From NCBI GenBank assembly GCA_949291655.1, contig CASEWT010000003.1, forward strand, positions 1-51,538: 51,538 nt of DNA, in the 5' to 3' direction. Below are positions 1 through 51,538 of the stretch, in pieces. The notes below the pieces were generated by a model. That model did not search any database, was not told the DNA's origin, and worked only from the letters and a program-made list of their open reading frames with translations. A program made the position numbers and the translations under genes. The stretch is from an uncultured Bacillota bacterium. Lineage in GTDB: Bacteria; Bacillota_I; Bacilli_A; RFN20; CAG-826. The stretch's first letter is position 1. Each line of letters starts with the position of its first letter.

Positions 1-84
1 TGTTCGGCAGGCGTTGCCGTTGTAAATATCGACAACGGTTTTGGTGCAGGGCGTTTGGCAAGCATTATTAATCATATGAGGTGA
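1..84 (+). CDS. larB: Nickel pincer cofactor biosynthesis protein LarB, C-terminal fragment (5' end outside the window)
   Basis: Frame 1 reads CSAGVAVVNIDNGFGAGRLASIINHMR*. VVNIDNGFGA is the LarB/AIR-carboxylase-like C-terminal motif, and the gene lies directly upstream of larC. Confidence 0.9.
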   Translation, partial: CSAGVAVVNIDNGFGAGRLASIINHMR

Positions 85-88
85 GAGC

Positions 89-862
89 ATGAAAAAAGCA
101 CTTTACATAGAAGCATTTTCAGGTATCAGCGGCAACATGCTGCTTGGCGCGCTTATTGACCTTGGCGCTGACGCTGCTTATATAGAAGCAGAGCTTAAAA
201 AGATGAATCTTGGCGAATATAAACTGATTAATACGCGCGCAGATAAATGCGGCATAAATGCAGCTTATTTTAATGTTAAAATTCCGGGCGTAACGGAAGC
301 AGCCGAAGCAGAAGAAGCACATCTTCATGAACATCATGACGGGCATCACTGCCATCATCATGCCCATGGCTGCGAAGGTGAAGAACATCATCACCACCAT
401 CATGAGGAGCATCATTGCTGCCACCAGCATGCTCATGCTGCCGAAGAAGCGCATGAACATCACTGCTGCCATGCGCATGAAGCAGGTGCGCATCACCATC
501 ATGAACACCGAAATTTTAACGACATCAAAACTATCATTGAAAATTCAGATTTAAGCACTAATATAAAAGATAAAGCGGTAAATGTTTTCCGCATGCTTGG
601 CCTCGCCGAAGCAAAAGTTCACGGCAAAAGCCTTGAAGAAGTGCATTTTCATGAAGTAGGGGCAGTTGATACGATTATTGATATTGTCGGCAGCTGCCTG
701 GCTTTGGAAAATCTCGGCATAGAAAAAATTTATGTGTCTGAAATTAAAACCGGCTTCGGTTTTGTGCAGTGTGCGCATGGACTGATGCCCGTGCCTGCAC
801 CTGCAACAGCCGAGCTTTTGGCGCATGGGCTGCTTTATGCCAAAGGAAACATTGAACGCGAA
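89..862 (+). CDS. larC: Nickel insertase LarC, N-terminal part, truncated at a junction near 860
   Basis: Motifs FSGISGNMLLGALIDLG, a His-rich insert, AEAKVHG-x-VHFHEVGAVDTIIDIVG and CAHGLMPVPAPATAELL. Similarity stops after GNIERE, where a LxTPTGA-like motif is expected. The ORF tail to 895 is antisense to the GH2 gene. Confidence 0.9.
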
Positions 863-1499
863 TGGGCGAAAAAGCGCCCGCAATCCGCGCCTTGATAATC
901 AGGTTTTTCTCATCGTAATCGGGATAGACGACAAGGCTTTCGAGATGCCCTTCCCGCGGAAGGGACTCAAAGTAAACGGGACCGTAGATGCCGCTCGTCG
1001 CCGTATACCAAATGCCCCCCGGGCGGTTGGATTGCTTCCCCCGGGGAAAGATGGGGCTATCGGTGTCGTCGCGAACCGCGAGTTCGACGACCATTCTTTC
1101 CTCGACTTTGGGAAGGTAGATCTCAAAGGGGAGGTAACCGCCTTCATGATGGGCAGCCAATGCGCCGTCCACATATACATCGGCCACTTGGTCGACAGCC
1201 GTGAAGACGATGCGGCCGGCCTTCCCGACGTATTCAGACGGAAAATGTATTTCCCGCCGGTAATGGAGAACGTCGGCCTTCCCGACTTTCCTCCCGATTC
1301 CCGAAAGGGGCGTTTCCACCGCGAAGGGAACGAGGATCGATTCCCCGTAACTAACCGGCCGGCCATCCGTCCCGTCGATGCAAAACTCCCACCGCCCGTT
1401 CAGCGAAAGGTACTTTTCCCGCTCGAAATAAGGATTGGGGTGTTCGCCCAAAGGAAGCTCGTCGGCCTTGGGCCCATATGGAGTCGATAGTTTTTCCAC
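863..1499 (-). CDS. Glycoside hydrolase family 2 (beta-galactosidase/glucuronidase-like), N-terminal sugar-binding domain only, truncated at the junction
   Basis: Motifs HPNPYFER, SLNGRWEF, ILVPFAVETPLSGI, HEGGYLPF and PRGKQ...GGIWYTATSGI. GTG start with a GAGGG RBS. The catalytic TIM barrel is missing. Confidence 0.85.
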
Positions 1500-1630
1500 C
1501 CCTCTATTTTATCGACATAACTTCCGGAGGCCAAATCGGGGCCCAAGGCACGATGCTTAGCGTTTTTGGGCAAGGCTATGGGCCGAGCCTCCTTCGCCAC
1601 CCGATAAGCAGACAATGCTACTATATGGCC

Positions 1631-2812
1631 ATGGAAAACCTTGCCTTCATCGAACGCTTCCTCGCTGCCCGCCCCGGAAGCGCCTACCTCTCCCTCGACT
1701 ACGAAAACAAGAACCCTCTTCTCGCCTCCTTCACCTCCGGCCTCATGCTGACAAGGAAGGTCGCCTTCCTCTTCAAGTCCCCGAAGCCTGTCGTCATTGC
1801 CCAAACCCTCGACTGCCCGTTTTTGAGGAAAGGCTACGTCGGGGAACGCTTCGAGGTCCTTGAATACCGGGACTGGAAAGAATACCTGACCCTTTTGAGG
1901 CAAAGCCTAGTCGGGACCGCGACGGTCTACATGGACGTTTCCGAGAACGGGCTTCTCCCCCGGGTCAGCCTCGCCGACTACGGGTCGGTTGCCTACGTCG
2001 CTTCGCTAGGAAAGGAAATCCGGAGCTCGGGCGACCTTCTCAACGAAATGATCGGGACCCTCTCTCCCGAGGGAGAAGCATCCCAGAAAATCGCCGCCGA
2101 CCTTCTTCTCGCCATCAAGGACGAAGCCTTCGCTTACATTTCCGCCGCCTTAAGGTCGAACCGCCCCGTCGACGAATACGAGGTCCAGTCCTTCATCGCC
2201 CGCCGCTTCGAGGAAGAAGGGATGGTCTACGACGACCCGCCGATCGTCGCCGTCAATGCCAACGCGTCGAACCCCCATTACCTCCCAAGCATGGAAAAAC
2301 ATTCCCCCATTAAGAAAGGCGACTTGATTCTCATCGACATGTGGGCCAAGAAGAAAGAGCCAGGCTCCGTCTACGGGGACATAACGTGGATGGCTTACGC
2401 TGGAAACCGTCTCCCGCCCGAAATGGCTAGGCCTTTCCGGACGCTCGTTAGGAGCATCGACGCGGCCCTCGCCTTCCTTACTTCCGAACTGCCAAAGAGG
2501 GAGGTCGCCGGCTACGAAGTCGACCGCCTCGTCCGGAAAATCGTCGAGGAAGACGGATACCTCCCCTACTTCACCCACCGGACCGGCCATTCGATCAAGG
2601 ACGATGCCGGCCCCCACGGCCCCGGAGTCAACATCGACGACTACGAGTCGCACGACGAACGGAAAATCGTCGACGGGAACTCCTTCTCCCTCGAGCCGGG
2701 CATTTATCTTCCTTCCTTCGGAATGCGGTCGGAGACCGACGTCCTCATCAAGGACCGAAAGCCTCTCGTCGTGGCTGGACGCCAAGAAAGCATTGTCCTT
2801 CTTCTCGATTGA
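1631..2812 (+). CDS. Xaa-Pro aminopeptidase (peptidase M24 family)
   Basis: M24 metal-ligand motifs PHY, LIDMWAK, YGDITW, HRTGHS, FSLEPGIY and GMRSETD. Start placed at ATG 1631 (ATG 1625 is the alternative). Confidence 0.88.
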   Translation: MENLAFIERFLAARPGSAYLSLDYENKNPLLASFTSGLMLTRKVAFLFKSPKPVVIAQTLDCPFLRKGYVGERFEVLEYRDWKEYLTLLRQSLVGTATVYMDVSENGLLPRVSLADYGSVAYVASLGKEIRSSGDLLNEMIGTLSPEGEASQKIAADLLLAIKDEAFAYISAALRSNRPVDEYEVQSFIARRFEEEGMVYDDPPIVAVNANASNPHYLPSMEKHSPIKKGDLILIDMWAKKKEPGSVYGDITWMAYAGNRLPPEMARPFRTLVRSIDAALAFLTSELPKREVAGYEVDRLVRKIVEEDGYLPYFTHRTGHSIKDDAGPHGPGVNIDDYESHDERKIVDGNSFSLEPGIYLPSFGMRSETDVLIKDRKPLVVAGRQESIVLLLD

Positions 2813-2820
2813 ACGATAAG

Positions 2821-2844
2821 AAAAGCCCCGCAAAAGGGGCTTTT
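2821..2844. terminator. Bidirectional intrinsic terminator
   Basis: AAAAGCCCC-gcaaaa-GGGGCTTTT between convergent genes. Confidence 0.85.
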
Positions 2845-2868
2845 CCTTTCAAAATTTGCTTAGAAGCC

Positions 2869-4062
2869 TTAACGAAGAGTCTCGTAGTACGCCTCGAGGC
2901 CTTTTCTAGCTTCCTCGTCCATTTGGAAGTTGACGCGGTAGCCGGGAACGACCGAGAAATGCAGTTGCTTCATCCTCTCGCTTAAATGGGGCACGGCTTC
3001 GCCGCTCCAACCGTAGTCGCCGAAGGCCGAAGCCTTCTTCCCTTGGGCGACCGTCCAGTAAATGCTTCCGAGAATGTCGTAGAAGAGGCAAATGGCGTCC
3101 CCGACGAGGGTCGGCGAGCCAAGGAGGACGATGCCGGAAGCGTAGATTGACTTGACGATTTCCGGCTTGACAGTCCCGTAATTGAGGGCATCGATCTCGT
3201 AGAAGGCGACTTCCTTCCCGTCTTCCTCGAAACGCTTCTTCAGGTAGAGGGCCATCTCCCGCGTGTAGCCGTAGGCCGTCGCGTAGACGATGGTCACCTT
3301 GTTCATGTCGTTATGGGGAACAAGGGGCAGGGAAAGCTCGCGATAGAGCTCGATTTGGTCATGGACCTTCTCGTCGATGACGCAGCCGTGGCCCGGGCAG
3401 ATCATTTCGATGTCGAGCTTTTCGACCCGATCGCAAGCTTGAAGGACGTAGTTTGCAAAAGGCCCCATGATGTTGTTGAAGTAGTACTCGAGGGCCGTCC
3501 GGTAGCCTTGCTTGTCCTTCTCTTGGCTGAGGAGGATGGCATCCGAGGCAAAATGGGCACCGAAGGCATCGCAGCTCACGAGAACCTTAAGCTCCTTGAT
3601 GTAAGTGAACATGACGTCCGGCCAATGGAGAAGGAGCCCGCTCACGAATTGGAAGGTGTACCCGCCAAAGGAGAAGGTGCCATTGGGAACCATCTGCATT
3701 TTCTTGAACGGCTTCCGGATGATCTTCTCGAGGTTGTTGAGAGCAGCAAAGGATGCGACGACAGTAATGTCGGGATTCTTTTCCAAAAGGGAAGCGATCG
3801 CGCCGCTATGGTCGGGCTCGGTGTGGGTTACGAAAATGTATTTGATCTCATCGAAGCTGACGAGCGAGGAAAGATGGTCGAGGTATTCGTCCTTGAAGGA
3901 AAGCTTGGCGGCTTCGAAGACGATTGCCCCCTCCTTTGTCTTGAGAAGGTAGCTGTTGTAGCTCGTGCCGTAATCGGTCCGCACCGCCACGTCGAAGACC
4001 TTGAGAGTGTGGTCGATGACGCCGACGTAATAGAGGTTTTTCTTAAGTTCGAGACTCTTCAT
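2869..4062 (-). CDS. fprA: Flavodiiron protein (type A flavoprotein; O2/NO reductase)
   Basis: Metallo-beta-lactamase diiron motifs GTSYNSYL, HTEPDHSG, HWPD, SCDAFGAH and PGHG, plus a flavodoxin domain (YATAYGYT, GSPT, FGDYGWSGEA). Confidence 0.9.
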   Translation of the reverse strand: MKSLELKKNLYYVGVIDHTLKVFDVAVRTDYGTSYNSYLLKTKEGAIVFEAAKLSFKDEYLDHLSSLVSFDEIKYIFVTHTEPDHSGAIASLLEKNPDITVVASFAALNNLEKIIRKPFKKMQMVPNGTFSFGGYTFQFVSGLLLHWPDVMFTYIKELKVLVSCDAFGAHFASDAILLSQEKDKQGYRTALEYYFNNIMGPFANYVLQACDRVEKLDIEMICPGHGCVIDEKVHDQIELYRELSLPLVPHNDMNKVTIVYATAYGYTREMALYLKKRFEEDGKEVAFYEIDALNYGTVKPEIVKSIYASGIVLLGSPTLVGDAICLFYDILGSIYWTVAQGKKASAFGDYGWSGEAVPHLSERMKQLHFSVVPGYRVNFQMDEEARKGLEAYYETLR

Positions 4063-4132
4063 GGAATTTCCTTATTTCTCCTTGCCAAAGGGGATTATAA
4101 AAGGCTAAGGGGCCGATGTCTTAAAAGACGAT

Positions 4133-4156
4133 AAAAAACCGGGCCTCAGGCCCGGT
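4133..4156 (-). terminator. Intrinsic terminator of hsp20
   Basis: ACCGGGCCT-g-AGGCCCGGT followed by a T run on the minus strand. Confidence 0.75.
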
Positions 4157-4171
4157 AGGTTGCATCATGCC

Positions 4172-4603
4172 TTACTTGATGGCAATCCGATGGCCGTTTT
4201 CGACCGGCTTCTCGACCTTTTTCGGAACGAGGATGTGAAGGACGCCGTTGTTGAAGGAAGCCTCGATTTTCTCCTCATCGACACTACCGAGGTAGTAGCT
4301 GCGGCTCGAGACGCCGGAGAAGCGCTCCCGATGGACGAAGTTCTTCCTCTTCTCGCCGTTATCGAAATTGCGGTTGGCCTTGGCCTTGATGGTGAGATAG
4401 CCGTCGTCGAGGGTTACCGAGATGTCGTCCTTGCTGATTCCAGGAAGGTCGATGTCAAGTTCGTAATCGTTCTCGCTTTCGGTCACGTCGGTCCTCATCT
4501 CGAGGCCGCGCGCCACGTGGCTATCGCGGATCACGTCCGGGGTAAGGAAGTCGAACAGCGGGTCGAAGAAGCCCTCCGTGTAGTTGGTCAATTCATTCTT
4601 CAT
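4172..4603 (-). CDS. Small heat shock protein, Hsp20/alpha-crystallin family
   Basis: MRTDVTE, IDLPGISKDDI, RER and IEASFNNGVLHILVPK. GGAGG RBS and CIRCE elements upstream. Confidence 0.95.
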   Translation of the reverse strand: MKNELTNYTEGFFDPLFDFLTPDVIRDSHVARGLEMRTDVTESENDYELDIDLPGISKDDISVTLDDGYLTIKAKANRNFDNGEKRKNFVHRERFSGVSSRSYYLGSVDEEKIEASFNNGVLHILVPKKVEKPVENGHRIAIK

Positions 4604-4615
4604 AAGTCTTGCCTC

Positions 4616-4642
4616 CTAGCACTCTTCCTTTCCAAGTGCTAA
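4616..4642. promoter_or_regulatory. CIRCE element (HrcA operator), proximal
   Basis: CTAGCACTC-N9-AAGTGCTAA versus consensus TTAGCACTC-N9-GAGTGCTAA, abutting the hsp20 RBS. Confidence 0.88.
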
Positions 4643-4661
4643 CTATATGATAACCCCCTTT

Positions 4662-4688
4662 TTAGCACTTGCAAGTCTAAAGTGCCAA
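4662..4688. promoter_or_regulatory. CIRCE element (HrcA operator), distal, overlapping a putative -35 box
   Basis: TTAGCACTT-N9-AAGTGCCAA. A minus-strand TTGCAA-16-TATCAT promoter overlaps it. Confidence 0.8.
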
Positions 4689-4795
4689 TTTGCGAAAATT
4701 AGTCCCTTTTCTTCGATAACGTCTGAATTTTTTATTACTGAAAAGTAGATACTTCAGCCTTCATTGGCCTGATCGACGATGCCAAGAGGGGCTAT

Positions 4796-5275
4796 TCAAA
4801 GGAGCAAAAGATCGGCAACCGCGGCTCCGAGAAAAACTTTCAGATCGTTTGGCGAAAGCCCGACTTGCAAGCCGCGCCGCCCGCCCGAAACGAAGATCGC
4901 CGGGAATAGGAAAGCCGTCTCGTCCATGTAGCAGGGCATCCTTTTCTTCAGGCCAATGGGGCTACAACCCCCGTGGACGTATCCGGTCAATGGAAGTAGT
5001 TCCTTTTGGGGGATGAGCTTAATCCATTTCGAACCGGTCGCCCGAGCCGCCTTCTTGAGGTCGAGTTCCCGATCGATCGGCACTTCGAAGATGAAATGCT
5101 CGCGGGCTTCGTTTTCGGCCACCAGCGATTTGAAAACGGAAGAAGGGTCTTCGCACAGCTCCTGGGCAACCGCAAGCCCGTCGACGGCCTCCGGGTCGTA
5201 GATGCGGACTTCGTGGGGGATGCCCGCCCCGGTAAGGAGACGGATGGCATTGCTCATAGTTTCCTTTTTGGCCAT
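4796..5275 (-). CDS. ybaK: Cys-tRNA(Pro) deacylase YbaK/EbsC
   Basis: SNAIRLL, VFKSLV, ELDLKKAA, LTGYVHGGCSPIG and VSGGRRGLQV. Start at MAKKET. Confidence 0.92.
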   Translation of the reverse strand: MAKKETMSNAIRLLTGAGIPHEVRIYDPEAVDGLAVAQELCEDPSSVFKSLVAENEAREHFIFEVPIDRELDLKKAARATGSKWIKLIPQKELLPLTGYVHGGCSPIGLKKRMPCYMDETAFLFPAIFVSGGRRGLQVGLSPNDLKVFLGAAVADLLLL

Positions 5276-5331
5276 GTCTATCCTCGGTAAGAAAAAGGGG
5301 CGGTCGCCCGCCCCGCTGCTCGAAAAGGCAA

Positions 5332-5811
5332 TCAGTTCTTCTTCCGCCCGAAGAGGCCGATGGCCCCCATGGCGAGGGAGAGAACGGCAGAGACGGCAAC
5401 GGCCGCCCCGGCCGCGATGATGCCCCACATCATCTCATAGGTCGTTCCCGGGATAACGTTGGGGGCAATGCTCGGGGTAAGGAAGGTAATGACCGCCGTG
5501 ACCGCCGCCATGATCCCGGCAAGGAGATGGAGGAAGCCGGCAAAGCGATGGCTCCGGCCGAAGGAGAAGACGACGGCGAGAAGCTGGAAGGCCGAGGCGA
5601 TGACCAGAAGGACGAAGCTGGCGACGAAGGTGCCGCTCGACTGCAGGGCCCCGAAGGCGAGGTTCCCGAAGACGAAGTCGTAGATCGTCGCGTAGTTGGC
5701 CGCGGTCCCGGCATAGACGGCCGGGGCGGCAAAGAAACCGAAGCCGGCGCCGGCCCCGATGAGCAGGGCCAAGATGCCGAGCAATCCGTACACGTTGTTT
5801 GCTTTTTTCAT
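5332..5811 (-). CDS. Hypothetical integral membrane protein (~4 TM)
   Basis: Four hydrophobic segments, a GAGGA RBS, and a downstream hairpin with T run at 5291-5314. Confidence 0.75.
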   Translation of the reverse strand: MKKANNVYGLLGILALLIGAGAGFGFFAAPAVYAGTAANYATIYDFVFGNLAFGALQSSGTFVASFVLLVIASAFQLLAVVFSFGRSHRFAGFLHLLAGIMAAVTAVITFLTPSIAPNVIPGTTYEMMWGIIAAGAAVAVSAVLSLAMGAIGLFGRKKN

Positions 5812-5883
5812 GCTGTAATCCTCATTCAGACGGCTAATAGTTTACTTTCGCGAATACCGACATGCAATAACGCGTTCGCGCGC

Positions 5884-7449
5884 TCACGCACGGGTAAACG
5901 CAATCGTCGCCTCCGAGCCGTCGCTGGCTAGGTCGGTAACCTGGAAGGCGTAGGCGAAGCCGGTCCCGTCGTTGGAAAGGCAGCTTTCTCCTTGCCGCCC
6001 GTTCGGGAACTGCTCCCGAATGCCGTTATCGCCGTAATCAAGGCTCTCGCCCTCCATGAAGAGGCAATCCGAAACCCCGTTGAGCAAGGTCCCGCCGAAG
6101 CCTTGGGCCAAGCTCGCGCAGACGTTTTCCGTCTCGAAGGCGACCCCGACCCGAGATGGGGCGATGAGGCTGATCTGGCGGAACGACGATTCGGCCTCCG
6201 CGACGCTGGAGACGGTATTGCTCGCCTCCATGTAACAGCCTTCGCTCGGAATGTAATTCACGTAGTCGTAGAGATAGTATTGCCCGTTTTGATAGACAAG
6301 CCGGCGAAGCCTGGCATCGACGTGGTAGACCCGGATGCCCGGCTCGGAAAACCCTTGGAACCCGTTCCCGGGATACGGAGAGAGGGAATCCTGCTCATTG
6401 AGGCCGGTCGGGGAATAAAGCTCGAGGAGAAGGTATTCCCCGAAACTCGATCCCTGGTAGCCGTCGTTGGTCGGGATAAGGACGGCGTCCCCGGTCTCGG
6501 CGAGGTTCCCAATGGTAATGGAACCCTCCTTGTTGACGACATAGGGAGAGATCCAGCCAAGGGCGAACTTCGAATAGGCGCAGTGGTCGATGACGTTGGC
6601 GTCCATCATGTCGATATAGCCGGTCGGGGAAGTATTCCCTTCGGTATCGTAATAGTCGTTGAGCCCAAGCAGGTGGCCGGTTTCGTGAACGAAAGTATGG
6701 GCATCGACGGCCGTCTCCCCGTATCCTTCGTAAAGGAAACGGTAGGAAGCCCAGCTATAGGCATAGCCGACCGGATCATAGGGGTCGTAGTCGCCGGCCG
6801 CCTCGTAATCCCAGTAGGTGAAGGCCCATTGGATGCTCGATCCGCCCTCGGAATCGTAAGGGGCGCTGTAAACCATCCAGACGGCATCGAGGAAGCCGTC
6901 GCCGTTGCCGTCGAAATCGCGGAGGGAAGAACCCGATTCGTCCCGGTAGGCCTCGACGGCCCGGCGCATCAGATAGCTGACGCCCTCAGCCGAGGAAGCG
7001 GAGACGTTATCCCTCTCGATTTCCTCGAGGGTCAATCCGCATTCGTACCACGGGGCAACCGTCGCGCGGAAGGAAAGCTCGCCGTAGCTCGACGTCTCAT
7101 AGAAGCTCGATACCGACTCCCAGCCCGTCTCGCCGCTTGTTCCGTTGAAGGCGGCCTCGAGGTCCCGGGAAATCGCGCTTTCCTCGCTCGAAGAGAGCTC
7201 GTAGCCCTTTATCTCGATCGGGAGGACAAGGACGTTCACGTCCCCTTCCGAGGGCGTCGCGACAATGCCCGTGTTCAGCGAATAGTCCTCCATCGAAATG
7301 GTATTCGCCGCCTTCCCGTAATTGCCGTCGGGCAAGCTCAGGATGTAGTCGTTGCTGCTCCCGCCGATGAGGTCGAAAATCGTCAGAGAGCATGAAGAAA
7401 GGGCGAGAGTTCCCGCCCCAAGAAGAAAAGCTGAAAGCCTCTTATTCAT
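5884..7449 (-). CDS. Immune inhibitor A (M6)-like zinc metalloprotease lipoprotein
   Basis: Lipobox (LALSSC), WESVSSFYETSSYG, EF-hand-like DGNGDGFLD, HETGHLLGLNDYY (HExxHxxGxxD), DMMD Met-turn and EYLLLELY. The start overlaps the upstream stop. Confidence 0.85.
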   Translation of the reverse strand: MNKRLSAFLLGAGTLALSSCSLTIFDLIGGSSNDYILSLPDGNYGKAANTISMEDYSLNTGIVATPSEGDVNVLVLPIEIKGYELSSSEESAISRDLEAAFNGTSGETGWESVSSFYETSSYGELSFRATVAPWYECGLTLEEIERDNVSASSAEGVSYLMRRAVEAYRDESGSSLRDFDGNGDGFLDAVWMVYSAPYDSEGGSSIQWAFTYWDYEAAGDYDPYDPVGYAYSWASYRFLYEGYGETAVDAHTFVHETGHLLGLNDYYDTEGNTSPTGYIDMMDANVIDHCAYSKFALGWISPYVVNKEGSITIGNLAETGDAVLIPTNDGYQGSSFGEYLLLELYSPTGLNEQDSLSPYPGNGFQGFSEPGIRVYHVDARLRRLVYQNGQYYLYDYVNYIPSEGCYMEASNTVSSVAEAESSFRQISLIAPSRVGVAFETENVCASLAQGFGGTLLNGVSDCLFMEGESLDYGDNGIREQFPNGRQGESCLSNDGTGFAYAFQVTDLASDGSEATIAFTRA

Positions 7450-8167
7450 GGCTCTTGGCTTCGTTTTCGCCGTCATCGTCCTCGACGATGTTCCCGAGTT
7501 CGTCGACCATAATCGGGTGAGGGTCGTAGTCGGAGGTCATCCCGACGTAGCTGGCAAGGCAGAAGGAAATGATGAGGAGGAAGCCAGTCATGAAGCCGTC
7601 CCAGAAGATGGCATCGCCGAAATGGGCGAAGGCTTCGAGGATCTGGTAGGAGAAGAAGGCCGCGATGACCATGAAGGCAATGTTGAGGCCGAGAATGGTC
7701 TTCATGAGCCAATTCCCGCTTCCGTCGATGGCTTTCTTGACGAAGTAGCCGGCGCTCCAGAAGGAGAAGAGGGCATTGAGGGCAAAGAAGACGGCGCTCG
7801 CGGTGTCGAGCCCGGCCTCGAACCGGTAGATGCTCTGCCCGAGGGCATAGCCGCCGTTGGCAAGGGAAATGAGAACGGTGGCCAAGACGTGGGAGGAGCT
7901 TTGCCGCCAGATGAGGTCGAGGCCGAGAAAGAGGAAGAGGAGGCAATTAATCCACCCAAAGACCAAGGTCAGGAGGTGCTCGGTTCCCGTTTCCTCGGCC
8001 ACGGCCAAGGTCCCGAAGTGGGTCGCCGTGCAGAAAATGCAATAGGCTAGGTAAACGGCAAAGGCGAGAAGGGAGAGAATGGCCACGGCGCTAAGGCGGG
8101 GCCGGTAGCTCTTCCCGCGCACCTTGATGGTCAAGGCGTCTCCGACTTGCTTGAAGAAGGTATTCAT
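7442..8167 (-). CDS. Hypothetical polytopic membrane protein (~6 TM), coupled to oppF
   Basis: Multiple hydrophobic helices, an acidic tail, and an ATGA overlap with the oppF stop. Confidence 0.75.
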   Translation of the reverse strand: MNTFFKQVGDALTIKVRGKSYRPRLSAVAILSLLAFAVYLAYCIFCTATHFGTLAVAEETGTEHLLTLVFGWINCLLFLFLGLDLIWRQSSSHVLATVLISLANGGYALGQSIYRFEAGLDTASAVFFALNALFSFWSAGYFVKKAIDGSGNWLMKTILGLNIAFMVIAAFFSYQILEAFAHFGDAIFWDGFMTGFLLIISFCLASYVGMTSDYDPHPIMVDELGNIVEDDDGENEAKSHE

Positions 8168-9804
8168 TCCTTTTTGCCTCCTTTCGCGGGCGTTTTGCGG
8201 GCATTTTCAGCTTTTTTGCTCTCCATCGCCTTGTCTTCCTCGGCGATTTCCGCCTTGTAGCGCTCGACTTCGCTCGGCGAGGCATAGACGAAGTGCCCGG
8301 GGAGGATTTCGACCATCGCGGGCGACTCGACGGAATAGTCGTGGGCCGTCGAAGGATCGTAAACCAAGCGCGTCCGGTTCTTTTCGTAATAGGGGTCCGG
8401 CTTCGGGATGGCGCTCAGCAAGGCCTTGGTATAGGGGTGAAGCGGATGGCGGAAGAGCTCGTCGCTCGTCGCGAGCTCGACGATCGAGCCGAAGTACATG
8501 ACGGCGATCCGGTCGCAGAAATACTTGACGACCGATAGGTCATGGGCGATGAAGAGCATCGTGAGCCCCATGTCTTGCTTGACGTCATTTAGAAGGTTCA
8601 GGATCTGAGCCCGGATCGAAACGTCGAGAGCCGAAATCGGCTCGTCGCAGATCAGGAACTTCGGGTTCATGACAAGGGCGCGGGCAATGCCGATCCGCTG
8701 CCGCTGGCCGCCCGAGAACTCATGGGGGTAACGGGAAGCGTAATCGGCCAAGAGGCCGACCTTCTCGAGCATCTCGACGCACTTGGCGTGGTTTTCCGCC
8801 TTGTTGCGGTGATGCTGGATCTTGAGGCCTTCCTGGATGATGTCTTCGACCGTCATCCGGGGATCGAGGGAGTCGATCGGGTCCTGGAAGATCATCTGGA
8901 TGTTGTTCAGCAGCTTCCGGTCGCGGTGCTTGTTGTCGTAGGCGATCCGCTCGATGTGCTTCCTTTGGATCGCGCAGTGGACCTTGAGGGCCTCGCGGAG
9001 CTCTTTGATCTTTTCCTCGTAATCTTCTTCGATCCGCTTGATGGTAAAGCTCATTCCGTCCTCGCCGCCGCTTTCGACGGAGGGGCCGTCGGTTTCCATC
9101 GCCTTGATCTTGGCCCGGCATTCTTCTTTGAGGCGCTTGATTTCCTCGTTGGTCCGGATCCGGCTCCACTTGATTTCCTTGCGGTTCCAGCGGTCGCCGG
9201 CCGAAATCCGGTAGCCTTCGTAATAAATCGAGCCCGAGGTAATGTCGTAAAGCCCGATGATCGAGCGCCCGGTCGTCGTCTTGCCGCAACCGGATTCCCC
9301 GACGAGGCCGAAGCACTCCCCTTCCTTGACGTCGAAGGAGATGTCGTGGACAGCCTTCGTCTTGTAGTTGCTGCCCATGTCGAAGAACTGCTTCAAGTGG
9401 ATGACCCGGAGGGCAACGCCTTCCTTGAACATCTCCGGCTTGTAGGAGACGAAGAAATGCTTATAGCGATGAAGTTTCTTCTCGAGTTCCTCGCTTACTT
9501 CCTTGAGCTTGAGGTCGGCTGCCTTGAGAGCATCGGAAAACTCGGCTTGGGCCTGCTCCCGGGCTTTCCTGCGCGCCTCACGGAGGGCTGAACGGTCCCG
9601 TCCGCAGCTCTTCGCGGCCACCTTGAGGAATTCCTTGAGGCGAGCGTTCAAGGCTTTGACGACGGTCTTCTTTTCCTCCTTGGCGGCGCCAAGCTCGCGG
9701 CGGAGGGCTTTGATCTCCTCGCCAAGAGCCGCGTATTCGGCCTTGGCTTTCGCTTCTTCTTCTTCGAGGCGAGCGAGTTCCTCGCGGTCTTTAGCGAAGT
9801 CCAT
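8164..9804 (-). CDS. oppF: Oligopeptide ABC transporter ATP-binding protein with coiled-coil extensions
   Basis: Walker A GESGCGKT, IQMIFQDP, signature FSGGQRQR, ICDEPISALD and C-terminal HPYTKALLSAIP. Confidence 0.92.
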   Translation of the reverse strand: MDFAKDREELARLEEEEAKAKAEYAALGEEIKALRRELGAAKEEKKTVVKALNARLKEFLKVAAKSCGRDRSALREARRKAREQAQAEFSDALKAADLKLKEVSEELEKKLHRYKHFFVSYKPEMFKEGVALRVIHLKQFFDMGSNYKTKAVHDISFDVKEGECFGLVGESGCGKTTTGRSIIGLYDITSGSIYYEGYRISAGDRWNRKEIKWSRIRTNEEIKRLKEECRAKIKAMETDGPSVESGGEDGMSFTIKRIEEDYEEKIKELREALKVHCAIQRKHIERIAYDNKHRDRKLLNNIQMIFQDPIDSLDPRMTVEDIIQEGLKIQHHRNKAENHAKCVEMLEKVGLLADYASRYPHEFSGGQRQRIGIARALVMNPKFLICDEPISALDVSIRAQILNLLNDVKQDMGLTMLFIAHDLSVVKYFCDRIAVMYFGSIVELATSDELFRHPLHPYTKALLSAIPKPDPYYEKNRTRLVYDPSTAHDYSVESPAMVEILPGHFVYASPSEVERYKAEIAEEDKAMESKKAENARKTPAKGGKKE

Positions 9805-11305
9805 TCTTGCGTTCCTCCTCTCGCCTTAACGAATTCTTGATGCGGGTCGAGACAATCTTCGGCATCTCGGCTTCCGGCGCCCTTTCGTCAAGGAGCCAAG
9901 TGGAAGCGTAATGGGTCGAGGAAAGCTCGTACATCGGGGGCTCTTCCTTGAAGTCCATGCCGATGGCATAGCGGCTCCGGAGGGCGAAGGCGTCGCCCTT
10001 CGGCGGGAAAAGCATGTTGGGCGGGGTGCCCGGGATCGCCTCGAGCCGCTCCTTGCTATCGACGTCGGGAATCGAGGAAAGCAAGGCCCAGGTATAGGGG
10101 TGGGCCGGGCGGAAGAAGATATCCTCTGCGGTGCCGTACTCGACGATCTTCCCGGCATACATGACCGCGACCCGGTCGGCCATGTTGGCGACGACGCCGA
10201 GGTCGTGGGTGATGAAGACGACCGACATGTTCCGGGCCTTCTTCAGCCGGTTGATGAGTTCGAGGATCTGGGCTTGGATGGTAACGTCGAGGGCCGTCGT
10301 CGGCTCGTCGCAGATAAGCACGTCGGGGTCGGCGGTGAGAGCAATGGCGATGACGATGCGCTGGCGCATGCCGCCGGAGAATTCGAAGGGGTATTGGTTG
10401 TAGCGGCGTTCCGGATCGCGGATGCCGACTTCCTGCATGATGGTAAGGGCCCGCCGCTTCGCTTCCTTCTGGGAAACGCGGAGCTTCGAGACGAAGCGCC
10501 GATGGGCGGAGACGAAGGCCCCGTAGGCTTCCGAGAAGCCGCCGGCAAAAAGGGCGCCAAGGGCCTTCCAAAGAAGGGGCAAGGCGTTCTTCCGGTAATC
10601 CTTGAGGCAAGCAAGGCGGTAGGACCTCGCCTTCTTGCGGCCCTCGGCCTTCTTGGCGCGGAGGGCCACCTTGTCCTCGGCAATCCGGGGAGCCATCTTG
10701 GCCTTCATGTCCCTATAGGCCTGAACATTGGCCGTTTTCTCCTCTTTGGAAAGGGAATTGCCGGCATTTTTCAACTTGAGTTCGCTTTTGGCGAGGGCGA
10801 CGAGGCGCTGGTCGTTCTTCAGTTGGATGAGAGCGTCGTTGATGGTGTCTTGGTAGATCTTCTTGACCCGGTTCCCGTTGATGAGCATGACCTCGGTGAT
10901 TTGTTTCCCTACCCTCATGATCGGGTTGAGCGAGGAAAGGGGGTCTTGGAAAACCATGCCGATCTTCGTCCCGCGGATCCGATGGAATTCCTCTTCCGAG
11001 ATCTTCGTGAGGTCCTCGCCCTCGTAGATGACTGAGCCCGAGTCGATGTGGGCCGAAGGGGCGAGGATGCCCATGATGGTCTTCGAGGTGACGGATTTCC
11101 CGGAGCCCGATTCCCCGACGATGCAGAGGGTTTCCCCTTTGTAGAGGTCGAAGCTGACACCCCGGACGGCCCGGACATAGCCTTCGTCGGTCTTGAAGGA
11201 GACGGCGAGGTTGCGGACCGAAAGGACCGGCGTCTTTCCCTCGGGAACGGGGCCGGTTTCTCTCGGATAGTCGATTATGCGGAGAGCCTTGGCATTCTTT
11301 TCCAT
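9791..11305 (-). CDS. oppD: Oligopeptide ABC transporter ATP-binding protein with an internal insertion
   Basis: [36 protein letters not shown] and HPYTWALL. Confidence 0.92.
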
Positions 11306-13380
11306 TATTCGTTCCCTCCTTTAAGCGACGGGTTGAAGGCATCGCGGAGCCCATTCCCGAAGAGGTTGAAGCAAATCATGACGATGGCCATGATGATGGA
11401 CCCGCTGATGATGAGGTAAGGATAGGTGTAGATGTAGGACTGGGCATTGGAGAGGGAAACGCCGAAGCTCGTCCCCTGGAACGAGAGAACGTTCGGGAGA
11501 ATGTAGCTGATCGTCGCTTCCGAGAAGATGACCGAGGGGATCATGAGAGCCGCCGAGGTGATGATCGTTCCGATGCCGTTAGGGAGAATATGGCGGAAGA
11601 TGAGCCTTCCGTCGCTCGCCCCGAGGGTCCGCGCCGCTAAGACATACTCCCGGCCTTTGAAACGGTAGAACTGGGCCCGGGTCGTCGCGGCCGTCCCGAT
11701 CCAACCGGTAAGACACATGGCGAGAAGGAAGGTCCAGAAATTGGAGCCGAGCAAGAGGACGATGAGGGTCATGAGGACCGTCCACGGCATCCCGCCGAGA
11801 ATCTCCGTGAGCCGTTCCATGAAGAGGTCGACGTAACCGCCGAAGTAGCCGGAAATCGAACCCCAGACGACGCCGACGAAGATGTTGATGATCGAGGCGA
11901 GAGCGCCGAGCTCGAGAGAAGTCAAAAGGCCAGAGAAGATGAGCTTGAAGTAATCGCGGCCTTGGTTGTCGGTCCCGAAGAGGAAGTTGACATGGCTGCA
12001 ATCGGAGATGTAGCCCCGATAGTAGAAGTCCCGGTACCGGGAACGGGTCCCAATGACGGTCGTGATGGTGTAAGTGACGTTGTCGGTCGACGTAAAGGAG
12101 ACCCTCGTGATGGCCGAGATGTCCCGAATGGGGCAATAGGTTTCCCCTTCCTCCGTGAGTTTGAAGCCAAGCTCGCTTTCAGCGTCGGTGACGACGTAAG
12201 TGCCCATGAAGCCGTCCGGCAGGGAGTCGGTGTAACTGAATCCCGGGTCGATCCACCCCCGTTGGACGAAAGTATCGACGTCGACGTTATTGAAGGTGTA
12301 GCCATCCTCTTCCCCATAGACGCCTTGGTAATAGTCGTAGCGGAACGATCCGGTCGTTACCACCGCTTCCTTGATCGAGGTGCTTCCGTTGGTCGAATCC
12401 CAGCGATAGGCCTCGGGGATGGCCGTCGAGGTGAGGACGTTGTTGAGCAAGTACTGGCTCGGGCTCGTGAAACCGTAGGTGCCGTTCACGATGTTGTCGT
12501 CGTCGTCGAGGTAGGAGTAGCCGGCTTCCTCGTCGTCGATTTGGATCGAAAGGCTGGAGAGCCAGATATCGCCCTCGGACACCTCGATCGCCAAGGCGGT
12601 CGAGAGATTCTCGTCGCTCGTCGGAAGGGTAAGAGTGCCGCTGAAAAGGCCGGTTTCCTCGCTCTGCGAGAAGGAGATGGGCTCTTGGGTGACGTCGGCG
12701 CCCTCGGTCACTTCGACGTAAATGCCGAAGTTGCTTTCCTCGACCGTCGAAGAATTCAAATCGGCCCCAAAGGAAACCGTGTAGGTCTTGCCGCCGGAAT
12801 CGGTGTCAAGAACCGGGGTCCGGAAATAGGCCGGCTCGTCGAAGGTGACCGGGGCCATCGAAAGATAGCCGCCGGATGCATAGCGGAGGGCGTTTTCGGC
12901 GAGGGTATCGCTGATCGTCGTCGTCGAAACGGTGATGTCCGGCTCCCCGTCCGCGTTTTTGGCGATGGCGTCTTCATAGTAAACGGCCGAGCCGCTCCCA
13001 ACGGCCGGTAAGCCCGTCTCCGGATCGAGGACGACGTCTTCGATATAGCCGGTGCCGTCCATGAAGCCGTTGGTGTCCTCGAACCATTTCGGCGGGAGGA
13101 AGCGCATTTCCTGGACGGAAGCGGAAGCATTGTTCTGGTCGAAGATGGGCACGAAGATGGCCATGAGAACCAAGACGCCGAGGATCGAGGCCGCGACGAC
13201 CGAGCTCTTCGACTTGCAGAAACGCTTCAAGGCGTCCCGGAAGTAGGTCGTCGGCTTCGTCTCGAACTTGTGGTCGTGGATCGACTTGTCGAGCTGGACG
13301 AACTCAAAGTCCTGCTCCTTGGTGAAAGAGATATCCGTATCGGGCGTTTCCGGGGTTATTTCGTTGACTGTCTTTTTCAT
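11305..13380 (-). CDS. oppC: Oligopeptide ABC permease with a ~400-aa extracytoplasmic insertion
   Basis: OppC N-terminal helix (YFRDALKRF), then FGTDNQGRD, EYVLAARTLGAS and HILPN. 691 aa long. Confidence 0.9.
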   Translation of the reverse strand: MKKTVNEITPETPDTDISFTKEQDFEFVQLDKSIHDHKFETKPTTYFRDALKRFCKSKSSVVAASILGVLVLMAIFVPIFDQNNASASVQEMRFLPPKWFEDTNGFMDGTGYIEDVVLDPETGLPAVGSGSAVYYEDAIAKNADGEPDITVSTTTISDTLAENALRYASGGYLSMAPVTFDEPAYFRTPVLDTDSGGKTYTVSFGADLNSSTVEESNFGIYVEVTEGADVTQEPISFSQSEETGLFSGTLTLPTSDENLSTALAIEVSEGDIWLSSLSIQIDDEEAGYSYLDDDDNIVNGTYGFTSPSQYLLNNVLTSTAIPEAYRWDSTNGSTSIKEAVVTTGSFRYDYYQGVYGEEDGYTFNNVDVDTFVQRGWIDPGFSYTDSLPDGFMGTYVVTDAESELGFKLTEEGETYCPIRDISAITRVSFTSTDNVTYTITTVIGTRSRYRDFYYRGYISDCSHVNFLFGTDNQGRDYFKLIFSGLLTSLELGALASIINIFVGVVWGSISGYFGGYVDLFMERLTEILGGMPWTVLMTLIVLLLGSNFWTFLLAMCLTGWIGTAATTRAQFYRFKGREYVLAARTLGASDGRLIFRHILPNGIGTIITSAALMIPSVIFSEATISYILPNVLSFQGTSFGVSLSNAQSYIYTYPYLIISGSIIMAIVMICFNLFGNGLRDAFNPSLKGGNE

Positions 13381-13384
13381 AAGG

Positions 13385-14431
13385 TTACCTCTGTCCCATC
13401 CGGATGCGCGGGTCGACGACCCCGTAGGAGAGGTCGACGAGCAAGGTGGCGAAGAGCCCGATGATGGTGTACATGGCCATGTCGACCATGACGACGGCGT
13501 AGTCGCGGGAGTTCAGGGCGGTGACGAAGAGCTGCCCGGTTCCCGGAATCGAGTAGAGCTGCTCGAGAACCATCGAGCCGGACATGATGGAAATGAATTG
13601 CCCGATGATCATCGGAACGATGGGGACCATCGAGTTGCGAAGGGCGTGGGAGATGATCGATTGGCCTTTGGTAAGCCCCTTGGTCCGGGCCAAAAGGAGG
13701 AACTCCGAGTTCATGACCTCGCAAAGCTCGGCCCGGGTATAGCGCCCGAAGCCGGCGATCGAACCGAAGGAGAGGGCGAGGACGGGAATGACGAGGCCGC
13801 GGAAGAAGAGCGAGGGGTCGGCCGCGATGGCGATGGCGCTTGGCCAGGCCTGCGGCAGCCAGTCGTTGTAGTAGGTGAACCAAAGGAGCATGAAGGAAAT
13901 GAGGACGAAGCTCGGGACCGAGATGAAAACCATGATGAGGGTCGAGATGATCGTATCGGTCGGCTTGTTCTTCTTGAGGGCTGCCCAGACGCCGATGCCG
14001 ATGCCGAGCGGCGTCGAGACGATGATCGAAATGACATTCAGCTCAATCGTGACCGGAAGGCGTTCCATGATGATTTCCATGGCGCCGCGGTTGACCGAAA
14101 TGGCCGTCGAAACGCCCCAGTTCCACTGAGTGAAGATGTTCCCGAGCCAGTGAACGTAGCGCTCGAGGACCGGAACGGCCTGGTAATAGTAGACCGTTCC
14201 GTTGGCATCGGTGAGCCGAACGGCATCCGGGTAGCGCTCAATGACGTCTTCGAGAGTCACCCTCCAATAGTAACCAAGCTCAACTTGCTGGTCATAAAAG
14301 GAGATCTGAATCGCGGTAGTGCCTTCGGGCGGGGCAACCGGCAACGTCTGAATGAGAATGTAAGAGATCGAGAGAATGATGAAAGCCGTAAGGACGATCA
14401 ACCCGATTCTCTTAAGGACATATTTCCACAT
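13385..14431 (-). CDS. oppB: Oligopeptide ABC permease
   Basis: MWKYVLKR start with a GAGGA RBS, ARTKGL, HALRNS, EQLYSIPGTG and DPRIR. Confidence 0.92.
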   Translation of the reverse strand: MWKYVLKRIGLIVLTAFIILSISYILIQTLPVAPPEGTTAIQISFYDQQVELGYYWRVTLEDVIERYPDAVRLTDANGTVYYYQAVPVLERYVHWLGNIFTQWNWGVSTAISVNRGAMEIIMERLPVTIELNVISIIVSTPLGIGIGVWAALKKNKPTDTIISTLIMVFISVPSFVLISFMLLWFTYYNDWLPQAWPSAIAIAADPSLFFRGLVIPVLALSFGSIAGFGRYTRAELCEVMNSEFLLLARTKGLTKGQSIISHALRNSMVPIVPMIIGQFISIMSGSMVLEQLYSIPGTGQLFVTALNSRDYAVVMVDMAMYTIIGLFATLLVDLSYGVVDPRIRMGQR

Positions 14432-14502
14432 GCTTGTATCCTCAGGTGCCTTTCCAATGGGCATTTTCGCACGAAACGCCTACGGCGGCACCCTTTTTTG
14501 AT

Positions 14503-14536
14503 TAAGAAAGGGTGGGGAGAGCGACTCCCCACCCTT
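14503..14536 (-). terminator. Intercistronic hairpin / partial terminator between oppA and oppB
   Basis: 12-bp stem AAGGGTGGGGAG/CTCCCCACCCTT followed by TCTT on the minus strand. Confidence 0.7.
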
Positions 14537-14556
14537 GAAGCCGATATGAGAGCCGA

Positions 14557-17250
14557 TCAGGCAATACCGGCGACTTCCGGCGTGACGAAGAGGTCAGTGA
14601 CCATGACCGTCCGGTGGACGCCGGAGTCGAAGATGGCTTCGATGCCGACGTAGAGGTTGAGGTTGCTGTAGTTCGAGCCGTTGACGGTCAGGAGCTGGTT
14701 GTAGTAGTTCCTGAGGGTCGAAGTCGGGATCCGAATCTCGATCCGCAGCGTGTTCTCGTTGAACGAGCAGTACTGCTCCGCTTCGCTCGAAGTGGCGGCG
14801 AAGGGGAAGTAGCTGGAGCCGATGGCCGAGTTGTCGGCGGTCGCGGTCAGGAGCCACACGTAGTTGAATTCGAACTCAATGGCCGGCGAGCCGTCCTCGC
14901 GGATAAGCGAATCGGGCACCGTCAGGATGAACACCGTGCTGGCTCCGTCGATCTCGGCCCGGTCTTCCATGTTCTCAGGAACGCCGGCAAGCGGCACGTT
15001 GATGCCGTTTTGGACGACCGCCGAACCGTTGCAGGCCGTGTAGAAGGCATCGTAGGAGAAGCGCTCCTCGACGCCGTCGCCGTCGCCGTCGAAGAGAATC
15101 GGGTAGGTTTCGGAGACGTTTTCGGTCGGCTCGCCCCAGGAGCAGGTGAAGCCCTGGGAGAGGGTGTTGGTGCAGATGACCGACATGAACTCAAGCGGGT
15201 TGAGGACGTTGCCGGTGATGGCGCCTTCGGCGAAGTCGAATTCGCCGCGGTCCATGGCATTGTAGGCCTGGGTGTAGTCAGAGACAGCGTGATTGTTGAT
15301 GTTGAGGGTGACGCCCCACTCCTGGCAAGCGGAGTCGAAGACGGTCTCGATCTGGTTCTTGATCTCGTTGCCGACGTTGTCGATCGAGGCCTGGTAACGC
15401 CAGGTGAAGTCGATGGTAATTTCGCTGTCCCGCTCGATTTCGCCGGTACCGACGCCCGTCTGGACGGCGCTCCGGAAGAGCTGGGCGGCCATCGAGGTCG
15501 AGTAGCCGTTGGGATCGACGGCCGTATAGCGGGAGACGGCCATCCGGCCAGCATCCGTATCGCGGTAGGAGATGTTGTTCTCCGGATCGATCTTATAGGC
15601 ATCGGAGAGATAGCCGACGGCCGGGTTGCGGCCCATCGTGTCGGCAATCGTCGCCCGGTCGATGGAGAAGAAGAGACCGTCGAGGAAGTTGTCGTTGCTC
15701 ATGATCCACTTCACGTCCCAAGCCTGGTTCGCGGCATGTGGGTACTGGGTCCCGTTGGGCCCGAAGAAGTAATCCCATTCGTCGTAAGAGCAGGTATTGA
15801 GGTTGATCTTGAGGATCGTCGAGCCTTCGGCGCGGCGGCCGTAAGGATCGGTCGCGTGTTCGCGGGTGTGCTCGGAGGGGCAGGTAACGTTGTCGAGTTT
15901 GCCGGAGATGAAACGCTGATAGGCGTCTTCTTCGTTGCTGACCTTCGTCTCGACGTAGCCTTGGAAGTTGACTTCCTCGGCATGCGAGTAGTTCGGGTTC
16001 TTCTGGTAGACAGTGACGACGTCCTTCTGCCACGAGGTCACGATGTAGGGGCCGGTGGAAAGAAGATTGTCGACGGTCGTCGTATAGTCGCCGCCGGTGG
16101 CGCTGCCGATGGCGCCGAACTGACGGCAGCCGTTCCGCCAGACCGTCGACCAGTTGCTGCTTTCTTCGGTGATGGTATCCGGATCGCCGCCGCCGAGCTC
16201 GATGAGATAGTCCTTCGGAAGCGGGCTGTAGAGAGTGCTCGAGAGGTTGTACATCGCGTAGAACTGGGTCTGCGGGGTGACGAACTCGAAGTCGATCGAG
16301 CCCTCCTCCTCGTTCAGCTGGATGCCGACGTTGGCCCAGGTCTCGTCGTTGTGCTCAGGGGCGTAGACATAGTCGTTGGCCCCGGCAAAGCCGGAAGCAT
16401 CGGTCGTCAGGCCGCTGGTCCGGAAGAGGTTGTTGTCGAGGATGGCCCGGAACGGGGTGAGGTAGTCCTCAAGCTCGATCGGGCGGCCGTTGTAATCATC
16501 GTAGTACTTGCTGCTCGGCGCGATCGAATAGCAGTACTTGTTGGGATCGTCGGCCCCGGTGTGGAGATGGACCCTCCACCGCCGGTAGGTCGTGCCCTCG
16601 GCGTATTCGACTTCGTTGCCCTCCTCGTCGAGAGGAACCGGGCGCTCATCCTTGGCGAGGACCGGACGCCAGACGTAGCCGTCCTTGGTCGCGTTCATGG
16701 TCACGCTGAAATAGCTGTTGCTGATCATGCCGTTGCGGCCGCCGACGTCTTCGCCGGAGGAATTCCAGTAGTTGAACGTGCCCGAGTCGGTCGTCGTGTA
16801 CCCCTGGTAATAATTGGGATAGGTCACCCCGCTGATCGGCTGGCCGTTCCACATGTTGCCGTTCGGGTCGAGCTTCGACTCGTTGATGCCGAAGCCGTAG
16901 TTCTCAATGTAGGTGTCGCTCGCGAGGGTAATCCGCGGCGAGAAGAGCTCGAGGGTGGCGTCGTCGTAAAGGGGGATGCCCGCCAAGTGGTGGCGCATCG
17001 CGTAGTCCTCCATCTTGTAGAGGAGGTTGGATTGATAGTCTACCCAGTCGCTCTGGCTCATGTCAGCCGGCTTTTCGGTCCAGTCGTAGACACCGTTGGC
17101 CAGCGGATTCTTGCTGTAGTCAACGCCCGTAGAACTACTGGTCGTCGATCCAGCGCCGCCGCCTGAACTGGAGCTAGAAACGATTTGCTCATTGCAGGCC
17201 ACGAGGGCAAAACCCCCGAGAAGACCTAGCAAAATCAGACTTTTCTTCAT
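14557..17250 (-). CDS. oppA: Oligopeptide ABC substrate-binding lipoprotein (897 aa, enlarged)
   Basis: Lipobox FALVAC, a Ser-rich linker, LSTGPYIVTSW, KNPNY and FSIDR (SBP family 5-like). First gene of the opp operon. Confidence 0.82.
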   Translation of the reverse strand: MKKSLILLGLLGGFALVACNEQIVSSSSSGGGAGSTTSSSTGVDYSKNPLANGVYDWTEKPADMSQSDWVDYQSNLLYKMEDYAMRHHLAGIPLYDDATLELFSPRITLASDTYIENYGFGINESKLDPNGNMWNGQPISGVTYPNYYQGYTTTDSGTFNYWNSSGEDVGGRNGMISNSYFSVTMNATKDGYVWRPVLAKDERPVPLDEEGNEVEYAEGTTYRRWRVHLHTGADDPNKYCYSIAPSSKYYDDYNGRPIELEDYLTPFRAILDNNLFRTSGLTTDASGFAGANDYVYAPEHNDETWANVGIQLNEEEGSIDFEFVTPQTQFYAMYNLSSTLYSPLPKDYLIELGGGDPDTITEESSNWSTVWRNGCRQFGAIGSATGGDYTTTVDNLLSTGPYIVTSWQKDVVTVYQKNPNYSHAEEVNFQGYVETKVSNEEDAYQRFISGKLDNVTCPSEHTREHATDPYGRRAEGSTILKINLNTCSYDEWDYFFGPNGTQYPHAANQAWDVKWIMSNDNFLDGLFFSIDRATIADTMGRNPAVGYLSDAYKIDPENNISYRDTDAGRMAVSRYTAVDPNGYSTSMAAQLFRSAVQTGVGTGEIERDSEITIDFTWRYQASIDNVGNEIKNQIETVFDSACQEWGVTLNINNHAVSDYTQAYNAMDRGEFDFAEGAITGNVLNPLEFMSVICTNTLSQGFTCSWGEPTENVSETYPILFDGDGDGVEERFSYDAFYTACNGSAVVQNGINVPLAGVPENMEDRAEIDGASTVFILTVPDSLIREDGSPAIEFEFNYVWLLTATADNSAIGSSYFPFAATSSEAEQYCSFNENTLRIEIRIPTSTLRNYYNQLLTVNGSNYSNLNLYVGIEAIFDSGVHRTVMVTDLFVTPEVAGIA

Positions 17251-17365
17251 GGGTGCTGCACTCCTTTCTTTCTAAAAAAGCAACGGGCGTAATCCTCGCC
17301 CGCGCAAAGAAGTATCCACTTACCTGATAATATGTCAATAATTATTTTCGGAACTTCTGACTTGG

Positions 17366-17776
17366 CTAGATGCAGTGCCAAACAATCAGCAAAACAATGG
17401 CCAAAACGAAGTAGTAACCCGCGTTGGCGAGCCACGGCAAATAGTAGGCTTTGCGCCGCTTTCGCTTCTCCTTCATTCCGATCTGGTAGTCTCCGGCCGT
17501 CTTGTAACGCCGCTCGGTCGGGCGGGGCCGAAAGGACAAAAAGAGGGCATAGGCCGAGTAACCGAGAACGTCAAAACTGCCGCCCCTCGTCGCAAAGCGA
17601 AGGCCGCAAAAAGCCAAGAGAAGACCAGCGCTCACGAAAGCCCCGTCGGAGTAGTAGGCAATGTAGGTCGGGGAATGGTAGCCGCCGACGATGAGCCAAA
17701 AGGAAACAAAGAAAACGGCTCCCAAGACCGTTGAAACGATGGTTTCGATCAACAACGCTTTGGCCTGCTCGTTCAT
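17366..17776 (-). CDS. Small membrane protein, DUF3899-like
   Basis: Three TM segments and a GGSFDVLGYS motif. Its position upstream of oppA is typical of DUF3899. Confidence 0.65.
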   Translation of the reverse strand: MNEQAKALLIETIVSTVLGAVFFVSFWLIVGGYHSPTYIAYYSDGAFVSAGLLLAFCGLRFATRGGSFDVLGYSAYALFLSFRPRPTERRYKTAGDYQIGMKEKRKRRKAYYLPWLANAGYYFVLAIVLLIVWHCI

Positions 17777-17905
17777 CGATGGGCTATTTTCCTTTTCCTT
17801 GACGAAAAAGACAAGGCCTTGAAAATAAGGATTGAAGATTTCTCCGTCTTGAGTATTTTAAGAGGCGCGTTGAAGCGCGTTTATTTTATAAAGGAGGTTA
17901 CAGAC

Positions 17906-20014
17906 ATGAAAAAGAGCAATGTCCTCGGCGCTGCCTTCCTCTTGGCCGCCATGGCTCTCGTCTCCTGCACCCAGACGGGCGGCAGCAGCGAAAGCGGCGA
18001 GAGCAGCTCGGAGGAAACCAGCTCATCGGAAGTCGTTTCCCCGCGCCGCCTCGAAGCGACCATCGAGCATTCGAGCATCCCAGCCGGGGCGACGTTCTAC
18101 GACGGCTGCGTCCCGACGATCACCTACATTGACGAAACGGCGGGCGAGACGACCGACATTTCCAACTACTTCAACCAGCTCCGTTTCCAAATCTCGCCGA
18201 TCGTCAACGGCGAGGTCGATTCGACGACCACGTACGACGCCACTGACGCCCTTCCGGCCGGCGAGTACGAGGCGCGGATCACCGCCCGTTCCCGCACGGC
18301 GAGGGTCAACTTCACCGTCGAGGAAGGAACGGTCGAAACGGCAAGCGAAGGCAACGGCTACAAGACGATTTACGGCACCGACGAGGATTTCACCCGGCTG
18401 GCGCTCTCCAACGGGGACGTGACGCTCGGGACCCTCGGGGAAGGCAACTTCCCGTCCAAGGGCACCGTGAACGTCCTCGTCATCCCGGTCATCTTCGCGG
18501 AAATGGAGAACACCGCCTCGGCCTTCAACGAGGAAGAGCTCGCCCTCCTCGAACGGGCCTACAACGGGACCGATTCCGAAGGGCCGGAAGACACGCGGAC
18601 GGCTTGGGAATCCCTCCACAGCTACTATCAGAAGTCTTCCTACGGAAAACTCGACGTCGAGGCGACGATCGCCCCGGTCTACGTCTACGAAAGCCGGTCT
18701 ACCGACCTTAACGAAAACGACGGCAGCAATGCCCACCGCATCGTCCAGGCAGCCTTGGACGACTACCAGCGGACCCATCCCGACATGTCGATGTTCGACG
18801 CCAACAAGGACGGCTACATCGACTCGGTCAACGTCATCTACAAAACGCTGGCCCCGATCGATTCCTCCAACCCGAGCGACCTCTGGTGGAACTTCACCTC
18901 GAACGCCAGCAACAAGCCGAACGTTTCGAGCCCGACCCTCCACCGCTTCTTCTGGTCGGCCTACTCAATGATGGAAACCGGCTACTACCCGGATGTCCCG
19001 GCCGACGCCAACGTCGACCCCCACGTCCTCGTCCACGAGCACGGCCACGCCATGGGACTTAGCGACTACTACTCCTATGACCAAGATGCCACGACCGGTG
19101 CCAAGAGCGAGGCCCCGGCCGGCTGCGCCGACATGATGGACATGAACGTCGGCGACCACAATGCCTACTCCAAGATGAGGTTCAACTGGCTCCGCGACAG
19201 CGCCGACGACGAAGGCCTCAACGTCATGTACGTCGACGGCTCGAGCGACAACTTCACGGTCACCATCGACTCGTTTGCCGACGAGGGCGACGTCCTCATC
19301 GTTCGCAACACGACGACCGATCCGTGGAACGAAACCCCCTACGACGAATACCTCATCGTCACCTACTACACCCCGACCGGAGTCAACGCCCTCGACTCCC
19401 TCGGCTATGGCGAATGGACCCAGTACAACGAAAGCACCGGGACGACCGGCGCCGGAAACGGCGGTCCCTACAGGTACCCCGGCGTCCAGGTCTTCCACGT
19501 CGATGCCCGGGTCGGAGCCCAAGTCGGGCAACTGACTTCCGATGGAACGGTCGACGAAAGCACCCTCACCTGGGAATACACCGACAACATCTACACCACC
19601 GACCACTACGATACGGCTTCCGGCACCTATGAATCGGCGGCTGTCTTCCTCACCGACAACACCCCGTCCCGTTCGATGAAGATCGTCGACGGCGAGCAGG
19701 TCGGCGGAGGCGATGCCGAAATCGAGGCCATCCTCTCAAGCGGCGACGACGGCTTCCGTTCCACCTCCTACGCCAACCTCATGGGCATCCAAAGCAACCT
19801 CTTCGGCACCAAGGAGTACGCCGAGGCCAACGACTTCCAGTCCAAGGAGATGTACGGCGGCTACACCTACTCCAACTACCTCGGCTGGCGCTACTTCCAG
19901 AACGAGCTCGTCTGGAACGACGGATCGACCTTCAACTGGACGTTCTCGGTCGAAAGCCAGACCGACACCACCGCCACCCTCCACTTCATCAACAACGCTG
20001 CCATTGAAGGATAA
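17906..20014 (+). CDS. Second M6-like zinc metalloprotease lipoprotein
   Basis: AAGGAGG RBS, lipobox ALVSC, WESLHSYYQKSSYG, DANKDGYID, HEHGHAMGLSDYY, DMMD and EYLIVTYY. Confidence 0.85.
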   Translation: MKKSNVLGAAFLLAAMALVSCTQTGGSSESGESSSEETSSSEVVSPRRLEATIEHSSIPAGATFYDGCVPTITYIDETAGETTDISNYFNQLRFQISPIVNGEVDSTTTYDATDALPAGEYEARITARSRTARVNFTVEEGTVETASEGNGYKTIYGTDEDFTRLALSNGDVTLGTLGEGNFPSKGTVNVLVIPVIFAEMENTASAFNEEELALLERAYNGTDSEGPEDTRTAWESLHSYYQKSSYGKLDVEATIAPVYVYESRSTDLNENDGSNAHRIVQAALDDYQRTHPDMSMFDANKDGYIDSVNVIYKTLAPIDSSNPSDLWWNFTSNASNKPNVSSPTLHRFFWSAYSMMETGYYPDVPADANVDPHVLVHEHGHAMGLSDYYSYDQDATTGAKSEAPAGCADMMDMNVGDHNAYSKMRFNWLRDSADDEGLNVMYVDGSSDNFTVTIDSFADEGDVLIVRNTTTDPWNETPYDEYLIVTYYTPTGVNALDSLGYGEWTQYNESTGTTGAGNGGPYRYPGVQVFHVDARVGAQVGQLTSDGTVDESTLTWEYTDNIYTTDHYDTASGTYESAAVFLTDNTPSRSMKIVDGEQVGGGDAEIEAILSSGDDGFRSTSYANLMGIQSNLFGTKEYAEANDFQSKEMYGGYTYSNYLGWRYFQNELVWNDGSTFNWTFSVESQTDTTATLHFINNAAIEG

Positions 20015-20073
20015 TTGTTGAAAAACAAATATCTCGGCATATATTGGCAAAGCACCAAGAAAGGAAACACCAC

Positions 20074-22029
20074 ATGAAAAGCAAAGGATTACTCGTCCTG
20101 ACGGCTCTTCTCGGCACGGGTCTCGTGCTCGGAAGCTGCGGCACGACGGCCACCTCCTCGGAAGGCGGGGCTGGGTCGGCCTCTTCCTCCGAGACGGAAA
20201 CCTCCGAAAGCCTCCCCGATACCTCGGGAAGCGAAACCTCCGAGGCTCCGGTCTCCGACTACACGGCGACCAAGGTCACCATCAGCGGCAGCACGCCGGA
20301 ACGGGTCACCGTCGGAGAGACGATCGACTTCGGTCAGTACATCACCGTGAGCGCCCCGGAAAACGGGACCTTCGGCCTCCGCGTCCGCGAAGGCTCGACC
20401 GGCACCGCCGACATCGACGGGCACAGCGTCACCATCACCGGCGCCGGCTCGATCGGCATCCAAATCGTCGGGGCCAATAACGCCAACATCCGCCTTTGGA
20501 CCATCACGGCCATTGCCGCCGACACCAAGGAGATGGCCGACTACCTCACTGCCCTCTCCTACAACTACACCGTCGACTGGCGCGACGCGACCGGCAATTC
20601 GCTCTATGGGCTCACCTACCACAACGAGAACTATTGGCTGGCCCTGAGCTCCATCGAAAACAGCGAGGACCTGAATTCCTCGACGTGGAGCTTCTGGGGT
20701 TCCATCCAAGCTGGCGAACACCGTTACGAAGTCGACTTCTACGAAGACTACGACTACGTTGAGCAGACCGTCAGCTACCGTTACGAAGCCCACCCCGGCA
20801 TCTTCGACGACTCGCTCTATTACGCGGCCGCCGAGATGGCCTTCAACGAAGACACCGTCTCGACCGATCCGGAGACCGGCCTTACCATGATCACCGATGC
20901 CGGCGTTTCGAGCCTCGTCCAGACGGGCGTCGGCACCAACTACGAAATGATCAAGGAATTGCTTCTCGACCCCGACGGCTACGAGCAAGCTTACCTTATC
21001 CCGCTCTACGAGAACGAAGGGGATGCCCAAATTGCCGGGGTCCGCATCATCTTTGCCACCGACGCCCTTGAGATGGTCTCGACCTGCGACATCTATGCCG
21101 CCGGCGAAACCTCCTTCGACGTCCTCGACGAATTCGTCGCCGAAGGCGTGCCGCCTTCATACATCACCTTCGACGCGCTAGGCGATTATCTCGGCGGCCA
21201 GGTTGCCGAACAGGCTTCCACCACCATCGAGGCCTCCATCTCCTATGGCGCCTACCTCACGAATAGCCAGACGGGCGAAACCAGCTGGCAAGACGCTTCG
21301 GTGGCCGGAGCCTCTGACCTCGAATCGCGGCTCGGCATCGTGAGCAACGCCCCGGCCGGGACCTACAACGCGACCGTCGACGGCGACAGCTACTACAGCA
21401 CCGCGACCTTCAGCCCGCTCTACTTCACGAGCGATTCTCCGATCTACGCCGCGGTTGGCCAGGATAGCGACGGCCACTACTACCGCATGGACGGCGAAAA
21501 TCCGGAGGCTTGGGAGACCAAGACCGACCTCGGTACCGACTTCGTTCTCTGGGACGAGGATGGCATCTCGACGGTCTTCGATGCCGAATACAACCTCGTC
21601 GGCGTCGAATATCTTACCCCGGCGGCCCTTACGACCGACTACCTGAAGAGCCTCCCCTACACCTCGATCGCGACGGAAGGAACCGTCACGACGGCCACCG
21701 TTGACGCCATCGAAGACGAAGGCAAGATCCTCGAGATCATCACTGGTCTCATCCCGCAAGTCGGCACCTATGTCGTCGCCGGCGTCCTCAGCGGCATCAC
21801 CGGCCCCGACGGCGTTCCGTGCTACACCCTCTTCGATTCGCCGACCATCGTCTACGACAGCGCGACTGGCGAAGTCTCCTTCGAGGCTATCCTCCCGAAC
21901 CTTGCCGAGGATGCGACGCTTGGCGCCAACGTCGGGCTCCGTCTTTCGGTCACCCTCACCGACTTCGGAACGACCGAAGTCCCGGCCTTCGGCTTCGTCC
22001 AAGCCGAAACGACCGAGCCGGCGGCCTAA
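20074..22029 (+). CDS. Hypothetical acidic lipoprotein
   Basis: AAGGA RBS, lipobox VLGSC, Ser/Thr/Glu linker, and strong C/G bias at third codon positions. Confidence 0.8.
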   Translation: MKSKGLLVLTALLGTGLVLGSCGTTATSSEGGAGSASSSETETSESLPDTSGSETSEAPVSDYTATKVTISGSTPERVTVGETIDFGQYITVSAPENGTFGLRVREGSTGTADIDGHSVTITGAGSIGIQIVGANNANIRLWTITAIAADTKEMADYLTALSYNYTVDWRDATGNSLYGLTYHNENYWLALSSIENSEDLNSSTWSFWGSIQAGEHRYEVDFYEDYDYVEQTVSYRYEAHPGIFDDSLYYAAAEMAFNEDTVSTDPETGLTMITDAGVSSLVQTGVGTNYEMIKELLLDPDGYEQAYLIPLYENEGDAQIAGVRIIFATDALEMVSTCDIYAAGETSFDVLDEFVAEGVPPSYITFDALGDYLGGQVAEQASTTIEASISYGAYLTNSQTGETSWQDASVAGASDLESRLGIVSNAPAGTYNATVDGDSYYSTATFSPLYFTSDSPIYAAVGQDSDGHYYRMDGENPEAWETKTDLGTDFVLWDEDGISTVFDAEYNLVGVEYLTPAALTTDYLKSLPYTSIATEGTVTTATVDAIEDEGKILEIITGLIPQVGTYVVAGVLSGITGPDGVPCYTLFDSPTIVYDSATGEVSFEAILPNLAEDATLGANVGLRLSVTLTDFGTTEVPAFGFVQAETTEPAA

Positions 22030-22047
22030 ACCTCACCTCATCTAAAC

Positions 22048-22080
22048 AAAGGCGGGCCCTTCACGGGGCCCGCTTTTCTT
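22048..22080 (+). terminator. Intrinsic terminator
   Basis: GGCGGGCCC-ttcacg-GGGCCCGCT followed by TTTCTT. Confidence 0.8.
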
Positions 22081-22648
22081 ATCCCAAGATAGCGACGCAG
22101 CAGCTTTTGGGGTGGAAATCGCCGCACGGGGACATGATTCAAGCTAACCTGTCTCCTGCCCTAGCTGAATATCGCCGTCCAACGGCCATCTCTTCGCCCC
22201 GCCTCGATAATCGCGGTTGGCCACTAGGAGGCGCGCCTTATCCGATGAATATGATGTCGCCTCTTCTCTTGGCATCGCGGTCTTTTCTAAACCTCCAAGA
22301 ATTCACCTTAGCCGCTTTATATATCCGGCCCGAAGAGGCGCCGGCATGCCGAAAAGGACGAAGCTGAAAACCGAGGCCAAGGGAACTCCGCAAAACCAGA
22401 GGGGGCCATAATATAAAACCGCTTTGCCGCGGCTTTTGAACTATTAGGGGGAAAATAACCCCTTTTCTGTTTGGAGGATCGATGGGGAACCCGTTTCCTG
22501 CCTTTCGATCCATAAGGATCAAGCTTTCGGGGAAATAAAGATGCAGGACACGCCTTCGCGGAGGGCAGAAGGTCTTCCAAAGAAACGAACAAAGCCAAAA
22601 GCGACTGCCAAACCCCCTTCTTTTTGGAAAAACCCTTAATTTGCATAA

Positions 22649-22690
22649 GAAAAGCCGCCCTTCCAGCGCATTGGCCGGATGGAGGGCGGC
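22649..22690 (-). terminator. Intrinsic terminator
   Basis: GCCGCCCT...AGGGCGGC stem followed by TTTTCT on the minus strand. Confidence 0.7.
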
Positions 22691-22705
22691 AATTCGTCGT
22701 CGCGT

Positions 22706-25700
22706 CTAGGCGGCAACCCAGGCGATGGTATCGGTACCGGTTACGGTAGCCGTTCCGATGAGGGTTCCGTAGGCGGTAACCTCGTAGACCGCGCCGCCTT
22801 CGGAAATCGTCGTCCCTTCGATGAGGTTGATTTCGACGGTCGGAAGCATTTCGCCGTCGACGATGGCACCGTAGATCCGGCCCGGGTTTTCGCCGGTGTC
22901 GGTCATGATGGAGATGATGGCTACCCCGCCTTCCATGCTCCAGCCCGAGGTCGAGACGTAATCGCCGTTGATGGCGGACGAAGTATACGTCGACTGGTAC
23001 TTGCTGAGGTAGTAAGGCCTCGCCGTTCCTCCCCTCATGACGATGGCGTTCCCGTTTTGGTCGACCGCGACGTCATAGGTCGACGATCCGGCCGCGGTGA
23101 AGTTGAGGATGCCGCGGGTTTCGTCGTAGCTATCGATGGTGATGGCCGCGTCGGTTACGCTTCCCTCCCAGCTGAACTCGTCGGATCCGATGCCGATCTT
23201 GTAGTAGCTGGTTCCGGCGGAAGTGCCGATGTACTCGCCTTGGGCCCAGAGGTAAGCGGAGAAGGCGCCGATGTTTTCCTCGACGGTGACGGTCACTTCT
23301 TCGCCCGTATCCGAATCGACGGCAAGGACGTATTCGGTGCCGCCCTCGAGGACGGATTTGAGAAGGCCGGTGCCGGTTTTAATCACCGTTTGGCCCGTTC
23401 CGTCATAGAGAGTCAAGGTCGCGTCGGGATCGCTGGCCGTAAGGCGCGTATCCATCGTCGTCTCGGCCGTGAAGCGGACGTAGGAGACGGTCTGGCCGGC
23501 GACCGGCTGAACGCTCATCGCCCCATCGACGATTTCCACGTCGACGGCAAAGGCGGGAGCGAAGCCCGGCACGCCTTCGGCCATGATGAAGGTAAACGCC
23601 GAGGCCGAATCGGTGCCGACATAGCCGACCTCGATGACGTAGGTTCCCGGCTCCAGCCGGAGGTCGAGCTCGACTTCCGTGCCGTAGTAGACGTCCCAAT
23701 AGTCGTCTTCGCCTTCTTCGACGATCGAGCCGATTTCCGACCCGCTTTCGTCATAGACGACGATCGTCTTGGCGTAGTAATCGGTGCCGCCGTCGAGAAT
23801 GAGGCGGTAGAGGGCCGTTTCCTCGACGCTAATCTCGTAGTAGTGAGAGCCCTCGTTGAAGGCCGAGACGGTAATCGGCTCGTCCATCGTAAGGCTCAGG
23901 GCGTCGTTGGTTTCCGGCTGGCTGAGAAGGAGGCCGTCGGGCGGGAGGGAGACCGTCACGTAGGTCGAGGTAACGCCGGTTACGTATTCCTCGAACTCCG
24001 ATTCGTACATGTTGTGGGAGAAAACGAGGTAGTAGGTCGCGGCCGTATCGAGATCATCGAACACCTGGACGGACTCGTTGGTCGGATAAGTGGCGCTGAA
24101 GTCGACGACTTCCTCTCCGGCCTCGTCATAGACGGCCAGGCGGGTGTAGACGCCATCCTCGCCGCCGATGGTAATGGACGTCGGGAGGCTCGGGATCGTA
24201 CCCGGGGCCAAACGGTAGACGGCATAGGCGTCGAGGGCCCCGTTCCAATTGATCCTCGTCTTGGCGTCGTAGGCGAGGTCCACCGCCTCCTCGGCCGTGT
24301 CGTTGGCCGCGGTCGCGATGTCGACGGGAATCTTCCCGTAAAGGACGTCTTCGGGGCTATAGCTGCTATAGTAGCCGGTCACCCCGAGGTAGATGGTTTC
24401 GCCCTCCAGCAGGTCGATGGCCCAGACGTTGCTATAGCTGCTCTTTCGATGGGGGACGAGATGGTCGACTTGATAGCCGAGGGTGTTGACGGTCGTCAGC
24501 TCGGTCTTGTCTTCCCCGTAAACGAAGAGATAAGGCTCGTCGCGCGTATAGGCGGTCGTCGCCTCTTCGTCGATGTCGTAAGGCTCGCCGAGGGTGATGT
24601 AGTAGCGATCGTCGGCCGCCGCGGTGAACTGCAGGTAATAGATTTCCATGCCCGGAACGGTCGTGGCCACCCCGGAGAAGGTATCTCCCTCGATGATGTA
24701 GGGATCGTCGAGGGAATTCCCGGCCGGGAAGGCCGTCCAGTAGGCGTGGAGAGTCACGTCTTCCTCGACGACGTAGGCAGTCAGGTCGAGGGGCTCGGGA
24801 CTATCCAGATCGAGGACCCAGCCGGCCATGAAGAAGCCTTGCTTCCGCGGGACCGGGACATCGCTCAAAGTCTGCCCGACGATAACCTCGCGGACGACAT
24901 TCTCGCTTGTTTCGGCCCCGTCGACGACGGCCGTGCCGCCATTGAGGTCGAAGGTGACCGTCGCAAGCTCGGTGTCGGAGCAAATCGTCCGTTCCGAGAC
25001 GATGCGGTTGCCGGCGGACGCGGAAGCGAGGGCCGCCCATTCAGCCTCGGTTCCCTCGTAGGTGATTTGCCCGATGAGGCCGTCTTGGGAGAAGAGGGCC
25101 GAATTGGGAAGGGCAGTAACGCTCATCGGAACGACGAATTCGGCAACCTCGGTCGAGATGGTCGATTGGATGCTCGTCAATTGCGACGTCTCGAAGACGA
25201 TGCGATGGAGGCTCGTGCCCGAATTGAAGCAGCTGGAAGCAATCGTCTGGAGGCTCGAGGGGAAATTGACGGTCCCAAGGATCTCGGTCCCCGCGAAAGC
25301 CCAGCGGTTGAACTCGACGATCGTGTCGGGAAGAGTGACGTTGGTGAGGCCGCTCCGGTTCTCGAAGCAGCCGTTGATGCTCCCGAGGTCGCCTGCCGTG
25401 ACGACTTCGCCGAGGGATTCGGCCAAGTGGTCTTCGCCTTCGACGGCCGCCCAAACGAAGGGGGCGACGACGATTTCGCCGGTGCCGCTAGCATAGAAGT
25501 AGTAGTCGCCATAATAGGCGTCGGCTTCGTCTTCGTACTGGGTGTAGGTGACGCTTCCGACGGTCGGGTCGCCAAGGACGCCCCAGACGTTGGCCCGGTC
25601 GTCGATAGAATCGACGAGCCCGCCGGCGAGGTCATAGGTCTTGAGCGAGACGTCGATCTCGCTCCACCAATTGGCTTCCGGGACGTTGTTGAGGGTGTAG

Positions 25701-26140
25701 GTCATGTAGTAGTAGGCCTTGCCCTCCTCGAGCGGGGTCGTCCATAGGACATCCTCGGCCCGGGGAAGTTCGGTATAGACGTACTTAAGCTCGAAGCTCG
25801 CCTCTTCCTTTATGACCGTCTCGTTTTCCTTGACGCTTCTCGTCCAAATGGCCTTCGAAAGCCCCTGGTAGCCATCGATGGCCGCGACGAAGCGGATGGC
25901 CTTGTTGTCCCCGACGTCGGTAACGTCAACCCCGAGCACCGGATGGGCGGTGTCGACTTCGTTGGCCTTCTTGACGTGGCTTCCGAAGGCAATGGCCCGC
26001 CCGCCGTCGTCGGTGGTGACGATTTCGTCTTCAAGCAAAGGCTCGACGGTCGAGCGGCGGTCGGAATTAACGATGACAATAAGGCCGAGAGCTAGGGTCG
26101 AAAGAAGAAGGAAGGGAACGGTTTTGCGTGTGTTTTTCAT
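22706..26140 (-). CDS. Large N-anchored surface protein with BspA-type LRRs, an InlB B-repeat and beta-sandwich repeats
   Basis: N-terminal TM segment; LTNVTLPDTIVEFNRWAF/FPSSLQTIASSCF (TpLRR); TVTFDLNGG...PRKQGFFMAGW...DVTLHAYW (B-repeat); PPC-like segments YYLQFTA, YYEISV and YVRFTA. AGGAGG RBS. Confidence 0.78.
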   Translation of the reverse strand: MKNTRKTVPFLLLSTLALGLIVIVNSDRRSTVEPLLEDEIVTTDDGGRAIAFGSHVKKANEVDTAHPVLGVDVTDVGDNKAIRFVAAIDGYQGLSKAIWTRSVKENETVIKEEASFELKYVYTELPRAEDVLWTTPLEEGKAYYYMTYTLNNVPEANWWSEIDVSLKTYDLAGGLVDSIDDRANVWGVLGDPTVGSVTYTQYEDEADAYYGDYYFYASGTGEIVVAPFVWAAVEGEDHLAESLGEVVTAGDLGSINGCFENRSGLTNVTLPDTIVEFNRWAFAGTEILGTVNFPSSLQTIASSCFNSGTSLHRIVFETSQLTSIQSTISTEVAEFVVPMSVTALPNSALFSQDGLIGQITYEGTEAEWAALASASAGNRIVSERTICSDTELATVTFDLNGGTAVVDGAETSENVVREVIVGQTLSDVPVPRKQGFFMAGWVLDLDSPEPLDLTAYVVEEDVTLHAYWTAFPAGNSLDDPYIIEGDTFSGVATTVPGMEIYYLQFTAAADDRYYITLGEPYDIDEEATTAYTRDEPYLFVYGEDKTELTTVNTLGYQVDHLVPHRKSSYSNVWAIDLLEGETIYLGVTGYYSSYSPEDVLYGKIPVDIATAANDTAEEAVDLAYDAKTRINWNGALDAYAVYRLAPGTIPSLPTSITIGGEDGVYTRLAVYDEAGEEVVDFSATYPTNESVQVFDDLDTAATYYLVFSHNMYESEFEEYVTGVTSTYVTVSLPPDGLLLSQPETNDALSLTMDEPITVSAFNEGSHYYEISVEETALYRLILDGGTDYYAKTIVVYDESGSEIGSIVEEGEDDYWDVYYGTEVELDLRLEPGTYVIEVGYVGTDSASAFTFIMAEGVPGFAPAFAVDVEIVDGAMSVQPVAGQTVSYVRFTAETTMDTRLTASDPDATLTLYDGTGQTVIKTGTGLLKSVLEGGTEYVLAVDSDTGEEVTVTVEENIGAFSAYLWAQGEYIGTSAGTSYYKIGIGSDEFSWEGSVTDAAITIDSYDETRGILNFTAAGSSTYDVAVDQNGNAIVMRGGTARPYYLSKYQSTYTSSAINGDYVSTSGWSMEGGVAIISIMTDTGENPGRIYGAIVDGEMLPTVEINLIEGTTISEGGAVYEVTAYGTLIGTATVTGTDTIAWVAA

Positions 26141-26154
26141 TGTTTGACTCCTCC

Positions 26155-26847
26155 TTACCACTCTTCGACGATGCCGCCTTCGCCTTCGCTCATGCCTTCA
26201 GGCGAAACGGTTATCACGATGGTGATGTCTCCTTCGCCCATCGTCACCGTGAGGGTCGTTCCGGTTAGTTCGGCCGCCTCCCCATCCACAGTGATGGCAT
26301 CGATGACGTACCCTTCGTCGACTTCGACGGTGAGATCGATGACTTCTCCGGCGATCCCGGTTGTCTTTCCGGTAACCGTAACGGTATCCGGGGCGTCGAT
26401 GACGATGTCGTGGATTCCAGCGGTCGTGACGACGATGGTCGCCTCGCCCTCGGGCATCGTGAAGGTGATGGTCCCCTCATCGACGGCAATAGCCTCCCCG
26501 TTGAGGGTGGCTCCCGTAATGAGGTAATCGGCATCGGCCGTCAATTCGATGGTGACTTCGTCCCCGGCCTCGGCTTCCGTCGGGCCGGTCGCGGTCACGT
26601 GGTCGCCGACGACGGTGATACCGTAGATTTTGACCTCCGAGGATTGCGAAACCTCGCTATCCGGAACGGATACGTCGATGGATGAGGAATCGCTGCTTGC
26701 TTCCGTCGTCTCAGAGGAGGCGAGCTGAGAGCTCCCCTCGGTCTCGCTGGAGGCATCCGGTCCTGACGACTCGGTGATCTGTCCGCACGACGCAAGCAAG
26801 GCGAGGAGGGCAAAGACGAGCACTCCTCTGATTTTCTTGCCTTTCAT
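26155..26847 (-). CDS. Lipoprotein with two tandem ~68-aa divergent InlB B-repeat-like domains
   Basis: Lipobox LLASC. Repeats AGDEVTIELTADADYLITGATLNGE...FTMPEGEATI and AGEVIDLTVEVDEGYVIDAITVDGE...VTMGEGDITI. Confidence 0.8.
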   Translation of the reverse strand: MKGKKIRGVLVFALLALLASCGQITESSGPDASSETEGSSQLASSETTEASSDSSSIDVSVPDSEVSQSSEVKIYGITVVGDHVTATGPTEAEAGDEVTIELTADADYLITGATLNGEAIAVDEGTITFTMPEGEATIVVTTAGIHDIVIDAPDTVTVTGKTTGIAGEVIDLTVEVDEGYVIDAITVDGEAAELTGTTLTVTMGEGDITIVITVSPEGMSEGEGGIVEEW

Positions 26848-27132
26848 TCTCGAAAGACTCCTTTCTTCCGGATGGGATAAACGCCAAAGAGACTCCGGAT
26901 CGATCGCTTGGCGTTAAGGCCCTCAAAACACCTCCCCCATAGGCCTTATATGGGGGACATTATGGGAGATTGTGAAATTTTCAATAAAAAGGTGCAGTTG
27001 TTTAAACAAAATCGCAAACAGAGCCTGCCATCGAGAAAATATTTCGCACTCAACGTTACATTATTGTTGACATAAGGAGTGTTTCGCCTAGTCTGCACGC
27101 ATGAGTACGCGAATAAGAAAGGATATTTCGCC

Positions 27133-27972
27133 ATGGAAAAAGCGCTTCTTGCCATTCCGATAGCCTTGGCTCTTCTGCTCCCTTCTTGCGCCCAAGGGAA
27201 CCCCGCATCGTCTCCCGGCGGGCCCTCGTCGGAAGGGACCTCGGACATCTCCTCTTCCCTCGGCAGCTCTTCAGAAGGGCCGGGCAGCGAAGAGGAGGTC
27301 GACTTCAAGGACTATTCCATCATCACCAGCGACATCACCCTTGGGGGATACCTCCCCGAGGCGGCAATCGGCCTCGCCTTCCTAACCGGGCGATCTTATA
27401 CCATTTCCTTCTCCTTCTCGGTCGCGAACCTCGAGGGGGCCGAAGTCTTCTCGACCCATCCCGAATACCTGGAAGTCGAGGCAACCTCGACGGAAGGATC
27501 CTATGTCCTCCACTGCAAGAAGGACGGGGACCCCGGCCTCTTCATCCGGGACGGAGAGGGCCGGACCCATTACCGAAGCAACATCCATATCCGGGATGCC
27601 ATCGGCCTCGATGAGATGGAAAGCTATCTCGTCGGAATCGACCACTACCAGAGTTGGGGCCTCAACGGGGGAAACATCCAATTGACCTTCCTCGGGAACC
27701 AGACGGCGATGCTGACCGGGACCGACGAGGGGAACGTCCCGCTTGGAACGAACGGCATCCAGTTCACCTATGAATACGACATGACGCTCGATGCTTCCGG
27801 GATGTATGTCTTCACGATCCTCGATTGGGAGAACCCCTACACCAGCCTCACGGCCAACGCCTTCCATGTGAGCATGGCCGGAGACATCATCCACCTGACC
27901 AACGGCACGGTCGGGACCGAATCCTTCTATACCTGCGAAATCTTCCAGATTGCCGAGGCTCTTGCCGAATAA
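27133..27972 (+). CDS. Hypothetical lipoprotein
   Basis: AAAGGA RBS, lipobox LLPSC and a Ser-rich linker. Upstream TTGACA-16-TAGTCT (27067-27094). Confidence 0.78.
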   Translation: MEKALLAIPIALALLLPSCAQGNPASSPGGPSSEGTSDISSSLGSSSEGPGSEEEVDFKDYSIITSDITLGGYLPEAAIGLAFLTGRSYTISFSFSVANLEGAEVFSTHPEYLEVEATSTEGSYVLHCKKDGDPGLFIRDGEGRTHYRSNIHIRDAIGLDEMESYLVGIDHYQSWGLNGGNIQLTFLGNQTAMLTGTDEGNVPLGTNGIQFTYEYDMTLDASGMYVFTILDWENPYTSLTANAFHVSMAGDIIHLTNGTVGTESFYTCEIFQIAEALAE

Positions 27973-27987
27973 AAGGAGAACAAAGAC

Positions 27988-30762
27988 ATGAAAAACGCCA
28001 AAAAGACCCTTCTCGTTGCCCTCCTCGGGGCCGGGCTCGTCCTCGCTTCGTGCGGGGGGACGGACAATTCCTCTTCCGAACCGGAAGAGGGTACCTCGAC
28101 CTCGACTCCTTCGGGAACCTCCGCCTCTTCCGAGCACCCCGGTTCGTCAAGCGAGGTTTCCCTGCCCGATTCGAGCCCCTCGACCTCGACGCCGGAGGAA
28201 ATCGTCGAGGACTATCTCGTCGATATCGTCGAGACGACCGGCGTCCACATTGTTTCCAACCTCACCCGGGCCAAGCCGGGAGATACCGTCATCCTGACCG
28301 TAACCGTCGAAAGCGGCTACGTCCTCACTTCGCTTACGATGAACGGCGAACCCCTGACCCCAGGAACCGACGGCACCTATTCCTTTACGATGCCCGACCG
28401 CGACGCGACCATTCGGGCGACGGTAACCGTCGAGGGGGAAGTGACGATCGGCGGAGCCGTCTCGGGGACCTTCGCCGAGAACGGCGACGGAACGTGGACC
28501 GCCCACGACATTGAGATCCCGGCTTCGGGCGGCCAGATCTATGTCCGCGTCAGTCCGGAAGGCGGAACGCCCGATCTTCTCGGGTATAGCGACCTCGATC
28601 TCTACAAATGCTTCGGGAACATCACTTACTACCACTCCTCTGGCACGGACATCGGCTCGATCGCGGATGATCTCGGCATCAGCGTGAGCGAGGAGAAGGG
28701 GCGCGGCTCCTTGATCCTTCTTGGTGGCAATGCGGCCTACGACATCACCTACGACCCGGCTTCCGAGTTCAAACTTTCGATCCAGCGGACGGCCGTCACC
28801 GTTCTCCCAACGACCTCCGAGCAGCTCTATAGCCTCTTCGAGGGATCGATCCTAAGCGAGACGCCGAGTTATCCCGCCGGGGTGACCGAAGTCGAGTATT
28901 ACGATTCGGCGGCCGGCCAGAACGGAGAGGACTACCACTACGTTCGTTACGCGGACGGCTCTTCCCATGCGAAGATCGTCGACCATGATAGCGGCGAGGA
29001 AGTGGCCCATGTCTACAAGGAAATCGTGACCACCGGCGGAAGGAAGCAGCTCATCGTCGTCGACAACTACCTCCGGGGCCGCACCTATAGCGACCTCTCG
29101 GGCGGAACCTCTTCCCTCGAAGGGGACAGCGAAGCGGCAGCCGACGTCGAAGCCTATAGCGGCCGTTACGACGTGGTCGACACGGTGCAAAACGGCTATT
29201 CCCGCTATCAGTACGACGAACGCGATGCTGCCTTCCTGGCCGGAAGCTACGATCACACGATGGCCGAGATCGACTTGGTCCAGTACCAAGCTTACCGCCA
29301 CTCCTTCGAAATCGCCGACGACCTCGTCCGAACCGAACTCGACATCGTTCCGGTCGAAAACGGCGATGGCACCTTCACCGTGACCGTCGACTCCCTCAAG
29401 GAGTGGAATCCGAGCGCATCGGGAAGCATCTACAACACGATGGACGTCGATACGGTCGGGACATGGCACCTCGAGATGACCTTCACCGCGGCAGGAGCCC
29501 TGCTCGAAGGTTCCTACCTTCTCAAGAAGTACACGGCAACCAGCTACAATTTCGCGACCCATGAGTTCATCGGCGATCCGGAAACGACGGGAACCCTCAT
29601 CCGGGAGCTCCGCTATTCCTACACCTATGGCGAAGCCGCGGCCAATCCCCACGACTTCGACTACGCGCCCTACTTCGCTTCTTCGATCGACCCCTACATC
29701 GAGACGACCGGCGGGGAGCGCAACGTCCTCGAGGCCGGCTGGAACTCCATCAACGACGAAGACTCGATCCACGTCAATCCTTCCCCCTCGACGGCCCTCG
29801 ATAGCTGGCAATACGGCATCATCGGCTCCGACAATCCCGACATCTGCCGGAACGAGGACGGAAACCCGACGGCTTACCAAATGTACGGAACCGGCGAAGT
29901 GACCCTCTACTTCGGCAACCATACCGACAATGCGGTCACCGGGTCGGTCGTAGTGACCATCGACGCCTCGACCTTCCATAGCCTGGCTTGGATTCCCTAT
30001 TACGCCGGGGGCATCTATTCCGACGACAACATCCTCACGGCCGATAATCTCCAGGTCTATGGCAACAGCAGCCATACCGTCACCCTTTCCCCGACGCCGA
30101 GCAACGGCACCCTCTTCGGCCTTGAGTGGACGATGGACCAGGAGGGCCTCATCGAGCTCGACCTCGATTCGGCAACCGGCCGCTGCACGGTGACGGCCCT
30201 TAGAAACGTTGCCCAAGCGACGACGGTCAACATAACCTTCGTCTCCCCTTACATCGATAACGTCGACGGCTATTGCACCCTCCAGGTCACGGTCGTCCCC
30301 GGAGCCGACGATGAGGTTTCAATCGCGACCCTCGCCGGGACTTACCGGGTAGAGCTCGGGGAAGGCGAGACCGGCTATAACCCCGACGACCCGACGATCC
30401 TCACCCTGACCGCCGAGCCCTCGAGCGACAATCCCGACGCTTACGAAGCAACGATCGAGATGTTCGACGAAGGCGCCACCTTCGAGGTCGGCTTCGACTA
30501 CGTTTACGATAGCGAGAACTTCGAGCTCTCCGTCGTCTCGGGAAGCGCGGAACTCCTAAGCGGCTCCCTAGGCTCCTACGACAACATTGTCATCAGCCTT
30601 GACTACGAGGTCGCGACCAGCAAGGTCGGCGTCTACCTGGCGACCGAGACCTACGACTGGGACACCTATAGCGAGACCATCACTCCTTATCTCGGGGAAT
30701 ACACCGACGACGAAGATTACTCCTACATTTCGGCCTACGTCTATTTCGTGAAGGCCGAATGA
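27988..30762 (+). CDS. Large acidic lipoprotein with an N-terminal B-repeat-like domain
   Basis: AAGGAG RBS, lipobox VLASC, and AKPGDTVILTVTVESGYVL...FTMPDRDATI. Confidence 0.8.
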   Translation: MKNAKKTLLVALLGAGLVLASCGGTDNSSSEPEEGTSTSTPSGTSASSEHPGSSSEVSLPDSSPSTSTPEEIVEDYLVDIVETTGVHIVSNLTRAKPGDTVILTVTVESGYVLTSLTMNGEPLTPGTDGTYSFTMPDRDATIRATVTVEGEVTIGGAVSGTFAENGDGTWTAHDIEIPASGGQIYVRVSPEGGTPDLLGYSDLDLYKCFGNITYYHSSGTDIGSIADDLGISVSEEKGRGSLILLGGNAAYDITYDPASEFKLSIQRTAVTVLPTTSEQLYSLFEGSILSETPSYPAGVTEVEYYDSAAGQNGEDYHYVRYADGSSHAKIVDHDSGEEVAHVYKEIVTTGGRKQLIVVDNYLRGRTYSDLSGGTSSLEGDSEAAADVEAYSGRYDVVDTVQNGYSRYQYDERDAAFLAGSYDHTMAEIDLVQYQAYRHSFEIADDLVRTELDIVPVENGDGTFTVTVDSLKEWNPSASGSIYNTMDVDTVGTWHLEMTFTAAGALLEGSYLLKKYTATSYNFATHEFIGDPETTGTLIRELRYSYTYGEAAANPHDFDYAPYFASSIDPYIETTGGERNVLEAGWNSINDEDSIHVNPSPSTALDSWQYGIIGSDNPDICRNEDGNPTAYQMYGTGEVTLYFGNHTDNAVTGSVVVTIDASTFHSLAWIPYYAGGIYSDDNILTADNLQVYGNSSHTVTLSPTPSNGTLFGLEWTMDQEGLIELDLDSATGRCTVTALRNVAQATTVNITFVSPYIDNVDGYCTLQVTVVPGADDEVSIATLAGTYRVELGEGETGYNPDDPTILTLTAEPSSDNPDAYEATIEMFDEGATFEVGFDYVYDSENFELSVVSGSAELLSGSLGSYDNIVISLDYEVATSKVGVYLATETYDWDTYSETITPYLGEYTDDEDYSYISAYVYFVKAE

Positions 30763-30775
30763 AGAGCCGAAAATG

Positions 30776-30810
30776 AGAAAGGCGGGCTCTCGGGCCCGCC
30801 TTTTCTCTTT
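30776..30810. terminator. Bidirectional intrinsic terminator
   Basis: AAAGGCGGGCT-ctc-GGGCCCGCCTTT hairpin between convergent genes. Confidence 0.8.
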
Positions 30811-30879
30811 GTTCGATCAAAATACCGGGTTTTTGCGGCCGATAACGGGGTCAAGGTCTCTTTAAGAGCCTCGATTAAC

Positions 30880-32268
30880 TCAGTTGACTCGGTAGGCCAA
30901 GACGTCGTCGATGGCCTTCTCGACCTCGGCCACGTTGGCTTCCCCGAAGCCGAAGAAGGAGAAGTTGGTCGACCCGTCGATCGAATTCCCGCTTCCCGCG
31001 GAATAATTGATCGCGAAGTCTACGTACGAGGTTCCGCCTTCGTCCCGTCCCCTGATCAAGACGGACCGCGGATAGTAGCCGGCGCTTTGGATCTGGCCTC
31101 CGTTCAAGGCGTCGAAGTCGATGGCCAAAGCGCTATCCTCGATGAGGTAGGAGCCATCGCCGAGGGGATCGGCGAACTCGAGGTAATCCCAAAATAGGGC
31201 TTGCTTGATATAGCCAAGACCGGAAGAGGAATCGGTCAAGTCGCTCGTCGTGATATAGGGATAGGAAAGGACCGGGGAAACCTCGAGGCCGTCTTCGACC
31301 TGACTCAGCATGAAGAGATAGGTCCCGTCGAGGACGTGGTTCAGATAGGTGATTTCCCCATCCGCATCGGCTTGGGGAAGGGAGAGCTCGACGTGGGAGA
31401 AAGAAGCGAAGGCTTGGTCGAAAGCCCCTTGGGAATGTCCGTAGTCGTTATAGAGGCCGACCCAATAGTTCGGCATGAAGTATTCGTTTCCGTAGGACAT
31501 CGTCGGGTCAGAAATGTCAAGGACGTCCCGAATGTAGTTGTCCCTCGAGAAGCGGTCGCGGTAAGAAGCGAGGTCGGATGGGACCTCGTAGAAGGAACCG
31601 CCGCGGGCAAGGAAGCCCTCAACGTCCTCGGACCGCCCGTCGAGGGAGGCGACGCCAAGGGAATATACCTCCCCTTCCACCGTTACTTCGAGGCGGAAGT
31701 CGGCGATGGACGGACCAGCCGTAAGAAGGAAAGAAGTCGCCGCGAGGAAGGCGGACGAAGGAAGCTGAAGCAAGGAGAGAGCCGCCAATTTGTTCAATTT
31801 ATTCGTCAAAGCGTAGCTGGAAGCCCCTTCTTCGAGGCTTTCCAAAGAAAGATCAATGTCGGAGAGAGAAGGGAAAAGGCCGCTTCCATAAAGCTCCGTC
31901 CCCTCCATCAATTCCGATCCCCGAAGGTTCCCTCGCTCGTCGACCGAGAGGCGGTAAACGCCTCCCTCCGCCGCGGCATAGCCGATGCTCAGAAGCCCAT
32001 CGTCGAGATAAAAGTATTCGGGCGCGTAATGGAGGAGGAATCCGCTCTCAATCCCCGAAAGGACATAGTCGTGGGAGGACTGCAAATAGACGAGGGCCGC
32101 TCGGACGTCGTTAGGGGCTGGAAGGGCGGGCTCGGAGACCGAGGAACCCGGAAGCGAGGAAGTTCCTTCCCCGCCAGCGCCCGAAGAACTCGTCAAAGGG
32201 GTATCGCCCTGACAGGAGCAAAGAAGCAACGAAAGGGCCAAAACAAAGGCTGAATGGGCATTTTTCAC
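30880..32268 (-). CDS. Hypothetical lipoprotein
   Basis: GTG start with a GGAGG RBS, lipobox LLCSC and a Ser-rich linker. Confidence 0.78.
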   Translation of the reverse strand: MKNAHSAFVLALSLLLCSCQGDTPLTSSSGAGGEGTSSLPGSSVSEPALPAPNDVRAALVYLQSSHDYVLSGIESGFLLHYAPEYFYLDDGLLSIGYAAAEGGVYRLSVDERGNLRGSELMEGTELYGSGLFPSLSDIDLSLESLEEGASSYALTNKLNKLAALSLLQLPSSAFLAATSFLLTAGPSIADFRLEVTVEGEVYSLGVASLDGRSEDVEGFLARGGSFYEVPSDLASYRDRFSRDNYIRDVLDISDPTMSYGNEYFMPNYWVGLYNDYGHSQGAFDQAFASFSHVELSLPQADADGEITYLNHVLDGTYLFMLSQVEDGLEVSPVLSYPYITTSDLTDSSSGLGYIKQALFWDYLEFADPLGDGSYLIEDSALAIDFDALNGGQIQSAGYYPRSVLIRGRDEGGTSYVDFAINYSAGSGNSIDGSTNFSFFGFGEANVAEVEKAIDDVLAYRVN

Positions 32269-32324
32269 GAATCGTTACCTCCCGTCATGCTTGGAGACTA
32301 GCACAGGGCCGGGAAATCTCAACA

Positions 32325-32399
32325 AAAGAAAAAAGGCCAATGGCCTTAGACAGCTGGACCGCGCCGTGGGAACTTCCGTCGAGATCCAGCCGTCACCAT
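32325..32399 (-). ncRNA. Candidate small structured RNA (12-bp hairpin plus terminator), family unknown
   Basis: GACGGCUGGAUC/GGUCCAGCUGUC pairs fully only on the minus strand (two G-U pairs), followed by AAGGCCA-u-UGGCCUU and a U run. Confidence 0.35.
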
Positions 32400-32463
32400 A
32401 TAAAAGCGAGGGGTTTCCTTTTTATTGGCAAAAGGGGAAATTTAGATAATCTCCCTTCGATCG

Positions 32464-32497
32464 AAAAAGCCGCCCGTAGGATCGTGGGGCGGCTTTC
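32464..32497 (-). terminator. Intrinsic terminator of the PIN-domain gene
   Basis: AAAGCCGCCC...GGGCGGCTTTTT on the minus strand, just after the stop. Confidence 0.8.
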
Positions 32498-32499
32498 CC

Positions 32500-34155
32500 T
32501 TACTTGGACGGGGATTTGAGGTCGCGGATGGCCTTTTGGAGGCCCCGGACCGTGTAATTGAGATCTTTCAGTTCCGATTGCTTGAGAGTCCGGACCAAGG
32601 CCTCTTGGGCTTTGAGGTCCCGGAGCTTGCTCTCGAGGGGATAGGTCGGATTGTTGATCTTGGCCTTGAGGTCGCGGTCAGCAGCAAGGGCTTGCTCGTA
32701 GGAAGGGCTATGGACGGCCTTCCGGCCCGGATGGGGCTTATTGGCCGTAGCCTTGGGGGCAGCGGCTTTCGGGGCTTCCGCTTTGGGACTCGCCTGCGGG
32801 CCTTTTTGGGAAGTCGGCTTCTTGCCCGAGAGGGCTTCTTTTTTCGGGGAAACTTCTTTCGACGGGGCCGAAGGCGCTTTGGCCGACTCCGGTTTCGGGG
32901 CTTCCTCGAGGGTCACCCGATAGTCGCCTTGGTTCTTCTCGATGTGGAAGAGCAGCTTCTTGACCGTGGCATCCTTCTTGCTTCCGGCCTCGAGGAGAGC
33001 CACTTCGTGGACAAGCTTCGAGAAATCGGAATTGACGAGGTCGTGGGGTCCGTGGACGGCGGCGACATAGGGAACCCCGTCGTCGCGAATCATTGTGCCA
33101 TAGCGCCCAAGAAGGTCCTTGAGGGCCGAGATGAAGGTGTCGCCTTTGCCGAAGGGAGCCCGCTTTTTGGGGGCTTCCGGGGCCGGGGCTGGCTTAGCGT
33201 CCGGACGGGCCTTAGGAGCCGGAGCGGCGCTTTGGAGAGCGGGCTTGGCTTCCTTCTCGGAAGAGACTGGCTTTTCCTCGAGGCTCTTCTCTTGGAGAGC
33301 GATGACCTCAGCCTTGGCCTTCAGGAGATCGTCAGGTCCGTATAGCAGCTTCCAGGAGGAAATGTCGGAGGCGCTATAGGGCCCGAGATTCTTGAGCTGG
33401 CGGTCGAGATCGTCGAGCTTTCGGGCCAAGGGATAAGTCGAATTGTGGATATTGCTGGAAATGGCCCGGTCAAGCGTCTTGATATCGAGGGGCACCAAGG
33501 TCTTCGGCTCCTCTTTCTTGGTCGTTTGACGGGGCAAGGGTTGAGCTTCCCGAACGTTCTTTTCGGGGATTTTGGAAGGAAGGTTCCGGCTGCTCCTCAC
33601 GCTGCTGCGGGCTTGGCTTTGGTAAACGTTGCCTTTGTTCTCAAGGAGGTCCCCAAAGGGGTCAACCTTATAGACGTTCACGAACTTGCCGCGCTGGCTG
33701 TCGAGGTTATTGAGGTTTCGGACATCGTCGGCCAATTGCTTGTCCTGGCTGATGAGAATGATTTTCTTGTTGATTCTCTGGGCCGATATCGAGGCATAGA
33801 TGGCCGGATCGGCAAAGTCTTCCGTGCTCCGCACCCTTTCTATCGTGAAGAGCTTGTTGCCTTTTTTGTCGAGCTTCAGAAAGCGAAGGGCCCGCTTGGC
33901 GTCGATCCGCAGCTCAAGCGTCTCTCCCCTCTTGGCGTGTTTCTCGAGTTCGCTGACGACTTGGCCAACCACGATGAACTCGGGACGATGGTCTTCGAAG
34001 TACTCCGTCGACAGGTTCAAGGTGTCGAGGAAGGGGCCGAAGCTTTCTTCCATGAGGGAACAGGTATCGATGTAGCAGAGGTCGATTCCGGACAGGAATT
34101 TAGCCAGCTTCGAAGCCTTCGTTTCCTCGGTGAATTCTTTTCTTTCGATGGTTAT
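32500..34155 (-). CDS. PIN-domain protein with a duplicated C-terminal domain; probable ATA start
   Basis: The frame is open 34 codons upstream of Met 34053 and contains the first PIN motif YIDTCSL. Further motifs are VVSELEK, FADPAI and LISQDKQL. Confidence 0.75.
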   Translation of the reverse strand: MTIERKEFTEETKASKLAKFLSGIDLCYIDTCSLMEESFGPFLDTLNLSTEYFEDHRPEFIVVGQVVSELEKHAKRGETLELRIDAKRALRFLKLDKKGNKLFTIERVRSTEDFADPAIYASISAQRINKKIILISQDKQLADDVRNLNNLDSQRGKFVNVYKVDPFGDLLENKGNVYQSQARSSVRSSRNLPSKIPEKNVREAQPLPRQTTKKEEPKTLVPLDIKTLDRAISSNIHNSTYPLARKLDDLDRQLKNLGPYSASDISSWKLLYGPDDLLKAKAEVIALQEKSLEEKPVSSEKEAKPALQSAAPAPKARPDAKPAPAPEAPKKRAPFGKGDTFISALKDLLGRYGTMIRDDGVPYVAAVHGPHDLVNSDFSKLVHEVALLEAGSKKDATVKKLLFHIEKNQGDYRVTLEEAPKPESAKAPSAPSKEVSPKKEALSGKKPTSQKGPQASPKAEAPKAAAPKATANKPHPGRKAVHSPSYEQALAADRDLKAKINNPTYPLESKLRDLKAQEALVRTLKQSELKDLNYTVRGLQKAIRDLKSPSK

Positions 34156-34253
34156 TGTTTTCCTTTCTTTTCCTCCTGCTGGTAATGATACAGCAAATCA
34201 AAGAGATGGGCACCGCCTTCGTTTTGGCAAGCCAGAAGCGGCAAATAGGATTA

Positions 34254-34378
34254 TGAAACCGTTTTCAAAACAGTGAAAGAAATGCTTGTTTCGATGCCAT
34301 CACAGGTTTTAAAGATAGCCAAAACTACCGATATTTTCTGAAAGCGCTTAATGTAAGCACTTTCTGTAAGAGGTTTCA
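34254..34378. promoter_or_regulatory. Cluster of cre/LacI-type operator-like sites
   Basis: TGAAACCGTTTTCA (34254-34267) fits cre TGWNANCGNTNWCA. Near-matches are TGAAAGCGCTTAAT (34339), TGTAAGCACTTTCT (34352) and TGTAAGAGGTTTCA (34365). Confidence 0.6.
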
Positions 34379-34466
34379 TAGAAACCCGTCTTGAATGGCT
34401 TTTCGAACCCTCTATATTGTGGGCGTTCCCGCAAGGGGACGATTGGAAAAGGAGGTAGAATCCACG

Positions 34467-34607
34467 ATGTTCTTTTACAAGAAAGACGATTCCGCCCTCG
34501 AGACCCAAGAAGGCGCGGCCTACAGCGAAAAGCTGGCCGAGCTCGCCGAACAAGGTCCGATCTTCGGAAACGACGACCAGAACGAAATCACCATCATCGA
34601 GTTCTAA
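34467..34607 (+). CDS. 46-aa small acidic protein
   Basis: AAGGAGGT RBS, upstream TTGAAT-16-TATATT, host-like codon usage, and a terminator at 34630-34653. Confidence 0.7.
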   Translation: MFFYKKDDSALETQEGAAYSEKLAELAEQGPIFGNDDQNEITIIEF

Positions 34608-34704
34608 TTATTGTTTTTCACGGAATCGCAGCCGCCCCACGGGGCGGTTTTTTCTACCGCGAACTTTCCTTTTCTCCCCGCGATAACTATTATCCTTGTT
34701 GCCA

Positions 34705-35343
34705 ATGATAGATTTGACGCCGACCGTCGGGCGGAACCTCGCCCTCCTAAGAAAGCATCGGGGCTTGACCCAGGGCCAGCTCGCCGAGCGCTTTGCCTAT
34801 AGCGACAAGGCCATCTCGAAATGGGAACGGGGCGAGGCCCTCCCGGACCTCAATACCCTTTTCGAACTTGCCGACTTCTACGGGGTGACCCTCGATTTCC
34901 TGACCCATCCCCAAAGCGAAGCCACCCTACGGGAAATCGGACGGAACGACCCGCGGAAGGTCATGTCGAACCGGATCATCATCACCCTCCTTGCCATGCT
35001 GACCATTTGGACATTCGCGACGATTCTCTTCGTGAGCGACCTCATCATGAAAACCGCTTGGAGCGGGTGGATGGCCTTCGTCTGGGCCGTCCCGGCATCC
35101 TTCCTCCTTCTCCTGCCCTTCAACCACATTTGGGGCAAGAAAGAGTGGCTTTTCCCTCTCGCGACGACATTCATCTGGACCCTCCTCATCGCCGTTTACG
35201 TCGAAATGGGCCTCGACATCGCGGACAACGCCGGATGGGAGCTCGGCTACGTCCTCATCCTCGGCCTACCGATTACCGCCATAGGCTTTCTCGTCCACCG
35301 TTACCGAATGCAAAAGAAACGTTCGCAAGAAGAAGGGGAATGA
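34705..35343 (+). CDS. XRE-family HTH regulator with C-terminal membrane helices
   Basis: LRKHRGLTQGQLAE...AISKWERGEALPD followed by about four TM helices. Confidence 0.88.
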   Translation: MIDLTPTVGRNLALLRKHRGLTQGQLAERFAYSDKAISKWERGEALPDLNTLFELADFYGVTLDFLTHPQSEATLREIGRNDPRKVMSNRIIITLLAMLTIWTFATILFVSDLIMKTAWSGWMAFVWAVPASFLLLLPFNHIWGKKEWLFPLATTFIWTLLIAVYVEMGLDIADNAGWELGYVLILGLPITAIGFLVHRYRMQKKRSQEEGE

Positions 35344-35384
35344 AAATAGAGGCCGCAAAAGCGGCTTCTTTTTTCTAATTATTG

Positions 35385-36254
35385 CTAGAAGGAGGCAAGG
35401 AAACGCTCACTATTGAAGCGCGCAGCCCGAGCCTCTTCGGTATCGACGTCCAAGTGAAACACGTGCTTTAGCGGCGCTTCCTTCCCGACGAAGTCGTCGA
35501 AGAAAAGCGGCACTCCAGCTTCCTCGAGGCGCTTCTTGAAAGGAGGATTCTCGGCTCGGAGGAAGTCCCCATCGGAAGTCATGAGATACGTCGGCGGGAA
35601 CGCTGGCCCGATATGGCGGACCGTCAAAAAGCGCGGATCGTCCTTCTTGCGGAAACGGGGCAGGAAGTAACGCCACATCCACCACGTCTGAGAGACTTCC
35701 GAGGTCCCGAGGTTTCCGTAGAGCCCGCAATTGAGCGATAGCCCATTGACCGGGAGATCGAGCCGAAGCCCCGGGAACAGCTTCCGATATTCCGGGCTCG
35801 ACTGCACGAGGCCGTAGAGATAGGAGAGATTCGCCCCGGCCGAATCGCCATACAAATAGACATGCCCCAAATCGGCACCCCACTCCTTCCAATGCTCCTT
35901 GGCGAACGAGAGAACCTCGTCGAGGCAATGGAGTTGAGTCGGGAAGCGGCTACCCGGAGCCAGGGGGTAGTTGAAGCAAAGGACGACGTAGCCATCGTGG
36001 GCGAGGGCCTTCGCGTACCGCGAATAGATTTCCTTCGTTCCGTAAAGGTAGCCGCCGCCATGGACGACGACGATGGTCGGCAAGAGGCCGGGAATGTCCT
36101 TCCGATAGACATCCAGTTGGCCCCATTTGCCGTAACGCCGATCGTAGGTGAGACTTTTCCACTCCTTCAAATCGGTCGGCAAGGGCTTGCCGGCATCCCG
36201 CTTTGTATCGGATTTGAGGCAGCCTTTTCCAAACAGGTAATTGATGAGGGCCAT
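35385..36254 (-). CDS. Alpha/beta hydrolase (HSL-type esterase/lipase)
   Basis: HGGG oxyanion motif, GDSAG nucleophile elbow, and D...HVF completing the triad. Confidence 0.9.
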   Translation of the reverse strand: MALINYLFGKGCLKSDTKRDAGKPLPTDLKEWKSLTYDRRYGKWGQLDVYRKDIPGLLPTIVVVHGGGYLYGTKEIYSRYAKALAHDGYVVLCFNYPLAPGSRFPTQLHCLDEVLSFAKEHWKEWGADLGHVYLYGDSAGANLSYLYGLVQSSPEYRKLFPGLRLDLPVNGLSLNCGLYGNLGTSEVSQTWWMWRYFLPRFRKKDDPRFLTVRHIGPAFPPTYLMTSDGDFLRAENPPFKKRLEEAGVPLFFDDFVGKEAPLKHVFHLDVDTEEARAARFNSERFLASF

Positions 36255-36311
36255 GGCAATTCCTCCTTCCCTAAATATAAACCAAAGGCCCGGACAAAAG
36301 CCGGGCCTCGT

Positions 36312-38423
36312 CTATTTGAGGAGCAGCCCTTCCTTCTTGTCGAAGGAGAGAATGTACTTCTTTTCGGTCGAGAGGTTTCCTTCGACGATCTTAGTCGCCA
36401 GGTAAGTCTCGATTTTGTCGGAGATGAACCGCTTGAGGGGGCGGGCGCCGAATTTCGGGGAGTAAGCCGTCTCAAGGACATAGTCGACGATCGATTCGTC
36501 GAAGTCGACCACGTAGTAGCGCTCGGCAAGGCGCTTCCCCAGTTCGGAAAGCATTTTCTTGACGATAAGGCGCTGCATCGACTTGTCGAGCGGATTGAAG
36601 AAGACAATCTCGTCGATCCGGTTGAGGAATTCGGGCTTGAAGGTTTGATGAAGGAGGGGCTCCACCATTTCCCGATGCCCCTCGAGGATGAAGTCGCTCC
36701 CGAGGTTGCTCGTCATGATGATGATGGTGTTCTTGAAGTCGATGAGGCGGCCTTGGCTATCGGTCAAACGGCCTTCGTCGAGAATCTGAAGGAGGAGGTT
36801 GTAGACCTCCGGATTGGCCTTCTCGATTTCATCGAACAGAACGATTGAATAAGGGTTCCGCCTAACCTTTTCGGTCAGTTGGCCCCCTTCCTCGTAACCG
36901 ACATAGCCGGGCGGGGCCCCGATAAGGCGGCTGACCGAGTACTTTTCCATGTACTCGGACATGTCGATCCTGATGATGTTGCTTTCGTTGTCGAAGAGGG
37001 CTTCGGCCAAAGCCTTGCTGACCTCCGTTTTCCCAACGCCGGTCGGCCCGAGGAAAAGGAAGCTTCCGATCGGGCGATTCGGGTTTTGGATCCCGGCCCG
37101 CTGGCGGAGGATGGCATTGGAAACCAAGGTGACAGCCTCATCTTGCCCAATGACCCGCTTCTCGAGGGTCGCCTTGAGGTCGAGGACCTTCTCACGGTCG
37201 CCTTTCTCGATGCGGCTGACCGGGATATTGGTCATCCGCGACACGATTTTGGCAATGAGATCTTCGTCGACCACCTCGTTGACAAGGCGGTCTTCCTCCT
37301 TGCCCTTGCTGGCAACCTGATTCAGGCGCTTCTCCATCTCCGGTATCGTCTGATATTGGAGGCGGGAGGCGTTTTCGTAATCGCCGCGAGCAAAATACGT
37401 CTGCAAATCGAACTTGGCTTTCTCGATTTTGCCTTTGAGGTCCTTGGCATCCTTGATTTCGGCCTTCTCGACTTCCCACTTCTTGGAGAGCTCGTCGAAC
37501 TTGGCCTTGCAGCTTGCGAGGTCTTTCTCGAGGTCTTCGAGGCGGCGCTTGCTCGACTCGTCGGTTTCCTTTTTGAGATTCACCCGTTCGACCTCAAGCT
37601 GGCGCATCTTGCGATTGACCTCGTCTAACTCGACCGGCATCGACTCGATTTCGACCTTGATGGTCGCGCACGCCTCGTCGACGAGGTCAATGGCCTTGTC
37701 GGGAAGGAAGCGGCTCGTGATGTAGCGGTTCGAAAGGACGGCGGCGGCCACGAGGGCTCCGTCGGTTATTTCGACGCCGTGGTAGGACTCGAAGCGTTCC
37801 TTGAGTCCGCGAAGAATAGAGACCGTGTCTTCGACGGTCGGCTCCCCGACCATCACCGGCTGGAAACGCCGTTCAAGGGCGCGGTCCTTTTCGATGTAGT
37901 TGCGGTATTCGTTGAGGGTCGTCGCCCCGATGCAATCGATCTCCCCGCGTGCCAATAGAGGCTTGAGCATGTTCGAGGCATCCATGGCCCCGTCGGTCCG
38001 GCCAGCTCCGACGATCAAGTGGATCTCGTCGATGAAAAGAATGATCTTCCCGTTGCTGTCCTTGATTTTGTTGAGGACGGCCTTGAGCCGCTCCTCGAAC
38101 TCGCCGCGGTATTTCGCTCCCGCCAAAAGAGCTCCCATGTCGAGCTCATAGACTTCCTTGTCCTTCAAAGAGGAGGGAACATCGTCTTTGACGATCCGTT
38201 CGGCAAGGCCTTCCACGATGGCGGTCTTGCCAACGCCCGGCTCGCCCAAAAGGACGACGTTGTTCTTCGTCTTCCGGGCCAAGATCTGGATGACCTTCCG
38301 GATTTCGTCGTCGCGCCCAATGACCGGGTCGACTTTCCCTTTCTTCACGTCTTCGTTGATGTTCCGACCGAACTTCTGGAGGATGTTCTCGTCGTTTTGA
38401 TAATCCATCATTCCGTTATCCAT
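36312..38423 (-). CDS. clpB: Chaperone ClpB lacking the N-terminal domain
   Basis: Two AAA+ modules ([16 protein letters not shown]), a coiled-coil M domain, [10 protein letters not shown] and [13 protein letters not shown]. 703 aa. Confidence 0.93.
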
Positions 38424-38465
38424 AGGGCAAAACCTCCTTTGCGAGGCCTACTCTATACCATCTCT

Positions 38466-38492
38466 TTAGCACTCGCAAGTGTTGAGTGCTAA
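38466..38492. promoter_or_regulatory. CIRCE element upstream of clpB
   Basis: Perfect TTAGCACTC-GCAAGTGTT-GAGTGCTAA. Confidence 0.95.
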
Positions 38493-38501
38493 TTATGTCT
38501 T

Positions 38502-38849
38502 TCAGTCGTCAGTTTCGATTTCGACAATCTCGAACTCCGTTCCGTCGATGGTGACGAAATCGTCTCGGGCACCGCATTTCGGGCATACCCGGTCGCTATC
38601 GGCAACAAGAAAAACGAAGCCGCATTTTCGGCAACGGCCGTGGGCTTTCCGCACGTTCAGTTTGAGCAGGCAATCCGCGTAAGGAGTTCCCTCCCTGGCC
38701 GCTTCCCAGCACTCGAGAAGAAAACGGGGAACGACCATCGAAGCCTCCCCCACGTCCAAAGTCACGGAAGAGAGGTGGTTTATCCCTTCCCGTTTCAAGA
38801 GGTCGTCGAGCGTCGACATGAGCTCGAAGCACAAGCCCATCTCGTGCAT
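38502..38849 (-). CDS. hypA: Nickel metallochaperone HypA
   Basis: N-terminal MHE Ni-binding motif and two CxxC Zn motifs (CRKC, CPKC). Confidence 0.93.
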   Translation of the reverse strand: MHEMGLCFELMSTLDDLLKREGINHLSSVTLDVGEASMVVPRFLLECWEAAREGTPYADCLLKLNVRKAHGRCRKCGFVFLVADSDRVCPKCGARDDFVTIDGTEFEIVEIETDD

Positions 38850-38851
38850 GG

Positions 38852-41698
38852 CTAGCGAATCGTTTCCTTCTTGCCGTCTTGGAGTTCAAGGTCGTCTTTG
38901 TTCACGAGCTTGGCCTTTCCCTTGCCGGTGAAGATGATCTTGAGGTTCCGCGAAAGAAGGTGGGGAGCGGCATTGGCCGTCGATTTTTCGTAAACGACGC
39001 CTTGGGCATCGAAGCGGCGTTCAAGATGGATGGCGTCGAATTCGCACCGGGTCGTGCATAGCCCGCATCCGACGCACATCGTCTCGTCGACGAAGGTCCG
39101 GCCGCACTTCAGGCAGCGTCCCGCTTCTTTCTTGACTTCGGCTTCGGTCAGGAGGACGCGGTCGTCTTTCATCTCATCCTCGTCCTTCGACCGCCTCACC
39201 TCGACCCGCGGAGCATTGTCGAAGCCTTGGACGACGACATTGTCCTTGTCGAGCATGTAAGAGGCCAGATACGGATTTTGGGCGCGGCCGATGGTGAGGG
39301 ACTGGCCGGGATGGACACGGCGGTGCATCGATTCGGAAGCCTCGTGTCCAGCTGCAATGGCGTCGATGACGAAACGGGGGCCATAGTGGCAGTCTCCGCC
39401 GGCGAAAACGTCAGGATCGTCGGTTTGCAGCGTCAAACCGTCGGCTTTGATTCGGCCCGAAGCCCCGAGGGCACAGGTAGTGCCGTCGAGCAAGCGCCCC
39501 CATTCGCATTGCTGCCCGATGGCGGCAATGAAATAGTCGCATTTGACTTCCAAAAGGTCGTCTTCGTCGTAAGAGGGGTTGAAGCGATAGTTTTCGTCAT
39601 AAACGGATAAGCACCTCTTGAGGACGGCGTTGCGGAGGACGCCGCGCTCCCCTTGGAATTCCTTGACGCCCCAACCGTTGTGGATGAGGATCCCTTCCTC
39701 TTCGGCCTCCTCGATTTCTTCCTCGGCCGCGGTCATGAGGCTCCGGCTTTCGAGACAATAAAGGTCGACGGCCGAAGCGCCATAACGAAGGGCGGTCCGA
39801 GCGACGTCAATCGCGACATTGCCTCCGCCCATGACGGCCACCCGGCCTCTTAGCCGCGGGGCCTTTCCGAGGTTGACCCCTTTAAGGAAGGCGATTCCGG
39901 AAAGAATGCCTTGGTTTTCTTCCCCGGCCACACCCAGCTTCCGGCTGCCTTGGGCTCCGATGGCCAGATAGAAGGCCTTGAAGCCTTCGTTTTTCAGTTC
40001 CTGAATCGAGACGTTCTTGCCGACCTCGACCCCGGTCTTGAATTCGACCCCGAGATCGCGGAGGACGTCGATTTCAGCTTCGACGACCCGCTTCTCGAGA
40101 CGGAAGGAAGGAATGCCGAGCGTCAGCATCCCCCCGAGGCGGTTCTCTTTTTCGAAGACGGTTACCGCATAGCCTTTCGCCGCGAGGTAATAGGCACAGC
40201 TGAGGCCCGAAGGTCCCCCGCCGATGACCGCCATCTTGATATCGTGGAATTCCGGGTGCTCAATTCGCGGCAAAACCCGGGTCTTTTTGTTCAAATCGAG
40301 TTCGGCAACGTACTTTTTGACCTCGTCGATCGACACCGCGTCGTCGATGCTTCCCCGGGTGCAGGCATCCTCGCAGCGTTTATTGCAAACGCGGCCGCAA
40401 ACAGCCGGGAATGGGTTTTTCTTCTTGATGAGGCGCAGGGCGTCTTCGTAGCGGCCTTGCCGGGCCAGCTCGAGGTAGCCCTCGATGGCAATGTGGGCCG
40501 GGCAGGCGACCTTGCAAGGAGCCGTTCCCGTCTCCGGCATGACATATTCGCGGTTATAGCGGTAATCGGGGTTCCACTTGTCGCTCCCCCACTTGTGGTG
40601 AAAGGCGCTGAGCGGCGTCTTGACCTTGATCGGCTTCTTGTTTTCGAGCCGTTCGCCCAGCTTCAAAGCATTCATCGGGCAGGCTTCGACGCACTCCCCG
40701 CAGGCGACGCACTTGTCGGGATCGATTTTGGAAATGTAGTTGCTTCTAACCATCGTCGCCGTGTGGAAGTACTCGCCCGTCCGAAGGGAAAAGCAAGAAC
40801 AGCCGCAGCAGTTGCACATGGCGTGGGTCGAACCGGGCCCATCGGTATTCGGCATCTCGTGCATGAGGCCGTTGTCCTCGGCCTTCTTCAGAATCGCATA
40901 GCACTCTTCCTTGCTGATGCGGCGGCCGCGCCCGGCATGGATGAAAGCCCGGGCCGCCTCGTTGAACTGGATGCACATGTCGTCCTCGAGATGGCCGCAG
41001 CCCTCGCCCTGGATCCGGCGGGCTACCCGGCAAGAACAAGGGGAAACGCAAATGTCGGTGGCCGTTTCGACATAATGGGAAATCTCTTCGTCGACAGTAT
41101 GCTTCGGGTCGTCCTTGATGGCGCTCTCGATCGGGATGACCCGCATGACGCCGCCGCCGATCGGAAGGTTCCCGGCCAGGGGCATGATGCGCTTGATGGT
41201 GTATTCGTTGAAGGCCTCCGGGATCTCGGGATGGGTTTCGGCGAGTTTGACGTTGTCGACCAGGCACTCCATGATTCCCGGCACGAAAATTGGGATCCAG
41301 TAGCCGCCCTGCTTCTTGTTGTTCTTGTCCGGGCCGACCTCCGGGTCCTCTGGATCGAACATCAAAATCCCGGTCATCGCCAGGGCGCTAAGCATCGGCG
41401 CCGCCTTTTCGACCGGCATCTTGTTCTTCTTGGCGACATCCTCGACCGTATAGTGCTTCCGCAGCTTCATCGAGAGGACGAGTTTGGCCTCTTCGTCGCT
41501 TACGCAGCAAGCGAGGGCATTGTACTCGGGGTCTCCAGCCACGACCTTGACACCGGGTAGCGTCTGGATGTGATTGGCAAGCTTGGTTATGAACTTTCTT
41601 TCTTCTTTCCCGGAGGGCAAAGCGTTTTTGACTGGGCCGTCCTTATAGATGCCTTCGGCATAGTCTTGCTTGTCGACGCGATACTTTTTCTCGTCCAT
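38852..41698 (-). CDS. Multidomain FAD/NAD(P)-dependent Fe-S oxidoreductase (GltD-like core with a Cys-rich N-terminal domain)
   Basis: CSC, MC and CNCCGCSC domain; ferredoxin motif CVACGECVEACP; PCKVACP...CGRVCNKRCEDAC; GGGPSG; GGGNVA; C-terminal RCLKC and CVGCGLCTTRC. Confidence 0.88.
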   Translation of the reverse strand: MDEKKYRVDKQDYAEGIYKDGPVKNALPSGKEERKFITKLANHIQTLPGVKVVAGDPEYNALACCVSDEEAKLVLSMKLRKHYTVEDVAKKNKMPVEKAAPMLSALAMTGILMFDPEDPEVGPDKNNKKQGGYWIPIFVPGIMECLVDNVKLAETHPEIPEAFNEYTIKRIMPLAGNLPIGGGVMRVIPIESAIKDDPKHTVDEEISHYVETATDICVSPCSCRVARRIQGEGCGHLEDDMCIQFNEAARAFIHAGRGRRISKEECYAILKKAEDNGLMHEMPNTDGPGSTHAMCNCCGCSCFSLRTGEYFHTATMVRSNYISKIDPDKCVACGECVEACPMNALKLGERLENKKPIKVKTPLSAFHHKWGSDKWNPDYRYNREYVMPETGTAPCKVACPAHIAIEGYLELARQGRYEDALRLIKKKNPFPAVCGRVCNKRCEDACTRGSIDDAVSIDEVKKYVAELDLNKKTRVLPRIEHPEFHDIKMAVIGGGPSGLSCAYYLAAKGYAVTVFEKENRLGGMLTLGIPSFRLEKRVVEAEIDVLRDLGVEFKTGVEVGKNVSIQELKNEGFKAFYLAIGAQGSRKLGVAGEENQGILSGIAFLKGVNLGKAPRLRGRVAVMGGGNVAIDVARTALRYGASAVDLYCLESRSLMTAAEEEIEEAEEEGILIHNGWGVKEFQGERGVLRNAVLKRCLSVYDENYRFNPSYDEDDLLEVKCDYFIAAIGQQCEWGRLLDGTTCALGASGRIKADGLTLQTDDPDVFAGGDCHYGPRFVIDAIAAGHEASESMHRRVHPGQSLTIGRAQNPYLASYMLDKDNVVVQGFDNAPRVEVRRSKDEDEMKDDRVLLTEAEVKKEAGRCLKCGRTFVDETMCVGCGLCTTRCEFDAIHLERRFDAQGVVYEKSTANAAPHLLSRNLKIIFTGKGKAKLVNKDDLELQDGKKETIR

Positions 41699-41701
41699 CC
41701 T

Positions 41702-42376
41702 TCACTCCTCCTTATAGGCTTCAACAAGCCTCAATAGATAGGCAGCCAGTTCCTCGATCCCCTCGCCCGTTTTGGCCGAAACCGGGAAAAAGCAGGCCTC
41801 GGGATTCAAGCGCCGGATGTTTTCCTTCGCCTGATCGATCGAGAAATCGAAATATGGCAAGACGTCGACCTTCGAGAAAACAAAGGTCGAGCAAACCTTG
41901 AACATCAACGGGTATTTGAGAGGCTTGTCGTCGCCCTCGGGAATCGAAAGGATGTTGAGGCTCGAAACAGCCCCGGTATCGAATTCGGCCGGGCAGACGA
42001 GGTTGCCGACGTTTTCGAGAATCACGAGGTCAAAGCCGTCGATACCGAGGCCTTCGAGCCCCTCTTTCGTCATTTCGGCATCGAGGTGACAGGCTCCGTT
42101 AGTGTGCAGTTGGATGGTCTTTACGTCGGTCTTTTCGCTGATTGTCTCGGCATCGACCGCCCCGTCGATATCGGCTTCCATCACGGCGATCTTCAATTTG
42201 TCTTTGAGCCGATTGATCAAAGAAACGAGAAGAGTCGTCTTCCCGCTCCCGGGTGAGGACATGACGTTAAGAAGATAAACGCCTTTTCCTTTGAGGAATT
42301 GACGAAGTTCCTCGGCCCGCTTTTCGTTATGCGAAAAAACGGATTCCTTGACGCTGATAACCTTGAATCTATCCAT
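41702..42376 (-). CDS. hypB: Nickel-incorporation GTPase HypB
   Basis: SSPGSGKTT, ACH metal site, ENVGNLVCPAEFD, EGDDKPLKYP and SAKTGEG. Confidence 0.95.
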   Translation of the reverse strand: MDRFKVISVKESVFSHNEKRAEELRQFLKGKGVYLLNVMSSPGSGKTTLLVSLINRLKDKLKIAVMEADIDGAVDAETISEKTDVKTIQLHTNGACHLDAEMTKEGLEGLGIDGFDLVILENVGNLVCPAEFDTGAVSSLNILSIPEGDDKPLKYPLMFKVCSTFVFSKVDVLPYFDFSIDQAKENIRRLNPEACFFPVSAKTGEGIEELAAYLLRLVEAYKEE

Positions 42377-42444
42377 GTCTATGCCCCCTCATTGTAGGGC
42401 AAAGAAACGATAATGGCCACTTGGCAAACCGGCCGACGGGCGGC

Positions 42445-43095
42445 TCAAAAAAGCGGTAAATCGGTATACTCATCGACAAAGCGGCAAGCCAAGGAGTAAT
42501 CATCAAATAAGCAGACGCCCGTTTCGGGGGGCCTTGCCTTGACCATGAAAAGGTGGCTTGGCCGTCCGTTATGCTCGAGAAACGCCTTGACGAAATCCTC
42601 GCCATAAGCCCGGCTCATGGATAGGGTATCGTCCTTCGTCGCTGCAATTTCGACGAAGCCGAAAGCTTCCCGGTACAGTTTCGGAAGCGGGGATTTGCCT
42701 TTCTCGCCGGCAAGAATGCAAACCAGTTTCCGCGACCTCTCCGCGGCAAAAGGCCCGATCATAGCGGCAAAGCCCTTCCAGTCTTCGTTGGAGAAAAGAG
42801 ACATCAGCCAGCCCGTGGCGCCGATGGCAAAGCCGGCTTTCCCGTCCTCAAGAAGGAAGCACGAGGCATTTTCGTAGTCGTTGTCCTCGGCCGGCGCCAG
42901 GAAATCGCCATGCAGAAGGTAGGCACGGTTGATCGTGAGGGCCCTAGCAAAAGACGCTCCGCTGACCAATCGGAGTTCTTTTTTCCCTTCCGGGGTCGAA
43001 AGCGCGAGTACCGAAGGCCCGACGGCCAACGACTTAGCCGCGGCAGCCTCCTCGGCCGGAAGGGGCGTTTTGACGTACCAAGCGGGGCAAACCAT
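42445..43095 (-). CDS. Hypothetical protein, possible divergent GNAT-like fold
   Basis: FLLEDGKAGFAI...LMSLFSN...KLVC...LPKLYREAFGF pattern. Start ATG 43095 lies 6 nt after TATGAT. Confidence 0.55.
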   Translation of the reverse strand: MVCPAWYVKTPLPAEEAAAAKSLAVGPSVLALSTPEGKKELRLVSGASFARALTINRAYLLHGDFLAPAEDNDYENASCFLLEDGKAGFAIGATGWLMSLFSNEDWKGFAAMIGPFAAERSRKLVCILAGEKGKSPLPKLYREAFGFVEIAATKDDTLSMSRAYGEDFVKAFLEHNGRPSHLFMVKARPPETGVCLFDDYSLACRFVDEYTDLPLF

Positions 43096-43148
43096 GAGGC
43101 AATCATAGCGGCAAGTATTGCTTTGGGCACGAAAGAAACAATAATATC

Positions 43149-43236
43149 GGTGCCCGGAGCTTCCCCGAGGAGGCTGAGAGGAGCCGATAATGGCGGCTCG
43201 ACGGTACCTGATCCAGGCAATGCTGGCGGAGGTAAC
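43149..43236 (+). ncRNA. TPP riboswitch
   Basis: GGAGC...GCTGAGAG...ACCTGATCCAGGCAATGCTGGCGGAGG core, upstream of a ThiT homolog. The downstream hairpin GAGCCTCC...GGAGGCTTTTT contains the RBS. Confidence 0.92.
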
Positions 43237-43279
43237 CCTTTTTCTTTGGCGAGCCTCCCCGCGAAAGGAGGCTTTTTGC

Positions 43280-44416
43280 ATGGAACATGTCGACACCCCA
43301 ACACCCACAAAGAAAGGATTCGACTACGACGCTTTCCTTAAACGTTGGCTTTGGCTCATTGCCATCGTCTTCGCGGCGATCGTCTTCGTCGGATTGGCTT
43401 TCCCGCAGTTCGAAGCGAACCCCATCGAAGTGACCGGCGGTCCGATTCTCGTCGACGGGGAGCTCACAAACGGATACACCTTCACGCCCTTGGATGAAAT
43501 CGCCATCGGATTCGGAGCGCTTTTCGCCAACGGCGGAAACTGGATGATTCTCTGGCTTTATTTCCTCCCTCTCTTTTCTCTTATTTTGCTTGTCATATCG
43601 CCTTTTTGCGGTAAATATTCCTCGCATCTCGCCCTGACAGCGGCCATCGTGAGCCTTGTCGCCGGCGTCCTCTTCTTCATTTCCCCGACCCTCTTTGCAT
43701 ACGGCGAATGCTGGCAAGCTATCGGAAGCGACATCGCCCTCGATTACGGCGACCCGGGTTTCATTTACCTCGATGCGGCCTCCCCGGCCTTCCTCCCGGG
43801 AGCGGTCGTCATCGCTGCCCTGTCGCTTCTTTCCTCGCTCGTCAGTTTCTCGCTTTCGGCCAACCTCATCAAAATCAGCATCCGCGACATCTCGGAAATC
43901 GGCATCCTCTCGGCCCTGGCCATCGCCCTTCAATTCATCAAGATCCAAGTCGGGGCCGATGGAGGATCGATCAATTTGGGGCTCGTCCCGCTTTCCCTCA
44001 TTGCCCTGCGCCACGGACCCACGAAGGGTTTCATTGCCGGCGGCCTCGTCTATGGCATCATCACCTGCATAACCGATGGCTACGGCTTCCAAACCTATCC
44101 CTTCGACTACCTGATCGGCTTCGGCTCGATTGCCGAGATCGGCTTCTTCTCCAAGCTCTGCTTCAAGGGCGAAGACGGCTGGAATCCGCTTGGTTTCCTT
44201 TACATCTTCCTCGGAATCGTCCTCGCAACCTTGGTAAGGCTCATCGGCTCCACCATCTCCTCGATGGTCATCTACGGATACGATTTGGTGGCTGCCCTTG
44301 CTTACAACGGAGTCTACATCCCGGTCACGGGAGCCGTGACCCTAGCCTGCATGGAGGCCCTATACATACCGATTGCCAAAGTAAACCGAATCTTCCCGGT
44401 TGAGCGATACGCTTAG
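43280..44416 (+). CDS. thiT: ECF-type thiamine transporter S component ThiT with an extra N-terminal membrane domain
   Basis: C-terminal half has ISEIGILSALAIAL, GGSINL, DYLIGF and YNGVYI. TPP riboswitch upstream. Confidence 0.82.
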   Translation: MEHVDTPTPTKKGFDYDAFLKRWLWLIAIVFAAIVFVGLAFPQFEANPIEVTGGPILVDGELTNGYTFTPLDEIAIGFGALFANGGNWMILWLYFLPLFSLILLVISPFCGKYSSHLALTAAIVSLVAGVLFFISPTLFAYGECWQAIGSDIALDYGDPGFIYLDAASPAFLPGAVVIAALSLLSSLVSFSLSANLIKISIRDISEIGILSALAIALQFIKIQVGADGGSINLGLVPLSLIALRHGPTKGFIAGGLVYGIITCITDGYGFQTYPFDYLIGFGSIAEIGFFSKLCFKGEDGWNPLGFLYIFLGIVLATLVRLIGSTISSMVIYGYDLVAALAYNGVYIPVTGAVTLACMEALYIPIAKVNRIFPVERYA

Positions 44417-44484
44417 AAAGAGAAGGAAAACAACCCTCCTGCCTGCGCGCGGGAGTTTTATTTTTGACCATGCGACGCGCATAT

Positions 44485-44557
44485 CGGAAGCGCTTACATC
44501 TCGTTATTGACAAGGTATTTTCTAGCCTTCTATCATGTAATCAACTTAAACGCTTAA
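44485..44557 (+). promoter_or_regulatory. Promoter with flanking LacI/cre-like operators
   Basis: TTGACA (44507)-18-TATCAT (44531). CGGAAGCGCTTACA at 44485-44498 and TTAAACGCTTAA at 44546-44557. Confidence 0.6.
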
Positions 44558-44581
44558 GTATTAAGCAACAGGAGGTTAAGC

Positions 44582-46162
44582 ATGTTTAAGAAAAGAGCCG
44601 TCGCCATCCTCCTCGGAGGCGCCCTGCTCGCCTTGAGCGGGTGTAACACCCCGAGCGAGAGTTCGCCGACCAACACATCGTCCGAACCAGCATCCTCGAG
44701 CCCTGTCGACTCCTCGTCTCCCGCCGAAGAAGGAATCGTCATCTCCTATAGCGTCGCCGGCGAAATCGTCCATACAGAGACCCTACCCGAAGGCGGAGGC
44801 GTCCCGACCGACTACGATTACAAGCCGACGGCGGGCAAGCTCGTCGACTGGTATTTGACCCCGAGCTTTTCGCGGGCCTATCTCTTCGAGGATCCCCTCA
44901 CCGAAAGCACGACGCTTTTCGGGGCCGTCAACGTCTACCAAGAGGACACACTGGACTACTACATCGCCGGAAGCGGCTCTTCTCCCATCCTTCTTAGTTC
45001 CAACTGGGGCGACACCCCGACTGATCAGCACAAGTTGGCAAAAGACACGGAAACGACCGACGAAAACATCTATTCCATCACCGCTGACCTCTATAAGGGA
45101 GACTCCTTCCAAGTCATCAGTTTCACCGAAACGGAAACCGATCCCTACGCTTGGGACTGGCAATACGGTTCCGGTTATGTCCGCCTCTACGAAGGCGTGA
45201 ACGAATGGATTCAGTCCGACGGCGGACTTGCCGATAGTACCCGCAAGAGCAATATCGGCATCCTCATGGACGGGAACTACACCTTGACCCTCCACACCTA
45301 TCCGAACTTCGAAGGCATCGATGCCGAGAACAACATCAACAATCTCAACTACCTGACCATCGTTCGGAACGGCGATTGCATCGAAGAGCGGCCGGAGACG
45401 ACCCTTTCCTACTACATCAAGGGCGCGAACATCACGGGCTGGGGAAACATGTTCAATAACGCGACCCAGCTTACCCCGAATGCCGATGAGTCGGCCTACA
45501 CCTTGGAGATCTATCTCCGCGAAGGCGAGGAGTTCATGTTCCACACTCTGGCAACCAACGCAGCCGACGGAACCACGAGCGACGCCAACATCTACATCAA
45601 CTACAACAATCTCGACACCACTTCGGCGGCTCTCTTCAGCCATCCGGAAAACGGAACCAATATCTTGGCGACCAAGAGCGGAACCTACACCTTCACCTAT
45701 GTCCCGGGAGCCGACAACGCGGCCGGAACCCTCTCCGCTACCCTTGACGAAACGAAGGGCCTTACCATCGGGGACTACTACATCAACGGGACCATCGCCA
45801 ACGACACCCCGTCCTGGGGGACGAGCAGCGTCACCGAAGCCGACGGCATGACCTTGATGGACACCTATAAGCTGACCGTCGATCCCGACAATGCCGACCT
45901 CTACCTCATCGAAGGCGTGACCTTCCGGGTCGACGACGAATTCACCGTTGCCGCCTTCACGGCCGGGTCGACGACGACGGGCGATGGCTGGTCCAACCAA
46001 ATCGCCAGCTACAACAGCACCTACCTTGCCCCGGCGACGACCGGATTCGAAGCAGCCAGCGCCCAAAACCTGAACGCTAAGTGCACGGAAGCCGGCGTCT
46101 ACGACATCTCCTTCAACGTCTATTCCCGCATCGTCACCATCACCCCGGCGGTCACCGCCTAA
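44582..46162 (+). CDS. Lipoprotein with three tandem putative starch-binding (SusE/F- or X25-like) modules
   Basis: Lipobox ALSGC, a B-repeat-like domain, then three ~130-aa repeats beginning YYIAGS...W, YYIKGA...W and YYINGT...W and ending GNYTL, GTYTF and GVYDI. Adjacent to the maltodextrin genes. Confidence 0.62.
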   Translation: MFKKRAVAILLGGALLALSGCNTPSESSPTNTSSEPASSSPVDSSSPAEEGIVISYSVAGEIVHTETLPEGGGVPTDYDYKPTAGKLVDWYLTPSFSRAYLFEDPLTESTTLFGAVNVYQEDTLDYYIAGSGSSPILLSSNWGDTPTDQHKLAKDTETTDENIYSITADLYKGDSFQVISFTETETDPYAWDWQYGSGYVRLYEGVNEWIQSDGGLADSTRKSNIGILMDGNYTLTLHTYPNFEGIDAENNINNLNYLTIVRNGDCIEERPETTLSYYIKGANITGWGNMFNNATQLTPNADESAYTLEIYLREGEEFMFHTLATNAADGTTSDANIYINYNNLDTTSAALFSHPENGTNILATKSGTYTFTYVPGADNAAGTLSATLDETKGLTIGDYYINGTIANDTPSWGTSSVTEADGMTLMDTYKLTVDPDNADLYLIEGVTFRVDDEFTVAAFTAGSTTTGDGWSNQIASYNSTYLAPATTGFEAASAQNLNAKCTEAGVYDISFNVYSRIVTITPAVTA

Positions 46163-46169
46163 GCAAGCA

Positions 46170-46204
46170 AAAGGGGCGCCGGAACCCTTTCCGCCGGCGC
46201 CCCT
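46170..46204. terminator. Terminator between convergent genes
   Basis: AAAAGGGGCGCCGG...CCGGCGCCCCT hairpin. Confidence 0.75.
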
Positions 46205-46218
46205 CAAGGCTTGTGTCC

Positions 46219-46989
46219 CTAGACCTTCAGATGGGCCGATTGGTCGCCGTCGCGAGCGCTGGCCATGGTCCGCTCGACGATCGTCTCGACCTTTCGCGGG
46301 CTGAAGGCATCGATATTCCGGAAAGAGAGGCCTTCCCGTTCATAAAGGGCGATGAGGGCCGGGTTTCGGAGAAAGGGCGAAGGGTGGGTCCGCCCTTCCT
46401 CGAGAGCTTCCTGCTCACTGGCTACATAGCGGACGTCGAAGCGACTCTCCAAGTACTTCCGGTAAGACCTGGAAGCCACCTGCAAAGAGACGAGGACGCC
46501 GGAATAGGCGTCATAGTCATCGACGATCTGGTTGAAAAGCCAATGCTCGACCAACGTATCGACGGCAACAAAGGGAACATATAGGTCTTCGCCAATGGCG
46601 AGGAACTGGTCGCGGTCGATGCCGATGGCGATGACGCCGTCGGTCCCTTGGCCGAAAAACGAGGGCCGCCCCACTTCGAGCGAAACGCGGATCCCCCGCT
46701 CGGCGAAAGCGGCGTGGAAACGCCTCGCGATGAGGAAGCGATCGGCATCCTCAAGCAGCGATCCGGCCTCGGGAAAGAGAAGGGATATCACGTTGTGGCG
46801 TCCGGAAGCGAGGCTCGAAGCCGAAGGGTTCTTGACGTAACGGTAGAGGTTGGCCAGCTGGAGAATCTTCTTCCGCTTGGCTTCCGAGATCTTCTGGTCC
46901 GGCCGGTCGTTGAGGACGTAGGAAACCGTGGCAACGCTTACCCCCGCCTCGTTCGCGATGTCTCTGAGCGTAACTTTCTTTCGAACCAT
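46219..46989 (-). CDS. LacI-family transcriptional regulator (short ligand-binding domain)
   Basis: TLRDIANEAGVSVATVSYVLN HTH and YVKNPSASSL hinge. 256 aa. Confidence 0.9.
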   Translation of the reverse strand: MVRKKVTLRDIANEAGVSVATVSYVLNDRPDQKISEAKRKKILQLANLYRYVKNPSASSLASGRHNVISLLFPEAGSLLEDADRFLIARRFHAAFAERGIRVSLEVGRPSFFGQGTDGVIAIGIDRDQFLAIGEDLYVPFVAVDTLVEHWLFNQIVDDYDAYSGVLVSLQVASRSYRKYLESRFDVRYVASEQEALEEGRTHPSPFLRNPALIALYEREGLSFRNIDAFSPRKVETIVERTMASARDGDQSAHLKV

Positions 46990-47027
46990 TGACCTTATTA
47001 TAGAAGAAAGAGGAATTTACTTAACAT

Positions 47028-48713
47028 ATGAAGAAAGAAGCCATCCTCCACGTAAGCGAATCCCCTATGGCCGAACCTCTTTCGCCGTCTTCGTTTTTCC
47101 TCCGGCTTCGCCTTGCGAGGGAAGACGAGAACGCCAAGGTCGTTATCCACTATGGAGAAAAGTACTCTTTCCAGGAAAAACGCGATCAGGTAGAAATGCC
47201 CCTCGTGAGGAAAAGCCGGGAGTTTTCCTATTTCGAGTCGGCGATTCCCTTGCAAAGCCGCCGCTTGGCCTACATTTTCGAAATTTCGGTCAGGGACGAG
47301 CACTACTACCTTTCCGAAAGGGGATTGACCGCGAGTTACGACTTCGCCAAGGCCTATGAGGATTTTTTCCAGTTCTCATATATCCACGAAGAGGATGTAT
47401 TTCACTTGCCCGATTGGGCATCGAAAGCCGTTTTCTATCAAATCTTTCCCGATCGTTTCGCGATGGGAAAAAAGGAAAAGGACACGGGTTATATCAACTT
47501 AAAATGGGGAGATAAGCCAACGAACAAATCCTTTGCCGGCGGCGACATCAAAGGGATAGCCGACCATTTGGATTATCTTGCCGACCTCGGAATCAACGCC
47601 CTTTATCTCACGCCCATCTTCCGTTCGAACAGCTACCACAAATACGACACCATCGACTACATGCAGATCGATCCTGAACTCGGGACGGAGGAAGATCTCC
47701 GCGCCTTGATAGCCAAGGCCCATGCCAAAGGGATCAGGATCGTCCTAGACGCCGTCTTCAATCACATTTCCTCCGATTCGCCTTTCTTCCAAGACGTCGT
47801 CGAAAAGGGGCGGTCTTCACCCTACTACCACTGGTTCTTCGTTCGCGGCGACCGTCCGGACATTGCCAAGGGAAACTACGAATATTTCTCGGTTTGCCCC
47901 TATATGCCGAAACTGAACCCCGAAAATAGTGAATGCGCTGCTTATCTCATTGAGGTAGCCAAACATTACCTCCGCCTTGGCATCGACGGGTGGCGGCTTG
48001 ACGTCGCCGACGAAGTCCCCCACTCCTTTTGGCGAAAGTTCCGGGTAGCCATCAAGGCGGAATTCCCCTCATCCATCATCATTGGGGAGCATTGGCACAA
48101 TGCCCATTCCTTCCTTTCCGGAAACGAGTTCGACGGGGTGATGAATTATCCGTTGACCTATGCCATCGCCGATTACCTGATAAAAGGGAAACTTACGGCA
48201 GAAGAAGCCGCCGGGCGCCTCGAAGAGCTTTATGTCCGTTACCGGCCCTCGATGCTTCCGGCCATGCTGAACCTCCTTGATAGCCACGACACCCACCGCT
48301 TCCTCACTTTGGCCAACGGCAGGATCGAGACCCTTGATGCCGCCTTGGCGATCCTCTTCTTCTACCCAGGGATGCCTTGCCTCTATTACGGGACCGAAAT
48401 CCCGATGGAAGGAGGTTACGACCCCGACTGCCGGCGTTGCTTCCCTTGGGAACGAGCAAATGATGAAAACACCCACAAAAAGCTTTTGAATTCTTTGATT
48501 TTGCTTAGAAACAGCGAAGTTTTGGCCCATGGAAGCTTCCGGGCGGAAGAAGAAAACGGCCTATTGAAAATCACGCGTTCCCACAACGGAAAATCCCTCG
48601 TCCTTTATGTCAACGGCTCTAGAAAGGCCCATCCCATCTCCTCTGAATCCCTAATCGCAAGCCGTTATGAAGGCGGCTATCTAGAACCATTCGGTTTCCT
48701 TATCAGGAGGTAA
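47028..48713 (+). CDS. GH13 neopullulanase/cyclomaltodextrinase
   Basis: N-domain, FYQIFPDRF, YHKYDT, DAVFNH, GWRLDVADE, GEHW, LLDSHD and DPDCRR. Confidence 0.93.
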   Translation: MKKEAILHVSESPMAEPLSPSSFFLRLRLAREDENAKVVIHYGEKYSFQEKRDQVEMPLVRKSREFSYFESAIPLQSRRLAYIFEISVRDEHYYLSERGLTASYDFAKAYEDFFQFSYIHEEDVFHLPDWASKAVFYQIFPDRFAMGKKEKDTGYINLKWGDKPTNKSFAGGDIKGIADHLDYLADLGINALYLTPIFRSNSYHKYDTIDYMQIDPELGTEEDLRALIAKAHAKGIRIVLDAVFNHISSDSPFFQDVVEKGRSSPYYHWFFVRGDRPDIAKGNYEYFSVCPYMPKLNPENSECAAYLIEVAKHYLRLGIDGWRLDVADEVPHSFWRKFRVAIKAEFPSSIIIGEHWHNAHSFLSGNEFDGVMNYPLTYAIADYLIKGKLTAEEAAGRLEELYVRYRPSMLPAMLNLLDSHDTHRFLTLANGRIETLDAALAILFFYPGMPCLYYGTEIPMEGGYDPDCRRCFPWERANDENTHKKLLNSLILLRNSEVLAHGSFRAEEENGLLKITRSHNGKSLVLYVNGSRKAHPISSESLIASRYEGGYLEPFGFLIRR

Positions 48714-48717
48714 AAGC

Positions 48718-50205
48718 ATGAAAAGGAAGTTCGTCGTCCCTCTCGGCGCCGCCATCGCCGCCATCCTCGTCTCGTGCGGAGGCACGGAGCAATCCTCCCT
48801 CCCGAGCCAACCAAACGAAACCGGAGGCAATTCGGAAATCGTCGACGCGGACGAAAACACCCCAGTCTTCTCCGTCTTTAACGGCGAACTCGAGCGTAAC
48901 ATCAAGATCCAGGTCCTTGAAAACGATACGGCCAAGGAACTCGGCTATCTCGACGAACTGCTCGATGCTTTCAACGAAAAGTACGCCGAATACGGAATCG
49001 AGGCCGTCGACGCGAACATCGACCAATATAGCGATTTGGCCCAAGACGGTCCCTACGGTTATGGTCCCGACGTCCTTTACCAGGCCAACGACGTCATCAT
49101 GAAATACACCGAAGCCCGGCACGTCTACCCCATTCCTTCTTGGGAAGTGGAGGCTTTCGAAAACCTTCCCGAAGCGGCAGTCAAGGCTTACCAAGGGGTC
49201 GATAGCGGCGTCCGTTACACCTACGGCGTCCCAATCAACGCCCAGGCCGGGATGCTCTTCTATCGGAAAGACATGGTCCCCGAAAATAGCGACGCGAACC
49301 AAAATGGCACGCCCGACATGGTCGAAAGCTGGAATGCCCTCTGGAAATACAGCAAGGACATCAATGCCGCCGATCCGACCAAACGGGGATACGCCAAGGC
49401 CCTTTACGACGTCTATTTCTCAAGCGGCTACCTCTTTTCCTACGGGGCTTACGTCTTCGGCGACGACGGGCAGAACCCCCTCGACATCGGCTTCAACAAG
49501 GGCGAGGCCTGGAAAGGCGCCCAAATCATCCGCCAGCTGGCCGAAGTCATTGGCCCGACTTGCGTCGACGACTCCATCAACACGACGTGCTATGGGCAAT
49601 TGGCCCGCGGGGAGATCTTCGCGACGATGACGACGCCCGACGTCACGGAAAACTTCATAACCGAGATGAGGGCCCAATACGAAACTGAAGGGCTTAGCTA
49701 CGCGGAAGCCGATGCCAAGGCCCGGGAGAATCTCGTCATCGCCGGCTTGCCCCAGCTACCCGCCTCGGGCGACCTCTCGGAAGAAGACCCCGAGCTCATC
49801 GACATGCAAGCCATGGGCGGCATCAACGGCTATGCCATCTCGGCCTACACCAAAGTTCCGAACGCCGCCTTGGAGTTCGTGAAGTTTGCTACTTCATATG
49901 AGATGGTCAAGCTCCGGGAAGAGATGCTCGGCGTCGCCCCTTGCCGGGAAGACGTCGTCGCCGAGAGCGACTCGGCCATTTCCGAGAATATCTACTCACG
50001 CCTCGAGAGCGGACTCATCACCCTCATGCCCTCGATCAGCGAAGTCGCCCAGATCTGGACGCCGGGCGAAAGCTTCAACAAAGACCTCGCGACCGACCCG
50101 ACGCGGGCCCCGGCCGACCAGAAATACAAGACCCAAGAGGACTACCAAAAGGGTTTGGACGACATGTGCGACCAAATCCTCGAAGCCATCACGACATTGG
50201 CCTAG
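48718..50205 (+). CDS. Maltose/maltodextrin ABC transporter substrate-binding lipoprotein
   Basis: Lipobox LVSC, DGPYGYGPDV, YGVP, LFYRKD and MPSISEVAQIW. Operon context supports the call. Confidence 0.85.
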   Translation: MKRKFVVPLGAAIAAILVSCGGTEQSSLPSQPNETGGNSEIVDADENTPVFSVFNGELERNIKIQVLENDTAKELGYLDELLDAFNEKYAEYGIEAVDANIDQYSDLAQDGPYGYGPDVLYQANDVIMKYTEARHVYPIPSWEVEAFENLPEAAVKAYQGVDSGVRYTYGVPINAQAGMLFYRKDMVPENSDANQNGTPDMVESWNALWKYSKDINAADPTKRGYAKALYDVYFSSGYLFSYGAYVFGDDGQNPLDIGFNKGEAWKGAQIIRQLAEVIGPTCVDDSINTTCYGQLARGEIFATMTTPDVTENFITEMRAQYETEGLSYAEADAKARENLVIAGLPQLPASGDLSEEDPELIDMQAMGGINGYAISAYTKVPNAALEFVKFATSYEMVKLREEMLGVAPCREDVVAESDSAISENIYSRLESGLITLMPSISEVAQIWTPGESFNKDLATDPTRAPADQKYKTQEDYQKGLDDMCDQILEAITTLA

Positions 50206-50211
50206 AAAACC

Positions 50212-51538
50212 ATGGAAAACGGCAAAATCACCAGCAAAAGTCTCTCAGAAAGGACAAAAGCTTTCTTTCAAAGCCTCGGCTCTTCCCTTGCCGGGAAAGC
50301 CAAGAGGTTTGCCGCGGCGGCTCGCGAGAAAGGGAATTCCTTCCTCGACTTCTTCGCCCAGGCCGACTGGAAGGTAGCCCTCTCCTTGCTCTTCATGGGG
50401 GCCGGGAACATCCTTTATGGCCAAATCGCCAAAGGCATTATCTTCTTCCTTATTGAAGTCCTCTTCGTCCTCTTCATGGTTTTCCTCGGTGGAGGGTATC
50501 TAGAGGGCCTGATTACCCTCGGGACGGTCAAGACCGATACGTGGGCCGGCATCCAAGGCGACAATTCGATTGTCTTCATGCTGATGGGCATCCTGACGAT
50601 CTTTGCCATCATTCTCTTCGTCGTCTGCTACACCACATCCCTCAAAAGCGCCCTTCGGGCCCGGGAAGCCGTCCTCAAGGGGAACAAGCCCCGCACCTTC
50701 ATGGAGGACATCGCCGCCCTTTCCGGCCGTTCCTTTCCGGCCGTTGCCCTCGTCATTCCTCTCCTTGGAGTAGCCCTTTTCTCCGTCCTTCCGATCGTCA
50801 TGACGATCCTCGTGGCTTTCACCAATTACGGAGGGACGATCCAAGTTCCGGCCTATCTCGTCGACTATGTCGGCCTCGAGAACTTCGTCACCATCTTCTC
50901 CGCGACGAACATCGGGGAGACCTTCTTCCGCATTCTTGGTTGGAACATCCTTTGGGCCTTCCTATCGACCTTCGTCAATTACTTCCTCGGGCTTGGTCTG
51001 GCCCTTCTCCTCTCGAAGAAGTGCGTGAAGGGAAAAGCCTTCTGGCGGGCCTTCCCCATTCTGGCTTATGCCATCCCCGGCTTCATTACCCTCATTGCCT
51101 TCAAATTCATGTTCTCGGTTTCCGGGCCCATCAACTACTACATTACATCCGGCCACCTTTTCGACGATAGGACCATCGACTTCCTCGGGATGGACAGCAC
51201 CTGGTCGGCCCGCTTCATCGGGCTGGCCGTCAATGCTTGGCTCACCGTCCCGACGACGATGCTTCTGGCAACCGGGATTCTCTCGAACGTCCAAGCCGAC
51301 CTCTACGAGGCGGCCGACATCGACGGAGCGAGCAAGACCCGCCAGTTCTTCGACATAACCCTCCCCTACGTCATCTTCGCCACGACGCCGACGCTCATCT
51401 CCCAGTTCATTGGAAACTTCAACAATTTCGGAACCTTCTATTTCCTCCGCGGCTCGATCATCTCCGAAGGCTATTTCCAGGCTTCGGACACCGATCTTCT
51501 CATCAATTGGCTTTACCGCCTCTCCCTTGATGGGAACA
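50212..51538 (+). CDS. Maltodextrin ABC permease MalF-like (3' end outside the window)
   Basis: Open frame from ATG 50212 with AFTNY, YVGLENF, YAIPGFI, LYEAADIDGAS, ITLP and FIGNFNNF. Confidence 0.88.
   Translation, partial: MENGKITSKSLSERTKAFFQSLGSSLAGKAKRFAAAAREKGNSFLDFFAQADWKVALSLLFMGAGNILYGQIAKGIIFFLIEVLFVLFMVFLGGGYLEGLITLGTVKTDTWAGIQGDNSIVFMLMGILTIFAIILFVVCYTTSLKSALRAREAVLKGNKPRTFMEDIAALSGRSFPAVALVIPLLGVALFSVLPIVMTILVAFTNYGGTIQVPAYLVDYVGLENFVTIFSATNIGETFFRILGWNILWAFLSTFVNYFLGLGLALLLSKKCVKGKAFWRAFPILAYAIPGFITLIAFKFMFSVSGPINYYITSGHLFDDRTIDFLGMDSTWSARFIGLAVNAWLTVPTTMLLATGILSNVQADLYEAADIDGASKTRQFFDITLPYVIFATTPTLISQFIGNFNNFGTFYFLRGSIISEGYFQASDTDLLINWLYRLSLDGN

Follow-up and report, generated by a model that had tools for sequence, protein, structure and literature searches.

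A hypB-oxidoreductase-hypA operon

The window, by which we mean the whole stretch of 51,538 bp that was analyzed, comes from an uncultured Bacillota bacterium whose assembly comprises 1.26 Mb in 107 contigs and is 91.16% complete. According to the list of open reading frames (ORFs), three genes follow one another on the minus strand: hypB (41702-42376; 224 aa), a gene for an IsrA-like Fe-S flavoprotein called the oxidoreductase here (38852-41698; 948 aa), and hypA (38502-38849; 115 aa). An earlier reading made from the letters of this DNA (the sequence-only reading) had given the gaps between them as 3 and 2 bp. These gaps were indeed found, at 41699-41701 between hypB and the oxidoreductase gene and at 38850-38851 between the latter and hypA; they come to 3 and 2 bp because the ORF end coordinates take in the stop codons.

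A consensus scan located a promoter-like site, TGGCCA-17-TACAAT, at 42391..42419 on the minus strand, 15 bp upstream of the hypB start codon. It is weak evidence for a promoter, because it agrees with the consensus at 9 of 12 positions and the scan of 8 kb returned four such sites against 2.5 expected. At the other end, a perfect 9-N9-9 palindrome, TTAGCACTC-N9-GAGTGCTAA (38466..38492, strand not assigned; a 10-pair stem in the scan), lies between hypA and clpB and sets the 3' boundary of the operon. This palindrome may be identical to the CIRCE/HrcA operator consensus. The neighbors in the window encode ClpB, an alpha/beta hydrolase, an HTH protein, an amylase, a sugar-binding protein, a LacI regulator and several proteins without a family. 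No hint of a substrate was found among these window neighbors of the operon.

HypB passed the equivalog test (227 bits for TIGR00073, whose cut-off is 121.2) and also matched PF02492 in Pfam (66 bits). It belongs to the short type of nickel GTPase that consists of the G domain only, and has neither a His-rich nor a CxxCGC N-terminal extension. Its P-loop residues G43, G45, K46 and T47 are kept at ≥95% among 57 operon-linked HypB sequences, and so are C96-H97 and C128, the CH/C metal residues pointed out by the sequence-only reading. HypA scored well above the Pfam cut-off (PF01155, 86.6 bits versus 28.9) and failed the NCBIfam equivalog (TIGR00100, 61.3 bits versus 88.1). The MHE nickel site that the same reading had noticed was confirmed, since M1-H2-E3 is invariant in 29 operon-linked HypA sequences, together with the four-Cys zinc site (C73, C76, C89 and C92). 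The genome has a single gene of the CobW/HypB type and a single hypA, both at this locus.

Architecture of the flavoprotein

The oxidoreductase begins with a winged-helix region and a Cys-rich domain (about residues 1-320), and residues 1-320 had no Pfam match. Pfam placed Fer4 at residues 324-346, Fer4_20 at 392-471, Pyr_redox_2 at 488-784 and Fer4_21 at 869-894, with ferredoxin-type motifs at C330-C340 and, C terminally, at C875-C885. Residues 392-794 correspond to a GltD/NfnB-like module with two [4Fe-4S] clusters and sites for FAD and NAD(P)H. The known nickel classes (NiFe hydrogenase, CODH, urease and LarA) were rejected for the oxidoreductase, as none of them is among its Pfam families. 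Assignment as a glutamate synthase small subunit, NfnB, AegA or YgfK was also rejected, all NCBIfam scores being under the curated cut-offs (best, NF009410 with 419.5 bits versus 516; TIGR01316, 254 versus 472; TIGR03315, 279 versus 835). Full-length homologs share 50 to 92% identity with it.

Residues ~390-794 align with NfnB, GltD and the N-terminal module of dihydropyrimidine dehydrogenase (PDB 5jca_L, 4ylf_B, 6s6s_G and 1h7x_A) at E values of 1e-44 to 1e-63, and these chains likewise carry two [4Fe-4S] clusters with FAD and NAD(P)H sites. However, none of them spans residues 1-292 of the oxidoreductase; all PDB sequence matches begin at residue 293 or later. We know of no nickel chaperone that enzymes of the NfnB/GltD/dihydropyrimidine dehydrogenase type need.

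A candidate metal site lies in the N-domain (residues 221-303; 40790..41038, minus strand), where conserved Cys and His residues form the motifs CSCR (C221, C223), GCGH (C234, H236), C242, H280 and CNCCGCSC (C295, C297, C298, C300, C302). All nine Cys residues, H236 and H280 were invariant in 36 N-domain sequences, and so were the two CxC motifs (C221/C223 and C295/C297), which are 74 residues apart. G299 was nearly invariant in this set; two homologs carry Ala at that position. From this pattern, the nine-Cys/two-His site may be the nickel site of the protein.

A Foldseek search with a structure model of the N-domain gave MarR-type and RPC62-type winged helices as best matches, none with an E value of ≤1e-3 and with a TM score on the query of ≤0.20. 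In the ESM Atlas, the clusters nearest to residues 40-322 consisted of unnamed proteins of 270 to 410 aa, some with Fer4 domains, and offered no functional lead. Complex prediction for the N-domain (390 aa) with HypA returned a score of 0.00 in two runs, which were made without controls and count neither for nor against an interaction. We also considered that the Cys-rich domain might by itself attract HypA. This was rejected, as none of 21 short, free-standing proteins related to the N-domain core in three Desulfobacterota-type genomes lay within 30 kb of HypA; therefore, the Cys-rich fold alone is no predictor of HypA dependence.

Relationship to the IsrA family

IsrA (VUZ27132.1) of Acetobacterium wieringae ISORED-2, putatively an isoprene reductase, is the founder of a family whose members were proposed to be nickel clients of the adjacent HypA and HypB (Kronen et al. 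2023, PMC10134865; IsrA is compared here by its published description). The sequence-only reading had framed the locus as an orphan, unrecognized case. That framing was not supported, and the idea of a HypAB client using nickel, in print since 2023, is not new here.

The domain layout follows that of IsrA over its full length. IsrA has ~900 aa, with an unannotated N-domain of ~270-320 aa, a Fer4 domain, a DPD-domain-II with two [4Fe-4S] clusters, a FAD/NAD(P)H module and a C-terminal Fer4 domain, and its CxC pairs (Cys180/182 and Cys254/256) have the same spacing of 74 residues as those of the oxidoreductase (PMC10134865). hypA and hypB are adjacent to it, and a NiFe hydrogenase is missing from A. 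wieringae as it is from the genome studied here (PMC10134865). DUF5692 and TetR are recurrent neighbors in the IsrA family as well; in a network of 988 homologs, the values were 0.73 for HypA, 0.56 for HypB, 0.4 for DUF5692 and 0.21 for TetR, and "Tenericutes" are among the homologs listed (PMC10134865). Judged by its architecture, Cys motif spacing and neighborhood, the oxidoreductase has the apparent makeup of the "clade 9" IsrA type.

Some features differ. The isr operon, as described, includes a second hypA and a gene for an additional ferredoxin of 350 aa, whereas the locus here, with the order hypB-enzyme-hypA, carries a single hypA and lacks a ferredoxin gene; IsrA has 26 unique residues at positions 756-782 (PMC10134865), whereas the C-terminal third of the oxidoreductase has no large private insertion, as judged indirectly against 12 homologs. 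Assignment as a strictly defined isoprene reductase (IsrA cluster I) was rejected on the operon layout and, with the same indirect comparison to 12 homologs, on the insertion. A. wieringae is also described as having other nickel enzymes (CODH/ACS and LarA), while none was found in the present genome. The substrate of the oxidoreductase is probably different from that of IsrA, and isoprene is probably not the substrate in a gut lineage.

Physiological evidence concerns IsrA as the sole family member. IsrA is isoprene induced and held responsible for the conversion of isoprene to methylbutene; no other redox protein of A. wieringae is induced by isoprene, and the most induced proteins include IsrA itself along with HypB and one of two HypA proteins (PMC10134865). 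In a Pelotomaculum enrichment with isoprene, the transcripts of hypA and hypB were reported to be up roughly 373-fold and 585-fold, respectively (preprint 10.64898/2026.02.25.708027). No metal analysis or follow-up biochemistry for any family member was present in the papers retrieved.

Linkage of the enzyme to HypA and HypB

Synteny was counted at 72 homologous loci with adequate flanks, and other neighbors were counted at 80 related loci. The linkage to hypAB, for which the sequence-only reading had suggested a survey of homologs, was evident: hypA and/or hypB were present at 67 of the 72 loci (both at 56, only hypA at 8, only hypB at 3) and neither at 5. All five genomes behind the last group have HypA elsewhere, in two of them beside a further enzyme copy. 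HypA was adjacent in 64 of 73 related loci with a downstream flank, and HypB in 61 of 77 with an upstream flank. Further neighbors were a GntR/FCD regulator (34/80), DUF5692 (25/80) and TetR (4/80), and CbiM-PDGLE and CbiQ genes lay next to hypA at 3 of the 80 loci.

We also examined 151 genomes of the order to which the window belongs, calling the enzyme by its N-domain at an E value of ≤1e-20. Fifty genomes had the N-domain; exactly these also had HypB, and HypA was found in them and in 3 more. Of the extra three, two are interrupted by stop codons and one falls below the cut-off. The enzyme, HypA and HypB were gained and lost together in the order. HypA lay directly downstream on the same contig for 55 of 60 enzyme matches; of the others, three did not have it there and two were at contig ends. 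Three enzyme copies in the order had no adjacent chaperone gene. In six genomes with two copies of the enzyme (G073, G091, G143, G170, G176 and G190), the number of HypA genes tracked the number of enzyme copies.

Nickel enzymes and nickel importers

The sequence-only reading had reported a window without hydrogenase, hyp accessory or urease genes, which proved right for NiFe hydrogenase, HypD, HypF and urease and applies to the whole assembly as well. A profile search of the assembly (107 contigs, 91.16% complete) gave no match to PF00374, PF03063, PF00449 or PF01924, and the genome search that had been suggested found NiFe hydrogenase, CODH/HCP, urease, HypD, HypF and LarA all absent. For HypF and LarA there were only subthreshold matches to unrelated proteins. 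The HypF candidates were rejected as subthreshold fragments. The LarA candidate, the sole subthreshold Lar_N match, was rejected as a nickel client, as it is a protein with DUF362 and a ferredoxin domain.

Among the 151 genomes of the order, NiFe hydrogenase and urease alpha over the cut-off were found in none, and the CODH/HCP family in one, by a weak match of 43 bits. Outside the order, 49 enzyme-carrying genomes were scored (G010 was left out). PF00374 was missing in 25 of them, and in 9 of these 25 PF03063 was missing too. No convincing urease was found among the 25: the matches outside the order were partial, with 22 to 30 bits within ORFs of 459 to 579 aa, and are read as other, putative amidohydrolases.

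Among nickel importers, CbiM/NikM was present in 1 of the 151 genomes, one without the enzyme, and NiCoT over the cut-off in none; both are absent from the genome studied here, and tblastn found neither DUF5692 nor a FecCD-type permease in it.

A putative nickel client of HypA and HypB

The sequence-only reading had taken the flavoprotein to be the client of HypAB, and the linkage at 67 of 72 loci, together with the lack of hydrogenase and urease in the genome and in the 151 genomes of the order, lends support to it. The flavoprotein is very probably a client of HypA and HypB, because nickel delivery genes flank it in a genome without a known nickel enzyme, and it is a candidate nickel enzyme. 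We consider it likely that the locus is a three-gene operon for a "clade 9"-like Fe-S flavoprotein reductase of the IsrA family and its own maturation pair, with nickel as the most likely metal.

From these features we infer which metal is bound and where, which way the electrons flow, and the type of substrate. HypB, a GTPase with a CH...C site, would charge HypA at its MHE N terminus with the metal, Ni(II) being the most likely one, and HypA would insert it into the Cys-rich N-domain of the reductase, where it would probably lie inside or next to an Fe-S cluster. NAD(P)H would reduce the FAD of the GltD/NfnB-like module; from there, four [4Fe-4S] clusters would carry the electrons to the N-domain metal site, at which an unsaturated small molecule would be reduced.

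In Helicobacter pylori, HypA and HypB serve urease, a precedent for a client other than hydrogenase. The H. pylori HypB is also of the short form with only the CH...C site of the G domain. However, urease in that bacterium still needs UreEFGH, whereas no further accessory gene is visible here, and the client proposed here falls outside the established classes of nickel enzymes. A comparison of working principle only can be made with the A-cluster of acetyl-CoA synthase and the C-cluster of CODH, where Cys-bound nickel sits beside or within a [4Fe-4S] cluster and a P-loop NTPase (AcsF or CooC) serves in insertion. The motif of the oxidoreductase includes C-G-C (C298-G299-C300), and the IsrA study notes that the Cys6 site resembles the A-cluster in conformation (Kronen et al. 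2023, PMC10134865). In contrast, the oxidoreductase is related to acetyl-CoA synthase or CODH neither in sequence nor in fold (no Foldseek match at an E value of ≤1e-3; PF03063 unmatched), and the chaperones are HypAB at this locus versus CooC/AcsF.

Three other explanations were weighed. HypA and HypB might serve another nickel protein, unrecognized or unassembled, with the position of the flavoprotein due to coregulation or chance. An assembly that is 91% complete in 107 contigs leaves room for such a protein, and at 5 of the 72 loci counted elsewhere the enzyme has no hypAB beside it. Yet one set of 50 among the 151 genomes carries all three proteins, 55 of 60 enzyme copies are directly followed by HypA in an order where known nickel clients are missing, and HypA number follows the enzyme copies in the six two-copy genomes, so we hold this explanation to be very unlikely. 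Still less credible is a redox-sensing regulator that binds DNA by a winged helix and uses Fe-S and flavin as its sensor. The MarR-type and RPC62-type resemblance of the modeled N-domain would suit it, but those matches were weak, a full NAD(P)H/FAD/4x[4Fe-4S] chain with dedicated metallochaperones is typical of catalysis, many related loci have a GntR or TetR regulator of their own, and the A. wieringae homolog is, as described, that organism's only isoprene-induced redox protein (PMC10134865).

The identity of the metal bears on the third explanation, in which HypA and HypB mature the flavoprotein but deliver Zn, Fe or Co or assemble an Fe-S cluster of an unusual, all-iron kind. Since HypA can bind Zn as well and GTPases of the HypB type are able to handle other metals, the metal of the pair could differ from nickel. 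The structural Zn site of HypA fits this, as does the failure to find a known nickel importer in the genome or, apart from the CbiM/NikM match in a genome without the enzyme, in the 151 genomes of the order. Nine invariant Cys residues could also hold a large Fe-S cluster, and a likeness to P-cluster or double-cubane sites is noted in the IsrA study (PMC10134865). Against it stand the strict conservation of the HypA MHE and HypB CH...C sites, the score of HypB above the hypB equivalog cut-off and the Ni/Co uptake genes of the CbiM/CbiQ type beside hypA at 3 of 80 related loci. To our knowledge, no HypA/HypB pair serves a non-nickel site. We therefore regard delivery of another metal as improbable.

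A more far-reaching reading, which we hold to be slightly more likely than not, is that of a further nickel enzyme class. It would have a Ni-Fe-S site of nine Cys residues in a fold without a solved relative, loaded by HypB and HypA without HypCDEF and fed by NAD(P)H via FAD and four [4Fe-4S] clusters. The enzyme would be the sole nickel protein of these gut Bacilli with reduced genomes and a terminal reductase for a compound other than isoprene that has an unactivated or conjugated C=C bond and comes from the diet or the host. As far as nickel is concerned, this reading repeats a published hypothesis; specific to the lineage are the sole nickel enzyme of a 1.2-Mb gut genome and entry of the metal by an unrecognized importer.

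If nickel is confirmed, the family would be a new entry on the short list of nickel enzyme classes, and the reach of HypA and HypB would extend past hydrogenase and urease. The question would then arise of how nickel enters cells that have none of the known importers. The lineage is the cleanest comparative case assembled, with host-associated genomes of 1.0 to 1.6 Mb and no hydrogenase, urease or CODH in 151 except the one weak CODH/HCP match. Given the lack of other nickel clients and the joint gain and loss of the three genes, a member of the lineage or a tractable homolog is therefore well suited to metal analysis.

The hypB-flavoprotein-hypA unit

The gene arrangement described in the sequence-only reading was confirmed. 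Three consecutive open reading frames (ORFs) on the minus strand, hypB (41702-42376, 224 aa), the gene of the 948-aa Fe-S flavoprotein (38852-41698) and hypA (38502-38849, 115 aa), are separated by exactly the 3- and 2-bp gaps that had been reported. HypB scored well above the hypB equivalog cutoff (TIGR00073, 227 versus 121.2 bits). HypA matched PF01155 in Pfam with 86.6 bits and fell below the NCBIfam equivalog cutoff (61.3 versus 88.1 bits). In the enzyme, Pfam recognized two ferredoxin motifs (residues 324-346 and 869-894), between which lie a DPD-domain-II di-cluster domain (392-471) and a pyridine-nucleotide-disulfide oxidoreductase domain (488-784); residues 1 to about 320 matched no Pfam family at E values up to 0.1. 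The NCBIfam models for GltD, NfnB, AegA and YgfK types all fell short of their cutoffs. A promoter-like site is present 15 bp upstream of hypB, and an inverted repeat, the perfect palindrome TTAGCACTC-N9-GAGTGCTAA (38466-38492), splits hypA from clpB. Therefore, the unit consists of hypB, the enzyme gene and hypA. The palindrome would correspond to the CIRCE operator consensus of the heat-shock regulator HrcA, and clpB would then be HrcA-controlled.

Search for other nickel enzymes and for nickel importers

The window is contig 3 of an assembly of 1,256,500 bp in 107 contigs, with a completeness of 91.16%. In the window alone, no NiFe hydrogenase, hypCDEF or urease gene had been noticed. A family search of this 91.16% complete assembly extended that claim genome-wide for the NiFe hydrogenase large subunit, urease alpha and HypD, none of which was found; for HypF, it returned sub-threshold fragments only. 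The same search found no CODH/HCP. HypA and the CobW/HypB family were each represented by one copy in the genome, at the hypB-enzyme-hypA locus. LarA was rejected as a candidate, the lone sub-threshold Lar_N match in the genome being a DUF362-ferredoxin protein. A 371-aa DUF362 protein (genome G000, contig 1; locus L003, 1090-2205, plus strand) has an inserted di-cluster ferredoxin domain and a weak sub-threshold match to the LarA N-terminal domain.

The search for known nickel importers found none: CbiM/NikM and NiCoT are absent from the window's own genome, and tblastn detected neither DUF5692 nor a FecCD-type permease there. In a sample of 151 genomes of the same order, CbiM/NikM was found in one genome, which is without the enzyme, and NiCoT in none over the cutoff. 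Divergent from the operon is a gene for a 408-aa membrane protein (43190-44416, plus strand), the C-terminal half of which resembles an ECF S component (Thia_YuaJ, 4.6e-16). A protein with 60% identity occupies the same position in L006, the closest related locus. The 408-aa protein is a candidate importer, perhaps for nickel. Long ORFs of 297, 924, 462, 517 and 526 aa at 27079-34053 and 44582-46162 of the window matched no Pfam family or one InlB-type repeat only, and the 517-aa ORF contains many low-complexity Pro/Ala/Lys stretches.

Distribution of the enzyme, HypA and HypB in the order

The strongest result is the phyletic pattern across the order sample, in which 116 of the 151 genomes, the window's included, are at least 90% complete. 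The N-terminal domain of the enzyme was detected at E≤1e-20 in 50 genomes. HypB (TIGR00073) was found in exactly these 50, and HypA (PF01155) in the same 50 plus three others. These three extra matches look degenerate: the HypA-like stretch of genome G066 (contig C1:57449-57751) has two in-frame stops, that of G131 (C46:547-837) is truncated and carries a single stop, and the match in G075 reaches 26 bits, below the cutoff. The stretches in G066 and G131 look like remnants after operon loss; neither of these two genomes yielded the enzyme or HypB. Neither a NiFe hydrogenase nor a urease alpha subunit over the cutoff was found in any of the 151 genomes, and the CODH/HCP family was found in one (43 bits).

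When coordinates were compared by hand, each of the 50 enzyme-bearing genomes had at least one enzyme copy followed immediately by HypA, in the same orientation and on the same contig. Counted by enzyme match, 55 of 60 had HypA directly downstream, three did not (G155 C23, G158 C23 and G137 C1) and two were at contig ends. Six genomes have two enzyme copies and two HypA genes. Because the genomes of the order are related, the counts cannot be taken as separate events; even so, the pattern extends over 16 of 47 genera and two or more enzyme subfamilies. Compared with the N-terminal domain of the window's enzyme, the subfamilies show 66-86% and about 35-48% identity; each has its own HypA, and several genomes hold both. 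The rarer of them is that of the window, with three other order genomes at 66% identity or more.

Linkage in distant relatives

Among the best 120 of 7,998 candidates scored, full-length homologs (890-960 aa) were plentiful, with 66-92% identity for those from Bacilli MAGs and about 52-54% for those from Clostridia, Tissierellia, Chloroflexota and others. When one genome was scanned for each species, 381 of 599 pattern matches were confirmed as relatives. The best 80 loci, which were kept, include Spirochaetota, Desulfobacterota-type MAGs, Leptolinea and many Clostridia. These loci were translated in six frames and searched with the window's HypA and HypB, and linkage was counted at the 72 whose flanks measured 900 bp or more upstream and 500 bp or more downstream. 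The synteny survey proposed earlier showed that homologs are linked to hypA/hypB, at least one of the genes being present in all but 5 of the 72 loci (both, 56; hypA only, 8; hypB only, 3). HypB was directly upstream of the enzyme in 61 of the 77 loci having an upstream flank, and HypA directly downstream in 64 of the 73 having a downstream flank. The genomes behind the five chaperone-free loci all have HypA elsewhere; in G045 and G048, that HypA is directly downstream of another enzyme copy. Other neighbors were a divergent GntR/FCD regulator (34 of the 80 loci), DUF5692 (25), TetR (4) and CbiM-PDGLE with CbiQ (3).

For 50 of the 80 loci, 49 source genomes could be scored and one could not. 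PF00374, the NiFe hydrogenase large subunit, was matched in 24 and missing in 25. Nine of these 25 also lacked PF03063 (CODH/HCP), and for urease alpha they gave only partial matches of 22-30 bits, in seven genomes. Comparative genomics strongly supports the proposal that the flavoprotein is the client of HypA and HypB, and it is likely a nickel enzyme.

Relationship to IsrA

The enzyme is a further member of a published, biochemically uncharacterized family. Kronen et al. (2023, mSystems, PMC10134865) describe IsrA of Acetobacterium wieringae ISORED-2 as an FAD-dependent oxidoreductase of 901 aa that isoprene induces; its operon also contains hypB, a ferredoxin gene and two copies of hypA, and the genome is described there as being without NiFe hydrogenase and hypCDEF. 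The same paper reports a neighborhood network of 988 IsrA homologs (HypA, 0.73; HypB, 0.56; DUF5692, 0.4; TetR, 0.21) from Firmicutes, Spirochaetes, Tenericutes and other phyla. Its authors consider that nickel is likely targeted to IsrA, at a Cys6 "cluster V" with the CxC motifs Cys180/182 and Cys254/256. C221/C223 and C295/C297 of the window's enzyme are spaced in the same way. The clade 9 member list in the supplement may already include the window's lineage. In the literature searched, we found no biochemical follow-up on isoprene reductase or IsrA-HypA-HypB. A 2026 preprint (10.64898/2026.02.25.708027) reports that hypA and hypB increased about 373- and 585-fold in a Pelotomaculum enrichment with isoprene, and still asks for biochemical characterization.

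The N-terminal domain

C221, C223, C234, C242, C295, C297, C298, C300 and C302, together with H236 and H280, were invariant in 36 sequences. Residues 1-390 were modeled with AlphaFold2 (pLDDT 73.7, pTM 0.78). The model matched no PDB fold at E≤1e-3; winged-helix likeness was confined to its first ~130 residues, and no PDB sequence spans residues 1-292. Atlas look-alikes of the domain were unnamed proteins of 270-410 aa. In three genomes, none of 21 short stand-alone relatives of the domain core was near HypA. In the related locus L057 (10730-14688), a full-length enzyme is followed by a second module of hypA, hypB, an N-domain protein, a flavoprotein and another hypA. The 433-aa N-domain protein and the 500-aa flavoprotein, encoded between hypB and hypA by ORFs overlapping by 251 bp, represent either a naturally split form or a paralog with a frameshift. 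This paralog is 38% identical and has CNCNVEIC where the enzyme has CNCCGCSC; therefore, C298 and C300 are subfamily-specific.
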